Assembly (NCBI GenBank): GCA_010093995.1
Contig: ML992512.1
Span: forward strand, 281,736-345,735
Reading direction: 5' to 3'
From: Elsinoe ampelina
Taxonomy: Eukaryota
Length of the DNA: 64,000 nucleotides
Part shown: positions 1 through 64,000 of the stretch, piece by piece
Position numbering within the stretch: position 1 is the stretch's first letter
How the letters are laid out: every line of letters begins with the position of its first letter
Made by a program: the position numbers and the translations under genes
The notes under the pieces: generated by a model
The model's database searches: none
What the model was told of the DNA's origin: nothing
The model's input: the letters and a program-made list of their open reading frames with translations, nothing else

Positions 1-310
1 CGAGCATTTTTACTAATCTAGATATAATAATAGTAATTAGCTAAAGGCCTATTAATTTAATTAATATAATTAGCTTATTTAAGCTATTTAAGCTATTTAA
101 TTAAAGGGTTAATGCGGGCTACTATAAGTGTTTGTCTTAATATAGCTAGTCTAGAATTTAGTGTAGGCGGCTTAGTAATCCTTTTAATAATAACACGCTT
201 AATTTGCTATAGCTTTAAGTGCTTTTAGAGAAGCGCCGGGCTTATAACCTGTTATAACTAGCAAATCGGATCGAGAGATATATATTTTATTCAGAGAGTT
301 ACAATAACCG
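1..310. repeat. AT-rich, RIP-like degenerate repeat/transposon remnant (runs off window start)
   Basis: Abruptly AT-rich, with many TpA and few CpA/TpG (tagtaattagcta, ttaatataattagc) compared with the rest of the window. No ORF. Element family not identifiable. Confidence 0.65.
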
Positions 311-1380
311 ATTTATCTACTGTGCGTGCGCTGACTCATCAGTGCCAGTTCTTCAGTACCAGAGAAGCTGTACCAGCCTTCCATTACAACAGAGGCGACC
401 GGCGAGCTGACAGTCCGTGCACACCACCGCGGCAAGCGGCGGCTTTTGCCTGATCGCCGAACGACACCTCCCTTCGCGTGCATTTCTCATGAACGACTCC
501 TGGGTCCATCGGAAAAAAAGCATCTCCCCATGATATGTAACAACCTCCAGCCTCCTACCGTCTCTTGGAACTCTCCGCCCCACGATGAGCAAGAAATCAC
601 CAAGCATGGAAAAGTGAATCTTGTTCACATGTGCCGACAGCATCTCTCCCGTCATTGATTGTGGTCAATTGCATACCTCGTCTCCGGAAATGGCGAGCTC
701 GGCTGGAGAAGAGACGGCACAGCATTCCCGTCTCTGTCCTTGGCGCTCCTACACCTGGCGGTGGCAGAGGAGTCCGTGGCACTCTTTCCACCGCGGAAAG
801 TCTTGGAACGGCAAAAGTTACGTCAGATAGTTCTGTTGTCCTCTGATTAGGCTCAGCTCAGCGTCTTGGCCCCGGGTGTGGGTGGTCACCCGCCAAGCAC
901 CGCATCGAATCTTCTTCGAAGGCGTGAAGCGAACGCAACCAGCCAAACCAACCAATTGTGAGTCAGGATGACCATCCTGCCGAACGTCCTCCGATGCACG
1001 GCCAACCTGCATCTCTTGGTATGGCCCCGCGACAAGAAACCGACGATATGCTTTGGTCGTCCCGCGAATGCTGATTTGCGGACGTCACTTGCCAAGCAAG
1101 TAAACGTTTGACCCAAGCCTGAGCATGCAGTCAGTATTGAGATGGTTTGAGAGAAAGCGTACAAGCAGAAAAGAAGGCACGGCTCGGTAACTGCTCTGTA
1201 TATAACAGACGTCCCGCCCCTCCTCTGTCACGTTCACAATGCGGTAAGGTTGAAATCATACCTACATTCCTGAGCTATCACAAAGCATACCCTCGCTACA
1301 GAATACTACTACATTCCTTCATTGAATCCCTTTTTCGTGCATGACGACCTACTTCATCTATACCAGCTTTGGGATTCACG

Positions 1381-4300
1381 ATGCTGGGTAAGAAGCAGGA
1401 CACATCGTCCGCACCTAAGACGACTTACCCTCAACACCCATTCACAACACCAATCGACCAGATCATAGATCACCTCGGTACCAACACGAACAATGGTCTC
1501 AGCAAAGATGCCATCGAAAAAGCACGAGCCCAGTATGGCGAGAACAAGCTCAGCGGTCAGGAAGGTGTACAGTGGTACGCCGTACTGGCGAAGCAAGCAT
1601 CCAACGCCATGATCCTGGTCCTGATATTCGCCATGGCTCTGTCTTATGGCGTCCAGGATTGGATCGAAGGAGGTGTCATCACTGCTGTCATCATTATCAA
1701 CGTGACGATTGGATTCTTCCAAGAGTTCAAGGCGGAAAAGAAGATGGATGGCTTGCGAGCTCTCTCCTCGCCTTCTGCCACCGTACTCCGCGATGGTGAA
1801 GTTGACACCATCCCTTCTGCCGAGGTTGTTCCTGGCGACATTGTTCAGATCAAGACCGGCGACACCATTCCCGCCGATCTGCGCATGTTCGAGACCATGA
1901 ATCTGGAGTGCGACGAGAAGATTCTCACTGGTGAAGCTATCCCTGTCGCCAAAGACTATAAATTCGACACAGAAGGCATGGATGAGCTTCAGACTGGTAT
2001 CGGCGACCGCCTCAACATGGCTTACTCTTCTTCGACCGTCACAAAGGGCCGCGGTCGTGGCGTTGTCGTATTTACCGGCATGGAGACCGAAATTGGCAAG
2101 ATTGCTGCATCTATGCAGGGCAAATCACGCAAGCCCAACAGGTCCATGTCTCGGAAGAAGCATGGCCCTCTACAACCCGTAAAGGGCGCTGGTCTTCGCA
2201 GCTACGATGCTATCGCTAAGTTCCTTGGTCTCACTCATGGCACACCTCTCCAAATCAAGTTGAACAAGCTCGCCTATGTCTTGTTCGGCTCTGCAATCCT
2301 CCTCGCCATCATCGTTTTCGGCGTCAACCGCTTCAACGTGACCACTGAAGTCGCCATCTACGCCATTTCGACTGGTATCGCCATCATCCCCGAATCACTC
2401 ATTGCCGTTCTTACCATTACCTTTGTGGTAGGCATGACCCAGATGAGGAAACGCAAGGTGGTAACCCGCCAGCTCTCTGCGCTTGAAGCCCTTGGCGGCA
2501 TCACCAACATCTGCTCCGACAAGACTGGCACACTCACACAAGGTCAAATGATTACACGCAAGGCTTGGATTCCCGGAGTCGGAATCTACACTGTGCAGAA
2601 CGCAGACGACGCTGCAGACCCCTCGAAAGGCAGAATTACTCTCGGTACTGCTAAATCCAAGGCCGAAGCTGAACAGGAACAGAATCAGCGCGAGGAAGAG
2701 CTCGACAAAGCTCGATCAGGCGCTGCCCTCAAGTTTGACATCCCTGACGAGAAGGATCCTGGTCGTGACTCTTCGCCGAAGCCAACGGGCGTCGACGTAG
2801 ATGTCGACACAAAGGATCTCCCAGACGGCATGAATGCCTTCCTCGACTCTGCTGCTCTTTGCAATCTCGCTACAGTCCGCTTCAACGACAAGGAGAGCAA
2901 GTGGCAAACCACTGGTGACCCTACCGAGATTGCGCTCCAGGTCTTCACTCATCGCTTCCAGCACGGCAAATCCCATCTCGAATCTGCTGGCTGGGAACAA
3001 GTCACCGAGTACCCCTTCGACAGTACTGTCAAGCGTATGACAGTAGCGTACAAGAGCCAGGGAGCTGGGAATACCGGCGATGAATACCTCGTCTTCACAA
3101 AGGGCGCAGTAGAGCGCGTGCTTGATCTGTGCATGTTTTTCGGTCACGGCGAGAACGAGTCACCACTCGACGACGCTGGAAAAGAGGCAATTCTCGAACA
3201 GATGACGCTTCTTGCAGACCAGGGACTAAGAGTACTGGCTATTGCCCGCCGCTCATGGACCACCAGCGAAATATCTGAGCGCGACACACCTAAGCGTGAG
3301 GACATTGAGAAGGATTTGACCTTACTCGGACTTGCCGGGTTGTACGATCCACCACGGCTTGAGACGAAGGACGCTGTCCGCGAGTGTACCACTGCCGGAA
3401 TTCGTGTTCACATGCTTACGGGTGACCATCCCGGGACTGCCTCTGCGATCGCCAAGGAGGTTGGTATTATTCCTCGCAACCTCGGAATACTGCCAAAAGA
3501 TGTTGCAGACTCTCTCGTCAAGACTGCAGCTGAATTTGATGGCATGACCGACGACGAGATCGACAAGCTACCTGAGCTACCTCTTGTCATCGCCAGATGT
3601 GCACCAAACACCAAGACCCGCATGATTGCCGCTCTCCACCGACGTGGACGATACGCCGCTATGACAGGTGACGGCGTCAACGATGCCCCCTCACTCAAAG
3701 CCGCCGACGTCGGTATCGCCATGGGTCTCTCCGGCAGTGACGTCGCTAAAGGAGCATCCGACATTGTCCTCACCGACGACAACTTCGCAAACATTGTCTC
3801 AGCAATCGAAGAAGGCCGCCGGATGTTCGACAACATCCAGAAATTCGTCCTCCACCTCCTCATCTCCAATGTCGCCGAGGTCCTCCTCCTCATCTGCGGT
3901 CTCGGCTTCCAAGACCGCACCGGCTTCTCCGTCTTCCCCCTCTCACCGCTTCAAATCATCTGGATCAACATGCTCACGTCCTCCTTCCCAGCCTTCGGTC
4001 TCGGCCGCGAAAAAGCCGCTTACAACGTCATGAAGCGACCGCCCCAAGACACCAAAAAGGGCGTCTTCACGTGGCAGATCATCGTCGACATGCTCATCTA
4101 CGGCACTATCATGGGGATGCTCTGCCTCGCCACCTTCGTCATCGTCGTGTACGAGTCCAACCCCAACTTCCATCCCGACGGGCCTCTGGGACTCAATTGC
4201 AACCGCGGCTACTCCGGGGGATGCGAGAAGGTGTTCCGCGCCCGCGCCACCGTCTTTGCGCTACTGACATGGTGCATCCTCTTCTCCGCATGGGAAATCA

Positions 4301-4776
4301 AGTCGCTCCGGCGATCGCTGCTCCGTCTAGACCCCTTCTCGGAGAAGAAATTCACCATGTTCCACGACCTCTGGGAGAATCAATTCCTCTTCTGGGCCGT
4401 GGTGGTGGCGTTCTGCTCCGTCTTCCCGGCCGTGTACATCCCTGGCCTGAACAGGTCGTTCTTCAAGCATACTGGTATCGGCTGGGAATGGGCCGTGGCG
4501 TTGGGGTTCACGATCGTGTTCATCTTTGGCATGGAGAGCTGGAAGTTGACGAAGCGCGCGATGGGCTGGTTCGCGGACAGTGATGATGAGAAGCAGGGGG
4601 CGAGGTTCGCGGCGTTGGATCTCAAGCAGGGCTTCTTCACGATGGCGAGGACGATGAGTAGGGATCGGGTGAGTTTTAGTAAGGCGCGGAGGACGAATAG
4701 TGGGTTCTCCAGGGAGACGACGCAGGCGAAGCAGGAGAACGGGGTGCCGAATGGGGATGCGGCGGAGAAGGTGTGA
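1381..4776 (+). CDS. ENA1: P-type ATPase, type IID (ENA Na+/K+ efflux ATPase)
   Basis: Intronless ~1130-aa ORF with first ATG at 1381. Motifs LTGE, CSDKTGTLTQG, KGAVE, MLTGD, MTGDGVNDAPSLK. The TM4 segment IAIIPESL is ENA-type. Confidence 0.93.
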   Translation: MLGKKQDTSSAPKTTYPQHPFTTPIDQIIDHLGTNTNNGLSKDAIEKARAQYGENKLSGQEGVQWYAVLAKQASNAMILVLIFAMALSYGVQDWIEGGVITAVIIINVTIGFFQEFKAEKKMDGLRALSSPSATVLRDGEVDTIPSAEVVPGDIVQIKTGDTIPADLRMFETMNLECDEKILTGEAIPVAKDYKFDTEGMDELQTGIGDRLNMAYSSSTVTKGRGRGVVVFTGMETEIGKIAASMQGKSRKPNRSMSRKKHGPLQPVKGAGLRSYDAIAKFLGLTHGTPLQIKLNKLAYVLFGSAILLAIIVFGVNRFNVTTEVAIYAISTGIAIIPESLIAVLTITFVVGMTQMRKRKVVTRQLSALEALGGITNICSDKTGTLTQGQMITRKAWIPGVGIYTVQNADDAADPSKGRITLGTAKSKAEAEQEQNQREEELDKARSGAALKFDIPDEKDPGRDSSPKPTGVDVDVDTKDLPDGMNAFLDSAALCNLATVRFNDKESKWQTTGDPTEIALQVFTHRFQHGKSHLESAGWEQVTEYPFDSTVKRMTVAYKSQGAGNTGDEYLVFTKGAVERVLDLCMFFGHGENESPLDDAGKEAILEQMTLLADQGLRVLAIARRSWTTSEISERDTPKREDIEKDLTLLGLAGLYDPPRLETKDAVRECTTAGIRVHMLTGDHPGTASAIAKEVGIIPRNLGILPKDVADSLVKTAAEFDGMTDDEIDKLPELPLVIARCAPNTKTRMIAALHRRGRYAAMTGDGVNDAPSLKAADVGIAMGLSGSDVAKGASDIVLTDDNFANIVSAIEEGRRMFDNIQKFVLHLLISNVAEVLLLICGLGFQDRTGFSVFPLSPLQIIWINMLTSSFPAFGLGREKAAYNVMKRPPQDTKKGVFTWQIIVDMLIYGTIMGMLCLATFVIVVYESNPNFHPDGPLGLNCNRGYSGGCEKVFRARATVFALLTWCILFSAWEIKSLRRSLLRLDPFSEKKFTMFHDLWENQFLFWAVVVAFCSVFPAVYIPGLNRSFFKHTGIGWEWAVALGFTIVFIFGMESWKLTKRAMGWFADSDDEKQGARFAALDLKQGFFTMARTMSRDRVSFSKARRTNSGFSRETTQAKQENGVPNGDAAEKV

Positions 4777-4888
4777 TGAGGTTGTGAGCATGAGTTTCGT
4801 TTGCGCAGTAGAATATACCACGGCGACTGCCACAGTCAGAACGATCACGAGCCCATCCCAATGTTCCCTCCTCCCCTGTCCATACCCC

Positions 4889-5341
4889 TCAATAAATAGG
4901 CAACCTCTCCTCCTCCCCCTTGTCCGGATCCAGATGTATCCTCTCCCACAACGCCACAATCTCCAACACATCCTCTGCCCTCACCACCGCCCCAAAAACG
5001 CCCCCCTCACTCCTCACCGTCTCCAACGTCGCCTCATGCAGCTTGACGTCCACACTCGCACACCCATCCTCGACGACCGCGACTTCGAACCCGCGATCCA
5101 CCGCCTCCCTCACCGTCGTGCTGACGCACACATCCGTCGTCACGCCCGCCACGACCAGGTTCTTGATGCCCCTGTTGCGGAGGAGCAGCTCGAAGTCCGT
5201 GTGCGCGAAGGCCCCTTTGCCGGGTTTGTCGATGATGGGTTCGCCGTCGAGAGGGTGGAGGGAGGGGATGATGTCGTGGCCTGCGCCGCCGCGGACGAGG
5301 AGGCGGCCGCCGAGGGGCGAGGGGGAGCCGATGCCGGTGCT

Positions 5342-5404
<63 letters not shown>

Positions 5405-5867
5405 TGCGGGGGGCGGGTATAGGGCGGGGCAGGGGGGAGAGGGGAGAGGCAGGGCGGGATTGAGTAGGGGTCTGGTGTGAAGAAGCGGAATCGATCGAGG
5501 ATCGTGGTGGGATGGGGAGATTCCAGGGAAGGGAAAGGGGGGGGGGACAAAATGATGACGAGATGAGAAATCGTGAATAGGGAAGGATAGTGGAAGGGAT
5601 TGACTCACCTTCGCGTGTGTGGTATACTTGCCATCCCCCACGGAAAGCTTGAAGGAGACGTTGTACGGTAGGAATGATGGCCTGGGTAGTGGTGAGGTCG
5701 TAGCCTTGCTGTGATAGATAGCCGCCTGGTGACAAGAAGTCGTTCTGCATGTCAATGATCACCAGTGCGGTCGTGTCCCGAGAGAAGGAGCTGTCGTGTG
5801 GCCAGCCATAGGGGGCGGCGCGAACGATGCGCAGGTCGGGCACAGTCGGGCGGTCGTCGAAAGTCAT
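4889..5867 (-). CDS. Isochorismatase-family cysteine hydrolase (biuret/guanylurea hydrolase-like); middle disrupted by a poly-G run
   Basis: Exon 1 has IIDMQNDF and YHTREG, then donor GTGAGT at 5608. The downstream frame has GRLLVRG, IIDKPGKGAF, GVTTDVCVSTT, REAVDRG, SEGGVFG, giving an Asp-Lys-Cys triad. Confidence 0.85.
5342..5403. repeat. 62-nt G homopolymer
   Basis: Directly visible. Confidence 0.95.
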
Positions 5868-6272
5868 GGCGAGATGTGATGCCTGGGTGTATGACAGTCC
5901 GCCGAGACGCTACCTGGGGGAATGCCGGATTTCTTTAATGATGGAATTCGCTAGTTCTTAGCGAGCACTGCAAATCGCGCTACACAAGACGTGTGGAACC
6001 TGGGCCGGATTGGCAAGGCCCCTGCAACAGACAGGAAGGAAGCTGGTAGGTGAAGGCGAAGTCGACCGGTCATGGTGGGGCTGACGATAGGCAGCAGTGG
6101 GACTCATAGTTGGGTGCTTATGGACAAGTGACAAGTGGCTAGATGGATCTCTGCTAGAGATATGTTCAGCTGAAAGGATCCAGAGAGTCACACGAGGAAA
6201 CCCGAGCGTTCATAGGCGTGGCATCTACTCCCATCCACGATCACTTGTACACAATCAGTTTCGCTGAACACA

Positions 6273-7532
6273 ATGCCCGTCACCCTCAACATCGCTAGCC
6301 ATGGCGCGGAAGCCTTCAAATCGTACTTTGTTCACACGGCGGAAGAGCTATTCGCAGGATCATGCGAGCGATACCAGACCAACAGCAGCGGTCTGATACA
6401 GACTTCCGTTTCCCAAAGTTTCCTGGACCACAACAACGTCTCGTCGAGCACGAATGGATTCGTGTGGGCCGCCTTCCAAGCATACAGTAACCATCATCAT
6501 CTTGTCATCAGGCCCGAAGACGTGTGGTTCGCTATCTTGTCTCAGCTCTGCTTCTACATCAACGCCCATGCTGAAGAACTTCGGCACATCTTTGTCTCCC
6601 ACGAAGGCCGGAAGGAAGTAGAGGTAAAGGCCTTCGGCACTATTAACACGGTCGATCTTGGAGACCTTGCTTTCAGAATGGGCGAAGCACTGGAGACACT
6701 CGTGAAAGATCCAGAGCTTCGATCGTGGATGATGCCGTCCTTTACTACCACAACAGACACTGACCGGATTGTGGCGTCAATACTGATGATGGGCTCTCTG
6801 CAAAAGTACTTTTCATACCTGTTCACGCTGACCTGCGGTATCCCATCCGTAACACTTCTTGGAGAACGCGAATATTGGGAAAAAATCTTGAGAAGACTGG
6901 ACAAGTTACCCACGTTTGGGACCGAGCCGGAGCGCTTCGGCACACTGCTGCGGCCAGTGTTAAAGAGGTTCGTTGCGTCGTTCGACGCCGAGCCTTCTGT
7001 GGACGTGCATGATTTTTGGACCAAGATTGCGCACATGACTGGTGGTAGTGGACCTTACTATCTGTCCGGGTGGCTCACGGCCTTTTGCTTCTGGGACAAT
7101 GATGGGAATCTTCTCTATCGAGACCCACAACGTCCAGTGTCCCACAGAGAATTCGAAGGCAGTCTTGCAGGCTGTGAGCTGGACCACACTTTGTATCATC
7201 GCATCGACACCGACCAAGTGCCCTCGGGATACGCGGCCGTCCCGGTCACAGTGAATGACAACGGCCAGATCCATCGCACTGAAATGGTGGCTGGGTCGCT
7301 GGGAATCCTCGCAACGAGCGGTTGTAATGATGCGATCCAAGGTGACTCGTCGCGGAAGGGCGATACTCTCGATACCTTACAATCGCTTTCCGGCTGGCTA
7401 ATGTACAAGGTCGAGAACACCGACGCGGGCCAGGCAGGCACTGGCGGGCCAGATAGTGATACTGTCGGTCCCAACGACTCCAATGAGATGGATATTGACA
7501 TCGAGCCTTCAACTATGAGAGACGAGCTGTGA
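6273..7532 (+). CDS. DUF4419 family protein
   Basis: Motifs AYSNHHHLVIRPEDVWFAILSQ, PSFTTTT, CGIPSVTLLG, SGWLTAF. Confidence 0.85.
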   Translation: MPVTLNIASHGAEAFKSYFVHTAEELFAGSCERYQTNSSGLIQTSVSQSFLDHNNVSSSTNGFVWAAFQAYSNHHHLVIRPEDVWFAILSQLCFYINAHAEELRHIFVSHEGRKEVEVKAFGTINTVDLGDLAFRMGEALETLVKDPELRSWMMPSFTTTTDTDRIVASILMMGSLQKYFSYLFTLTCGIPSVTLLGEREYWEKILRRLDKLPTFGTEPERFGTLLRPVLKRFVASFDAEPSVDVHDFWTKIAHMTGGSGPYYLSGWLTAFCFWDNDGNLLYRDPQRPVSHREFEGSLAGCELDHTLYHRIDTDQVPSGYAAVPVTVNDNGQIHRTEMVAGSLGILATSGCNDAIQGDSSRKGDTLDTLQSLSGWLMYKVENTDAGQAGTGGPDSDTVGPNDSNEMDIDIEPSTMRDEL

Positions 7533-8136
7533 GATGATGATGGAGTAATATAGTCTTGATGGATACCGTATAGAGTCGACATTGATGAAGGTCGATGAGA
7601 TTGGTTCCCGTGACGTGAAAGTTTGCCCGCACCCAAATCAAGCCTGTATCCACTTCTTTCCGAAGCCGAAGCCGTCCCGATCATTTCTGGGGAAAGGGAA
7701 AGCAGATCGCCTCATCTTACTCCTCCATCAGCGGAGTATTCCAAGAGAGCGACTTCTCGAGATCGCGAAAATGGAGAAAGGAAACATGGGATTGAGTGAG
7801 TCTCTTTCTGCTTTTCCCCGTCTCAGTCACATCTGCCCCTCCATCACATGATACGCCAAGAAATGCCATGCCCGCTACTCGGCGACAAGCTTTTGGGCGG
7901 AGCAGCGCCCACCAGCCTGTGTCACTGCGACGGTCATCTCACTCGCTCACAGGGCGGGACGGGTCACTGACGCTGCAAACACTGCATCATGGCCGCGCAA
8001 TAGACAATTTCACCGACATCACTTACACCGACTCGTCCCTCGCTCACTTCACGACCCCGCAGTCTGCCCCACTGCTCACGACAGGAACGTTTCCGGTCGT
8101 TGAAGCTGCGCGCATTGCTTGTCAACACAGCTAATC

Positions 8137-10144
8137 ATGTCTCTCGGATTAGGTCATGCCCTTGCGGAAGAAGCGAAAGAGCTGCGTCTAGAGGACGAAA
8201 AGAGGAGGAAAGAGGCAAAAGCGAGTAGAGCAGCACGACATGGCAGTATAGCAGGTGTCAATTCCGGCATAACCTTTCCTCCTGCCCCCGAAAAGTCGTC
8301 GGCAGTTGAGTCGCCAGAGCTAGCAGCGAAGGAGCCTGTCACGCCTCGTGGGCCTCCAGAGTCAGCAGAGACATTCGCCCACCGTCGCAAGGCTTCGCAG
8401 GAAACCAGACCGCGAGAGCGAGCTCTGGCAGCTGTCTTCTCTGGCAAGAAGATCAGCCTTCCAGGTGACCTCGGACCTGGTGATCCACGACGACTTCCTT
8501 CTCCAGCTCCCAAACGCCTACCAGGTGATCTGGGTCCGAACGATCCTCGCAGAGCTGCGTCACCAGCGGCTAGCAAGTCACAATCGCCATCCCGCCGGAG
8601 AAGAGAAGGAGATACTGGATCGCCAAAGTCTGGGAGACCGAGAAGATCAAGCGATGGAGCACTCCTTCGTCCTAAGAAGAAGCGGGAATCTTCCGACCCA
8701 GACGGACAGCGATTGCCGAAGGACAAGGACAACGAGAGCTCATCTTCCGAAGAAGCCAGCTCGGGAGAGTCAGACGACGAGCGTGGACGAGGCAGGGAGC
8801 GATCGTCACGCAACAATAGCGTCGTGGAAGACAGCGAAGACAGCGACATCGATCAACGCCGAACTACCTCCTTCTCCCCCAGCGGCGCCCCTCGCAGTCC
8901 AAGCATAACAGTCACCCCTCCCTCAGCCGGCGGCGAAGGCGGCGGGAGAAAGAAGAAAGTCCACCCTCACTCCGCCTACGACCACTCCGCCAAATCAACC
9001 CCCCGCAATAGCGATGACGAAGAGCACATCTCCGACTTCCGCCGCGCCCAAAAACTCGCCCTCACCATGTCCCCGATCCACTCGACGCCCAGCGCCCACC
9101 GCGTCATTCGACAAATCATCCGCGGCGACTACACTCATTTCCAGCGCGAAGCCGAGGAAGGCCGTCGCCGCCAACGCGTCTACCTCGTCGCCACCGACCT
9201 CTCACCCGAAGCCGAGTACGCGCTCGAATGGACCATCGGCACTGTACTGCGCGACGGCGACACACTTCTCGCTGTATACGCTGTGGACGAAGAAGGACTG
9301 GGCGAAGCAGGCGTTGAGATTGGTCACGGCGCGGACGTGGTCAAGGACACGGCAAGGATTGTGGGGAGCCTGCCCGGCGAGAGGGTTGCGCAGAGCCCGG
9401 CGCCGAGTCCATTGAGTAAGCTCGGTGAGGGCCGGAACCGGAGCGGGAGCAGAGTGGGTGAGCCGAAGGGCAGGGCGGAGTCGGAGCGGTACAAGGCTGC
9501 AGAGGATATCAGTGGGAGAGTGGTGAAGTTGTTGCGCAAGACGAGACTGCAGATCCGGGTTGTGGTGGAGGTGTTTCATTGCAAGAGTCCGAGGCACATG
9601 TTGACTGAGGTGGTATGTTCCTCCCGTCCCCTCTTCCTAACCCGTTAATCGGTGTACAGCGACTAATGCACACAGATCGACTTCCTCTCCCCAACGATGA
9701 CCATCCTCGGCTCCCGCGGCCGGTCCGCCCTCAAAGGCGTCCTCCTCGGCTCGTTCAGCAATTACATCGTCAACAAATCCAGCGTGCCCGTCATGGTCGC
9801 GCGGAAACGGTACGTCCTTACCTCTATCCCCTTACCTTCCCCTACCTTCATTCCTCAGTCTCCCCATCTACCCTCCCTTCCATCTCCCTGCACCCTTCTC
9901 ATCCCTCTTGCATCCCTGCACCCTGCACCCCCCCGTGCCCTCCCGCGAGCTTCGTACCCGTGCCAACCCGCTGACTCGTTCCAGGTTACGCAAACACACC
10001 AAACAAAAGCTGCACAAGGACGGGCTGCCCGTTGCCGGCGCCACGGACGGCAGGATGCGTTTGGGGAGGATGAGCAATGTGCTCGAAGCGCCGGGGGGTC
10101 CGGGGAGGAGGATAAATCGGTTGTCGGTCGCGAAGGTGGACTGA
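8137..10144 (+). CDS. Universal stress protein (Usp) domain protein with long disordered N-terminus
   Basis: Motifs YLVATDLSPEAEYALEWTIG and ILGSRGRSALKGVLLGSFSNYIV. Introns 9613-9675 and 9810-9984 keep the frame. Confidence 0.88.
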
Positions 10145-10596
10145 ATTCTTTGTCCTGGTTTTCTGGTGCGGGGGAGCGATGTTTGTCTGGGAACGAGGTG
10201 CGCGAGAGGCCGTGTCGGGACGGATTTGGCTGAGGCCGGCGATGTGGCGATGTGGTACGAGGGGGTTGCTGCGCAGGGAAGGGCATGCGGGAGTGCAGAG
10301 ACGGTTGGGGATTGTTTTGGCGCAGGAGTGCAGTGACGAGCACAAGGCGACGTGAGGCAGTCAGCTGTGTGACGTGAGAAGCGAAGAGTAAGCGATGGGG
10401 TCAAGGCATAGAAGGGTCTTTCGGGTCAGGTGTTTCAGTACTGACGAGCATCACGAGCATGACGGTTCACGATAGGGAGCGCACAGAATTCACATCTACC
10501 ATCTCATTGCGAGTGCCGTTTCTCTAGTTGATCTGACAGTATGGTACTGCTCCTCCTGTGAACGAAGCGCCTTTCCCTTTCTTTGGTATGAACCGT

Positions 10597-11757
10597 CTAC
10601 CTCCTCCTACCACCCCTCTGCCCAAACCCAAGGTTACTCCTCGCCGTCGTCGCCACCTTATGCACACCCGTCCTCCTTTCCCAAAGCGCACTCTTCCCCT
10701 CCACAACAGCTATGATCTCATCCGCGACTCGGCGCGAGAAGTCCCACTTGCCTGTGCCCTTGTTTGGTTTCTTGCTTGCTGAGTCCAGGATCCATTTGAA
10801 TGCTTGTCTGCGTCGTTGTCGCACTGTGAGAGGCACAGGGATCTGCAGGGCTGCACCACCGCCTGCTGCGCCGCGCTGGGAGCGGATGCGCATGAGGGGA
10901 GCGAGGGAGTCGAGGGCGAGGGTGAGGTAGAGGACGGGGTGGAGGGGCAGGTGAGCTGCTGGTGCTGAAGGAGATTAGTCAATTGGAACGGTGGAAGGGA
11001 TGTGAGGAGGCTTACGAGCGCCGGGCATGAGTGGGCGTTGGGGGCTGTAGGTTGGTGGTGGGGAGGTCCGTAGGAATTGTAGGATATTGCTCATATTGCG
11101 CTGGGCTTTGGCTTTCTCGCCGTGTCGCATCATGAGGTTGGTGACCTGGTCTACAACCGGGTCGTACCGGTAATCTTTATGGTTTCTGGCCGGAATGGGT
11201 AGGTCTGGAAGGCCAAATTTGACGCCTTCCTCGGTGAGAGATGAGTCTTGCGCGAGGTTGAAGTGGGTGAGGTCCTCGACGGGTGCTTGGCTTGTTTGGA
11301 GAAAGTCTGGTGGAGGAAGTTCCGGCTCGCCCTGGTGCATCTGCATATCTTGTTGTCTTCGAGCGTATGTGCTGAATGGTCTGCTCTGTGGCTTCGGTGG
11401 CGACTGTTTCGACTTGATACTGTCTTTGAGCACTTGGGGGGCATCCTTCTGAGCTTCCTTGTCCTCCTTCAAGATGTCCTGGACGGGTGTGCCTTGCTCG
11501 AGATCTGGTCCCTCTCCACCGGTCATCTTGGCCATCTTCGCCGCTTCTTCGCTGACATGTTCCTGCTGTTTCATGTTGGGGCCGACAGCGCCTTCTTCTT
11601 CGGCCACGGGCAGGTCATGATTGGTCTTGCGATCCGAGGCATAACGAACTGCTGGCGATGTCCGGACGAAAGAGGACGATATTTGGGTCGTCTTTGGCCT
11701 CAAAGCGAGTCGACTGCTGGCCGAAAAAAGGTACAGGCGTGGCGCAATTCCAGACAT
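10597..11757 (-). CDS. RSM7: Mitochondrial ribosomal protein uS7m
   Basis: Arg/Ser-rich presequence; NLMMRHGEKAKAQ, QIPVPLTVRQRRRQAFKWI, VHKVATTARSN. Intron 11015-10965. Confidence 0.9.
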
Positions 11758-12878
11758 TGTGGGTGTCGGTCGTTGGATGAAGAATTGGAGATGTCGATAT
11801 GATGTCGTTCCGCTGTCGAGCTCTGCAAAAGCAAATCTGAAGTCATGGTGAATTGTGATTGGCCGATTTGACGAGCTACTCCACCGTGTTTCTGGCAGGG
11901 ATAAACGACGACAAAATCAAGGGATCCCTGTCATGGCGGTGACCTGTGCTTTTGGTATTTCACCGCATGATTGAAAAAGCCCTCCTTCCCTTTGTTCCTG
12001 TTTCTTCGCGTTGTACTTTCCGCATTGCTTGTTCTGCAAGTGCTTACAGGAAACTTCGAGCAGGTACTTGCCTGTGAATATCAGTGGCGGTGGCTCTTCA
12101 TTCCGCTTCATCAAACGATAAACGACGCGTTCTCTCTCGAACCACCTCGTTTTGACAGCCACCGCCTGATATTCAACTATTACTCACGGACATTCGTACA
12201 CAAGTACATCCATCGTCATATTGTTTCATCGATTCAAACACTATTTCCAACCAAGAACGCGACTCGTTGCACAAGAAGAACATCTCCATCGCTACAATAA
12301 TTTAACTACCTATTAAACACAAACTTTCTGATCACCGCAACAAAAAAAAAAGAACCCTCTGTGGGAGCAGATCATCAGCTCGCTTGCCAGGTGCGTATCT
12401 CTCCTCGTCCGACCCTTGCCTATGGGATGCTTGCTGCTTTCGTGTACTATTTCTGTTTCATTCGGACAACTGCAGCAACTTTGACGACGAATAATTCCAA
12501 GCCCAGCCACACTCTTCACGTTTGCTGCACGTCTTGGGGGCGATTAAAGACACACAACAAACAGTACGGACAAAGTGATTGGCCAGTGTCTAATCATGAC
12601 ATAGGTCTACCGCCATTCTATACGTACGTGCTTTGTACGACACACATCACTCAGGAGAATTCCCGTGTACACAAGCCACCCCATTGGTCTAGCCTAGAAC
12701 CGACCTGTGTGCACGACAAACGGGATCACACATGTGAAAGAGACGATAGCTTAGACATAAAAATACAGATCTCTCGATCGGAAAACACTTTACACCACTT
12801 CTCTTTCCACATCCGAACACCACACTCCTCCTTTTCACACCTCATTTTCACACATCACTTTAACAAATCACATCCACC

Positions 12879-15800
12879 ATGCCACCCAAATTCGGCCCTG
12901 GGGGCGGAGGAGGCGGCCATCGCGGCAATCAAGGCAATCGAAACCAAGGAAACCGTGGTCCCGGCGGCGGTGGCGGTGGAGGCGGCGGTTATCGGGGCAA
13001 CCCAGGAGGTGGCGGCGGCGGCGGCGGGGGCGGTGGTCAGGGCTACTACGGCGGCCAGGGCAACCGTGCCAACCAGCCCGGTGGCCATCGCGGCTCAGGT
13101 CAGCAAGGCCAGCAATTCAGTTCATCTGATCAAGGCAGTTCTCGTGGTGGTCCTGGTCAAAGCTCTGGGAGTCTGCCCATGAGAGGTCGTGATCCCCAAC
13201 ACAACCCAGCGTATCCGCAGCGTGATGGCTCGCGCGCACGATCCCTCTATACCGAAACTTCAGCAGCCAAGTCCTCCATCGACTCCCGCACTGCGGACCT
13301 TTGGAATGGGCCGACGGTTCCAATCGCACCCGATGCAACTGCAGCTGAGAACAAGCTGATCTTAAGGCGACCAGACCCCAAAGCACTCTTTCCAAAAAGG
13401 ACCAGCTATGGCACCGCTCATTTTGGTCGTGGTGGACCTGCAACCGAAGTCATGGCAAACTATCTTCGAATCCAGCCTATCGCCGGCAAGAAAGATGCAC
13501 CTCCGCAGCAAATCTATCGATACTCTTTGGCAACGCCTCAAGAGCTTCCCAAGGGAAAAATGAGAGTCCTTGCAAGAAAGGTCCTCACCAACGGAAGGTT
13601 CGACGGAGTTGCCGCCGCGACTGATTTCTCCGGCATCATCATCACGAACAGCAAGCTCGACCTCGGTTCGAGCGACGTGTGGGCCGCCGATGCTGACATT
13701 AGGGATGCGGATGAGGTCGCTCGAGCTCCTCAACAAGGTCAAGGCGCTCAAGTACCAAACAATCGCCTGCTACCGTTCGAGCTCAAGCTCACCGGCACTT
13801 TCACCCTGAAACCCCTCATGGACTGGTTGACTGGTTCGTCTCCCAATGCTCAATTCCCACAAAAGGAAGAGATGCTGCAGATCCTCAACATTGTCTTCGG
13901 GTACTACGCCCTCCACAACCGCGAGCACGTCTTCCAGATTGGTCGTTCCAACAAGTTCTTTTATGATAGCTTCATCAATCAGAACGCCGTGGATCTTGGA
14001 TCTGGTCTTCGAGCCTTGAGAGGCTACATTGCAAGTGTGCGACTGGCTCCCGGATCCATGATGCTGAATCTCAACGTTGTCAGCGGTGCTTTCTACAAGC
14101 TCATCCCTCTGCGTAACTTGGCCTGGCAATTACTCAAGGGTGACAGGCTCAGGTATGATCCTGGCAAACTTGACAGACTCGACAGGAAACGACTCGAAAA
14201 CATGTTGAGATACGTAAGGATCGAATGTCATTACATGCCGGCTCTTGGGCCCGATGGCAGACCGAAGTTGAAGCCCGACGGCACTCCCGTCAAGAAGAAG
14301 GTCAACCGCACAATCTGCTCTTTCAACCCACCGGATTACTTACCGGCAAAACACCAACGCTTCCAATGCCTCGACGAGACGACTGGTCAGACTCGCAGCG
14401 TCACTGTCTTCGACTACTTCAGGGAGAAGTACCCCAACTCGGGTTTTGATGTTGACCATGGCTGGCCAGTGCTCAATGTCGGTACAAGGGCCAAGCCGAC
14501 GTGGATCCCTCTACAGCTATGTCTGGTCTCACCAGCTCAGGCTGTGAAGCGCATGCTTTCCGGCGATCAAACCAGCGCCATGATCAACTTTGCCGCCCGC
14601 CCACCGAATGTGAATGTTCATCGAATTCTGACCGAAGGAGTTCCAATGTTCAAGCTCGCACTGAACGAACAAGCCAATGCACATGCAAAGTTTGGTCTGG
14701 AGGTCGCCACATCACTGAGCAAGGTTCCTGCTCGCTTCCTTCAGCCGCCAGGTATTGTCTTTTACGAGAACAAACGGCCGAACATCATCATGGGAGGTTG
14801 GAATCTGAGAGGCGTGGCTTTCTTCAAACCGATGAGGGTCGAGAAGGTGGCTCTTGTCGAGATGAGGCGATTCTCCGAGGTCGGTGGCGGGAGAAGAAAT
14901 TACACGCAGTTTGCCCCTCTCACCAACTTCACCCCTCAGCAGGTGATGCAAGAATTCAGGAATCAATTTGGGGCTTACAGGTTGAGAATCGAGCACATCG
15001 ACCACTTTCAATGCGATGTCCCCGAAGGTGGAACCTATGTGAATCGAGCGGATTACCAAAGGGCTATCGACGATACCTTCAAGAAGCTTGCCGACCAGAA
15101 ATTTCACATGTCCATCTGGCTAATGGAAGAGAAGAGTGTCTTCACCTACTCGTGGATCAAGAAAATGGGTGATGTCGAGCATGGGGTACAGTCCATCTGT
15201 TTGACTCCAGAGAAATTCGGGAAGGCCTACAGCCGTCACGACCCAGGCTTCTACGGCAACATTGCGATGAAGATGAATACAAAGGTCGGTGGCACGAATG
15301 TGTACCTCTCGCCGCAGGAGCTTGGCTCTCGGGACAGAGGCATCTGGAATGACACGACCATGTTCGTCGGCATCGACGTGACCCACCCAGCTCCTGGTTC
15401 TTCCAAGGCTACGCCCAGTATTGCTGCCGTTGTTGCAAACACAGACGCCCAACTTGCTCAGTGGCCAGGCAGTGTCCGTCGACAGGCGGTAAGCCGTGAA
15501 GAGATGGTCGATGCGCTGAAGGACATGGTGGTCGAACGCCTCCAACTCTGGAGGACGAAGAACAACAATAAGCTTCCAACAAGGATCATTGTGTACCGCG
15601 ACGGTGTGTCTGACGGACAATTCCAACTCGTGCTCCAGCACGAAAGGACGGCCATCAACCAGGCCATTACTGCGATGTATGCGGGAGCACCGCGTCCCCA
15701 GATGGCCATCATCGTCGTGACCAAGCGCCACCATACGAGATTCTATCCCACAAAGAGGGAGGATATGGACAGTAAGTGATGACATGATCTGTAAAATGAA

Positions 15801-16250
15801 ATAGCTACTGACGCACGGACAGCATCTGGCAAGGACAAAAAAACGAATGTCATGATGACTACGGGCAACTGCAAGCCTGGACTCGTGGTCGATCGCGGTG
15901 TCACCGATCCCGAGGTCTATGATTTTTTCTTGCAACCCCATGCAGGCCTTCAAGGCACGGTCAAGCCAGCCCGCTACGTTGTGTTACATGACGAGCTCAA
16001 GATGGGGGCGGACGGCCTTCAGAGGATGACGCACACGCTCTGCTACCTGTTCAACCGAGCGACACGGGCTGTGTCTCTTTGCCCTCCGGCATACTACGCA
16101 GACCTGCTCTGCGAGCGTGCCCGCTGCTACTTGTACCATGCGTATCACGAAGGTGCAATCGGCGCGACAGAGGAGACGGACGACGGTGGAATGGGTGAGT
16201 GGCCGGGCCATCTGCACCGGAACATCAAGGACACGACATTTTACATCTGA
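12879..16250 (+). CDS. Argonaute (PAZ-MID-PIWI) with Gly-rich N-terminus
   Basis: PAZ: VTVFDYF..KY, LNVGT..KPTWIP. PIWI: GIDVTHP, YRDGVSDGQF, KRHHTRF, LQGTVKPARY, CPPAYYADL. Intron 15772-15822 joins the two ORFs in frame. Confidence 0.95.
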
Positions 16251-18495
16251 GCGACAAGACGAAAGACCAACACATTGGATGTGAAGCGTGGCAACACTTT
16301 TCTTGGATGGATATGGAGGATCTTTAGCAGGACAGGACATTCATGCCCCTGGTCCGCGCTTTTTCATTTCTCATCAGCGTGGCACCGGTTGCCTCTGCTT
16401 GGACACTTGGTCCGATCAGGACATGACTTGCACTCCTTTGACAATTTCCTTTGTTATTAAAACCAAATGACCATGATCAGTATACACTAGATAGCTCAGC
16501 ACACGAAATGCTACATTCGGTCACCAAATATGACGTCGCTCGCCTGCGTGCTTCGCCTGTCGATCGACCAGCTGTTGAAACGACTGTGATAAGGCGGACT
16601 CATGACGGTTGGTCTGGTGATTGGCTTGGGTAACGACCAACGCTCTTCCGACGGCACACACGGAGGCGAATTTAGTGCCAAGAGGGGCGGGAAGAGGGCG
16701 GCGGTGGTGACGAAGATGTCAAATGTACTTGTACCAAATCCGATGTGATGATGTGGTCGTGTGTCCGCAAGCCTTTGTTCTAGCGTCCTTCTAGCTGAAG
16801 CCGACCTGACCACAAGACATGCTGTGTCATCATCAGGCAACCAAGGCGGTACCTGGTACCTGGACAGCGCAGATGCGCCACAGATTCTACATTCGAGCAG
16901 ACTGTCATGCATCTTGTGATTTTCGACGCGGTATCTCCAGCCGGCTCACGGCAATCGTGGTGACGAATATCGCCCGTGTCGAGACTTTGGCTCGCCACCC
17001 CTAGTCCACCGTTGCGGTATCGATAGTCAGCAAATGGTGGCCAACAGTTGACTCGGAGACGATGGTGTCTCCACTGCGAATATCACGACATGGTCGAGCA
17101 CCAAGTCGACTAGCGGTAGCGAGCCGTCTTGTCATGGACGGATGGAGACGACGGGACAAGTGCATTGTGAGTGATGTGAGCATGTGCTTGGATGGGCGAG
17201 AAGGGGCCAGCTGATCCGGGGATTTGGATGGGAAAGCACATGACCCGAAAGAGTGGCACGGCCATCAGTCATGCTCGACGAGACATGGACAAGACGACGC
17301 CTTGCTTGCATGTTCATGTACCCCACTGTGCGAGGCATTGTGGAGTTGAAACATATAGTCATTTGTGATGGAAATGGATGAGAAAGGATGGTCTGATTGG
17401 TCAAGATGCAGCTTCTGGCCTGGGATTTTGGATTTCTGTTCCTGCGTCAAACCATCTTGATCCTCGATCCTTTACAACATCGCATCACTACAGACATCAT
17501 CCGCTATCCTTGTCAGACCTACTTGCTTCATTCATCTAGTATTTTCTCTACCACCTTTTGTCACGATCGAGCACCTGCCTGTAATTGTCACTCTACTTCC
17601 GCCCTCCATCTCGCGGCCAGAGTCACTTGGGGCCAAACGTCTCTGCATCAGCCAGAATCTGACCTGGACGGCATCTGATCGCGCTGCCACGAGACATTGA
17701 AATTGTCCATCAACGACGCGTCTCGGCGCGCTACTGGGCACAAGTCCGACTGGTGAGGTTGCTCTCCCTATCTTCCCTTTGACGAGTCAAGTCTGCATTC
17801 CTCATCAGCCTCAACCGTATACCGTTCCGCTAGCCGTTGCACACGCAGCATGGCCGGAAACAAGAAACCGCCAGTCCAAGAAAATCCCCCTTCATTCCAT
17901 CTCCCAGACGACGCAACACAAGGCCTTTCTTCGCCGTCCGTCATGGACAGTCCGTATATCATGTTCTCGTGTTCATCTTCCACGCACTTTGCATCACACA
18001 CGCAGCCATTCCCCATCCCTCCTTTGCCACCCCTGTCCTCGGCAAAAGGGTCATCTCCTGGACCTCTTGCCCAATTCATTTTCATTTCCCCCTAATCATC
18101 GTCCGGCTTGCCTGGCGGGACACTTCGCTTCTCTCCGGCCAGGGCTCCCCATCTTTCTTGGGCACGCCGATCCCTGCAGCCATCACCCGACTATACCACC
18201 TGCATCTGCACCTCAGCCCGCCGCCTCGGGAACCCACCCTCCTTCACGTCTGCGCGCTGGCGCTTTGATCACTATCACCGGTCCCACATACTGTTCATGC
18301 TAGAGCACCAGTAGTGTTTCAACCGCGCCAGCATAGAGGTCTACGAAATTGTTAAGAACGGTTTATAACCGTCCAGAACTTTTTTTTTTATCCCACTCCC
18401 CCTCCAGACCCCGTTGACCTTCTATCTTATCATACCTATACCCTCCCCTTCTCCCCTCTCTACCCTCACAACCCCTCACTTGACAAGACATCATC

Positions 18496-21400
18496 ATGGA
18501 GCTTCTCTCAATGAAGAGAGCTTTTGCCTTGGGGGCGTTGCTGACATGCTCTCAGTTGCAGACTGTATTGGCATATCCTCGGTAAGTACTTTTGTAGCGT
18601 TACATATAGTTCCAGCTGACCATGTCATAGGGTGAGCATACCGTCCAGCACTTGACGACGTCATGACACCTCCATCATGTTCTTGTCGCAGTGTATCATC
18701 AAGTATATCAGGACTGATTCCCTCCGCAGGAACACGTCGAGCGAGAAGCCGAAGCAGATCCTCAAACCAACTTATTATATATTGCCCCTAACGGACAAGT
18801 CCGCGCACATTTCTACGAAACTAGACTTGTACCGACTGTCATCAACGGTGTTACACAGACTGTTACCATCACAACTCAGATTCCATTCCCGGATGAAACT
18901 CCTGCTGTGAAAGCTGCTGTTACGACAAAGAAGAAGAAGAAGACCACCACCCCGACCAAGAAGAAGGTAGCCACCAAGACTCCCGTCCGCAAGGCCGTGA
19001 CCCCTAAAAAGGTCCAGGCAGCAAAGACCACGACAAAGAAGAAGAACAAGAAGAAGACCACCACCACTACGACCAAAAAGAAGCCAAAGAAGACCACGAC
19101 TACTACGACGACCACGAAATCCAAGAAGCCAAAGAAGAGCTCGAGCACTACGACGACTACTACTACCACCACGACCAAGAAGACCAAATCGAAGAAGGCA
19201 GCCGTAACGTCTTCAGCTGTGTCCAGTTTGACGGCAGCTCCATCGAGCTTGACCACTATCAGGACAACTTCGACTACCACCTCGACCATCACTATCCCGA
19301 GGAATAGTGACAGCTCTTCATTCTCGGCTATTACTTCTCTAGCGTCCTTGTCCGTATCGGCGAATCAGACAGCTAGTCCGACGGTCGTCGCAACTTCTGG
19401 TGTACGTATCTCATTCCTGAACTTCTAGATCCAGATCTGGCGTGGCAAGAACTTCCAGGACGTCTTAGTTCCATCCCATGGCGTATAGACAGCCGGAGAA
19501 GCCTTCTGCTGCCTGCTGGACCTCTTCTGATCCTGACCCTGCTTATCCTGCAATTCTACCGGGTTGCGCACATCTTGTGAGTAAATGCTGAATTGTCTTG
19601 TAGGAACTTCATTCTTCTCTCGATACTTCTGGCAATCCAAGCTCCCAGCCATTTGCAACTACAATTGCGGCAAACAGCTCTTCTCTGTCTCTGATTAACA
19701 CTGCTAGCACTACTCTGCCTTCTACCACAATGCCTCAAGCAAGGCCCACTATCGAGGCTGCCAACATCTTTGCCCCAATGGCGACAGGCGCTCCTCCTTC
19801 TCAGGTTTCTCAACGTCCTGATCATCCAGTCGCTCGGCAGGGAATCCAATCGCAGCAGGCAAAGATTCCTACCAACAAGTTCTACGCCAACTTCTTCCTC
19901 GGCACTCAGAGTCAGCCAAGTTGGACCCATCCCTACTCTCTGCAGTGGGCGAGGGGTAATGGTGTTGCTCAGTCATGGGGTATGTCCATCTCGCACATTG
20001 AGCGTGGTCAGCTGGCATTCGACAACGACAACAATCCTTCGAGGTACTTCTTCGCACCTATCGGAATTCAGTCCATGATCTTGTCCGCCCAGGAGTTGGG
20101 CAATACTAGTGTGCTCACTACCGATAGCTTGACTGCTTTCTCTGTCAATGTCAACTTGCAGGCCTCGGCAAGTGGATCGCCGCTCATCACCTTCCCGCTT
20201 GTGCAGGGTATGGGCTTCATCACTGGTCGCTACAATAATGCTAGCCCGCTCATCCAGAGTTCCGTTTCGGTTCTTTCTCTGCTCTACAGCGGCAAGCTGA
20301 CTGGAAGCAACATTTTCAAGTACAAGGCCAGTCTTGGTGACCAGACCACTTGGCTCATGTACGTCAATCCAGACAACAGTTCTTACCCTGGCAATACCTT
20401 TACCCTTGCCAACGGAAACAACATCAATGGTACTTCTGGCTTCACTGGTACCATCCAGATCGCCAAGTTGCCTAGCTCCACTCCTGGTGGCGAGGCTACA
20501 TTTGATGCCTCTGCTGGTGTCTATGCCACCTCGTCTCGCATCAGCGGTTCTGCTTCTGGCACTACTGGTACCTATACTATGTCCTTCTCCAAGGGTGGTA
20601 TCACGTCTCGATCCCTCCTGATGTTCGCCCTGCCTCATCACATCCAGTCGCTTACCAGCGGTGGCGTGACCAACATCAAGCTGCAGACTACCACAAAGGG
20701 TATTGCTACAGCTATTGTCGGAGACTCTTGGACTCTTGCCGAACCAGATCTCCCGACTGACATTGGCTTTGCTCCATGGACTGTTGATCAAGGCAGTGTT
20801 TCGACCGTCAGCACTCAAGCTCAGCAACTCATTAACCAGGCCGCCGCATCTGAGTTGACCCAAGACATTGCCGCCCAGAGCAACCTCGACAGCATGTACT
20901 TTTCCGGCAAAGGTCTCGCCAAGTTCGCCTCCCTCATCTACGCCGTCAGCGACCTCGGCAAGAACAAGACCCTCGCCTACACCGGGCTTCAACGCCTCCA
21001 AGCCGCCTTCTCCACCTTTGTCAACAACACCCAAATCTACCCTCTCCTCTACGAGTCCGCATGGGGCGGTGTCGTCTCCTCGGGCACCTACCGCACCGGC
21101 GACGCCAACCTCGACTTTGGCAACACCTACTACAACGACCACCACTTCCACTACGCCTACTTCGTCTACTCGGCCGCGGTCATCGGGTACCTCGACCCCA
21201 ACTGGCTGACGACCCAAAACCGCGACTGGGTGAACATGCTCGTGCGCGACTTTGGCAACCCCTCGGATTCAGACCCTTACTTCCCCTTCAGCCGCTCCTA
21301 CGACTGGTTCCACGGGCACTCGTGGGCCAAGGGGCTGTACGAGTCGGGCGACGGCAAAGACCAGGAGAGTTCGTCCGAAGACAGCCTGGCGTGTTACGCG

Positions 21401-21969
21401 CTCAAGATGTGGGGGACGGTGTCGGGGGACGTGGCGATGGAGGCGCGAGGGGCGCTGATGATGGCGGTGCAGAAGCGGGCGGTGCAGAATTATTACCTCT
21501 ACACGAGTGACAACACGGTCGAGCCGGCGCGGTTCATCGGGAACAAGGCGGCGGGGATCGTAAGTTTTTCCTTTCTCTACCAACCTACCCCCCCCCCCCC
21601 CCCTTCCATCTTGAGACACGGTCCGCTAACGACCAACAGCTCTTCGAAAACAAAATCGACCACGCGACTTACTTCGGGCTCAACATCGAGTACATCCAAG
21701 GCATCCACATGATCCCCCTGTTCCCGTTCAGTCCGTACGTGCGCTCGCAGACGTTTGTGCGCGAGGAATGGGACACGTACTTTAGCAATGGCAGGGTGGA
21801 TAGTATCGTCGGGGGATGGAGGGGCATTCTGTACGCGAATCTGGCGCTGATCGATCCGGCGACGGCGTGGGATTGGTTCGGCGCGGGGTTTGATAATCAG
21901 TACCTTGATGGCGGCGCGAGTTTGACGTGGTATAGAGCTTGGAGTGCGGCGTTGGGGGGGAGTAGGTAG
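18496..21969 (+). CDS. Secreted GH81 endo-1,3-beta-glucanase (Eng1/Acf2-like) with Lys/Thr-rich N-terminal stalk
   Basis: GH81 motifs YNDHHFHY, GKDQESSSE, LFENKIDHATYFG. Proposed exons 18496-18581, 18631, 18730-19401, 19604-21559, 21640-21969. The catalytic part (from 19730) is certain; the 5' exons are inferred from splice signals and frame. Confidence 0.85.
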
Positions 21970-23054
21970 GCCGGGGATGGATGGAGGTGGGGTTGGGTTG
22001 GGTGGGGAGGGGAGGGGGAAAGGGAGGGAGGGTACGTGGAGAGGGTCAAGGGGAGAGGCAAGAGGGGGGTTTCTTTTGTCTGGCGCTGCTTTGAGGGGGG
22101 ACTGGGGAGAAGTGGGGGGATGGATGCATGGTATATGTGCACAGTTGAGACTTTTTGTATATACCCTATTACGCGGATTGGAGGACATGGGATGGACACG
22201 GCTGACATGGTAGCGATGCAATGAGCATTGTTCTTGCAGGATGCTTTGGTGTAATGACAGGATGGGATGGATAGATATTATAGACTATGCCTGATGGCGA
22301 TGCCCAATGGCGGTGAGGAAATGTATAATGTACACCTCTACAACTTCTGTACAGTGTAGCCAGAGGACGCCGCCATATGCTCTGTGATGCATGTAGTCCC
22401 ACGACATGCCGACGCGTGGAAAGCGCCGAGCAGTAAGCTGACTGACCACAAACCCACCTCATCCACGAGGAAACACATCCCCCTGTTACTGCCCAAGCAA
22501 AGTAGAGCTGACTGCAGTCATCACCCCCATACCGTCCCTGCAGCCAGCTGGACCTGCAAGCCCCTTCGCGGTGCACTTCCGCCGCCACCGTTCTAGATGA
22601 ATCGTCCCTGCAGATCACATCGTTCCTGCAGAATCGCGAGGTGGGGGCGTTGGAGCTGCATCCGCGTCACGCAACGGACCTCGCGTTCGTGGGGGTCGCG
22701 TAGCGCTTGGCGAGAGGGAGATCTTGTTGCTCTCTTGGCTCTGGGAGGCGATGGAAGGGTGGTCGGTGCTGAGTGTTCTGAGGATGCGGCTCGTTGGGGT
22801 GCTGGGGTGGTGTGGTTTTGTGCCAGTGCTGTTCTGGTCCGAGTCATCTGGACTTGTCGCCGTCGAGTCGAAGCTTGTCGTTGCGTAGAGGTAGCAGGTT
22901 GTCTCCGCCCCTAGCTGCGATGCGATGCCTCTAAGCGCCAGCATCGTCCTCACGCTGGTCATCTCTTGCGGACATCAACTTCTCAAATCCGCTGCCCGCA
23001 TCCGCAGTTCATCTCTGCCATCTCCCGGATTAAGTAAAGCATACTGAGCCACAA

Positions 23055-23366
23055 TCAATACCACCCACTCTCCCTCCACCTCGCCAACCACGCTTGCCCG
23101 TCCATCGGCCCTGTTGTCCCCCTGTAATCCGGTTCTGGCTTCTCCACCCTCTTACTCACGAATGGCGTCAATTCACCGTCTCCAGCCTCCGGCACGACAT
23201 ATGTCCGCACTTTGCTCCAGTCAATCACGTAGCCACCGTGTTTTGTGTGTCGACCCATGGCGCCAGTGCCGAAACCTTTGTAGTAGTCCTTGCCCGCAAC
23301 TTTGGGAGTGAGCTTGAGCTTGCGGGTTGCGCGCTTGTTGAGGAGGGCAAGAGTTGGACGGAACAT
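23055..23366 (-). CDS. MRPL27: Mitochondrial ribosomal protein mL41 (MRPL27)
   Basis: LTPKVAGKDYYKGFGTGAMGRHTKHGGYVIDWSKVRTYVVP..LTPFVS. Confidence 0.9.
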   Translation of the reverse strand: MFRPTLALLNKRATRKLKLTPKVAGKDYYKGFGTGAMGRHTKHGGYVIDWSKVRTYVVPEAGDGELTPFVSKRVEKPEPDYRGTTGPMDGQAWLARWRESGWY

Positions 23367-23641
23367 GATGACTCGCAGGCAGAGGACAGAGAGGCAGATT
23401 TGTTTGTGAAATAGATTCTGGGCCAGATGCGAGGTGGATGAATGACAGCAGTAGCTTGGGAAGAGCACTTTTCTCCGCTGACCCTAACCCTAGGTGGAGC
23501 AGCCAAGATTTCGTGCTGCTCAAGAAATATTGACATCTCTGATTGCGATGAACCTGCTTGTTTAGGCAGTTTACTTGGGCTCGAGATTCCCGGAAATAAG
23601 TCTTTCAGGTCTGGAGAAGTCTCAAAACATATCTCAACAAA

Positions 23642-26467
23642 ATGCCTCGCCGTATCGCCCGTTCAAACACCACCTCCGCCACCCCCGCCAAATCGAGCAG
23701 AAAAAAGACCCAGAAGTCGCAGAAACGGGCACTGAACGCCTTCACCGCCGCACAGCATGTTGTAGAAGATAAGGCGAAGTTCCGATCACACAGAGTGGGT
23801 GAGATTGAGAATACAGAACGTGGAGCGAAGAGGCGGAGAGCCGGTTCTGGCGATGAAGAGGAGGAGGAAGAAGATGAAGGAAGAGATGCGAAGCGGAACA
23901 AAGGCGACGACTCGGATCACGGAAGTGATAGTTCTGGGAACGAGTGGCGGATAGGAGGGGAGATTGGGGAAGACTCGGACAGTGATCTGGACAGTGATGA
24001 AGCTTTTGGGGAGAGTGATGAGGAGAGATTTGAAGGGTTCACATTCCGAGGAAGCTCAGCTATGGAGTCTGGAAAGAAGAAGAAAAGGAGGGTCGCCAAG
24101 AAGCCGCCAGGCGGTAGTGACGGAGAGATGGACCTGGACGAGTCTGAGGAGGAAGACGAGGAACAGGATGACTTTGGCGATGAAGGCGTTGACCTGGCTA
24201 CTATGCTCGACCAACCTGCCTCGAGCGAGGAGGATGAGGATGAGGATAGTGGCTCCGAGGCAGACAGCGAGTCCGATGCGGCATCCGACACCTCTGCCTC
24301 GTCACATGGATCCTCCTCAGCAGCCAAGATCTCCAAATTGCAAGATCTCGTGGCGTCACTAGAGCCCAAGCAGACCACGAAGTCTCAGACAGCGGATGTC
24401 CACGAGTCACTAGCTCCCTCGGACTATGCTCTCACTTCGAAGCAGAAACTTGCCATCTCAGACTTACTTCCTACCGTCACAGACCCAGCACTACGGAAAT
24501 CTCTCAAATCCTTGACCTCGACCAAGCCTTCTAAAGGCACAAAGCTCTCAGCTCCTCTCCCTGCGCGACAACAGGCCAAACTGGATCGTTCTGTAGCGCT
24601 CGCTAAAGCGAAGGAAGAGCTAGACAAGTGGCAGGATACTGTCATACACAACAGACGAGCAGAGCACTTATCTTTCCCTCTGGCGGATCCAACAAAGTCT
24701 GCCCCTGTCGGTGAGAATCAGCTTGTGGGTATCAATGAGGACACTCCTGCGAACGAGCTCGAAGGCGCCATCCGGAGCATTCTCGAGGAGAGCGGGCTCG
24801 CATCGGCCAAGAAAGACGAAGAAGAAGACCGCATCCGACGTGGCGAAGAATTGGCAATGAAGGAGGTTCCGCTTGATGAAGTTCTCGCGCGCCGAGCAGC
24901 ATTGAGGAAAGCACGCGAGTTGTTGTTCCGCGAGGAGATCAAGGCGAAGCGAATCAGCAAGATTAAGAGCAAGAGCTATAGACGGGTGCATAGGAAGGAG
25001 CGGGAAAGGGACGAGGAGAGGCGGCGGGAGATCATGGGTGATGATGAGGGTGAGGATGAGAGGGAGAAGAGGGATAGGATCAGAGCAATGGAGAGAATGG
25101 GTGGAAGGCACAGAGAGAGCAAATGGGCCAAGGGAATGAAGAAGGCAGGCAGGACTGTCTGGGATGACGATGCGAGAGAGGGTGTAGTGGACATGGCGAG
25201 ACGGAATGAGGAGCTCAGGAGAAGGATGGAGGGTAAAGAAGGCAGTGACGAGAGCGAAAGTGAGGAGGAGGCCGATTCGGATGAGGGTAGTGAGGAAGAG
25301 AGGGATAGACTGGGTAGGCAGCTGAGCAGGCTAGAGGAAGATGATGCGGAGAGCCGAAAAGGCCTGGGTAATATGGCCTTCATGAAGCGGGCAGATGCAG
25401 CGAGGAAGGCACAGAACGAGCAGACAATCCGTGAGCTTCGCAAGGATTTGGACGGTGGTGATGGCTCGGAGGAGGAGTTTGATGCAGACACGACGGTTGG
25501 TAGGCAGATTTTCGGACCGAAGCCTACAGAGGCACCTCGTCAAAAGCAGAAAGTGGTCAAGAATGTCCTTGAAGAGCCAGAGTCCGGAGACGAAGAACAG
25601 GATGAGGACGCAGAGATCATCACTGAACGAGGGCAGCCGTCCCGGCCACAGGCATCGAAGAAGGCATCCTCCCAACCGCTATCGAATGGGCATGTTGGCA
25701 AGGCTCAGAAGCAGGTCGACGCCACAACAACGGACGACATTGACGCATGGATGACAGCAAAGACTGGCAGTGGAAAAGACAAGAAACGAGCTGCTGCGCA
25801 AGAGTACATCCCTTCACCAGCAAAAGCCGCCACCCCAGCAGTCAACGGCAACACCAAATTGTCCTCCAAGCAGAAGCCATCCCTAGACAAGTCCACCAAC
25901 ACTCAACTCCCTGCCCCTTCAACCCTCACCACCCTCCCCGACCCCGACTCCGCCTCCGACCCCGAAACCACCGACCCCATCCTCACCCCCGCCCAACAAC
26001 AACAACTCTACCACGCCCGCGCCTTCGCCGGCGACGACGTCCTCCCGGCCTTCACCACCGAAAAATCCCTCCTCGCCGCCTCCGAAGACGAGCAAGAAAC
26101 CTCCACCCACCTCCCCGGCTGGGGTTCCTGGACCGGCACCGGCCTCTCCAAATCCGTGCGGCGCCAGAACGCAAAACAGAAACACAACCCTCTATTCAAG
26201 ACCAAAGTCGACGGGGTGCGGCAGGCCGATCGCAAGGATGCAAAGCTGAAGAACGTGATCATCAGTGAGCGGCAGGAGAGGAAGGGGAGGAAGTACCTGG
26301 CCACGCAACTGCCGCATGAGTTTGAGAGGAAGGAGCAGTATGAGCGCAGTTTGAGGGTGCCGTTGGGGCCCGAGTGGGTTACGAAGGAGACGTTTCAGAG
26401 GGGGACGAGGCCGAGGGTGGTGGTTAAGCAGGGGGTGGTGGGGGAGATTGAGAGGCCGCTTTTGTAG
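23642..26467 (+). CDS. UTP14: U3 snoRNP/SSU processome protein Utp14
   Basis: KRISKIKSKSYRRV, LPGWGSWTG, QYERSLRVPLGPEW; acidic N-terminus. Confidence 0.93.
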   Translation: MPRRIARSNTTSATPAKSSRKKTQKSQKRALNAFTAAQHVVEDKAKFRSHRVGEIENTERGAKRRRAGSGDEEEEEEDEGRDAKRNKGDDSDHGSDSSGNEWRIGGEIGEDSDSDLDSDEAFGESDEERFEGFTFRGSSAMESGKKKKRRVAKKPPGGSDGEMDLDESEEEDEEQDDFGDEGVDLATMLDQPASSEEDEDEDSGSEADSESDAASDTSASSHGSSSAAKISKLQDLVASLEPKQTTKSQTADVHESLAPSDYALTSKQKLAISDLLPTVTDPALRKSLKSLTSTKPSKGTKLSAPLPARQQAKLDRSVALAKAKEELDKWQDTVIHNRRAEHLSFPLADPTKSAPVGENQLVGINEDTPANELEGAIRSILEESGLASAKKDEEEDRIRRGEELAMKEVPLDEVLARRAALRKARELLFREEIKAKRISKIKSKSYRRVHRKERERDEERRREIMGDDEGEDEREKRDRIRAMERMGGRHRESKWAKGMKKAGRTVWDDDAREGVVDMARRNEELRRRMEGKEGSDESESEEEADSDEGSEEERDRLGRQLSRLEEDDAESRKGLGNMAFMKRADAARKAQNEQTIRELRKDLDGGDGSEEEFDADTTVGRQIFGPKPTEAPRQKQKVVKNVLEEPESGDEEQDEDAEIITERGQPSRPQASKKASSQPLSNGHVGKAQKQVDATTTDDIDAWMTAKTGSGKDKKRAAAQEYIPSPAKAATPAVNGNTKLSSKQKPSLDKSTNTQLPAPSTLTTLPDPDSASDPETTDPILTPAQQQQLYHARAFAGDDVLPAFTTEKSLLAASEDEQETSTHLPGWGSWTGTGLSKSVRRQNAKQKHNPLFKTKVDGVRQADRKDAKLKNVIISERQERKGRKYLATQLPHEFERKEQYERSLRVPLGPEWVTKETFQRGTRPRVVVKQGVVGEIERPLL

Positions 26468-27080
26468 GGGTAGACCAGATCGGGTTGTAGATGGTGGCAA
26501 TGTCATGGACTACAGCTCTGTCGTGTGCCTGTTTGAGCATTTCTGTGTGCAAGGCAGTGTCGCCCAAGGCCGCCCTCGCAGGCTGGGGGAAAGGTGTGGG
26601 GGGATGTGAAAGCATGTCTTAAGCTTGTGGAAAAGGATGCTGCTTTGGGAGAGGCGGCACCAAAAGTAACATTCGATTCGCTCTGTTGCGTCTCGCTAGC
26701 GCTGCAGTATACTGTATGGTAGGTTCTGGTCCATGAGAGTTAATCAAGTTCTATGCAGAGAGTCACGCGCCATGCCTAGTCTTCCAGTAGCAAGTTGAGC
26801 AAATTCAGGGATAATCAGGGGAAATGCTCTCATTCATCCACTGGTTCAATCCAAAGAATCACAATCTCATCACTCGACCCTAAAGCCAGAAGCCAGAATT
26901 CCAGCTCTTGCCCGCCCTCGACTCCCGCCACGCAACCTCCTCGCCCTCTCACATGCACCCCGTCCTCCGTTCCGCTGCATTTACCCTTCCCCCAAACCCC
27001 TCCCTTGCTCCGGCACTACCAACCCCTGACCCTCCGCTCCTTCACCCACTTTCCCCCGCCCCGCAACCGACCACAACCCT

Positions 27081-27803
27081 CTACCCCAAAACCCCCCATA
27101 TCCAAACCCCAACCAGCACCCCTCTCCCAGGGTACCCAACCGACCACCACCTGGCCCTCTCGGCACCACTCCTCCACCCCCTCTCGACCTGCTCGCGCGA
27201 CTGCGCTAGGTACCGCTCGTTCGTCCACTCCTTGGCTTTGGGGCCGGAGACTTGTTTCGTCGTGAGGAGGAAGTGTTTCGATGCTGCCATTTCGGCGAGG
27301 TAGGCTTTGAGGGCCGGGTCGGGTTGGGTGTGTGGGGGTGTGGATAGGGGGTGGTCCGGGGGGTGGTCCGGGGGATTGTCTAGAGGATCGTTCGGGGGTT
27401 GTTCCAGGGGGTTGTCCAGGGGAAGAGTGTCCAGAGCAAAAGCGGACCCGTCGGGTCTGGAGGGTGCGGCTTTGCGGACGAGGTTGGCCCTGTGTTTAGG
27501 GGGAGTTTGGCGTGCGGGAATGAAACTGGGGGCTGCTATGAAGGCGAGAAATTGAGGGATCGTGGAGGGTAGAGCTGAAAGGTCGAGGAGGTCGTCGAGT
27601 TCGGAGGTTGGGGACGGGACGAGATTGATGAGCGGCTCTGATGCTGGCGGCATAGGTACATGAGTAAGGGTACCATTGTGCTGTGGGGTGGACGTCTCGC
27701 TGAGCTCGAGGGCTGTATCAAGGGCTCGAGCGCCTGGTATTGTCGTTGCCATGGCAAGAGATATGGTGATGTTGACGAGGAGTGCTTGCGCGGTGATATG
27801 CAT
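27081..27803 (-). CDS. Hypothetical Pro-rich, possibly secreted protein
   Basis: ORF of ~240 aa with hydrophobic N-terminus (MHITAQALLVNITISLAMA) and P-x-D-N/H-P repeats. No recognisable domain; 3' end uncertain. Confidence 0.4.
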   Translation of the reverse strand: MHITAQALLVNITISLAMATTIPGARALDTALELSETSTPQHNGTLTHVPMPPASEPLINLVPSPTSELDDLLDLSALPSTIPQFLAFIAAPSFIPARQTPPKHRANLVRKAAPSRPDGSAFALDTLPLDNPLEQPPNDPLDNPPDHPPDHPLSTPPHTQPDPALKAYLAEMAASKHFLLTTKQVSGPKAKEWTNERYLAQSREQVERGWRSGAERARWWSVGYPGRGVLVGVWIWGVLG

Positions 27804-28405
27804 GGTTGGTGGCTGGTGGGTAATCGGCACTTGGTTTGTGATGGTCCTGGTTCGAAGAGGTTGCTAGGGCTCCGAGGTGGCATGTCATGCATTGTATATG
27901 CTGCTCAGCAAGACTCGGGTCTCCATAAAAAAGGACATCTTGAGAGTTCCGAGCTTGCTAGTATAGAGCTAAAGCTTACGAACATGCTTTTGCTCACCGG
28001 ATGCTGTTGCAAATTCTCATGCCCACTTGAGCAGCCTGTTGAGAAAGCATTTGTTGGGCTCCTCGCGGGAGACTGGATAGCGCTTCCTGCTCGGCAGATG
28101 CACACCATGACAGTCAGGTCATGGCTGTGCTAAGTTATTCGAATGGTCGCCGAATTTCTGTCAACACTCTCGTGTGCGTACGCACGACTGTTTTGGGACC
28201 ACAGTGAATAACTGTGTATTGGGAGCGACACATTATAGATGTTGACTAGTGCATACTTGTCTACTTGTTCATCAGTACAGCAATCGACATTCCGACAATT
28301 GAGAGAAGAAGTGCGACTCCTTATTTGACATGCAAATGCTCTCTGCTCACGTAGTACGCCCTTGAACGTCGGACGATCAGTCGAGCCAGACCCAAGACGA
28401 GCGAA

Positions 28406-28612
28406 TCAAGTCGATGGCAAGCTCTCCTGAGTGTCAACAGGGCTAGGTACGGCGACCTCTTCGAGCTCAGCAGCGGTGAATGGGAGCATGTTGTCTAGCT
28501 GCTCGACCGATGTCCCGGATATGTCTTGGTCCGTATCAACCACCCCTTGGACTACAAGAGCAGTGATGAGAGAGCAACTGGCCAAGGTCCCTAGGGTCAA
28601 GCAGAGCCGCAT
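28406..28612 (-). CDS. Possible small secreted acidic peptide
   Basis: MRLCLTLGTLASCSLITALVV looks like a signal peptide; only 68 aa. Confidence 0.3.
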   Translation of the reverse strand: MRLCLTLGTLASCSLITALVVQGVVDTDQDISGTSVEQLDNMLPFTAAELEEVAVPSPVDTQESLPST

Positions 28613-28915
28613 TTGTATAGATGAAGGCCCAGCTGGTGATTTGTATGTCAGAAACGCTTCGTGGCGGAAGGACAATCTCCTGGATCTTATACTATCCATT
28701 GTGCCTCGCTTGGCTAGGCACATGAGCCCGATATCGCAACGTCTCAACCTACACTGGCCATGCCGTGATTGAGTATTCTGGCATTCGCCGTACCTACGCA
28801 GCATGGCTATCGAAATCCTGCATGATCACGACCAGGTCCGAACGTATGTTTGGCTGAGCCATTACTGTACAGTCGTTGTATAACCCGAATCTATAGAGTA
28901 AATAGCCAGATCCAA

Positions 28916-30213
28916 TCAGAGCTTACTCTTACCAATGGCCCACACCTCTGCCCCCGGATTCTTTGCCTTTGGCGCTGCAGCAGCATTCGAGCCAACTTGT
29001 ACGTTCTCCGCAGACTTGCCCGCAATCTGACCATGCGGTACTTCATCGACTATCAAGCTCTGGGTCTTCTGCAGGGCCTCGATAGCTTCGCGCTCAATGC
29101 GCTTCACCAGCTCGTCGCAGGTGGGGATATCGTGGATGAGGCCCATGACCTGGCCTGCAGTCCATACCTGTTCAGGGGGTTAGCATTTGATAGTCTGTGG
29201 GGAGACGCACCCCGCTGCGGAGGTGCGGGGTGTGAGGGAATTATGTGCTTACACCGAACTCCGGGTCGCCATTCTCAAAGACCTGGCGACCTCGCTTGCC
29301 GCTCACTAGGGGGGCGATTTCCTCGAACTTGCCGGTCTTGCTCTCGCGCTCGATCTTGATCGTGTCCTTTGTCACTTGGTTCTTGTACAGTCGGGTTGTG
29401 TTTGTCCATCTCCGCATGACCAGCTCTGTGTCCGACTCTTGCGCATTGACAATGGCTTCCTTGATCTTTTGGTGAATTGGTGCTTCGATTGTGCACATGA
29501 AGCGCGTGCCCATGTTGATGCCCTCTGCGCCGAGGTTGAGTGCCGCGGCCAGACCTTGACCATCTGCAAAGCCACCGGAGGCGATGAAGGGAATCGGAAC
29601 TGATTGGCGGGCTCTCGACAGAAGGATGAAGTTTGTGATGTCGGACTCGCCGACGTGACCGGCGCATTCGAAGCCGTCGATGGAGAGGAAGTCTACGCCC
29701 AGCTTCACCGCGCTCATGGCGTGCCTGATGGTTGTGCATTTGTGGAGAATGACGCATGGTGGGTCAGCGGCCTTGAGCATCTTGATGACAGGTCCTGGAC
29801 TGTTTCCTGCGGTCTCGACGATTCGGATGCCCTCCTCGATGATGACACGGGCGTAGGCTGGGTAATCTGGCGGGTTCAGGGAGGGAAGGAGGGTGAGGTT
29901 AACACCGAACGGCTTGTCGGTCATTTTGCGGCATCTTCGGATCTCCTTGCGAAGGTCTTCTGGTGTTGGTTGTGTAAGGGCTGTGAGCTGGGCTTGATTA
30001 GTGTTGTGTTGATTGCTCAAGATACGAGAGTCGTACAAGACCGAGGCCACCAGCATTACTGACGGCTGATGCTAGCTCTGCAAAGCCAACCCATTGCATG
30101 CCACCCTGTACCACAGGGACTATTTGGCTTGTTAGTCTTCATATCAGGAGGCTTTGAGTTTCTGACTTGCTCTTGATGCCGAGGGCTCTCGTGAGGGCGG
30201 TGTTGAAAGGCAT
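28916..30213 (-). CDS. Nitronate monooxygenase (2-nitropropane dioxygenase) family flavoprotein
   Basis: IPVVQGGMQWVG, SNAGGLG, DGFECAGH, IASGGFADG, GINMGTRF, WTAGQVMGLI. Three introns, the first GC-AG (30170-30120). Confidence 0.92.
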
Positions 30214-31101
30214 GGTCGCGGTATAGGTCTATGGTTGGGTGGTTTATTAGATTGGGAGGCAGTTGAAGAAGAGAAATGTGAATGAATGATCAAATTGAAG
30301 ATGCACAAACAGAACAATGATCACTCATCTGGCCATGAGGGTATGGTTACGCCCGAAAGTCTGGATGTTCTCCGCATCCTTCTCCAATTGCCTCGGCTCT
30401 TGCCAGAACGGTTTGGTCACATGTTGACGAATGCGGCTCTTTCTGGTCCTCTTATATGGTCGCTTACATCTCACCATCCTTCTTCACAACGATAGGGAAG
30501 ATATCCTTGCGGCCGGCGTCGTACGCATCGCTGTCACGGTGGCATGGTCAACATTCCCGCCTCCGGCACCGCCGATCCTGCTGCAGCGTGGAACGCGGGT
30601 TTGACGACCTCCTTGTACATCAAGCACTTGCTCTTCGTTCAACATGCTTGCGACGTCGCTTCTAGGCCCGCCTGTGATACCAGGACACACGAGCCACGAC
30701 CAAGCTGACAGCTCTGTGGACTGCATATTGACAGCCACTGCCGGACGCAGCCGAATCTTGCTTTCAATCTCCACCAGCAGATTGATTGTCAGGACTTCTA
30801 GCGTAATCTACATCCCCGTCCGATTACTCTTTCCGGCCCAATGGTCGCCTGGTTTGAGTCGATGAGAGCCAATGCTTCGTTAAAATACTACCTAATCCTG
30901 CTCAACGAGTGTTGGAATTGTTGAATCAATTGGCAAGAGAAGCCCTAAACATAAGCTGAGTATTGATTATCTTGCCTTGACCTCGTATCATTCATGAGTA
31001 TATATTCCGAGAGTTGTTCAGGTGGCAGAGGTAGGTCATTCACAGCCACGACATCTCTCTTCCAAATTGTCGTCAGACAAACCCAAGACACATTCAACGT
31101 C

Positions 31102-31512
31102 ATGTTCTCGACTCTGTTGGCACTAGCTGCCTCAATCTCCCTGTCAGCAGCAGCGCCAACAGCATACACAACAGGACCGCCGACCGCGGCGGTCGACTGG
31201 TATCAGGGACAGCTTAGCTTCGAGGGCGACTATCTCAGCACAACGGCCGGCTCATGCGGGATCAAAGTAGCCAGCGGTAGCTTGACCGGCGATGTCTGCA
31301 ACAATTTCAAAGTGCTTGGTCTCGGCATCCATCAACGGGCTGACAAGACATGCAAGCTCAAAATGTGGAAGGACGTGACAACATGCGATGGTGACGGTTC
31401 ATGGATTGAGATTGTCATTCCAAAGGGCAACCAGACGACGTGCATCAGGACCGGCGTACTAGATGGTGGGAGGTTCTACAAGGCCTCTGGGGTATACAGC
31501 TGCTTCGACTAG
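31102..31512 (+). CDS. Small secreted cysteine-rich protein (136 aa, 6 Cys)
   Basis: Signal peptide MFSTLLALAASISLSAAAP; six Cys; intronless. Confidence 0.75.
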   Translation: MFSTLLALAASISLSAAAPTAYTTGPPTAAVDWYQGQLSFEGDYLSTTAGSCGIKVASGSLTGDVCNNFKVLGLGIHQRADKTCKLKMWKDVTTCDGDGSWIEIVIPKGNQTTCIRTGVLDGGRFYKASGVYSCFD

Positions 31513-32821
31513 CTGTTGTCCTTGTTTGGTACCGGCTGGTGTATTCATTTCGTGTAAGCTAGAATTCAGTCAACAGTTCATCGTGGACGTTTCGTCGGTA
31601 AGAGATCCGCGACGCGCCCCGTTACCAGCCATCGTTTACCCACATTCCAGGATCAAATCGTACCATGACCGTTCGTGAACTCCTTGTGATGATTCTCCCG
31701 GCTAAAGAGAAGGCTGAAGCAGAGCTGAGCACGGATGCTGACCTCCCACGCTTCCCAGCAAATCTCAGAATAGGAACGGGACGGGGCGGCGCATGATCTG
31801 CAGATAAACCGCCTTGTGCCTCGTCGAGAAATTTTCCAGGCGAGAGACGTTGACAGGGACCCTGGAGCTCAGCGGAAGTTGATGTCGGTGCGAGAGCTGA
31901 GACGTGCGGGATGGGCAAAAAAACCTCAGCCTGGCTCCGAGTCCCAACACTTGACAGCGCCGACGAGACTCTGGGGAAAGGTCCCAATCAACCCAAGGGA
32001 CGATCCCCGGATTGTTGGGTGAAGAAATACCACCGAGACCGGCTGCGAGCGCTTCTGCAAAGGATCCCTGTACATGCATAATCGCTCCGATTGTGAGCTC
32101 CTCTTGATCCACAGTATTGTGAGACCCCGCGCGGAGACGGCTCGTCAAAGATCGTCTCCAGACAGAGGGACAAATGCTAGTTTGAAAGAGATGCAGACGA
32201 TGGATGCCAGCCAGTCCGGTGGGATTTTGTACGGTGGAAAGGCTGCCGAGTGGGATTTTCAAGCCCCAAGCTATGGCCATGACAAAGGCCGCCAGAGGCC
32301 AATGCCTGCGTCTCTGATCTGTTGAGACGTCATTTTGGTGTTTGATGGGCCAGCCCTGCGTCTGGATGGTCGAGCTAGATACTTGCAGTCCACTGTCCAT
32401 AGTCGGTTCACGGCTTCACAAGAGTCAGTGGCAGCCAATTCGTGTGTGATCAGAAACATAAACCTACCTCCAGCCTCTTCGCGTCCTTTTTCCATCCCAC
32501 CTCACGCCCACTCTCCACGCAACGGTGTACAATCTCGCGTCTGGTTGGCAAAAGTTTGCTTTGACGCCAGAAAATCATCTCCGCACCAGCCCTCTCGACC
32601 TTCTCCGCAAAACGTCGTCGCCGAGCTCCAAAACGGCCGACACCTTTCTGCTCCCACCTCCCACTCTTTCATCACTCTGCGTAAAAGAGCCCGAGCTCCC
32701 TCATTAGTCGCGATTTTTCCTTTTCCTCGGCCAGAGCTGTTCACCGACTGTCGCATTCGGTCTTGTGCTTGTCAAAGCACGGCAGCTTTGCTCTCACATT
32801 ACTACCCTAATCAATCACATC

Positions 32822-35130
32822 ATGTCCAAGCGAGACGTGCAGAACCATGTCCTCTTTGAGGTCGCAACAGAGGTCGCCAATCGAGGTTCGTTCAGCACAC
32901 CGCTCCAAGGTAACCATTTGCTGACTGTAACCAGTCGGCGGTATCTACTCGGTCCTCAAATCAAAAGCTCAAGTCACGACCGCAGAGTATGGCTCGGCCT
33001 ACACCCTGCTCGGCCCTTGGAACAGGGCGTCGGTATGTCATCAGCGACAGCCATTGATCCACCAAAACTGATCCAATTCACCAGGCGCAAGTCGAAGTCG
33101 AAGAGCTTGAGCCTCGAGATCCTGCAATGATCGCTACGATCAAATCCATGAACGAGCGAGGAATCCAAACACTCTACGGTAGATGGTTGATCGATGGTGC
33201 ACCAAGAGTATTACTCTTCGATACCGGCACTGGATACTATAAGCTCGACGAGTGGAAGGGCGACCTGTGGTCAATCGCAGGCATTCCCTCGCCAGCTGAT
33301 GACCATGAGACAAACGAGGCCATTGTCTTCGGCTACCTCATTGCATGGTTCTTGGGAGAGGTGAGACCAGCAAAACGGTAATCGCAACTCTGACTGACAT
33401 GACGCAGTATGTCTACCACGAGAAGGAGCGCGCAGTAGTCGCTCAATTCCACGAATGGCTCGCCGGTGTTGCACTTCCTCTTTGCAAGAAGCGAAGAATT
33501 GACTGCACTACCATCTTCACGACTCACGCCACTCTCCTCGGTAGATATCTCTGCGCCGGTAACGTCGACTTTTACAACAACCTGCAATACTTTGATGTGG
33601 ATGCCGAAGCTGGCAAGAGAGGAATCTATCACAGATACTGCATAGAACGCGGTGCCGCTCATGCTGCTGATGTTTTCACGACTGTCTCACACATTACTGC
33701 CTACGAATCCGAACATCTCCTCAAGCGAAAGCCTGATGGAGTACTTCCTAATGGTCTCAACGTCAAGAAATTCTCAGCTACCCACGAGTTCCAAAACCTC
33801 CACCAAACCAGCAAGGAAAAGATTAACGATTTCGTCCGGGGACACTTTTACGGCCACAATGACTTTGATCCTGAGAAGACTCTCTACCTTTTCACTGCCG
33901 GTCGCTACGAGTACAGAAATAAGGGAGTCGACATGTTCATTGAATCACTAGCCCGACTGAATCATCGGATGAAACACGCCGGGTCAGACATGACGGTCGT
34001 CGCCTTTATCATTATGCCTGCTCAGACCACTTCTCTGGCAGTCGAAGCTCTCAAGGGGCAAGCGACTGTCAAAGCTCTCCACGATACTGTCAACTCGATC
34101 GAGAAGAACATTGGCCGCAAGCTGTTCGAGCGCTCGCTCAAGTGGCATGAAGGTCAGGAGCCTCCAGATGAGAAGGATTTGCTTTCGGCACAGGACAAGG
34201 TCATGCTTCGCCGACGTCTCTTCGCCATGAAGCGCAATACTCTCCCGCCCATCGTCACACACAACATGGTCAATGATGGCGAAGATCCGATTCTTAACCA
34301 GCTCCGCCGATGCCAGCTTTACAATCAGCCCAGCGATCGCGTCAAGGTCGTCTTCCATCCCGAATTCTTGTCGTCTGGTAACCCTGTGCTCCCAATGGAT
34401 TACGACGACTTCGTCCGCGGTACACACATGGGTGTCTTCTCATCCTACTACGAACCCTGGGGCTACACACCTGCTGAGTGCACCGTCATGGGTGTGCCCA
34501 GCATCACCACCAACTTGTCCGGCTTTGGTTGCTACATGGAGGAGTTGATCGAGAATGCGCAAGATTACGGTATCTACATTGTCGATCGCCGGAACAAGGG
34601 TGTCGAGGACAGCGTCAACCAATTGACCGAGTACATGTTCGAATTCACGAGGAAGAGCAGGCGACAAAGGATCAACCAGCGGAACAGGACTGAAAGACTG
34701 TCAGATCTGCTGGATTGGAAGAGAATGGGAATGGAATACGTCAAGGCTAGGCAACTCGCTCTGCGGAGAGCATACCCAGACTCCTACGAAGGTGGTGAGG
34801 AGCAAGCCTTCTTCGACGGCACCGAAGTCAAGATCACCCGTCCTCTGTCCGTACCAGGCTCGCCACGCGAGAGGTCGGGCATGATGACACCAGGTGACTT
34901 TGCTTCGATCCAAGAAGGACGCGAGGGTCTCAGCACCGAGGACTATATCGCATGGAAGCTCCCGTAAGTCACGACATCCAATTGCACAGTCACACTCACT
35001 AACACTTCACAGTGAAGAGGAAGATCCAGAAGAATACCCCTTCCCGCTCACCCTCAAGACCAAAAAGTCGTCCGGCGCAAGCACCCCGACAATGGTAAAT
35101 GGACATGATTCCGTCACCTCGGAGTCGTAA
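32822..35130 (+). CDS. GSY1: Glycogen synthase (GT3)
   Basis: [43 protein letters not shown] phosphosite tail. Introns 32886-32934, 33033-33084, 33361-33407, 34964-35012. Confidence 0.96.
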
Positions 35131-36043
35131 CCCACTCCGTTTATCATTATCAATTGTGTTTGACCGTGACTGACTGCGGATTTTGCAGGAGCGGTGAAGC
35201 CGATCCCCAGAATGTCCTAGACGGGAGACAAGATGGCGATGAAACAGAGGCAAGAAGAGTATGGAAACGATGAGTGCGAGCAAATAACGTACAGGTGCGA
35301 GAAAGGGAACAAAAAATGTCAACCTTGCATAGCAGTGTATGGGAGTTTTGATGCTTCTTTTTCAATTTGGAGGAACCTGATGACAGATTGCTGAGCTGCA
35401 AGGGACGAGAGAGGGGAGGGGAGTGCTGTATATCAATTTCTTTTCATATCAATGGTTGTCTCTGTACCTCAGCTTCCCATCATGTTTGTGCACATGTGAC
35501 GTGAAGTCCAAGTCCAAATTACCCCTGAGATGCGCCACCGGGACTTTCACAGCACTTGCCAACATATGCACGTCAGAGAACATTGACTCGCATCTTGTAC
35601 ATCTAGCGTAGCTCTTGGACGCGAGAGCACGTCTCTACTGTTTGTTTCGCTGGGCACATAGCAAGATGTCGCCATCCCTGAGCCCGAATACATCAAAACA
35701 GCCTGACCATACCATCACAATATCAGCACAAAACTCATGAGCAACATCAGGCATATCGACATCCACTCCGCCGTCAAGAGCTCAGTGACCCCGAGCTGCA
35801 CCCGAACGTTACCCCACCACAACCGAAACTTCACCCCCTCTCACCGCCTTCGCCACCATCTGCCACCCTCACACCGTCCCACTCCCGAGCAAAAATCGGG
35901 TCCCAACAGCCACATTTCCATGCCTATTCGCTCATTTGACGCTGTCCATGACCCAGCCGCCTTTCCGCCTTCCTCAGGCCTACCCTTGATCCAAACCCCC
36001 TTTCCACCAACCAAAAAATTGGCAAAAAGTTGAGATTTGCTCG

Positions 36044-36133
36044 TTCCGACACGGGGAATTGAACCCCGATCTCCCCGGCACTGTCAACGATGCGTTTGAG
36101 AGCGGGGTATACTAGCCTTTATACTATATCGGA
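36044..36133 (-). tRNA. tRNA-Glu(CTC) with canonical 18-nt intron (36079-36096)
   Basis: Acceptor TCCGATA/TGTCGGA, anticodon arm CCCCG-CT-CTC-A..C-CGGGG, T-arm CGGGG-TTCAATT-CCCCG, downstream T-run. Confidence 0.93.
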
Positions 36134-36716
36134 GAGTCGTAATGGGAAGCTTAATGGAAGCCAGGTTGTACTGGGCCATGGAGGAAGCTTCTTGGCGAGA
36201 GGGGCGGGTGGAAGTTTATATATACTCGGATTGGGGGGGAGTGGTCTTCGCGCTTGGAATGGAGCTGGAACCGGTGGATTAGAGAAGGTGAAAGGGGTAT
36301 GAAACTTGATGAGAAAGGGAGGAGGACTGGATGTAGTGTCGTGGTGGAGTTGAGGTAAGTGGTGATCGACGGCGAAATGTGACAGACAGGAGGACGAGGT
36401 TCCAGGCACTCCAGTTGGCAATTGTGAGCAGAAACCCGCTGGCAAGTTGCTTAGGGTGCCAGTGCTTCTGAAAGGTATTGCTCGGTCCAGAACACGGTGA
36501 CAATCCTGCCCGGCCCTCACGAGGAAGTACGGCGGCGAGGCACCAGTGCCTTCCATAGAGTAGGTACAGTAGTCCGGTCCGGAGTACCAGTTAGTCGAAT
36601 CCTGTCGCCATCCAATACTCCCGGAAGTCCAGTCAAGAAAAGAAGAGAGCCACAGTCAGACCCCATGATTTGCTCGCCCAAGCCGGGACAACAAGACCAG
36701 GCCACCTTTCTCATCC

Positions 36717-37325
36717 CTACTTCACCTCCCCCTCCCCATCACCCTTCCAATCACCCTCCCCTTTCCCCGCCGCTCCTCCCTTCTCCTTCCTCTCACACCA
36801 CCCCTTCAAATCCACCACCCAATCCTCAAACCTCCCTTGCAAATTCCCCTCCTGGCTCCACCGCACCGCATGCGCCGCCGGCCCCGCGAAAGCCATCCAA
36901 GTCTTATACTCACACTTCCCGCCCTCCAGCTTCGTGATCTCATTCACCCTCTCGGTCCTCAACACCAGCGCAGGAATCATAGTCTGCTTCCACCCGACGA
37001 CGTACTTGGTTCCCACCGGATCGTCGTCTTTGGGAGGGTCAGACAGGATGCTGATTTCTTCTATCGATTTGGTTTTGAACGAGGAGGACATTTGCACGGT
37101 GAAGAGCAAGGAGGTCCCGAGGTGGAGGTGGGTGAAGGTGGGGGAGACGTCAGGGGGTTGCGAGCGGATGGAGAGCGAGGGGACGAAGGAGTTCCATTCT
37201 GGCCAGGTGGAGGGATCGATGTGCGCGTTGTAGACGGTCAGAGGGGAGGCCTCGATGGTGGTGGAGGCGGTGGCGGAGAAGAGGGCGCCTGAGGGGATGG
37301 CGGGGGTGGGGATTGGTGGTGGCAT
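36717..37325 (-). CDS. SRPBCC/polyketide cyclase-dehydrase (START-like) protein
   Basis: ASTTIEASPLTVYNAHIDPSTWPEWNSF N-terminal pattern; C-terminal helix FEDWVVDLKGWCE. Confidence 0.75.
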   Translation of the reverse strand: MPPPIPTPAIPSGALFSATASTTIEASPLTVYNAHIDPSTWPEWNSFVPSLSIRSQPPDVSPTFTHLHLGTSLLFTVQMSSSFKTKSIEEISILSDPPKDDDPVGTKYVVGWKQTMIPALVLRTERVNEITKLEGGKCEYKTWMAFAGPAAHAVRWSQEGNLQGRFEDWVVDLKGWCERKEKGGAAGKGEGDWKGDGEGEVK

Positions 37326-37827
37326 TGTTGATTGTCCGTATTATTCTTTGGGAAACGATGGGCATGCGACTCGCTGTGTGAATTCAGAAAATGAGTGGCC
37401 ACATGTATCGAGTGGTCATGTCGTGACGTCTAGCAGACCCCCCTGGTATGCTCCAGCCATGTGAGAGCTCTCGTAGCCTAATCTTGCCCCAGAAACTTAC
37501 TGCCAAGATCCGTACCTGGCGCATCCTATCCATGTGTATTGCTCGACGGCATACCATCACACATTTTGCGACACCATGACAGGACAGATTGATACAATAC
37601 CGGAATCTCGCTGAGCGCTGGTCGATCACGATGCTCTCACAAATCACATGATCCTTCGCGACATCCGGTACGACCTCCACACCTCCAGGCGCATCGCACC
37701 TCCACTTCTTCACTTCAACCTCAAATCCACCATCGACGCACTTCTGCTCCATCACTGCCGTCGCTGCTTGCGTAGTAGCTCTCCTCTCTAGCTTGAATTC
37801 TCTGCCTCGTCGCCTATCACAGTAATC

Positions 37828-39024
37828 ATGGCATCCCCACCACCTCTCTCACTCCCCAAGAAGCGACCCCCTCTCACGCTCCCCGGCGCCCCTCCCACCA
37901 AACGCCGCAAACCCTCCATCGCCTCCGCCTCCTCCCATCCACTCCGTCAAACCTCCTTCCCTCCCTCCGATAAACCCGGCACCAACGCCGAGTACTCCGA
38001 CGGCTCCCTCATCGACGACTTCGACGACGACGAGATCAACTCAGCCGTCGGCTCCGTCCCCGCCAGCAACATCGACGGCCCCGCCAGCTCCCTCATCTCC
38101 GGACGCGGCGGCAGCACACGCGGTCGAGGCCGAGGCCGTGGCCGCGGAAGAGGAGGAGGACGCGGGGGCCGCTCGCGCGCCGAAACCACCTCCATGCTCT
38201 CAGGCGACGGCGGCGGCACGGGGCGCAGCACCAAAGCCGGCACCGCAGCCCCAGACGGCGAAGACGACGACGAAGACGAAGCGGACGAAGAAGACGGCGA
38301 CCTGCTCAAAGGGGGCAACTTCGGCCGCGAACGCCTCGAAGAAGAAAAAGAGCGCCGGGCCATGTTCCTCTCCTCCCTCCTCACGCTAGCAGAAGACGGC
38401 CACCTCGGCCTCCCCCCCTCCTCCCCTTCCTCACCCCCCGAGGCGCGCGCCATCCGCCGTAAAAAAATCCAAGACGTCGCCTCCGTCAACGCCCAGCGTT
38501 ACGAGCTGTGGAACCGCATCCACTTGAAGAAAGAAGTCGTGCGGCGGCTGACGAACCAGACGCTGAGCCAATCGGTGCCGCAGAGCGTGGTGACGGCGAT
38601 AAGCGCCTACAGCAAGGTTTTTGCCGGGGAGATTGTGGATCGGGCGCTGGGGGTGCAGATGGAGTGGACGGCGGCGAGGTTGGAGGGGGAGAGGGAGGAG
38701 AGGGGGAGGAAGGCGAGGGAGAGGGAAAGGCGGGAGGAGGAGGATAGGGGGGCGGGAGCGAGGAGTGTGAGTGTGGAGATTATTGAGCCTGAGGGGCAGG
38801 AACCGGAGGAGGAGGGACGAGGGACGAGGAAGGGCAGGGATGGCGTCGAGTATGTCGCTGTGCAGGAGAGGGATTTGGGCCCGTTGTTGCCGGATCATTT
38901 GAGGGAGGCGTTGAGGAGGTATAAAGCTGATAGAGAAGGGGGGGTCGTCGGGTTCACGGGGTTGAGTTTAGAGGGGAGGGAGAATACGGCGGCCAGGAAT
39001 GGGGGGAGGAGGTTGTTCAAGTGA
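37828..39024 (+). CDS. TAF11: TFIID subunit TAF11 (TAFII28 histone fold)
   Basis: VRRLTNQTLSQSVP, KVFAGEIVDRA, GPLLPDHLREALRRY. Confidence 0.88.
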   Translation: MASPPPLSLPKKRPPLTLPGAPPTKRRKPSIASASSHPLRQTSFPPSDKPGTNAEYSDGSLIDDFDDDEINSAVGSVPASNIDGPASSLISGRGGSTRGRGRGRGRGRGGGRGGRSRAETTSMLSGDGGGTGRSTKAGTAAPDGEDDDEDEADEEDGDLLKGGNFGRERLEEEKERRAMFLSSLLTLAEDGHLGLPPSSPSSPPEARAIRRKKIQDVASVNAQRYELWNRIHLKKEVVRRLTNQTLSQSVPQSVVTAISAYSKVFAGEIVDRALGVQMEWTAARLEGEREERGRKARERERREEEDRGAGARSVSVEIIEPEGQEPEEEGRGTRKGRDGVEYVAVQERDLGPLLPDHLREALRRYKADREGGVVGFTGLSLEGRENTAARNGGRRLFK

Positions 39025-39375
39025 ATTTAAAACAAAGGGGGGATGAACGGCAGCAATGGCACGGCGTTTCAGACACCCTGTTCAGCATAGCATATGGCGT
39101 TGTGCTTGGGGAAAGGAACACGATGAAGTCGGTCTAGCATAGCGTGGCCAGGAAACGGATCGGGCAAAAATGATACCGCAGGCGTCTCACACCCTGCGAA
39201 ATGACACTCAATTTTGTCTGTCACTCTTGGTCCTATATTACAGAAACCTTTCCACAAAGCAAATCCGATCCGTGATGGGTATATATAGCGACTGTCCGCT
39301 GTGTCCGTCCCATGGAATTACGCCGTCTATGATCATTCCCAACGCTGCATATTATGCCAGGCCTCTTTACCCGGC

Positions 39376-42209
39376 TTAGTCTCTCTTGAAGCTTCCAGGA
39401 CTACTTGGTCCTGCGCTCAATCCTGCTGCCACCAGACTCGTGATCGTTCTTCCGCGACTCTTGTTCGTCTCCTTTCTGCTCAGCTGGCTCAACTCGCTCG
39501 GTCTTCTGTGGTGTTTCCTAGACGTGCTCGGGCTGGTGTTGGCATGTAACAGTGGACCCATGCCAACGGTGTCAGCAGCTGTGATTGTACTGCTACCGTC
39601 GCCAAGTGTGCGGCGCTCGTCCGTTGGTGCTTTGCTGATCGACATGCTGTTGCGACGGCCAGCGCGGCGGGCGGCTTCTTCGCTTTCCTTCTTGTGGAGT
39701 GCTTCTGATGGGAGGAGAATGGCACGGTCGAGCGCGTAGGGAAGACCACGGTGGCGACCACGCAGCATCATAGCGATGATGACGAGTTTGGAGAGGGTAC
39801 TGAACTCTGTGGAGAAGGAGGCGTTGATGCCTGGGTAGCCGAGGGAGAGACCGACTGTACCGTAGGCGGAGACGATTTCAAAGAGAATCGAGAACATGGT
39901 GAAGCCCTAGAGACGTCAGCGGATATTATCAACAGAATCAAAAATCTTCTTACGTAGTCGTTCGTGTTCTCGATGCGGTGACCCTCGATGATACTAATTA
40001 TGAACAGTCCCAAGAAAATGTACCACAAATCGAAAGAAAGCTGTCGACGCAAATGCTGGCCGACGTAGCTCTTGTCACTTTCCTCATCAACTTCTTCCTC
40101 TGTTCCCCATACACCTAAACTCTTTTCTTCGTATACGTTGGTTCGCCGAACACTGATGGCGATTGGGAATACGGAAATGTACATCATCACCAGGTACGAG
40201 ACTTGGATGGCTGGGTGAAGAGCGGATAAGTTCACTGCGGCGAACCCAGCAGTGCGGGTTGCGGTGGCCTGGAACCATCCAACAAGTACTCGAATGCCGG
40301 GCGCTAATGCAGTCACAGTCTCATCATTCAAGTCGAGGATGATGAAGAAAAGCAGATCGACACCGTTCAGGAGTACCAAAAGCCAGAATAGCCACCAGGT
40401 TGCTTTGGACGGGAAGAGAAGTGTGAAGCATCGACGTGGGTGGTCGAGAAGAAATCTAAGCTCCTCCCATAACGGTGATCCTGTTGGGACGACTTTGTGG
40501 CTGAGCCAGATGACAAAGCGTAGCATGCAAGGAAATCCTGTGTTTCCTATGACGATCAAGAAAGAACCAAGAAGTAGTGGCAATACTGCGCCTTGAAAAG
40601 AGATCATGCTGTCAGGCGTGAGGGTGTAACCAAGATCGTTAAACAAGGAAGCAGGAGTGAAAACTCCCCACCACGACCGGTTTTGTCCAGCGGCATCGAC
40701 GACAGGTCCCCACGTATTGCTGTAGACGATCCATGGATGTAAGATGACCATGCCGAGCATATGGAAACCGACATAGTAGCAGACCAGAATGATGGCCAGT
40801 GTCTTGAGTGATCGATACTCGATACCTCCAAGTTCTTCTCGCTGCTCCTCGGACAGATCGACAAATGCAGAATTTCGTCCGATCGTCGGTTGCCAGCTCA
40901 AGTATGGTGCAAAGTCATCGACATCCACGGCCTGACTTCGTGATCGGCTCAGAGTTCTGGGAGCGTCTCTGATGCGATGAAGCGTGTTTGCGAGCGCGGT
41001 GGATGATATCCTCCGCTTTGGCTTTGACAACCCGCTGAAGGGGCGAAGTGGATTAAATCTCGTCGAGTGAGCATCGGAATCGTCGTCCTTGATCCTTTCA
41101 GACCTATCTGGCACATCGAAAGCAATTCCCTTGCGAGGTCCGTTGGCATCCAACGTGGCCTTTTCCTCTTCATTAGCGGCTGTCGTGTTTCGTCGTACCG
41201 CCGGAGTAAAGGTATCGCGGGTCATGGCACGGTCGAGGTCATCGGCATTCTCGTCATCGCTATTGACCTCGCGCGGTACATCGCCACGGTCAAAGTCTCT
41301 TGGTCCGGGAATGCGAAGAGTGCCGTTTTCCTGCTTCCGTTGCTTTTCCAGAAAAGCGATATGATGATCCGGGCTTCGAGGTTCGGGTATTCTCTCGTCG
41401 TCCGCCTTCTGAGCATTCTTTTCAGCATCCTTCTCAGCTTGCTTAGCTTCATCGGCAAAGACGATATCCCTCCTGAGAAGTGGATTCCTTCCTAAAAAGG
41501 TTTCTTGTGGCGATCTTGGTGATGCTTCCTGGCTATCGGGCGAGTCAAACGCATTGACCGGCTTCTTCGTCCTAGGACTGACAATACTACTATCCTTGTC
41601 ACCGCTAACAGTGTGTGAATTCATGCCATTCGTTTTCGTGGTATTGTGTAGCACATGAATGTCCTTGCCGTTGACGCCATTTTCGAGGTGCGCTGCGTCT
41701 GTGAGAGTATCCTCCCTGGCCTGTGATCTTGTCCGGGACATTGTCCTTGTTCTCCTCATCCGAGCTGCTTCCTTGACGATTCCCTGGAACCGCTTCTCGA
41801 ACCAATAGAGCCGGATGAACACTACCACCGTGTTGATGAAGATGGGATTGCAAACGGCTGCTATGAGCATGATCGTGACTTGCTGGTATGTTTGCAGTTG
41901 GTTGACATCGATTGTGTTGAGCCCGCTTTGGGTTGCAGATCCGGCCGCGAAGAAGAGAGCATCGATGTATGGCATTAATTTCGAAGGGTATATTATGATG
42001 GAGCCGAGTATGGTCATGCCGATGAGATAGACATCTGCGCGGGTTAGTGCCTGTTGGTCTTACGGAATGTACTCCATACAGTGAACGGTGATAAAATTAA
42101 AATGTGGTCGGCCAGGTTTGAACGAGGTCGGTACCAGGCCCTTGAACCACTGCAGGATGTCCAGCAGCGGTTCGGCGAACATGATTCCTCTTGGCTCGGT
42201 GGAGGCCAT
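39376..42209 (-). CDS. TRK1: TRK-type potassium transporter
   Basis: ATQSGLNT, LGGIEYRSL, FNDLGYTL, RTAGF, SAYGTVGLSLG, RGRHRGLP. Introns 42079-42035 and 39953-39907. Confidence 0.94.
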
Positions 42210-43141
42210 GTTGAAGAAGCGGGAGAGATGTCGATTTTATAGCGGGAGGGGCGGGTCCCGGCGACCTCAGAGTGGTTCAGACGGGATAGCAAAAGAATCG
42301 CAAGGTGCGAATTGGCGGAAAGCAAGTCGGGGGCTATGAGGTTAGATTGACGACTTTGGACAGATCCAGCTGTCGCAACGACGGAGTGAGAAATAGATCG
42401 GGTAGACGGGGTATTTGCAAGTGTTATTGTATGTACGCGAAGTCGTGTATACCCATGATCAGGAGTTGCATGTCGACAACAATGGAGGCATCTTTTCGTC
42501 TTTATTCAGCTGTGGGCCGTCTTACGGAGTCCAGACAATTGTGATAGGGCGGGCTGAAGATTATTGGAAGGCTGCTGATATGCAGATTGCAGAGCTGCAG
42601 TGTCGTGGGAAGACGTGAGAGCACGCCAGGCTGAGAGTGGGATTTGATGATGCCGACCCAGGGTTTGGATCAAGGAGGAGATTCATCGCCCATTTGCCAA
42701 GGCAGAACCAAGGACCCCTGCCCGCGTGCGGCTGCACATGTCTTTGTTCGCCGCAGGAAAATAAAATAAAAATCGATGACGGTTTGGGCTGCATGTTCGA
42801 CGCACGTTCCTGCATGCGTTATGCACGCTTGCACAGACAAATACCTTATCTATTGGCACGTCCTTGCTTTCTAGGCATGGTCATCTTGCATATTTGTGAC
42901 GGTGATTCAGTCACACATGAAAACTTGGAATGTGGATGAACATTGCAGGTCTTCAACACGTGCTCATTTACTGCTGTCTACTGGTGGACAGTGTCCGGCT
43001 ACTTCTGATGTGCTGACGCGAGCAGGAAAGTATGTACAAGGTACCATCCATCAAAATCTTGACATGCAAGTCTTGCAATGCTCTTGATCACTAATAATTC
43101 TTACAATGCAGCTAGTGGATCCTCGGTCTTCCAGCGGTGAT

Positions 43142-43633
43142 CTAGAAGAGAGCAATTGGGTTGATGGCATTCGCTGGCCTCTGCTGAATAACATCCCAGT
43201 GTTCCTGGATACAGCTGCCGTTGAATCTGTAAATGTCCGCAACAGCAGAAGGTTGTGTGGCGTTCAGCTGGTCGATCCGGTAATGTACATATGCAAAGTT
43301 ACCATCAATTCCCTTGCTAATGACAGTATTATTGACCGCGTCGGGGCTAACAGTGGAGAAGAAGTCAATGACTGCTTGCCGGCCAGAGAGGGCGAATGGG
43401 TTGTGCTGGATGTAGTCTTCGGCGATGTAGGTGTTGAAGAAGTTGACACTGTAGTCCTTCTCAACTAGGAAGGCATTGACGAACTCGTTGAAGATCTTGC
43501 GTTGCTCTCGTGCCGATGCTGGTCGAGGTGGGCAGAACGCTGCTGCTGCTTTTGATGGAGAAGCATCTGCGAGGGCTGGTGCGGCGATGGAGAGGAGGGT
43601 GGCGACGCCAGCAAAGGCTATGGTGAGCTGCAT
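43142..43633 (-). CDS. Secreted SnoaL-like (NTF2-fold) protein
   Basis: Signal peptide; DYIQHNP..SGR and ADIYRF..IQEHWDV motifs. Confidence 0.82.
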   Translation of the reverse strand: MQLTIAFAGVATLLSIAAPALADASPSKAAAAFCPPRPASAREQRKIFNEFVNAFLVEKDYSVNFFNTYIAEDYIQHNPFALSGRQAVIDFFSTVSPDAVNNTVISKGIDGNFAYVHYRIDQLNATQPSAVADIYRFNGSCIQEHWDVIQQRPANAINPIALF

Positions 43634-44757
43634 GGTGTTGGAGGTCTGTTCAGGTGGATCGACGTGATGTAAGAATGGCAAAGGTGTGGCGTGTGTCAAG
43701 ACGTCTTATACTTGCCCATTAGATTGCCCTTGTACCTCACGCAGGGGACGGTTAGCGCCGATCAGGCTACATGCCTTTACCGATATTTGCTTTACGAGTA
43801 TTGCGTGTCCCGTCCTGCATATCAAATGTCATGTCACTGCAACATGTATTGCTTCATAAGCAGCGAGTGTCCAAGGAACTTCCAATGAGGGCAGGAAAGC
43901 CAAAGACGAGGCCGGCAGTTGACGTTCAAACACATCCACAAGCTGTGCCCCACCTGACGATCGACAACACCGACATATGAAACCTTACTCCAAAAAGTCA
44001 TGGCGCTGGACAGTCTCGTATGGGGCGACGAGATGAGCAGGTCACAAACAGCCCTAGAAGTCCCACTGGATTGGCCCTCACTCAAGCAATCTGCTGTCGT
44101 CGACTCTGTGGCTTGTGAAGCTCCACATGAAACCTACGCAATTCGACTGCCGTGCCGTTAGAGGCTTTTCGACAAAAGTCACTCGGACACTTGATACCAA
44201 TTGATTCAGGCACCACGATATCAACTCTTGAGTACTGAGATCACGGCCTAGCCATGGTTGCAATTGATCTCGAGGGCCCTCTTGACTTCCTCCGGCATCT
44301 CGTCGCGATAACGAAATGAGGTATGTATCATAAACATTATTCTGTTTTTCAATTGCGCACATGCTGGCAAGCACGTTCGAAGAATTGCTGGATAGGTGCA
44401 ATGGGAAAGAAGTATCGCCGTCGTCGACAATGCAGATTGCAATGCTGGACCTCGGGTGTGGGCGGAATGTCGGGTAGACGGGAACTCCGGCGCCCGGCTT
44501 ACGTGACGTCGTCCACTGGCGTCCCTCCACCCCCCCGTCCGCGACGCAGGGGTCCGGTCCACGCTAAGTCACCACTCCACCAAACCTTGGTCGTTTCTTT
44601 TCATTTTGCTTGGATCTTGTTCAGAATTGGCTGCTCTATCGCCTCGATGGCAAAAATTTGCAAAATTCCCATCGCTCGCTTGCCACGCGCCCGAAAAAAA
44701 TTTGCTCACCACATCAACTCTACAGCCTCATATACCACTCCGACGGGCCAAAAGGAA

Positions 44758-44889
44758 GGGCCCAACCGCGAATTGAACGCGGGACCTCTTGCAGGTATCT
44801 CCCAAAGCAAGAATCATACGCCTAGACTATATTTTTGGTCAGATAATGTCGCCGATAGTGATGGAAGAGAGGAACGAACCCATTGGGCC
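44758..44889 (-). tRNA. tRNA-Pro(TGG) split by a 53-nt GT-AG insert in the D-stem plus a 7-nt anticodon-loop intron
   Basis: Removing 44879-44827 and 44800-44794 gives GGCCCAA TG GTCT AGGCGT ATGAT T CTTGC TT TGG GT GCAAG AGGTC CCGCG TTCAATT CGCGG TTGGGCC C. This is a standard eukaryotic tRNA-Pro with fully paired acceptor, anticodon and T stems; TTTT lies just downstream. Confidence 0.88.
44827..44879 (-). other. Putative spliceosomal (U2-type) intron inside tRNA-Pro
   Basis: GTTCGT donor, pyrimidine tract, CTGAC branch point, TAG acceptor, 53 nt. Confidence 0.75.
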
Positions 44890-45103
44890 GACAGGAACAC
44901 TCCAGGGACTGGATTGCCACAATTTCGGAGCTCGGAATGAGCTTAGCTGACGGAGACGGAGCTCTATTAACAATATAATCAATTCTAGAACGCTGTCGGG
45001 TGTTTGCCACGCCTGAGCAGATTCATGTGCTCGGCCGTATTGGATACTACACGCCTCCTAATGGAAAGCAAGGCTCTTTGTCTCGTTGGATATAGTGCTG
45101 CCC

Positions 45104-45664
45104 TCAGCGGTATGTTCCATGCGTGTTGGACCTCTCCCATGGCCTTGTGCCGCCGCTCTCTACACCAAAAAGGCGCAGGTAGTCTTCCTTCTGGAACATA
45201 CTTGCACTGTCGACAGCATTTGGTTGCCCGAGCCTGACATCCGCCTTCCGCCCATCCATTCCCTCAAATAGAATACGAACAACCTCGTCGTGGCCTTTGA
45301 AAACCGCCCCTGCAAGGATACTTTGTCCACGATCATTCAGGACATTCGGGTCAGCGCCCTTCTGGAGCAGCAACCTGGTAGTCTCCACATGGCCATGATA
45401 TGCTGCCAGCATGAGCAACGTGTCGCCTTTTGAATTTGTCAGGTTTAGCGGTATGCCGGCGTCCAGGTACTGGCCAAGAGCGTCCGTGGAGCCTTCTCGA
45501 GCTAGATCGAACAACTTCCCCGCCAACTCAAGCGCTGCTGGAGGCAACTCGGAAGCGCTCCGTCGTCCTTGTGTCTGATCGGATGATGTCGATGTTTGAC
45601 TGGATTGACCAGGTGTGTCTCTTGGTGGCACTGTGCCATCTTCATTTGGAGCTCGAAGACCCAT
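45104..45664 (-). CDS. Small ankyrin-repeat protein
   Basis: KGDTLLMLAAYHGHVETTRLLLQKGADPNVLNDRGQSILAGAVFKGH. Confidence 0.88.
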   Translation of the reverse strand: MGLRAPNEDGTVPPRDTPGQSSQTSTSSDQTQGRRSASELPPAALELAGKLFDLAREGSTDALGQYLDAGIPLNLTNSKGDTLLMLAAYHGHVETTRLLLQKGADPNVLNDRGQSILAGAVFKGHDEVVRILFEGMDGRKADVRLGQPNAVDSASMFQKEDYLRLFGVESGGTRPWERSNTHGTYR

Positions 45665-45999
45665 ACTGTGACCTGGGTCTGGCAGGCTGAGCGTGTCGGC
45701 CTTCTCACTCTGGCTCCTGGATCCTCAATCAAATTGGATGAAACTGCGAAGTAGCGAGTGATTGTCGTTGCGAAAATTATTATTTGCTATGCGACATACG
45801 GAGGGTACTGCAAAGTGTAGGGGTCTTTCTGACGTCAGGGGCAAATGATAGTCCTCCATCTCCAGACACAGCAACACAAACACGAAAGCTCCGAGACCAA
45901 CTATTACATTCGACACGTTGGTAGGCTGGAGAATTGAACTTTAAGGGCCGAAGCTATTGGATAATGACACGCATGTCACCGGCTTTCCTGGGATGGTCC

Positions 46000-46860
46000 C
46001 TGGCAGCAAACTCCAGACCGCTCCTACCAGAGCCACAGTCGCAAGGTGCTGTGACTGGCTTGTTCTCGACGGCACCTGGTAGGATACTGCTGGAAAATGC
46101 TACCAGAGCCGCGGTCTCGAGGTACTCTCTCCTCCACAATGGTCCCTCGCAAGGAGGTACAGATCCTACCAGAGCCGCAAGCACAAAGTCACTGGCCCCA
46201 GCTTCTCCATGATGGTTCCTGGTAGGAAGCTCCTAAAAGATACTGCCAGAGCGGCAGTCATGAGGTGATGTCTCTAGCACCCTTGCAAGAGTGTCTGGTA
46301 GGAAGCTGCAGGAAGGTACTACCAGAGCCACGGCCACAAGTCTATCTCATCGACTCCTCCGCAACGGCCTCTTCGAGGAGGTACAGAACATCCTACCAGA
46401 GCCGCAGCCACAAGGCACTGTCACTGGCTTCTCAATGACGATCCCTGGCAGGCAGCTCTTGGAGAACCCTACCAGAGCTGCGGTCATAAGCCGTTCTCAG
46501 CGACCTCTCATAAGGAGGTACAAAAGGATCCTACCAGAGCCGCCGTCATAGGTCACTGTCATCGGCTTGTCTGTCATGGTCCTGGTAGGACCATCCAATA
46601 GATCCTACCAGAGGCGCAGTCACATTTTGACATCACTAGTTTCCCTACATCAATACCTGGTAGGATGCCACCGGAAGGTCCTACCAGAGCCGGTCTCACA
46701 AGTCACTACACATCACAGAATGGAGCGTCGTCCTACAGCATGTCGATTAGAGACCGTTCCGCAATGCTAGGGGATTTTGTACTACCAGACATGTATTGCC
46801 AGTAGGATAAGATACTACCAGACATGTACCGCCAGCAGGATTGAGGTAGTACTACCAGAC
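46000..46860. repeat. Degenerate tandem array: 10 units of ~75 nt anchored on CTACCAGAGCC, plus 3 shorter TACTACCAGAC units
   Basis: Core motif at 46024, 46100, 46166, 46243, 46319, 46393, 46469, 46531, 46605, 46681. Short units at 46782, 46815, 46852. Confidence 0.9.
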
Positions 46861-47227
46861 AGGTAAGAACACGCTTTGGTCTCACTCGCAGCGAGGCACT
46901 TCCACGTGTAGCAAGTTTTTACGCAGTAGCAGCAATTTCTTTATCTCGTAGCAAATCGCTTTCACTCGAAGCATGTTACCTCCGCTTGCTACCAAATCAC
47001 TCTCACTCGTAAAATCTGCTTTGTGGCAAATTACTCTTCTTCAATTCATTACGCTTATCCAGACACATTACCACCCCATCGTTCAATAAAATCGTTCATA
47101 ACCAGTCGATTCCACCCATCCAGAGAACCTCCCATATCCGAGCGTGTATATCACCTCTCACCTAGCCCATACCTTACAACCAAAGTTGCCGTGACCGATC
47201 CACAGCCCTTCCTCTCTCCAGCTCCGC

Positions 47228-49372
47228 TTACATCCCACCCAAACCCCCCTCCCTCCTCACCTCCCCGGCAAAATCCCTCAAATCCTGCACCACAACCTCC
47301 CCCCTCTCCCAAGCAGGCCACTTCACCTCCCTCCCCGTCTCATGCCGCCTCAACCAGCTCAACTCCCCCCACGCCGCCATCCAGATAGGCGGACATACTC
47401 CCACGCCCGATCCTCTTCCTTCCCGCTTGTCCCCTCTCGCTCTTCTCCCGCCCATCACCCTGTCCGTTCCTGCTTCGGACCTCCTCTCCTCCCCTTGCCG
47501 TGAATCTGTAGAGATGGGAGGTCGGAAAAAGCTCGCGCCCACGGGCACCTTGCTTCGTTCCTGCCAGAAGGGAGCAGAAGGGCTTGTCTCCCTTCTTGCG
47601 TTCCTCAGCCAGCGCAGGGGAGCCTCGGGGCCGGAGAGCCAGTAGAGCATTGTCCAAGTCAAAATATCGGAAGGGGTCCAGGGGTGGAAGAGATCCACCC
47701 GTTCTGGGTCCCTGAGGGGCTGGGAGGTGGGCTGGGTGGTGGGCTGGGAGATGGGTTGGGAGATGGGTTGGGATGGTTGAGTGAGCGGAGGAGATTGAGA
47801 CGCCATCTGGCCCGAGAACGAGGGAGGTTGAAGATGGCGAGGAGCTGGTGGTGATGCGGCGATGGGCGCTGAAGTGGGTGGTGGGTTGGAGGTTGGAGAC
47901 AAGAGGGCGTTGGGGTGGAGGGAGTCGTTTCTCTTCGTTTCGGGCTCTGCTTTTGCATCGTCTTTAATATTTGCGCTGCCGCTTGCCCGGACGCTTGCGG
48001 TTCCACTGCCACTACCTTGCGCGCTCGAAGAGACAGACGGTCTCGAGCTCGAAGGGATAGGCAGCAATGCTGTGGAAGAGTTCGAGGCCAGTCCGCCTGT
48101 TGGTATAGAGAGTCTCGCACTCCCTTGTGCGCTTGAGTGGGCTGAAAGTCGTGCGCTGGAAGATGCAGAGTTGCTTCCTGCCACGCTACCGAGGAGAGGT
48201 CGAGGAGGCAGTGCAGATAAGGACGGTTGGAGGGGAGCCGACGGCGCAGTCGGTGGGTTGATAAGATTCAACATGAATGCTAGTAGCCCTGTAGGCGAGT
48301 CGGAGAGAGCAAATGCCAGGGCGGAAGTGCTTAGTCCGGTGTTGTTGTCACTGGAGTTTAGCGGTATCGAGCCTGTGTTGGCGTCCGAGGAAGTCGGGAG
48401 CTCAAAGTCTGAGGGCACGTAGCCAAAGCTGAGGAAAGGGATGCTTGCGCCTGTCATCTGAGCGATTCGGTACTGTGTATATGCAAGTGGCGTATCGCGA
48501 ATGGTCGGTGCCGGCACGAGAGGATTGGTTGTGTATATCGCTTTGCACGCGGAAGAGTGATACGATATGGATCGGACGATGCGAAAGCCCCTGTACATGG
48601 TTAGTATAAATCTCGGGATGAAGCACATGATGACACATACCATCCACTACCATAGGCTACATACTCTTTGTAGCCCAACTTCTCCATCAGAGCTTGAAAT
48701 ACGATAGCAACATCCTCAATCCCAGCATCATGTCTTTGCAAAGGATCACCAAACCCAAATCCCGGAATCGACGGGCAAACTACATGGAAAGCCTGGGGGT
48801 GACTTTGCATCTGCGTGGGCGTCGACACTGGTTCGCAAAGCCATTCTATGATCCTCGCGACCTCGACAAAACTCGTTCCCCAATCATGAACAAACAACAG
48901 TGGTACGGCGTCTTTGAAGGTAGACCGCCGGTGGGCAAAGTGGACCCGCAATGTTTCTTGGGGTTGATTGGACATTACCCTCCGAGACCAGCGGAGGTTG
49001 GTGCGGTATTGTGGGAGCTGTCGGTTGAGATGCGCCTCCTGAGCGCGGAAATCGAATCCATCGAGCCTGGTGTCGTTATCAGTACGCTTGTGTTGCGTGA
49101 GGGAGTCCTGATTACCCACCAGAAGTCCAGCAATGGCTCAAGCTGTGCTTTCGTAACACCATGAGGGTCCTCATCCACGTCTTCGTCATCCGAGAGCTCT
49201 TTTGGCAATCTGGCCAGCTCGAGCTTCTTCCTGGTCAAGTCTAGGTACCGCTGCGAGACCTGCCGCATGTTAGTATCAGGTTGCTAAAATATTCTCCAGT
49301 GATACTCACATGCATGCGGTACTCCTCTATCCCTTCGTCTACATCGTGACCCGGCCCCGACGTAGATGTCAT
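47228..49372 (-). CDS. Microsomal epoxide hydrolase-like alpha/beta hydrolase, probably catalytically inactive
   Basis: EHN-like N-terminus (LELARLP, FDFRAQEAHLN), AFHVVCPSIPGFGF, ALSDSPTGLLA. Introns 49309-49260, 49119-49067, 48640-48591. Long Ser/Pro insert. Confidence 0.8.
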
Positions 49373-51058
49373 GTGTCAATTCTGGGCAGTAGTCATGCCT
49401 CGAGATCCTCTGCCAATCCCTATCATAGAGGTCCAATTACAGTACTGTGTTCCTCAAAGAGCCTGACTATAGTACAGTATAGTACAACGTAATGTAGTAT
49501 CGTATAGCAACCACAAAGCAACCAAACCAAACGACTGTCTTAGCGAACGACTGAGCGATTGATAGGTGAGCAGAAAAAGTTGATGCCTGACGGGAACGTT
49601 TATCAAGCACACCCACCTCTCTCTATGACACCTCTGCTCACGGGACCATCTTGGCACACACATATACACCAACCCACCTCGCAGCCCCAGGGTCCTCCAG
49701 CACCATTCCCCCTCCGATCCGTCGCCACAACCACGCCAGAACCAATGCCACAACCCTGCCTCCAGTCCGGCACGCAGATCAACCGGGCTCAAGCCCACGC
49801 GGCCTCTGCACAACAAGAGCCAATTGGAGGCTGGACCCGATACAGTTGGCATCCTGCAAAGCTCGTGCGTCGACAATCGCATCTGTCGAGGCAGGGTGCC
49901 GCGCGAGGCCGTCAGGAGCCCAGTGGAACGCAATAGACGAACGATGCGGCTGTGCAAAGTTCCTTACCGTGCCTGCCAAGGTGTCCGGAGGTCTAGCCCG
50001 GCGAAAAGATGAGGTCAAAGATCGTGCCTGCCGACACCAAAAACCGCGGCGGGGAGGAAGGATAGGGCTGGACCCTGCATGTGGGCCTGTGGCGGTGCAG
50101 GGGACGAGGTTCAGGGTCCCGTGCAGATCTATGCCTGCCTCGGGCGGCGAACTGTGTCGCTTGTGTCATCGGACCCGCGGCATGATGTCGTGGGAGGAAC
50201 ATCTTGGGCCGTTGCTGTTTTTGGACTCGGAGCCTCAGGGGATTGTTATTGGTTGTGAGTGGGAGAAAGGTAGAGATAGGCGATGTCGGAGTGGCCGGTG
50301 GGATTTTTGTTAGTGAGGGCAGATCTTCCTGGTGGTGATTCATTTTTCCGCGGGTGGAAGGGCATGATTGGGGTTGAGAAGATGCATCTTGATCGCATCA
50401 AGTGAAGCGAGGCCTATCCCGGCATGCCTGGTCTGTGTTGGACAGGTTTGTGACCATGGGCGAGCACGCGGTGTCGTACGCTGCCGCCAATCCCAGGCGA
50501 GGGAGGAGAACTAGCCAGTGTGATAGCACAGCATGCTCGGATATCGATCACTGACCGAACTGACGTGGATGAAGATCTCTGTATTGTTAATTATCCGTGT
50601 CTGGGCGCGGAAGGAGGTGGATAGGAGATGGACGGTGATAGGCGCTGCCTGAAGTCGCTCGATCACAAAGTCAAGGGTATGCAGCACGGGTTAGCCCACA
50701 CAACGGAAGGCAATGCCTACAAGTCTGCAGCGAACGTCTAGGATAGAGACCCAGCTACTTGTATACCCATCGTCGACGTCTGCTGCTCGCCGGACCACGC
50801 GAGCGGGATAGACGTGATGCACATACCGTCCTTCAATGCTATCCATCCACTAACTTCTGCCTGTCCTCACACCACACGCAGTACTCGTCCTCCCCTCTAT
50901 CGACCTCGATGCCCCTAGCTCCTCAACCTCGTTCTATTCAGAAACACTTTTACCTCCCCCAAATGCAGAATATGATATACAACAATGGTATCACTCCCCC
51001 TCCCTCGCAGTCCGATCGGCCGTAAAATATTCCCAAATATACACAAGAAACCCCTTCT

Positions 51059-54000
51059 CTACCTCCTATTAAAGTTCAAAAACCTCCCCTGCGCACAAAA
51101 TTAGCAATCATCCCCACCGCCATCATCTCGGATCAACTTACCCCTACGAACAAAATCACCAAATTACTCGCCACAAACGCAATCAAAATCCCCAAATCCC
51201 TCCAGCGATTCCCAAACTCATACCCCAACGGCTGATAAAACTGATCCCCCACCTTGTACGCACAGTACGCACACGCATCCGTCATGTTATCCTGCAAATA
51301 CCCCGCCCCACCCCTCTCGAAGAACGCACCCATGTACTCCCCACACATCTGGCCCATCGGCGCCATGAAGCGATTGAATTCCATCTCCGTGCACACCACC
51401 GGCCTGTCGTGGAGTTCCGTCACGACCATTCCTCCAATCAAGCGGGTGAGGGGATTGAGTTGGTACAACCACCTCCAGCCCACCGGCATTTGACCCTCGG
51501 GGATAGTGACGCCGCAGAACAGCGCAAAGATGATGAGCATGAACGGGTTGAGCAGCACGGCAATGTACGTGCTCGGCGTGAGGGCGGACACCATCTGCCC
51601 CAACGTCACGGAGAAGATTTCCGTGATGAGGACCATGAGGAATTGGTACCCTGCTCTGGAGCTGGAGGACTGGAAGCCGGGAATGTAGTACAAGGGGAGG
51701 AAAAACCCGACTGCGCACAGGATCGAGTACGGCATCTCGGCGAGGACCATGGAGATGGCGAACGCGAATTGCTTGTACGATTTGGACGCGGCTTCGCGGT
51801 AGTAGATGATGCGGGACATGTCGTATTTCGGCTCGACTTGGGCGAGGATGAGCGCGGGGAGGACGACGGTTTGGAAGATGACGAAGACGCGGAATTGGAG
51901 GGACGAGCGGGAGTCGTCGAGTTGGAGGAACATGAGACCGGTGAGGAGGGCGATGACGACGTGGTTGAAGAGACGGGTGAAGCCGTAGTTGGGGGAGCGC
52001 CAGAAGGCAAGTTGCGTGCGCCAGTTGACGACTCTGATTTGATACCAGAGGGGCGTGGCGTATTCCTTTTCGTCAATGTCGACCGGGATGGCGGAGCGTT
52101 CGGCTTTGATCTTGACGATTTCGTCTTGCACGGTCTTCAGGTCGTCGGAGGTGCGCCAGATGTCGCCCCAGTCGCGGTCGCCGATGCGAGGTGCTTGACC
52201 CGCTCCGATGGCGTCGAGCATCCATTCCGCTGGGTTAGCGTCGGGTGGGCACTCGGCACCGTGTCTGCTAAAGTACGAGCGAAGGCCGGCGGCGTCCTTG
52301 CCAATCTCGCCAAAGTAGACAGTCTCACCGCCTCTCTGAAGAAGCAAGAGACGATCGAAATTGTCAAAGACACTTGCGTTCGGCTGATGAATGGTGCAGA
52401 GAATAGCCTGGCCAGCTGCGGACAGCTTGCGGAGAAAACGGACAATGTTGAACGCGCTCTGGGAGTCAAGACCGGAGGTAGGCTCGTCGAGGAACAGCAG
52501 AAGCTCAGGCTTTGCCGCCAGCTCGACACCAATCGTAACACGCTTGCGCTGTTCCACGGCGAGACCAGAAGAAGGCCATCCAATAATGGCGTCGGCGATT
52601 TCCTCCATCTCGAGAAGAGAAATAATCTCCTCAACGTAGGCGTACTTCTCCTCCTGTGGGACCGTGAAGGGCTGCCGGAGATCTGCAGAGAAGCGGAGAG
52701 CCTCACGAACAGTCTGAGTCGCTTCATGCTGATCGAGCTGCTCTGCGTAGGCAGTACCTCTCTGAAAGGCCTTACCTGGTGCCTTGCCATCGACCAGAAC
52801 ATCACCGGAGATGACACCGATATTCTTGCGGGAAGCGAGCACGTCCAGCAGTGTGGTCTTGCCGGCACCAGAAGCGCCCATGAGAGCAGTGAGTTGACCT
52901 GGCTTGACGTACCCGTAGACATCATTCAACAGACGGCGAGTGCCGCCAGAGACGGGCACATCGTAGCAGAGCTTCTCCCAGGTGAGTACAGCCTTGGACT
53001 CGATCTGAACCATGGTGGTGGTTCGCTCCGCCTTATTGGTCTTGCGCCTCTCTCGCTTCTCAGCAAGATCAGCGTTGAGCTTCTTCTCCTCCTCGCTCTC
53101 TTTGGTGTACAGGGTGATCGTACGACCACCTGCGCCCCATCGGACGAACTCACCGAGCCAAGTGTTGGTACCCAAAAAGAACAGGGTAAGCGCGATAATG
53201 ATGCCAAAGTTGCGCCACAAATCACCAACGTTGTAGTTGAATGTCTGCGCAATGTAATCGCCACCATCGACATTCAGAGAGCCCGCGCGGCTACCACCAA
53301 GGGTGCAGACCTGATTCTGAATATTGTTATACTCTGGCCCAGAGGGAATGAGCGATTCCGCAGTGCAAGTCATGTCAAGACGACCGAACTCATTCTCCAT
53401 CAGTGCCGAGAAGCCAAGACCAAGGGGATTGATATAGTAGATCCATCGCAGCCAAACCTGACTTTGAGCCCACTGGATCAGATATCCAGATGTCAAAACC
53501 AGGAGAGTGATGATGAAAGCAGCGAATTTGATGGCGTAGTCAAAGTCCGGACACAAGCAGCCTACCGTCCTGAAGAACAGAGTCATGCCCAGGTAGCCCG
53601 AGATGATCAGCAAGACAAACGTGAAGAAAGCACCTGCGCTCAAGACCAATCCGCACATGAAGTAGACGATAACGCTGAAAACAAAAATCTGCGCAGAGGC
53701 GAAACAGATGTCGACACCTATTTGCGCGACCCACAGTGCCGAAGGACGGTAGAATGCATAAGCTCGATGCTTGTTGACAATGGGTCGACCCAACATGGTA
53801 GACCCAAGCTCACCGAAAGCGGTAAAGGCGTTGAAGAGCAGGGAGATGAAGAGCAGACCACCACGGATGAAAGCACCGGCTGTGGTTTCGGGGACTTTGT
53901 ACCAGACAGTACCAAGGACGATGGCGATGACAATAGAGGTGATCCAGGAGACGGTGAGGGAGAAGCGATCCTGCCACTTGAGAGTGAATTGCCGCTTCAT

Positions 54001-55590
54001 GAGAGCCCAGACTTGAAGGTAGAAGGGGACGGAGTAGACACTCTTTGCCGATGCCTTGCGCTTGGCCTCGGTCACGGCGGTCTGGAAGTCATCGTAGACC
54101 TGCTTCTCCTCCTTGATTCGTTGGCGCCATACTGACATTTCAGAATCGAGCTGTTTGGCATAGGAGCTGTCGTTGAAGGCTTCGACAAGGGCGTCTGGCG
54201 TACTAGGCACGTTTGTCTCGTCGCGACCGTCAGCGTACTCGCGCTCGAAAGGATCTGTGCATCCAGTAAGGTAGTCAGGAGTGGTTTGACGGGGCTTTTC
54301 CATGAAACCGAGGCTTTCGAAGTAGGCTCGCGCTTCCTTGGTTGGACCATAAAAGACCTGTCGGCCTTCGTCAATGACCATGACCTTGTCGAATTGATCG
54401 TAGATGTTCTCAGACGCTTGGTAAAGGGAGACAAAGGTTGTAGTCTTGTAAATGTTGGTCAGGAGACGGAGTGATTTGGCATAGTCGAGCGCGGTAGAGG
54501 CATCCAGACCACGGGTGCTATTGTCGTACGAGTAGACCGCAGCACCTGTGACCATAGCTTCAGCGATGGAGACACGCTTGCGTTCTCCTCCCGAAACACC
54601 ACGAACATTGGCATCTCCGACAACGGTATTCTTGGTGTGCTCAATATTGAACATGCGCAAGAGCATGTCGCAGATACGATCGCGGAGATCATTTGCAGTC
54701 AAACCAGCAGGTCGCTTGCCCGGTACCTTTGTCTCCAGAGCAAACTTCAGTGTCTGCCCAACGGTGAGTGTGGCGTGATGGACATCGTCCTCCTGACAGT
54801 AGACCGCTTCACCACGATACCGCTTCTCAAAAGCCGCAGCCTCGAAAGGACCGTAGAGGACCTCGCCATCGACATCCGTGTAGCCATACCGCTGATTCGA
54901 AATGACCTTGAGAAATGATGTGCATCCAGACCCGGGCTTTCCAAGCACCAGTACCATCTCACCAGGCTTGACCACACCGCGGAAGCCCTTGAGAATGTCC
55001 ACGGTGGGCCCCTGGCTGGCGAGGCCTAACCAGCCTTTGAGAGTCTGGTAGACGTTGAAGAAGCCAATCACGGCGTCTGGGAAGGTAGGTGTGAAAATCC
55101 TGAATCCACCATAACCCTTGACTGTGAGATTGTCCCAAAGCACACCGATCTGTTTCGACTTGATCCCCGCCTCTTCCTCCATGGCCTTGCTGTTGCGCAG
55201 GTACTCCTGGAGATCGAATCGCTCATCGCTGGTCTCGCTGGCGGAAGAGCCGACTGCCTTCTCGGCATCTGTGGTGGCTCCTACCTTTGATGCTCGTCTG
55301 CTGTGTTGTTGCGGGACTCGCCTGGAGTTTTGGCTGAGACTTGAGAGTTGCCGTGACAGATCTGCGAATTCCTGCTCTCCGGTCTTGACATCTACTCCGG
55401 TGTTGACTCTTTGCAGAGCAGGGTGGTGAATCGGCTCGTAGCTGTTGCCATTGGCGGTGGCGGCATGCTTCTCGTCGTCGCCATACTGTGAAGAAGACTG
55501 GGTTGTGCTGCCATTGACCGTCTCGGAGGGTTCTGTCGCTTCCTGAATCTCGCCAGGAGGATTGGCGACTGGCTCTCGTTTCTCCTCCAT
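51059..55590 (-). CDS. PDR-type (ABCG) full-size ABC multidrug transporter
   Basis: GKPGSGCTS, VSGGERKRVSIAE, GASGAGKTTLL, EQRKRVTIGVEL, FLDEPTSGLD. Terminal intron 51141-51089, then GRFLNFNRR*. Confidence 0.95.
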
Positions 55591-56746
55591 GGTGCCGGTG
55601 GCGGCAAAGTGATGTTGTGAAAGTTCAGGATCGCAAGCCGTATATTATTATGTAGTGATGTAACAGTTGAAGCTTCAAGAGTAGAGTGAAACGTTTGCGG
55701 AGCTAAGCAGGCCCTACCGTATCAACGGCGGCTGAACAAGAATGAAAGATGGAGGAAACCCGTGATAGAAGGGAAGGAGTAACCAGATCCCCTTTGTACA
55801 AGTTCCGGAGAGTTGTTGCTATGGAGCTAAAGGGCGTGCACGTCCACGTTTGCCTGCAAGATGCCGCAGTGTGAATCCGTCAGTGACTCCGATATGCAGT
55901 ACTTGGCATCGAGAAAAGTGCGCGAAGGAGTGGACTAGTGGGTTGACCCGAGCGGTATGCAATCTCCATTCGAAAAAGGACACCGCAGGAGCACTGTTAC
56001 AGTTGAAGGTGTGGGAAAAAAGTCACCGAAACATTGATGTTTGGGGGGACCGGACCCCACATCATTGGTTAAACATCGGACCATGTTTCGTAGGCCAAGT
56101 GCCTGAGCTGCTGAAAGTAACTTGAAGAAAAGCGGAGTGAAATCAGCCCGAACGTCGTCAATTTACCCAAAAGTGTCGGCTCGGCAGGACCTTCAGGGTT
56201 GCGGCTTGACGCCGTCGACCATAGGGCGCTGGAACCAACTTGACGAACCTTGACAACCGTACGAGAAACCAACCTATTTCGAGCATCTTCCGTCTCTGCA
56301 GGGCGGTGGTAGCATCTCAATGACAATGCTGTGTATCGCAAAGGGCGCGCACGAGTGTGGTGAACCAGTATGAATCATACACAGTCAGAATTGTTTGCAT
56401 AACGTTCGAGGTATCATTGTACATGAAAATCCACCACCAGTCGCGATTAATGCTGCATAGCGCCATCTGATAAACCCGGACTTAAGCACAGCGATCCCGA
56501 AAAGCCGGGCAGCGGCCCTGAGGGCAGGGTCTTTCCGACTTGATTTGGCTTTCATCCACAAGCGCCCCGAGCGCCCAAATGAAAGGCAATTGTTTCCGAA
56601 CGTGACACCACCAACGCCTGTGCTTTCCTCACCAAAAAAATTCAGCCGATGTTGCTTTTGTGTGCGAGGGCGGAAAGTCCGAAACTGCGTGTGCCTGTTG
56701 ATACGCGAACAAGTGAACGGTGCTCGACAAATCCACGCTCCATGCA

Positions 56747-58509
56747 TCATGACTGCCCCTGTTCCGATGCTTCCGCTGCAGGTGCTTCGGATGCACCAAG
56801 GCTGGCTGATTGATCAGCAGGGCCAGTCGAAGACATGGGTTGTTGTTGTTTTCGGCCGAACGTGTTCAACCATTCCTCGGCCTTTTGCAGGGTGATCTGA
56901 CAAACGCCGTTGACTTGACCCATCACATCAAGACCCTCTTGTGCAAAGACGATCATTCGATGAGCAGCCTTTTTGGTGACATCGCCAGCTGCGGAGCCTT
57001 CGGAACCAGTGGATGGACCAGATTCCTCGTCTTGCTGTACACTGGCGCCGGCAAGGTGCCATCTGCGTGGGATGGACATGATTTGGCCTCTGACCAGGAC
57101 TCTGGCATTTTCGGGGAGAGCACCTCCAGTGTATGTCGAGACCGAATGGACAACATGCTTGAGGGTCCCCCAGATATCATCGCACATCTGCTTAATCTTG
57201 TCGGCAAGTCTACGAGTCGCCTCTTCATGCTCTGCTTGGGAACGAGAGATGAGACCGACTTCAACTTCTTTGGCGAAACGAGCCCGATCTCGATCTCGAT
57301 CACGCTCCTCTTGAGCCTGCTCGTACTCGCGGAGGACCAGGCGCAAAGCATTGAGCACCGTCTCAATATGTCGGGTCGCAGTCGTGAGGAGCTCCACACA
57401 GTAGGTCAAGCTACGTCTGGAGGCGTCACTGAGGGCCACACCAAGTGCTGATGAGCTTATCATGACCTTGGTACTCCAACTTCGGCTGTGTGGGTGTGGT
57501 TGTCTTTGTACATCGGCTGGACTGGACTCTTCGCGATAGCTTGGCGGTTTGCTGTTCCTGTATGCTGGTAGGTACTCGAAGCGTGTACGCGATGGTGAGT
57601 CGTCAATCGCACTTTCCGAATTTCTGTCAATATCCATTTCATCTCCACTATCCACTGCGACCTTACGACGTTTGCCGTCTGCCTTTTCAAGATCGCTGGG
57701 ACGTCGGCTGTTGAGGTATCGCCGGATGCCACTCTCGACGCCAGTGAATCTTCCAATTGTGCTCACTGTGTTGAGAGTGTTGCGCTCCATCAGGTTCGCG
57801 CCGTATTGTACAATGCGTGGTGTGTAGTGTTTGGTGGTGGTGTAGGCCGAGAGAGATCCATTGATCGTTCCCCCAACCCAAGGATGAGCCTCGATGAGCA
57901 GTTGCAACATTGGCTCTTGTGTATCCTTGTCTACTTCTGTGGCCGATCCAATCACTTCGCTGGGTACTCTGTGCGATCGCGTTTGCTGCTTGGTGTGTCT
58001 AGCAAAATCTGCGGAAGTCAGCAACATGCCATGACCTGTAAACTCGGTCATGTCTCACCTGGATTACCCAAGCCCGACAGTGCTTCTGCTGCCATTCTCA
58101 CATCTGGATCTTCAAGTGATAATGACCCTCCCCTTGTCGAACTCTGTACTGTATCGTCCACGCTCATGACACTACCAGTCTCGGTGGGGCTCATTATCGC
58201 CGATTCCGTGCTCGTTCTGAATTGTCCGGCGAAGGAGGATGAGTCTATGCCTGGTAGTCCTCGACTATACGGCTGCTGACTGGTCATCTCAGCCAGCCGA
58301 TCTGCCCTCAGAGCATGTGGATGGTTGTGTCTGTCATATGCAATTGCCGAACGTTCAGGGATGCCGGCCAGGACTGAGTGCAGCCCTGGCAAGGTGAGAT
58401 CTGCCGGTGGATGTGAAGTGCCGATTTCATGTTGAGGTACTGAAGGTAATTTCAACTCGTCCGGGTTCGTAGAGACGTAGGCTGGAGGTTGTTCTCGGTG
58501 TAGCTCCAT
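56747..58509 (-). CDS. OPI1: Opi1-family transcription regulator
   Basis: DPDVRMAAEALSGL, SRRSLTYCVELL, VSTYTGGALPENAR..VRGQIMSIP.RW, FAQEGLDVM. Intron 58058-58009. Confidence 0.82.
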
Positions 58510-59324
58510 GGCGTTCAGGGTCTGGGAGAGGCGCTTTGCGACAAGCGGTGGCTGCGGTATCGGGGAGTCGTCGCTACCGTGGGAATCGCTTCATGAGTTT
58601 GTTGTTGAGGTTGAACATGAGTGTGGTAGTGATGGGTAAAAATCGAATGTGAATCAAAGTCGAAGGACGGAGTGCAGCAGGGAATGCGTGGTGTTCGCGA
58701 TCCTTTGAACAACGTGGATTGGTGGAGAGCGACGGCGGCCTGGCTTTGAAGCCCGGAAGCCCCATTTTCGCCCGTCTCTCGCGCAGAAAGTCGAGGCATG
58801 TGAACGCCAAGCCCTTTCCCTCGTGCCATCGCGCCTGCTCTTTCTGGTCCCGCGAACCATTGATTGCGCATCTTCCATCGCCAATCGCTGTCAGATACGC
58901 AGATACACAAACTCAATTTCTATACTATTATAGCATCACATCCACCTCTTATCTCTTTTGAAACATGCATGTGCTGGGGCATGACAATCTCCAAGTCAAA
59001 ATTTGCACGCTCTTCCTTCGGCGTCAGTTGCACATGTCGCGCGAATTTTCGGCCGACACGTGCCTGCACAGTGTAAATTCTCTCTCAGATCGTTGCCAGC
59101 ACGTTCGTGTGGGTCGTGGCTTGACTTTGCTTCTCCCGCACATGCTTCAATTGCCGTTTTGTCGAAGCTTGAATCTCCAGCTGCCGTGACTTGCACTGCA
59201 TTGCACATCATTACCGGCTCTCAAATGTTCGGCCTCCCACTTCACGTAACCAGCAACGGAAGTGAATCCTCACATCATTCGGCCCGTCTTTCAGGGTAGG
59301 CGTTCCATTTGATATCTATGAGCA

Positions 59325-61148
59325 TTAATCGCTGTCGTCCCTCCTCTGCCTCTTCCCTTCTCTCTCTCTGTCCTCCCCAGTGTCCAGCCCATACCTCTTC
59401 TCCCCTCTCACCTCGTCGATCATCTTCCCAATCCCGAATGGATCTTCTTCTTTACCCTTCCCTTTCCCACTACCACCGGCTACAGTCCCATCGTCTCTCT
59501 CGAACATGACGGGTCCCTCTCTCTTCTCCGCATCCGCCGCACCCTTGAAGCCCTCTTTGGGCGCCCTCCCCAAGCCTTCGAATCGTTTCGCGCCCTGAAT
59601 GGCATCCAATGTCTCCCCACCATCTTCACCCTCGTCCTCCACGCTCGGCCGGTAAATACTGCTCAGTGCCGCTCGATCCGCAAAGAGCGGCTTATCGTAT
59701 GCTTGATCTTCGTTGAAGCCTGCAGCAAATCCGCTGCTCTGGTTGAATAGCCGGGAATCGTACATGCTCTCCTTGCTCTGTGTCGGCTTGGCCAGTCCGA
59801 GTGCTACCTTCTCGCTGATATCTCGATTCTGCTCCCGCGCCATCATCTGTATGCGCCGCTCGTGACCCATATTCTTCTGTCGCATCTCGCGCTGATTCTC
59901 TCGTCGGCGATCCGCACGCTGGCGTTCTCGTTCTTTTCGGTCACGTTCGCCATCTGATTCCGAATCGGGTGTGCGTGAGCGTGAACGGGAGCGAGAGGAG
60001 TAGCTAGCGCTGCGGCTTCGGGATCGTGAGGGTCGTCGATTTGTTGCTGCGCGCTCTTCGCGGGCTTTCTGAGCGAGAAGTCGTAGATTGTCTTCTTTGG
60101 CCTGCTTCTCTTTCTCCGCTAGTCGTTGTTGCATCATGGCTCGTTGCTTCACCTCTTCTCGGGCATGCTTATCGGCCGTGTACAGAGCTTCAGTGAACGA
60201 TGCAAATTTGTCGTTGATGGTAGTATCTTGCAGGCCACGACCATCTGCTGCCAACCGTTTGTCCAGGGCGATCGTGTAACCTTTCGGGTTCTTCCAATTG
60301 GATACAGGAGGTGGAATGCGCCAGGCTTCTTGATCTTCGGCGGTGAGCTTGCGAGGCGGGGAGTGCATGACAGGTGGAGGTGGAGAAGGTGGTCCACGTG
60401 GAATCTTCTTGTGCTTGAACTTGGGAGGTTCCATAGGATCTTGTTGCTGTTCCACGATCTTCATAATGCGGTCCTGCTTGCGCGAGTTGTCACCCACCTG
60501 AGCAGCAGGTGTGTAGCGCACGTAGGTCGGGTCTTTCCGTGAAATGCCCTTGACATTTTTCGGCTTTTGCGCTGCCACGGCTCCAGACACAAGAGTCGCA
60601 AGCGCTAGCTCTGTCCGTCGCTTTGTCTCCGCTACCTGCTCTTCTGACGGTCGTGACAAGTCGAGCTCTCCTGCATCTGCTTGCTGTCGTAACGGGATGA
60701 GGTCCTTGAACGAAGTGTGTATGATCCTATCATCGCTGTGGCCCCTCCGAGCAATCGCATCGTATTTGACCTTGCCCTCGCCGTCAACTTTTAGAGCCAT
60801 AGCATTTGAACTCGATGCCTGTTTCTTTCCCATGTCAAGCGGGTACTGAGCAATCGGAATTTCTGGAAATGCGCCTCCATCGCCATAGTCTTCTTGTGAT
60901 CGTGGTCGCCATCCTGTTCGCTGACCGTATGATGGAGGTCCGCTTCTCTTATTCTTATTAGTTGTGGTCTCCCCCAAAAGTCGACTCGCACTGACCTTGA
61001 CTGTGAGCGCCTGCGACTCTACTTCGCGGGCGCCGACGATTCGCGGTCCTTTTGGCTGGGCGTGGGCCGGCAGTTCTTCATCTTCGCCCGTATATTTCGG
61101 TTTCGGAAGGGCGCTCGAGAGCGACAGTGAAGTCCTCGTAGTCGCCAT
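59325..61148 (-). CDS. PRP45: Pre-mRNA splicing factor Prp45/SKIP (SNW domain)
   Basis: DGGAFPEI..AQYP, DPMEPPKF, SNWKNPKGY. In-frame 48-nt intron 60995-60948. Confidence 0.95.
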   Translation of the reverse strand: MATTRTSLSLSSALPKPKYTGEDEELPAHAQPKGPRIVGAREVESQALTVKVSASRLLGETTTNKNKRSGPPSYGQRTGWRPRSQEDYGDGGAFPEIPIAQYPLDMGKKQASSSNAMALKVDGEGKVKYDAIARRGHSDDRIIHTSFKDLIPLRQQADAGELDLSRPSEEQVAETKRRTELALATLVSGAVAAQKPKNVKGISRKDPTYVRYTPAAQVGDNSRKQDRIMKIVEQQQDPMEPPKFKHKKIPRGPPSPPPPVMHSPPRKLTAEDQEAWRIPPPVSNWKNPKGYTIALDKRLAADGRGLQDTTINDKFASFTEALYTADKHAREEVKQRAMMQQRLAEKEKQAKEDNLRLLAQKAREERAATNRRPSRSRSRSASYSSRSRSRSRTPDSESDGERDRKERERQRADRRRENQREMRQKNMGHERRIQMMAREQNRDISEKVALGLAKPTQSKESMYDSRLFNQSSGFAAGFNEDQAYDKPLFADRAALSSIYRPSVEDEGEDGGETLDAIQGAKRFEGLGRAPKEGFKGAADAEKREGPVMFERDDGTVAGGSGKGKGKEEDPFGIGKMIDEVRGEKRYGLDTGEDREREGKRQRRDDSD

Positions 61149-61331
61149 GGTCGTGTGTCAGGATGATCAGTCGGGTGAGTGGGATGAAGAAGACGAGAGG
61201 TTGATGAAGACAAAGTGCTTGAAATTTGTCGGCCAATCAGAAGCCAGCAGCAGCTCAACTTCACATGACATCGATGTTCAGTCCTGCTCGTGCACATTTG
61301 TTCATTTTCTGTATAAATTCAATGGACGGTC

Positions 61332-62201
61332 ATGGGGGAACAGCTTGAAGATGAGATAACATCTATCAACGCCATCTACACTGATGACACCTTCAAAATC
61401 GCCTCAATTTCTCCAACAATATGCTCGCTTCAAATTCCCACATGTTCGGTATCACTCCGCCTTGAATTCCCGGCAGACTACCCAGATGCACCTCCTTCAA
61501 TACTCGGAACACAGAGCGTAGGCGATGATATCCCGAAAGGTGTTGGGTCAGAAGTGATCGATCTGGCCCGCCACATTCTATCCATCACCTACACTCCTGG
61601 CTCACCATGCATATACGACCTGTTGGAAGACCTCTCTTCGCAACTTCCGGACCTGCTCAACTCTGAAAGCCAGACTGGTCCGAGCATCGAGATGCAAGCA
61701 GGTCTCAGTCAGTCTACATACGAGATCAGCCCACATATGGAGCCTGACCACCAGCAGTCCTTACCCGAGCTCTCTACCCCACCACAGTGGGTGTTGTCTG
61801 ACGTCGTGACTGAGAAGAAATCTGTCTTCATTGCACGAGCGGCTACTGTAGACTCGACGGAACAAGCCAAAGCTTTCCTTCACCACTTCCTCGTCACGGA
61901 CAAGAAAGCAGCTCGAGCGACACATAACATTACTGCTTGGCGCATTCGTGGTCCCAACGATGTCGCTTTCCAGGATTGCGATGACGACGGAGAGACCGCT
62001 GCTGGTGGCCGGCTGCTACACTTGCTCCAGCTAATGGAGGCATGGAACGTGATGGTCGTGGTGACGAGATGGTATGGTGGCGTGCACTTGGGTCCGGATA
62101 GATTCCGGATCATCAACCAAGTGGCAAGGGAAGCGGTTGTCGCCGGCGATTGGGGAAAAGATGCTGCGGCGGGTAAAGGAAAGACTGGAAAGAAGAAATG
62201 A
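61332..62201 (+). CDS. YIH1: RWD + IMPACT domain protein (Yih1-like)
   Basis: EITSINAIY, FPADYP..PP, KKSVF, ATHNITAWR, DDDGETAAG, VTRWYGGVHLGPDRF. Confidence 0.92.
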   Translation: MGEQLEDEITSINAIYTDDTFKIASISPTICSLQIPTCSVSLRLEFPADYPDAPPSILGTQSVGDDIPKGVGSEVIDLARHILSITYTPGSPCIYDLLEDLSSQLPDLLNSESQTGPSIEMQAGLSQSTYEISPHMEPDHQQSLPELSTPPQWVLSDVVTEKKSVFIARAATVDSTEQAKAFLHHFLVTDKKAARATHNITAWRIRGPNDVAFQDCDDDGETAAGGRLLHLLQLMEAWNVMVVVTRWYGGVHLGPDRFRIINQVAREAVVAGDWGKDAAAGKGKTGKKK

Positions 62202-62757
62202 TACGCAGGATCTGCATCAAACCGAGCAGAGCTAGAAGAGCAAGCGATTCTTGCGACATCTCTCTGATCCTTTTCTGGCACCTTTCTTGCACTCTACGGG
62301 GCAACATTATGACACCTGGACCCAGCATGTGCTCGTAGTACTGTCCCAGTGCCAGAAGCGGCGGCAAAGCGTGGACCAGGCTACCGCCCTAACCGAGTCG
62401 ACACTCCGAAAGATATGTCAATACTGGACAGCTCCATGAGGGGTATCCTCGGAACAGAGTGACTGAGCCAGGGTAGCTCAACGAGTACGCCTTCATATTA
62501 TACCGAGATAGACTCAATCTTCTATGAAACAGAACCCCGTCGCAGTCCTTGGTCGGACTGACTGGCTCTTGGAAGCACGCTGAGAGGGGACTTTAGTACG
62601 GATGCACGATCTGCCTACCAAAACATGACTATGCCCAAGCCATCTGCAACATATGCACTTGACTTGGAAGTTGCTCTATACACGATCTATCGTAGTCTAG
62701 GCTTGCTGGTGAATCTTCTGTTACTCTGGTGCTTGATCAATGCATCAAAGCAACACT

Positions 62758-64000
62758 TCACAGCTTGCTCTTGGGCGCCTCTAATTTCTCTACTTCCGCG
62801 AACTGATAGTAAAACTCCAGGCTCTCCGGGTTAAGCAACGTTCCAGAAGGCTTTATCTTCTCTCCCGAAACGATACGCTTGACTGGCAACTCAACCTTCT
62901 TCAGATTCACAGTAGTCTGTTTCCCGTCAGTACACCTCTCAGTCATGTTCATCTTCTCAACCTACTGGTATCTCCCACGTCTGGAAAACGTATCTCGGCA
63001 CATGCCTCCTACTCAATTCTCTCCCAATCACCTCCTTCACCCTCCCTACCAACTCCCCATCAAACCTCTTCCCCGCCCTCATCTTCAAAAACAACATGAC
63101 CCTCTCATCCGCATCCCCCTTCCTCCTCTGCCCCACGCAAATCCCATCCTCCACCTCCTCCGCGAACCACGTCTCCAACACCCCATAAATATCCGCCGAC
63201 CCAAACCTCACCCCACTAGGATTCAACACCCCATCCGCCCTCCCCAGAAAATACAACCCCCCGGTCCCAGGATGCCGATATATAAAATCCCCATGCGTCC
63301 ACACCCCCTTATACCTCCCAAAATACGCTTTACGATACTTTTCCCCGCTCTCATCCGCAAAGAAACCCGGCGGCTGATTCGGGAATCCCCTCGTGCACAC
63401 CAACTCCCCCGGCTCCCCATCCCTCACCGCCACCCCCACCACCTCCTCCCCCTCAATCGTCTGGTCATACACCTCCACCTTCAACCCCAGCCCCGGCCCC
63501 GGGCAACCCCCTAGGTACACCGGCGTAAGCGGGTTCTCCAACGCAAACGCAGCCGCCAGATCCGTGCCGCCTGCGATGTTGGCCAACTGGACACCCGGCG
63601 GGAACGAGGCGTAGAACCAAGTGAAGAGCGACTCGGGGAGGACCATGCCCGTGGACGTGACGCGGCGGAGGGAGGAGAGGTCGTAGAGGTGGTTCGGGAC
63701 GAGGGAAGCGGTGGCGAGGGTCTGCAGGTAGCGAGGGGAGATGCCGAGGTCTGTGATGCGCAGGAGGGGGACGAGGGAGAGGAAGGAGTGGGTGGTGGGC
63801 AGGAAGGGGGAGCCGTCGTAGAGGATGGCCGTGCAGCCGTGTTGGAGCGTCAGCAGGGAGGAGAGGTACATGATCCAGCCTGTCGTGGTGTATTGCAGGT
63901 TGATGCTCGAGGGCCCCAGGTCCCGGTGGAGACGCCCTTCTTTGGTGCTGCTGAGGAGCACGCCGCCGGTGGAGTGCATGATGCATTTGGGGACGCCGGT
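62758..64000 (-). CDS. Acetoacetyl-CoA synthetase, 3' part (runs off window)
   Basis: TGVPKCIMHS, YTTTGWIM, GGTD, WTHGDF, GRADGVLNPSGVRFGS, KKVELPVK. Intron 62965-62917. Confidence 0.9.

Follow-up and report, generated by a model that had tools for sequence, protein, structure and literature searches.

A tRNA-Pro gene of Elsinoe ampelina probably interrupted by an mRNA-type intron, and a candidate class of similarly split genes

A split tRNA-Pro gene and its surroundings

The window, by which we mean the whole 64-kb stretch of DNA analyzed here (64,000 nt), carries on its minus strand a tRNA-Pro gene in pieces, with a 53-nt stretch that looks like a short mRNA intron between tRNA nucleotides 10 and 11 and a 7-nt insert at the position where ordinary tRNA introns lie. 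The features of the locus, all on the minus strand, are as follows.

44880-44889: tRNA-Pro exon 1, nt 1-10, GGCCCAATGG (acceptor 5' strand GGCCCAA, U8, G9, G10); read directly, pairing 7/7 with 44759-44765 once the insert is removed, and joined from 44880 to 44826 in RNA-like contigs
44827-44879: 53-nt mRNA-type (spliceosomal-looking) intron between tRNA nt 10 and 11, with GTTCGT donor, CTGAC branch and TAG acceptor; skipped exactly in contigs of runs X1, X2 and X3
44801-44826: tRNA-Pro exon 2, nt 11-37 (remaining D-arm with D-loop AGGCGTA, 5' strand of the anticodon stem, anticodon TGG); from ARAGORN on the joined sequence
44794-44800: 7-nt insert AGATACC at the standard 37/38 site, presumably an endonuclease-type tRNA intron; from the ARAGORN intron call
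44758-44793: tRNA-Pro exon 3, nt 38-73 (3' strand of the anticodon stem, variable loop, T-arm with loop TTCAATT, acceptor 3' strand TTGGGCC, discriminator C); from ARAGORN and the pair table
44750-44753: T4 run, a weak Pol III terminator-like site 5 nt past the discriminator
44694-44700: T7 run, 58 nt past the discriminator, through which RNA-like contigs continue
45107-45724: ankyrin-repeat ORF upstream of the tRNA-Pro gene, on the same strand, whose homologues have ankyrin Pfam domains; connected with the spliced tRNA region by a contig of X1

Re-reading of the sequence returned the coordinates and letters that an earlier note, made from the DNA alone, had given for exon 1, the insert, the tRNA body (nt 11-73, 44826-44758, including the 37/38 insert) and AGATACC. 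The splice signals attributed to the insert are present as well: the GTTCGT donor occupies 44879-44874 and the CTGAC branch 44842-44838; the insert ends in TAG, and its branch A, at 44839, precedes the final base by 12 nt. The longest T run inside the insert is 2, in agreement with the proposal that nothing in it would stop Pol III, and its length of 53 nt is, as also proposed, that of local mRNA introns: a neighboring intron with RNA support (44147-44197) has 51 nt, and for 12 intron-like stretches that a pattern picked out in the window the median is 50 nt. With a GTNNGT-like donor, a CTRAY branch before YAG, an mRNA-intron length and exact removal, the 53 nt have the features of a U2-type intron. 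The eight-letter donor match to position 32886 that had been pointed out is real but at chance level, the 8-mer occurring three times in the window. Within the 64-kb window there is no second copy of the insert, the best other match being 11 nt and at chance level, and comparison of the insert with the window gave no sign of a repeat or transposon origin.

When the 53 nt are cut out by script using the coordinates, ARAGORN calls a tRNA-Pro(tgg) of 72 nt whose acceptor stem is paired 7/7 and whose anticodon loop holds a 7-nt intron, placing AGATACC at the 37/38 site as had been claimed; the joined sequence forms a cloverleaf with a 7-bp acceptor stem, a UGG anticodon and discriminator C. The earlier description of the restored tRNA as canonical holds for the acceptor stem and the tRNA-Pro identity but not for the D-loop, where AGGCGTA breaks the usual GG doublet. 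Our own scan of the window required a T-arm, an acceptor 3' strand and, no more than 400 nt upstream, a 5' strand to match; it returned two tRNA loci, a tRNA-Glu(CTC) and this tRNA-Pro, together with a chance acceptor match at 45132. With this second 5'-strand fit, which contains one G-U pair, a 7/7 acceptor complement alone is not unique; between the two candidate 5' strands, only the site at 44889 has TGG followed by GT, plus the joint in RNA-like contigs.

Standard tRNA finders fail at this locus, as the earlier note had anticipated. ARAGORN with default settings reports no gene in the unmodified sequence and, with introns allowed, a bogus tRNA-His(atg) with 1295- or 304-nt "introns" instead of the tRNA-Pro. 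The Rfam tRNA model detects in the window the tRNA-Glu(CTC) gene at 36043-36133 alone, missing the split tRNA-Pro, and a search restricted to 44650-45000 returns no tRNA even at E<=10. The same holds for all nine related metagenome loci described below: in their unmodified sequences ARAGORN (introns allowed) and Rfam (at the gathering score) find a tRNA in 0/9.

Removal of the 53 nt in transcript-like contigs

Contigs of four of the five public sequencing runs listed (X1, X2, X3 and X5) were aligned to positions 43100-45800; X2 and X3 come from a different study than X1. The junction AATGG/TCTAGG, which the earlier note had named as the one to seek in RNA data, is present in contigs of three of the four runs (X1, X2 and X3) and in both studies: 44826 is followed directly by 44880, exactly 53 nt being skipped, and the ends of the skipped stretch read CT..AC on the plus strand, that is, GT..AG on the strand of the gene. 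Exact skipping in three of four runs places the 53-nt feature beyond chance. The RNA status of X1-X3 is a guess in the run listing, where none of the runs is recorded as RNA, and the same joint would arise if the contigs were DNA and the 53 nt a recent insertion, or a presence/absence polymorphism among strains.

X1 speaks most directly to this alternative. Its joint lies in a contig of 2568 nt (contig 3, depth 35) that spans 44586-44826, and with it at least 170 nt of sequence 3' of the tRNA, as well as 44880-45800, continuing past the latter, includes the ankyrin ORF and matches the window with 0 mismatches over 241+921 aligned nt. A second GT-AG intron, 44147-44197 (51 nt; GTATCA..CTCTAAC..CAG on the minus strand), is likewise skipped in this run, whose contigs total 21 Mb and whose coverage falls to zero depth in 2 of 30 bins, flanked by bins of depth 27-40. 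Given the perfect match, the second skipped intron, the patchy cover and the 21-Mb total, X1 behaves as RNA of the window's own strain. A DNA run of that strain would contain both GT-AG stretches, whereas X1 is identical to the window at 1162 aligned positions and yet lacks the two (53 and 51 nt); gaps in cover between well-covered stretches, at 21 Mb in total, also speak against DNA.

The remaining runs form one variant set, diverging from the window by ~4.5% in the neighboring gene, and their uniformly low depth (2-7) and short contigs are what low-coverage DNA would give. The joint lies in a 211-nt contig of X2 and a 223-nt contig of X3, reaching 3' to 44672 and 44653, respectively (44586 in X1); cover is absent over 43828-44646 in X2 and X3 and over 43828-44872 in X5. 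Taken by itself, the X2/X3 stretch fits spliced RNA and an insert-less DNA allele equally. The X5 contig enters the insert by 7 nt (to 44873) and ends there, so the X2/X3/X5 lineage carries the insert too; an insert begun in X5 and missing from X2 and X3 of the same lineage would also suit a polymorphism. Read most simply, this lineage carries the insert in DNA and takes it out of its RNA, the RNA nature of X2 and X3 being presumed. An old 10/11 insert, as its presence in lineages whose flanking genes point to three fungal orders would make it (see below), is at odds with a recent insertion, and we consider an origin of the joints in DNA very unlikely.

The joint occurs only in long read-through contigs, which retain the 7-nt insert and both flanks, X1 contig 3 running gapless through 44586-44826, and which pass the T4 run at +5 and the T7 run at +58. 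The transcript contigs at the locus are long forms only, none of them a mature tRNA. The RNA from the window's copy is thus read-through, for which transcription by Pol II out of the ankyrin gene would be the simplest source.

A wider class of split tRNA-Pro genes

Metagenome contigs were scanned with a pattern consisting of TGG, a GTNNGT donor, 32-62 free letters, AG and a tRNA-Pro D-arm, which placed no demand on the acceptor stem, the branch site or anything downstream. We identified nine loci from about five lineages (L001; L002; L003; L004/5 with L006/7; L008/9), and prokaryote genomes (596 Gb) and viral contigs, which served as negative controls, gave 0 matches each to the same pattern. 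The pattern itself demanded GTNNGT and AG at 10/11 of L001-L009, so these are not independent evidence, and the 10/11 insert is universal in the class by search design; the further GT-AG inserts lie at 30/31, 34/35, 54/55, 55/56 and 58/59, distributed as follows.

L001: anticodon AGG; GT-AG insert at 10/11 only
L004-L007: anticodon AGG; GT-AG inserts at 10/11 and 58/59 (57 nt, GTGAGT..GCTAAC..CAG)
L008: anticodon AGG; GT-AG inserts at 10/11 and 55/56 (60 nt)
L002: anticodon UGG; GT-AG inserts at 10/11, at 54/55 (52 nt) and, inside the anticodon, at 34/35 (53 nt, GTAAGA..CCTAAT..TAG)
L003 (clipped): anticodon not called; GT-AG inserts at 10/11 and 30/31 (GTAAGT..TACTAAC..CAG)

Once the GT..AG stretches are cut by script, ARAGORN reports a tRNA-Pro in 7/7 complete loci, each of 72 nt and with a 7/7 acceptor stem, the other two loci being clipped by contig ends. 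For L002, the cut at 34/35 is the parse that gives Pro(UGG) among 18 cut combinations accepted by ARAGORN with several anticodons; the borders of this middle insert are ambiguous to the program and therefore rest on splice signals. Every complete metagenome gene also has an insert at 37/38, of 18-35 nt and without GT..AG ends. The distinct GT-AG inserts, 15 in number, measure 50-60 nt, and each contains a CTRAY or TTAAT branch motif with its A 9-12 nt from the 3' end; neither the motif nor its spacing was required by the search pattern, yet both are found in 15/15 inserts. The 10/11 inserts of different lineages have no similarity in their interiors. The earlier note had suggested looking in related DNA for GT..branch..AG inserts with conserved signals and diverged interiors, and the nine loci are of this kind at 10/11. 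Together with these loci, the window gene forms a hitherto unreported class of tRNA-Pro genes in Dothideomycetes, with one to three mRNA-type introns in addition to the ordinary 37/38 intron.

Sequence comparison within the class points to selection on the exons and stems. Between L005 and L006, the exons differ at 0/72 positions, the GT-AG inserts at 17/113, the 37/38 intron at 4/35 and the flanks at about 37-40% (exons 0/72 vs. inserts 21/148: Fisher's test, P=3e-4). Comparison of five distinct genes shows both partners altered in acceptor pairs 3:70, 5:68, 6:67 and 7:66 and no mispair in any of 35 cells; pairs of the anticodon stem and T-stem covary as well. The two acceptor strands are separated by the 10/11 insert, the 5' strand preceding it and the 3' strand standing at the gene's opposite end, and yet they covary. 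By these signs, the members of the class work as tRNA genes and need their exons brought together in a single RNA.

The flanking genes give an indication of the hosts. The best named matches of the ankyrin protein beside the window gene are in Elsinoe batatas (86%) and E. fawcettii (79%), that of the S1/P1 nuclease flanking L005 is in Friedmanniomyces endolithicus (94%), and that of the DUF924 protein flanking L001 is in Alternaria panax (86%). We take Elsinoe, Friedmanniomyces and Alternaria to represent three Dothideomycete orders, to which the flanking genes point; with such a spread, the 10/11 site would be either old or repeatedly used.

Splice signals, lengths and branch distances like those of local mRNA introns lead us to infer that the spliceosome removes the GT-AG introns of the class. 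A different machinery would be at work if the tRNA splicing endonuclease excised the 53 nt as an ectopic tRNA intron, the GT-AG look being coincidental. The eukaryotic endonuclease uses a ruler mechanism that puts 10/11 and kindred positions out of its reach. Compared with the bulge-helix-bulge (BHB) fold, the 53-nt insert forms 2/4 pairs of the central helix and 0/3 of the outer helix and lies at 10/11 rather than 37/38, and the 4-bp central helix is formed by 0/11 GT-AG inserts from six loci (maximum 2/4), in a test with a weak control, the 37/38 inserts themselves forming 1-3 of 4. An endonuclease would be expected to leave the same joint in RNA, and nuclear tRNA genes of the red alga Cyanidioschyzon merolae can hold introns outside 37/38, according to excerpts of the report on them (PMC3728597). 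Against it stand the branch motifs, whose distance from the 3' end is 9-12 nt, the insert sizes of 50-60 nt, as in local mRNA introns, and the lack of GT..AG ends in the 37/38 inserts of the same genes; we regard removal of the 53 nt by the endonuclease as extremely unlikely.

A run of T5-T7 starts 3-13 nt past the discriminator in 5/5 distinct complete metagenome genes, vs. 2.5% of background 30-nt windows with T5 or longer, and TATATATA is found at -37 in L005, -37 in L006 and -45 in L008. The inserts themselves are free of TTTT (0/12; shuffle mean 2.3, P=0.023), a P-value that rests on shuffles and, next to 2/12 among the pattern-defined intron-like stretches of the window, speaks only weakly for avoidance of TTTT. 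The internal A box of a tRNA gene corresponds to nt 8-19 and the B box to nt 52-62, and with the boxes so placed, inserts cut the A-box and B-box regions in several genes of the class. Such split boxes would call for drive from upstream, and together with the T5-T7 runs, the upstream TATA boxes and the lack of TTTT in the introns, they suggest that the class is driven by Pol III from upstream, like U6.

The steps of maturation would then be as follows. The D-stem of a tRNA-Pro(UGG) would be split at nt 10/11 by a U2-type GT-AG intron of 53 nt, with a short endonuclease-type insert at 37/38; the spliceosome would cut the GT-AG introns from the primary transcript, just as it splices the U6 snRNA of fission yeast, a Pol III product; and finishing of the tRNA would afterwards fall to RNase P and RNase Z, together with the tRNA splicing endonuclease and the ligase. 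The central claim of the earlier note, an mRNA-type GT-AG intron in the D-stem of a tRNA-Pro gene beside a 37/38 insert, has gained from the exact removal, the nine kindred loci and the failure of the finders, and we put at about three in four the probability that the intron is truly of spliceosomal type and lies in a tRNA-Pro gene belonging to a functional class.

State of the window's copy and place among known introns

Whether the copy in the window is itself still functional is a separate matter. Its D-loop reads AGGCGTA, vs. AGTGGTA in 4/4 other distinct genes, with a C at the first G of the GG doublet (positions 18 and 19); G18 and G19 are conserved in tRNA D-loops. The T-loop, TTCAATT, is fine. 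The 37/38 insert has 7 nt, vs. 18-35 nt in other genes of the class, and a paralogue in X1 (record 4, depth 43) has 31 additional letters at this site. The contig of this paralogue stops exactly one letter before nt 11; one may speculate that its end is a branch of the assembly graph between spliced and unspliced forms. Downstream of the window's gene the T4 run is followed only by the distant T7, and there is no TATA-like site within 100 nt upstream of it.

With these features, the window's copy may be a weakened, decaying member of the class. In the stronger form of this reading, it is a dying tRNA gene whose 53 nt, a real intron, are spliced only within the 3' UTR of the ankyrin mRNA, no working tRNA being made here while the class may function elsewhere. 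The read-through nature of all RNA-like contigs, with the 7-nt insert and flanks kept, the altered D-loop, the short 37/38 insert beside a paralogue 31 letters longer there, and a T4 run as the sole close terminator-like site, with no TATA-like site, all suit it. Preservation of the structure goes the other way: all 21 stem pairs form except 13:22, a U-U mispair common to all five genes, and the 7/7 acceptor stem, the T-loop and the discriminator C are kept. The region joined in X2 and X3 has 0 differences over 55 nt and 5 over 155 nt, these five falling within 44672-44826, which spans the tRNA and trailer, against the ~4.5% of the neighboring gene. In yeast, the intron nucleotide at -3 pairs with tRNA position 32, and by our reading of the sequence the 7-nt insert still has at its -3 position a nucleotide able to pair with U32. 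We consider the dying-gene reading possible but doubtful, and place the chance that the window's copy still yields a working tRNA close to even.

Two familiar kinds of intron invite comparison. Ordinary eukaryotic tRNA introns lie at 37/38, where the SEN endonuclease cuts and tRNA ligase joins; the 7-nt AGATACC and the 18-35-nt inserts of the related genes occupy this site, whereas the 53-nt insert lies at 10/11. Dothideomycetes are known for recent intron gain through the multiplication of introner-like elements. The split tRNA-Pro genes belong to the same fungal class, but the window's insert lacks a second copy in the 64-kb window, the interiors of the 10/11 inserts are unalike between lineages, and a site found in three orders speaks for age rather than recent spread.

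Closer parallels come from introns of the mRNA type in non-coding RNA genes. Spliceosomal introns in ascomycete rDNA were reportedly described by Bhattacharya et al. in 2000 (cited in PMC5855946). Like ours, they are spliceosomal-type introns in an ascomycete non-coding RNA gene that is not normally transcribed by Pol II, but their host is a Pol I rRNA rather than a tRNA. The snRNA introns of Schizosaccharomyces pombe (U6) and Rhodotorula hasegawae (U1, U2, U5 and U6) are also alike in being short GT-AG introns with a branch site in a small structured non-coding RNA, and the S. pombe U6, a Pol III transcript, is still spliced. Unlike them, the window's 72-nt RNA also carries an endonuclease-type intron, and related tRNA-Pro genes hold up to three spliceosomal-type introns, splitting both internal promoter boxes. 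The argument from reverse splicing made for snRNAs, namely, their closeness to the spliceosome's active site, does not apply to tRNA. Excerpts of a review of U6 give U6, U2, U5 and U1 snRNA and rDNA as the non-coding hosts of spliceosomal introns, and tRNA, the host here, is absent from the list in those excerpts (PMC5855946); a passage of a 2026 review calls tRNA splicing spliceosome-independent (PMC13149111), which is also the textbook view. Our literature search, which stopped short of subscription journals and supplements, retrieved no report of a spliceosomal intron in a tRNA gene.

The ectopic tRNA introns of C. merolae, described as endonuclease-type in the excerpted report (PMC3728597), resemble the present ones in that several can occupy sites other than 37/38 in nuclear genes and are missed by ordinary finders (PMC3728597 and PMC3978253, both in part). 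They differ in having the BHB fold, by the same excerpts of PMC3728597, whereas the tRNA-Pro inserts lack it (in the weak test above) and have GT..CTRAY..AG with mRNA-intron lengths instead.

The locus is best filed as a new host, tRNA, for a known kind of intron, the mRNA-type introns in non-coding RNA genes. As added features we infer that one gene can hold several of these introns, that its promoter boxes are split and that a single tRNA is acted on by two splicing systems. A broader reading, for which we see slightly more than even chances, is that Dothideomycetes, and perhaps a wider group, possess a working tRNA-Pro family that needs one to three spliceosome cuts before the tRNA endonuclease takes out a fourth intron, driven from upstream TATA boxes and ended by T runs, and made either by Pol III in the manner of U6 or, as here, fed by Pol II read-through. 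Several of these fungi can be cultured and have public genomes, and the claim is therefore easily testable.

If true, a single 72-nt RNA would be handled by two unrelated splicing machineries, one after the other; how much tRNA-Pro is supplied would depend on how active the spliceosome is; the tRNA inventories now available for these well-studied fungi would fall short; and the known non-coding hosts of spliceosomal introns would extend beyond snRNAs and rDNA to tRNA genes, whose split A and B boxes raise the question of how such genes are transcribed. The tRNA-Pro genes of Alternaria-, Friedmanniomyces- and Elsinoe-like fungi appear to be invisible to ARAGORN and Rfam, so that gene counts and codon-usage models for these fungi may be wrong.

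Hairpins and a Shared Motif in the Metagenome Loci

Among the nine metagenome loci that carry tRNA-Pro genes with a GT-AG insert between tRNA nt 10 and 11 (L001-L009), we find that the additional 57-nt insert at the 58/59 site, compared between L004/L005 and L006/L007, folds into two hairpins with energies of -18 to -21 kcal/mol. One of these stems shows compensating changes between the two pairs of loci, and the loop of the other holds the GCTAAC branch motif. A 5-bp hairpin is also found immediately 3' of the donor in the 10/11 inserts of both L001 and L003, and the letters of its stem differ between the two in a compensating manner. These close relatives further exhibit a difference in intron presence, as L003 has an additional insert at 30/31 that L001 lacks.

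Upstream of the genes, L001, L002, and L003 have in common a CCATCAA motif, located 30-45 nt before tRNA nt 1 in flanks that are otherwise unrelated; this motif may mark a transcription start site or belong to a promoter.

Other Genes and Transcripts in the Window

Features in the window surrounding the tRNA-Pro gene
36043-36133, minus strand: tRNA-Glu(CTC) gene (Rfam, 50.1 bits; ARAGORN with introns allowed)
44041-44383, minus strand: short transcribed stretch just downstream of tRNA-Pro
44147-44197, minus strand: RNA-supported 51-nt GT-AG intron (GTATCA..CTCTAAC..CAG)
45107-45724, minus strand: ankyrin protein ORF (open frame of 206 aa)
46000-46800, plus strand: several overlapping open frames with a repeated peptide-like pattern

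The tRNA-Glu(CTC) gene is an ordinary one, its anticodon loop interrupted by an 18-nt intron, and it is the sole tRNA recovered in the window by Rfam and by ARAGORN with introns. Joining the transcribed stretch across its intron yields no clear long ORF. The database record of the ankyrin protein (P0004) is 100% identical but, at 134 aa, falls short of both the open frame and its relatives of 180-190 aa, so the annotation may have misplaced its start or misjudged an intron. Beyond it, recurrence of ..LPEPQSQG.. and ..TRAAV.. in the plus-strand open frames suggests a tandem repeat, and the long contig from X1, an RNA-like public sequencing run matching the window perfectly, probably extends through this region.

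A Possible A Box and a Paralogous tRNA-Pro-like Contig

The internal A-box consensus starts with T-R-G... At the DNA level, the final three letters of the 53-nt insert (TAG, 44827-44829, minus strand) followed by the first part of exon 2 (44816-44826) resemble this start, and the A box of the gene may thus outlast the split, 53 nt too far downstream for exon 1 (tRNA nt 1-10) to be included.

X1 also contains a paralogous RNA contig from the same strain.

Paralogous contig in X1
Aligned to 44745-44788 and 44801-44827: tRNA-Pro-like contig (X1 record 4)

This contig has three mismatches to the window in each aligned segment. It is 31 letters longer at the 37/38 site, and its 3' flank (251 letters) is a different one. 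The contig stops at precisely the letter that precedes nt 11, which may point to a second gene with a 10/11 insert.

What the first reader, a model, noticed from the sequence alone, without database searches (positions are those of the whole stretch)
46000..46691. Non-coding ~75-nt-period array with fixed-spacing inverted motif CTGGTAG-N17-CTACCAG
Seen: ten CTACCAGAGCC-type cores at spacings 76, 66, 77, 76, 74, 76, 62, 74, 76, mostly not multiples of 3, so not a protein repeat. Seven cores are preceded by the inverted copy CTGG(T/C)AG (46000, 46076, 46219, 46295, 46445, 46582, 46657) exactly 24 nt upstream (23 once). The other three are preceded by AGGAGGTACA, giving unit order AABAABABAA. Cores and spacing are kept while the intervening sequence has diverged strongly. 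The pairs can form stems of up to 9 bp (CTGGTAGGA/TCCTACCAG). Inference: selection on motif and geometry suggests an array of dimeric protein-binding or recombination sites, transposon subterminal repeats, or a multi-hairpin ncRNA. It lies upstream of the ankyrin gene and split tRNA.
Basis: partly seen in the sequence, partly recalled or inferred. Interest (0 to 1): 0.72.

Follow-up and report, generated by a model that had tools for sequence, protein, structure and literature searches.

The report
Conserved-word repeat array between fungal genes
Between two ordinary genes of an Elsinoe fungus lies a row of about ten old 75-base repeats that have drifted almost beyond recognition except for one short word, kept in both orientations about twenty times, which most likely marks docking sites for an unknown sequence-reading factor.

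Summary
Ten CTACCAGAG-type cores lie at the stated spacings, seven inverted CTGGYAG arms lie 24 (once 23) nt upstream, and three AGGAGGTACA words give the order AABAABABAA. The array runs further than reported: three more CTACCAGAC cores sit in a 33-nt repeat at 46779-46865.

- **Word kept, rest drifted.** The 11-nt core is 92% identical between units. The rest of the unit is 57% identical, close to shuffled sequence.
- **No RNA-structure signal.** The arm-core stems show no compensatory change; pairing equals the shuffle control.
- **No known family.** Rfam, ARAGORN, Pfam and two protein searches found nothing in the array, and no transposase lies nearby.
- **Setting.** The array fills the gap between an epoxide-hydrolase-like gene and a conserved small ankyrin gene, both on the minus strand.
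- **Transcription.** One probably RNA-derived contig runs through the whole array.

Best reading (0.4): a cluster of about 20 sites for an unidentified factor that reads (T)CCTACCAG. Rivals are a recombination-driven minisatellite and an RNA-level element. Conservation in relatives could not be tested.

The parts
45962..46023 (+). decayed partial unit U0 (body plus arm CTGGCAG at 46000); its expected core is no longer recognisable
   Evidence: read by eye; D2 copy 45982-46055 at 62%
46000..46757 (+). main array: ten units of 62-77 nt, order AABAABABAA by the element before each core
46024..46034 (+). core 1 CTACCAGAGCC
46100..46110 (+). core 2 CTACCAGAGCC
46166..46176 (+). core 3 CTACCAGAGCC
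46243..46253 (+). core 4, variant CTGCCAGAGCG
46319..46329 (+). core 5 CTACCAGAGCC
46393..46403 (+). core 6 CTACCAGAGCC
46469..46479 (+). core 7 CTACCAGAGCT
46531..46541 (+). core 8 CTACCAGAGCC
46605..46615 (+). core 9 CTACCAGAGGC
46681..46691 (+). core 10 CTACCAGAGCC
46000..46006 (-). inverted word (arm) CTGGCAG, variant
46076..46084 (-). inverted word CTGGTAGGA
46219..46227 (-). inverted word CTGGTAGGA
46295..46303 (-). inverted word CTGGTAGGA
46445..46451 (-). inverted word CTGGCAG, variant
46582..46590 (-). inverted word CTGGTAGGA (23-nt offset; 9-bp stem)
46657..46665 (-). inverted word CTGGTAGGA (9 bp plus one G-U)
46152..46161 (+). B-unit word AGGAGGTACA
46376..46385 (+). B-unit word AGGAGGTACA
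46513..46522 (+). B-unit word AGGAGGTACA
46779..46865 (+). short derivative repeat (period 33, 2.5 copies) with three CTACCAGAC cores at 46782, 46815, 46852
45104..45664 (-). context: conserved small ankyrin-repeat gene downstream of the array (ATG 45664; TGACGTCA at 45829-45836 and an AT-rich block at about 45772-45785 upstream)
47228..49137 (-). context: epoxide-hydrolase-like gene upstream of the array; one contig of run X4 ends at 46980
44758..44889 (-). context: tRNA-Pro(UGG) split by a 53-nt GT-AG segment (44827-44879) and a 7-nt anticodon-loop intron

Best explanation
The array is an old tandem repeat. It looks like a three-unit higher-order repeat (A-A-B, about 220 nt) copied about three times. 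What has been kept is not the repeat but one short word, (T)CCTACCAG(AGCC), reverse complement CTGGTAGG(A). This word is present about 20 times in 870 bp in both orientations. A second word, AGGAGGTACA, sits in the three B units.

I read the array as a same-word cluster of docking sites for an unidentified sequence-specific factor. The factor most likely reads double-stranded DNA, because both orientations are kept equally well and no base-pair covariation is seen. The array fills the space between the 3' end of an epoxide-hydrolase-like gene and the promoter of a conserved small ankyrin gene. Its likely job is therefore to regulate or shield that promoter, as an upstream regulatory array or a boundary between two same-direction genes.

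Shown: the words, their numbers, their excess conservation, the lack of coding or known-RNA signal, and the gene context. Inferred: that a factor binds, that it reads DNA, and what binding does.
For: - The core is 0.92 identical between units against 0.57 for the rest. The 11 core columns carry 4 mismatches in 99 cells, and 0 of 20000 simulations gave a run that clean (U1-U9, U10 left out).
- Unit bodies are 0.48-0.70 identical against 0.52 +/- 0.05 for shuffled bodies, so the units are nearly saturated with change while the word survives.
- The inverted arms are the same word. CTGGTAGGA is exact in 5 of 7 arms and TCCTACCAG in 6 of 10 cores (contexts). The 9-mer does not occur elsewhere in the window.
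- The only variable place in the 7-mer is position 5 (T/C), and it varies independently in arm and core. That pattern fits word recognition better than pairing.
- There are 17 exact 7-mers in the array against background level outside it, and this is the top word cluster of the window.
- The array is not coding. There are 18 stops on the + strand and 30 on the - strand, no open frame runs through it, 13 array ORFs have no Pfam family, and two protein searches found nothing.
- It matches no known RNA family.
- It lies 340-1200 bp upstream of the ankyrin ATG.
In this array 16 of 17 exact copies are followed by G or T.
Against: - No binding factor is known, and I found no paper that treats the word as a motif. 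The listings showed no fungal paper, and only the listings were seen.
- Conservation in sister species could not be tested.
- The conserved AGAGCC extension occurs only in the + oriented copies, which a symmetric DNA site does not explain.
- The 24-nt centre-to-centre offset of the inverted words is long for a dimer.
- The conservation falls off gradually on the 3' side of the core, which could also reflect short conversion tracts.
- The region appears to be transcribed, so an RNA-level reading is open.
- If the core is frozen by a protein, missing covariation does not exclude pairing.
Confidence: 0.4

Rival explanations
1. It is a self-maintaining minisatellite with no role for the organism. 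The core is where recombination or gene conversion starts, so short conversion tracts keep re-copying the core and its immediate flank while the rest of each unit drifts.
For: Tandem structure with higher-order spacing of 219, 150 and 212 nt. Conservation is highest at the core and falls off gradually into GCAGTCACAAGG. The edge unit U0 has lost its core (by eye). A contig of run X3 carries a 46-nt stretch that is 96% like unit 6, flanked by sequence that does not lie on the window, a mosaic that conversion could make.
Against: Conversion tracts would not be expected to stop so sharply as to leave bodies near random. The inverted arms, 24 nt away and in the opposite orientation, are kept as well. 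A third word is kept in the B units.
Confidence: 0.25
2. It is an RNA-level element. The array is transcribed on the minus strand, either as read-through from the hydrolase gene or as a long leader of the ankyrin gene. Its CUGGUAGG words, alone or as arm-core hairpins, are read on the nascent RNA. They could act as a GUA-type termination or boundary signal like the Seb1/Nrd1 sites of yeasts, as decoy 5'-splice-site-like words, or as a protein sponge.
For: X3 contig record 5 lies on 44880-47206 with 0 differences, lacks the 53-nt GT-AG segment of the minus-strand tRNA gene, and has a 4-fold depth step to the next contig, so it is probably RNA and spans the whole array. An X4 contig of the hydrolase gene ends at 46980, about 115 nt before the first word. 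GUAG occurs 15 times on the minus-strand RNA against 3.4 +/- 3.1 in background windows. GUAG and UGUA are the top Seb1 tetramers and cluster downstream of poly(A) sites in S. pombe (PMC4949328, passages read; PMC5382271, passages). Five of 7 hairpins fold at -10.6 to -16.6 kcal/mol, with at most 6 of 200 shuffles as good.
Against: The strict (A/U)GUA(A/G) motif is not enriched: 4 against 2.5 +/- 2.1. An 11-nt invariant block is far more than a 4-nt motif needs. No covariation: 0 of 10 pairs change on both sides, and 82.9% of cells pair against 82.8% in shuffles. Two of 7 hairpins are no better than shuffles. The whole-array fold uses long-range arm pairings, not the local hairpins. GUAG is also enriched on the + strand (12). 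The strand of the RNA is not shown, and all runs are contigs.
Confidence: 0.15
3. It is the remnant of a transposon end, an array of subterminal transposase-binding repeats in direct and inverted orientation.
For: Short words in both orientations at high density resemble the subterminal regions of En/Spm- or Ac-type elements (recalled, not tested). A look-alike unit exists elsewhere in the organism (X3 record 6).
Against: All 11 inverted-repeat pairs found lie inside the array, so there are no terminal inverted repeats. No transposase lies within about 8 kb: the neighbours are TAFII28-like, TrkH, SnoaL-like, ankyrin, epoxide-hydrolase-like and a PDR-type ABC transporter. No other copy in 64 kb. 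The words sit inside a tandem repeat of longer units.
Confidence: 0.05
4. It is a decayed protein-coding repeat, a dead gene with 25-residue repeats.
For: The + strand has fewer stops than shuffles (18 against 26 +/- 4). Units translated in the LPEPQ frame look alike.
Against: Unit lengths are mostly not multiples of 3. All six frames are closed. No Pfam family in 13 array ORFs. 0 hits at E<=10 for the + ORF and 0 hits among 1.84 billion representatives for the - ORF.
Confidence: 0.03

Closest known systems
   Same: Many copies of one short word at high density in a few hundred bp of non-coding DNA between genes. Word kept, spacer free.
   Different: No factor is known. Here the sites sit in a recognisable old tandem repeat with a near-constant 76-nt period, and 7 sites are paired in inverted orientation at 24 nt.
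Minisatellites with a shared conserved core (Jeffreys-type human minisatellites; recalled)
   Same: Tandem units of tens of bases with a short core that is far better kept than the rest. The core was proposed as a recombination signal.
   Different: In those arrays, units within one locus are usually similar and the core is shared between loci. Here units within one locus are near random outside the core. Length polymorphism was not tested.
Seb1/Nrd1 GUA-motif clusters downstream of poly(A) sites in yeasts (PMC4949328 and PMC5382271, passages read)
   Same: Repeated GUAG-containing words just downstream of a gene's apparent 3' end and ahead of the next same-strand gene. GUAG is 15 against 3.4 in background.
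   Different: The kept word is 9-11 nt, not 4-5. The preferred A/U before GUA is G here, and the strict motif is not enriched. Nothing is known about this pathway in Elsinoe.
Repeat-built non-coding RNAs with conserved short cores and free spacers (Xist A-repeat, NORAD, S. pombe meiRNA with many DSR words; recalled)
   Same: Diverged repeat units keep a short motif and a local hairpin. The region is probably transcribed.
   Different: No covariation, the strand is unknown, no defined transcript ends, and no reader protein.
Promoter tandem repeats that multiply factor sites in fungal pathogens (for example TR34/TR46 of Aspergillus fumigatus cyp51A; recalled)
   Same: A tandem duplication upstream of a gene that multiplies binding sites.
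   Different: Those are recent, near-identical duplications of 30-130 bp. This array is ancient and diverged, with about 20 sites.

Membership tests
Known RNA families (tRNA, snoRNA, snRNA, SINE-like; Rfam 15) | match to a covariance model, or a tRNA cloverleaf | tested here: not met
   cmscan of 40000-52000 at E<=10 gave 3 weak matches, none in the array. ARAGORN found 0 genes in the window.
Protein-coding repeat | open reading frame through the units, with unit length a multiple of 3 | tested here: not met
   Unit lengths are 76, 66, 77, 76, 74, 76, 62, 74, 76. Stops are 4, 9, 5 in the + frames and 6, 11, 13 in the - frames.
Protein-coding repeat | similarity to any protein family or predicted protein | tested here: not met
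   Pfam: none for 13 array ORFs (best E 0.098, below cut-off). No hit for the two ORFs searched.
Structured hairpin RNA array | base pairs supported by compensatory changes | tested here: not met
   0 of 10 pairs change on both sides. 82.9% of cells pair against a shuffle mean of 82.8% (327 of 500 shuffles as high). Power is low: 7 sequences and 6 invariant pairs.
Structured hairpin RNA array | stable local fold beyond composition | tested here: inconclusive
   5 of 7 hairpins have z -2.1 to -4.3 and 2 of 7 are no better than shuffles. The whole array has z -6.4 (+) and -5.1 (-), but the fold uses long-range pairs.
Structured hairpin RNA array | transcribed, with a defined strand and ends | tested here: inconclusive
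   One probably RNA-derived contig (X3 record 5) spans the array. Strand and ends cannot be read from contigs.
Transposon subterminal repeats | terminal inverted repeats, a transposase or other copies of the element | tested here: not met
   No inverted repeats outside the array, no transposase within about 8 kb, no other copy in the window. The whole genome could not be searched.
Minisatellite | tandem units of about 10-100 bp | tested here: met
   Ten units of 62-77 nt plus a 33-nt derivative.
Minisatellite | copy-number or unit-order polymorphism between individuals | not testable with these tools
   No contig of the other strains or species lies on 45741-46979, which says nothing either way.
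Same-word binding-site cluster | one word far above chance and better kept than its surroundings | tested here: met
Same-word binding-site cluster | a factor that binds the word | not testable with these tools
The listings showed no paper on the word as a motif.
Seb1/Nrd1-type GUA termination element | (A/U)GUA(A/G) words enriched on the sense strand just downstream of the cleavage site | tested here: inconclusive
   GUAG is 15 against 3.4 +/- 3.1, but the strict motif is 4 against 2.5 +/- 2.1. The cleavage site is only inferred from a contig end at 46980.

The most novel reading that the evidence does not exclude
CTGGTAGK is a genome-wide address word of this fungus, read by a dedicated factor on nascent RNA, by analogy with the DSR words read by Mmi1 or the GUA words read by Seb1 in fission yeast. 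On this reading the array is a non-coding hub that either stops read-through from the hydrolase gene or soaks up the factor.
Probability: 0.12. Interest if true: 0.8.

Novelty: new variant of a known kind. Interest (0 to 1): 0.5.

Why it matters
If the word is a real docking site, this array is a compact natural reagent, with about 20 sites in 870 bp, for fishing out an unknown sequence-specific factor of a crop-pathogen genus. Together with the reported second cluster of the same word, it would point to a regulatory code not yet described in Dothideomycetes. It also lies on what looks like a long Pol II transcript that carries a tRNA gene with an mRNA-type intron, so it may bear on how such tRNA genes are expressed. 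If instead it is a conversion-driven minisatellite, it is a clean example of a core surviving near-complete decay of its units.

Tried and rejected
- **Whole-genome search for the word.** No genome is held for this window.
- **Sequencing runs.** No holder is on record as RNA.
- **Reads over the array in other runs.** No contig of X4, X8 or X10 lies on 45741-46979. This is no evidence on presence or expression there.
- **Metagenome scan for two cores 62-78 nt apart.** None has blastn similarity to the array at E<=1e-3. The multi-hit loci are an unrelated 12-nt repeat.
- **Earlier notes of this scan.** Nothing near the place, and no look-alike stretch by sequence or among relatives.
- **Literature.** The 7-mers occur in 14019 papers and the longer words in 65. 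The 25 and 15 titles listed are primers and unrelated topics. 'Elsinoe' with 'minisatellite' gave 1 unrelated paper. Only the listings were seen.
- **tRNA-derived origin of the 76-nt period.** Considered because of the unit length and the odd tRNA genes of this genome. Rejected: no cloverleaf and no Rfam match.
- **Mini-introns (CTG|GTAGGA...CTACCAG|).** Considered and rejected. The segment would be only 28 nt, and the X3 contig shows no joint in the array.
- **Loose ends from the laid contigs.** Three 30-letter loose ends were looked for in the window and not found.
- **Not used.** Complex prediction, structure prediction and the protein atlas: no protein is at issue.

Full report
**What is there**

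The window is eukaryotic. No prokaryote genome is held for it. The small ankyrin protein next to the finding has its best named relatives in Elsinoe batatas (86%), E. fawcettii (79%), Sphaceloma murrayae (66%) and Myriangium duriaei (62%). Earlier notes of this scan call the genome Elsinoe ampelina (unchecked).

- **Cores.** Nine exact CTACCAGAG and one CTGCCAGAG lie on the + strand at 46024-46681, with spacings of 76, 66, 77, 76, 74, 76, 62, 74 and 76 nt.
- **Inverted arms.** CTGGYAG-N15-19-CTRCCAG matches seven times, and none of 100 shuffles gave any match.
- **B-unit word.** AGGAGGTACA occurs three times, only here.

The array is longer than reported.
- A 33-nt repeat at 46779-46865 carries three more CTACCAGAC cores.
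- By eye its unit looks like a shortened A unit.
- A decayed partial unit precedes the array at about 45962.

In all, the exact 7-mer occurs 17 times between 46024 and 46852. It occurs 7 times in the other ~63 kb, which is the median for 7-mers there. No other non-trivial 7-mer reaches more than 7 copies in any 900-bp stretch of the window.

**Is the word kept beyond chance?**

Yes.
- I aligned units U1-U9, leaving out U10 because its tail is not a full unit. There are 163 mismatches to consensus in 656 cells (25%).
- The 11 core columns have only 4 mismatches in 99 cells. None of 20000 simulations gave an 11-column run that clean (simulated mean 15.8, minimum 6).
- Mean pairwise identity is 0.92 in the core and 0.57 elsewhere.
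- With the core removed, unit bodies align at 0.48-0.70 identity, against 0.52 +/- 0.05 (maximum 0.66) for shuffled bodies.

The units are therefore close to saturation, yet the word is intact.

The inverted arms are the same word.
- CTGGTAGGA is exact in 5 of 7 arms, and its complement TCCTACCAG in 6 of 10 cores.
- The 9-mer occurs nowhere else in the window.
- The only variable place in the 7-mer is position 5 (T/C), in 2 arms and 1 core.
- The three B units share the exact 10-mer AGGAGGTACA, although their bodies are 0.62-0.70 identical.

One caveat applies. I cut the units at the core, which favours the core in the alignment, but the effect is far too large to be explained that way.

**Geometry**

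The arm-core offset is 24 nt in six units and 23 nt in one. However, whole A-type units are also 74-77 nt, so the offset is no better kept than unit length as a whole. It may be inherited rather than selected separately.

That A units kept their length despite near-saturated substitution is itself notable. I could not calibrate this against an indel rate for this genome.

The spacings of 219, 150 and 212 nt between longer copies, together with the order AABAABABAA, fit an old three-unit higher-order repeat with one unit lost.

**What it is not**

- **Not coding.**
  - Stops number 4, 9, 5 in the + frames and 6, 11, 13 in the - frames.
  - No Pfam family was found for 13 array ORFs.
  - The 99-residue + ORF had no hit at E<=10.
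  - The 92-residue - ORF had no hit among 1.84 billion representatives.
- **Not a known RNA.** Rfam at E<=10 over 12 kb gave nothing in the array, and ARAGORN found nothing.
- **Not visibly a transposon end.**
  - All 11 inverted-repeat pairs lie inside the array.
  - There is no other copy in the window.
  - The neighbours are ordinary genes: TAFII28-like, TrkH, SnoaL-like, ankyrin, epoxide-hydrolase-like and a PDR-type ABC transporter.

**Hairpins**

Taken alone, 5 of 7 arm-core segments fold as the predicted hairpin, at -10.6 to -16.6 kcal/mol, with at most 6 of 200 shuffles as good. The two with CTGGCAG arms are no better than shuffles.

The whole array folds better than shuffles on both strands (z -6.4 and -5.1, 20 shuffles each), but through long-range arm pairings.

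On the seven-sequence alignment, 0 of 10 pairs change on both sides. The share of paired cells (82.9%) equals the shuffle mean (82.8%). Pairing potential is thus fully explained by both words being kept, and there is no independent sign of selection for structure. Power is low, and a core frozen for another reason would hide covariation.

**Setting and transcription**

On the minus strand the order is:
1. epoxide-hydrolase-like gene (49137 to 47228; EHN domain 2.1e-14);
2. the array (46865 to 46000);
3. ankyrin gene (ATG 45664, stop 45104; Ank 1.8e-14);
4. a tRNA gene.

Upstream of the ankyrin ATG lie TGACGTCA (45829-45836) and an AT-rich block (about 45772-45785). The array therefore sits 340-1200 bp upstream of that gene.

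All laid runs are Logan contigs.
- **X3 record 5** (2568 nt, depth 35) lies on 44880-47206 with no differences. It skips 44827-44879, a 53-nt GT..AG segment on the minus strand.
- **X3 record 7**, the next contig, has depth 147.
- Precise removal of this segment and the four-fold depth step make X3 probably RNA. If so, the whole array is present in RNA that is contiguous with a minus-strand spliced transcript.
- The strand over the array, and whether this is one molecule, cannot be told from contigs.
- **X4 record 11** covers the hydrolase gene and ends at 46980.

A further X3 contig (record 6, depth 11.5) matches only 46387-46432, with 2 differences. It continues into sequence that does not lie on the window and that includes CCCTGGTAGGAGG. 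At least one look-alike unit therefore exists elsewhere in the organism. Its flanks are not in the window.

**How it most likely works**

The same word is kept in both orientations, without covariation, in non-coding DNA upstream of a promoter. The simplest reading is a cluster of about 20 sites for a factor that reads double-stranded DNA, acting on the ankyrin promoter or as a boundary between two same-direction genes (confidence 0.4).

Against this reading:
- the AGAGCC extension is strand-specific;
- the offset between inverted words is long;
- no factor is known, and no paper listed treats the word as a motif.

Here 16 of 17 exact copies are followed by G or T. This is a lead, not evidence.

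**Rivals**

- **Conversion-driven minisatellite whose core starts recombination (0.25).** It fits the gradient of conservation next to the core and the mosaic X3 contig. It fits poorly the equally kept inverted arms and the B word.
- **RNA-level element (0.15).**
  - On the minus-strand RNA the array would present 15 GUAG against 3.4 +/- 3.1 in background windows, starting about 115 nt after the apparent hydrolase 3' end.
  - GUAG and UGUA are the top Seb1 tetramers and cluster downstream of poly(A) sites in fission yeast (PMC4949328 and PMC5382271, passages read).
  - But the strict (A/U)GUA(A/G) motif is not enriched (4 against 2.5 +/- 2.1), GUAG is also high on the + strand (12), and a 4-nt motif does not explain an 11-nt invariant block.
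- **Transposon remnant (0.05)** and **dead coding repeat (0.03)** are unlikely for the reasons given above.

**What stays open**

I did not read the supplements of the Seb1 papers (Table S4, k-mers), which might refine the motif comparison.

Noticed in passing
window 44758-44889 (minus strand): tRNA-Pro(UGG) that ARAGORN finds only after the 53-nt GT..AG segment 44827-44879 (GTTCGT...CTGAC...TAG, after tRNA position 10) is taken out. It also has a 7-nt anticodon-loop intron. Contigs of X3 and X10 lack exactly these 53 nt, and the X3 contig runs on through the ankyrin gene and the array. The tRNA may therefore be made from a long Pol II transcript. This matches earlier notes on other tRNA genes of this genome.
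   Followed up: partly
window 44873-45740 against 46980-48200: Contigs of X4 and X8 differ from the window at 7 of 560, 1 of 170, 13 of 181 and 18 of 734 letters over the ankyrin gene. They stop fitting at 45740, as does an X10 contig, with a shared loose end that is not in the window. X4 is identical over 1221 nt of the hydrolase gene. So a sharply more divergent block starts in the ankyrin gene and points towards the array. A paralogue was not excluded.
   Followed up: partly
metagenome loci L055 (164-400), L098, L033, L018, L071, L022, L096, L115, L069, L001: Strict 12-nt tandem arrays whose units are either CTACCAGAGCAC-like or CTGGTAGAGCAC-like in irregular order, so the unit centre flips between ACC and GGT. 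They are unrelated to the fungal array.
   Followed up: no
window 5342-5403: An uninterrupted run of 62 G.
   Followed up: no
window 47717-47773: A 12-nt repeat (4.8 copies, GGGCTGGGAGAT) inside the hydrolase-gene ORF. The X10 contig lacks 12 nt at 47745, so repeat number differs between relatives.
   Followed up: no
window 46870-47020: By eye, a loose repeat of TCACTCG-N-AGCA / GTAGCA words in the stretch after the hydrolase gene, next to the array.
   Followed up: no
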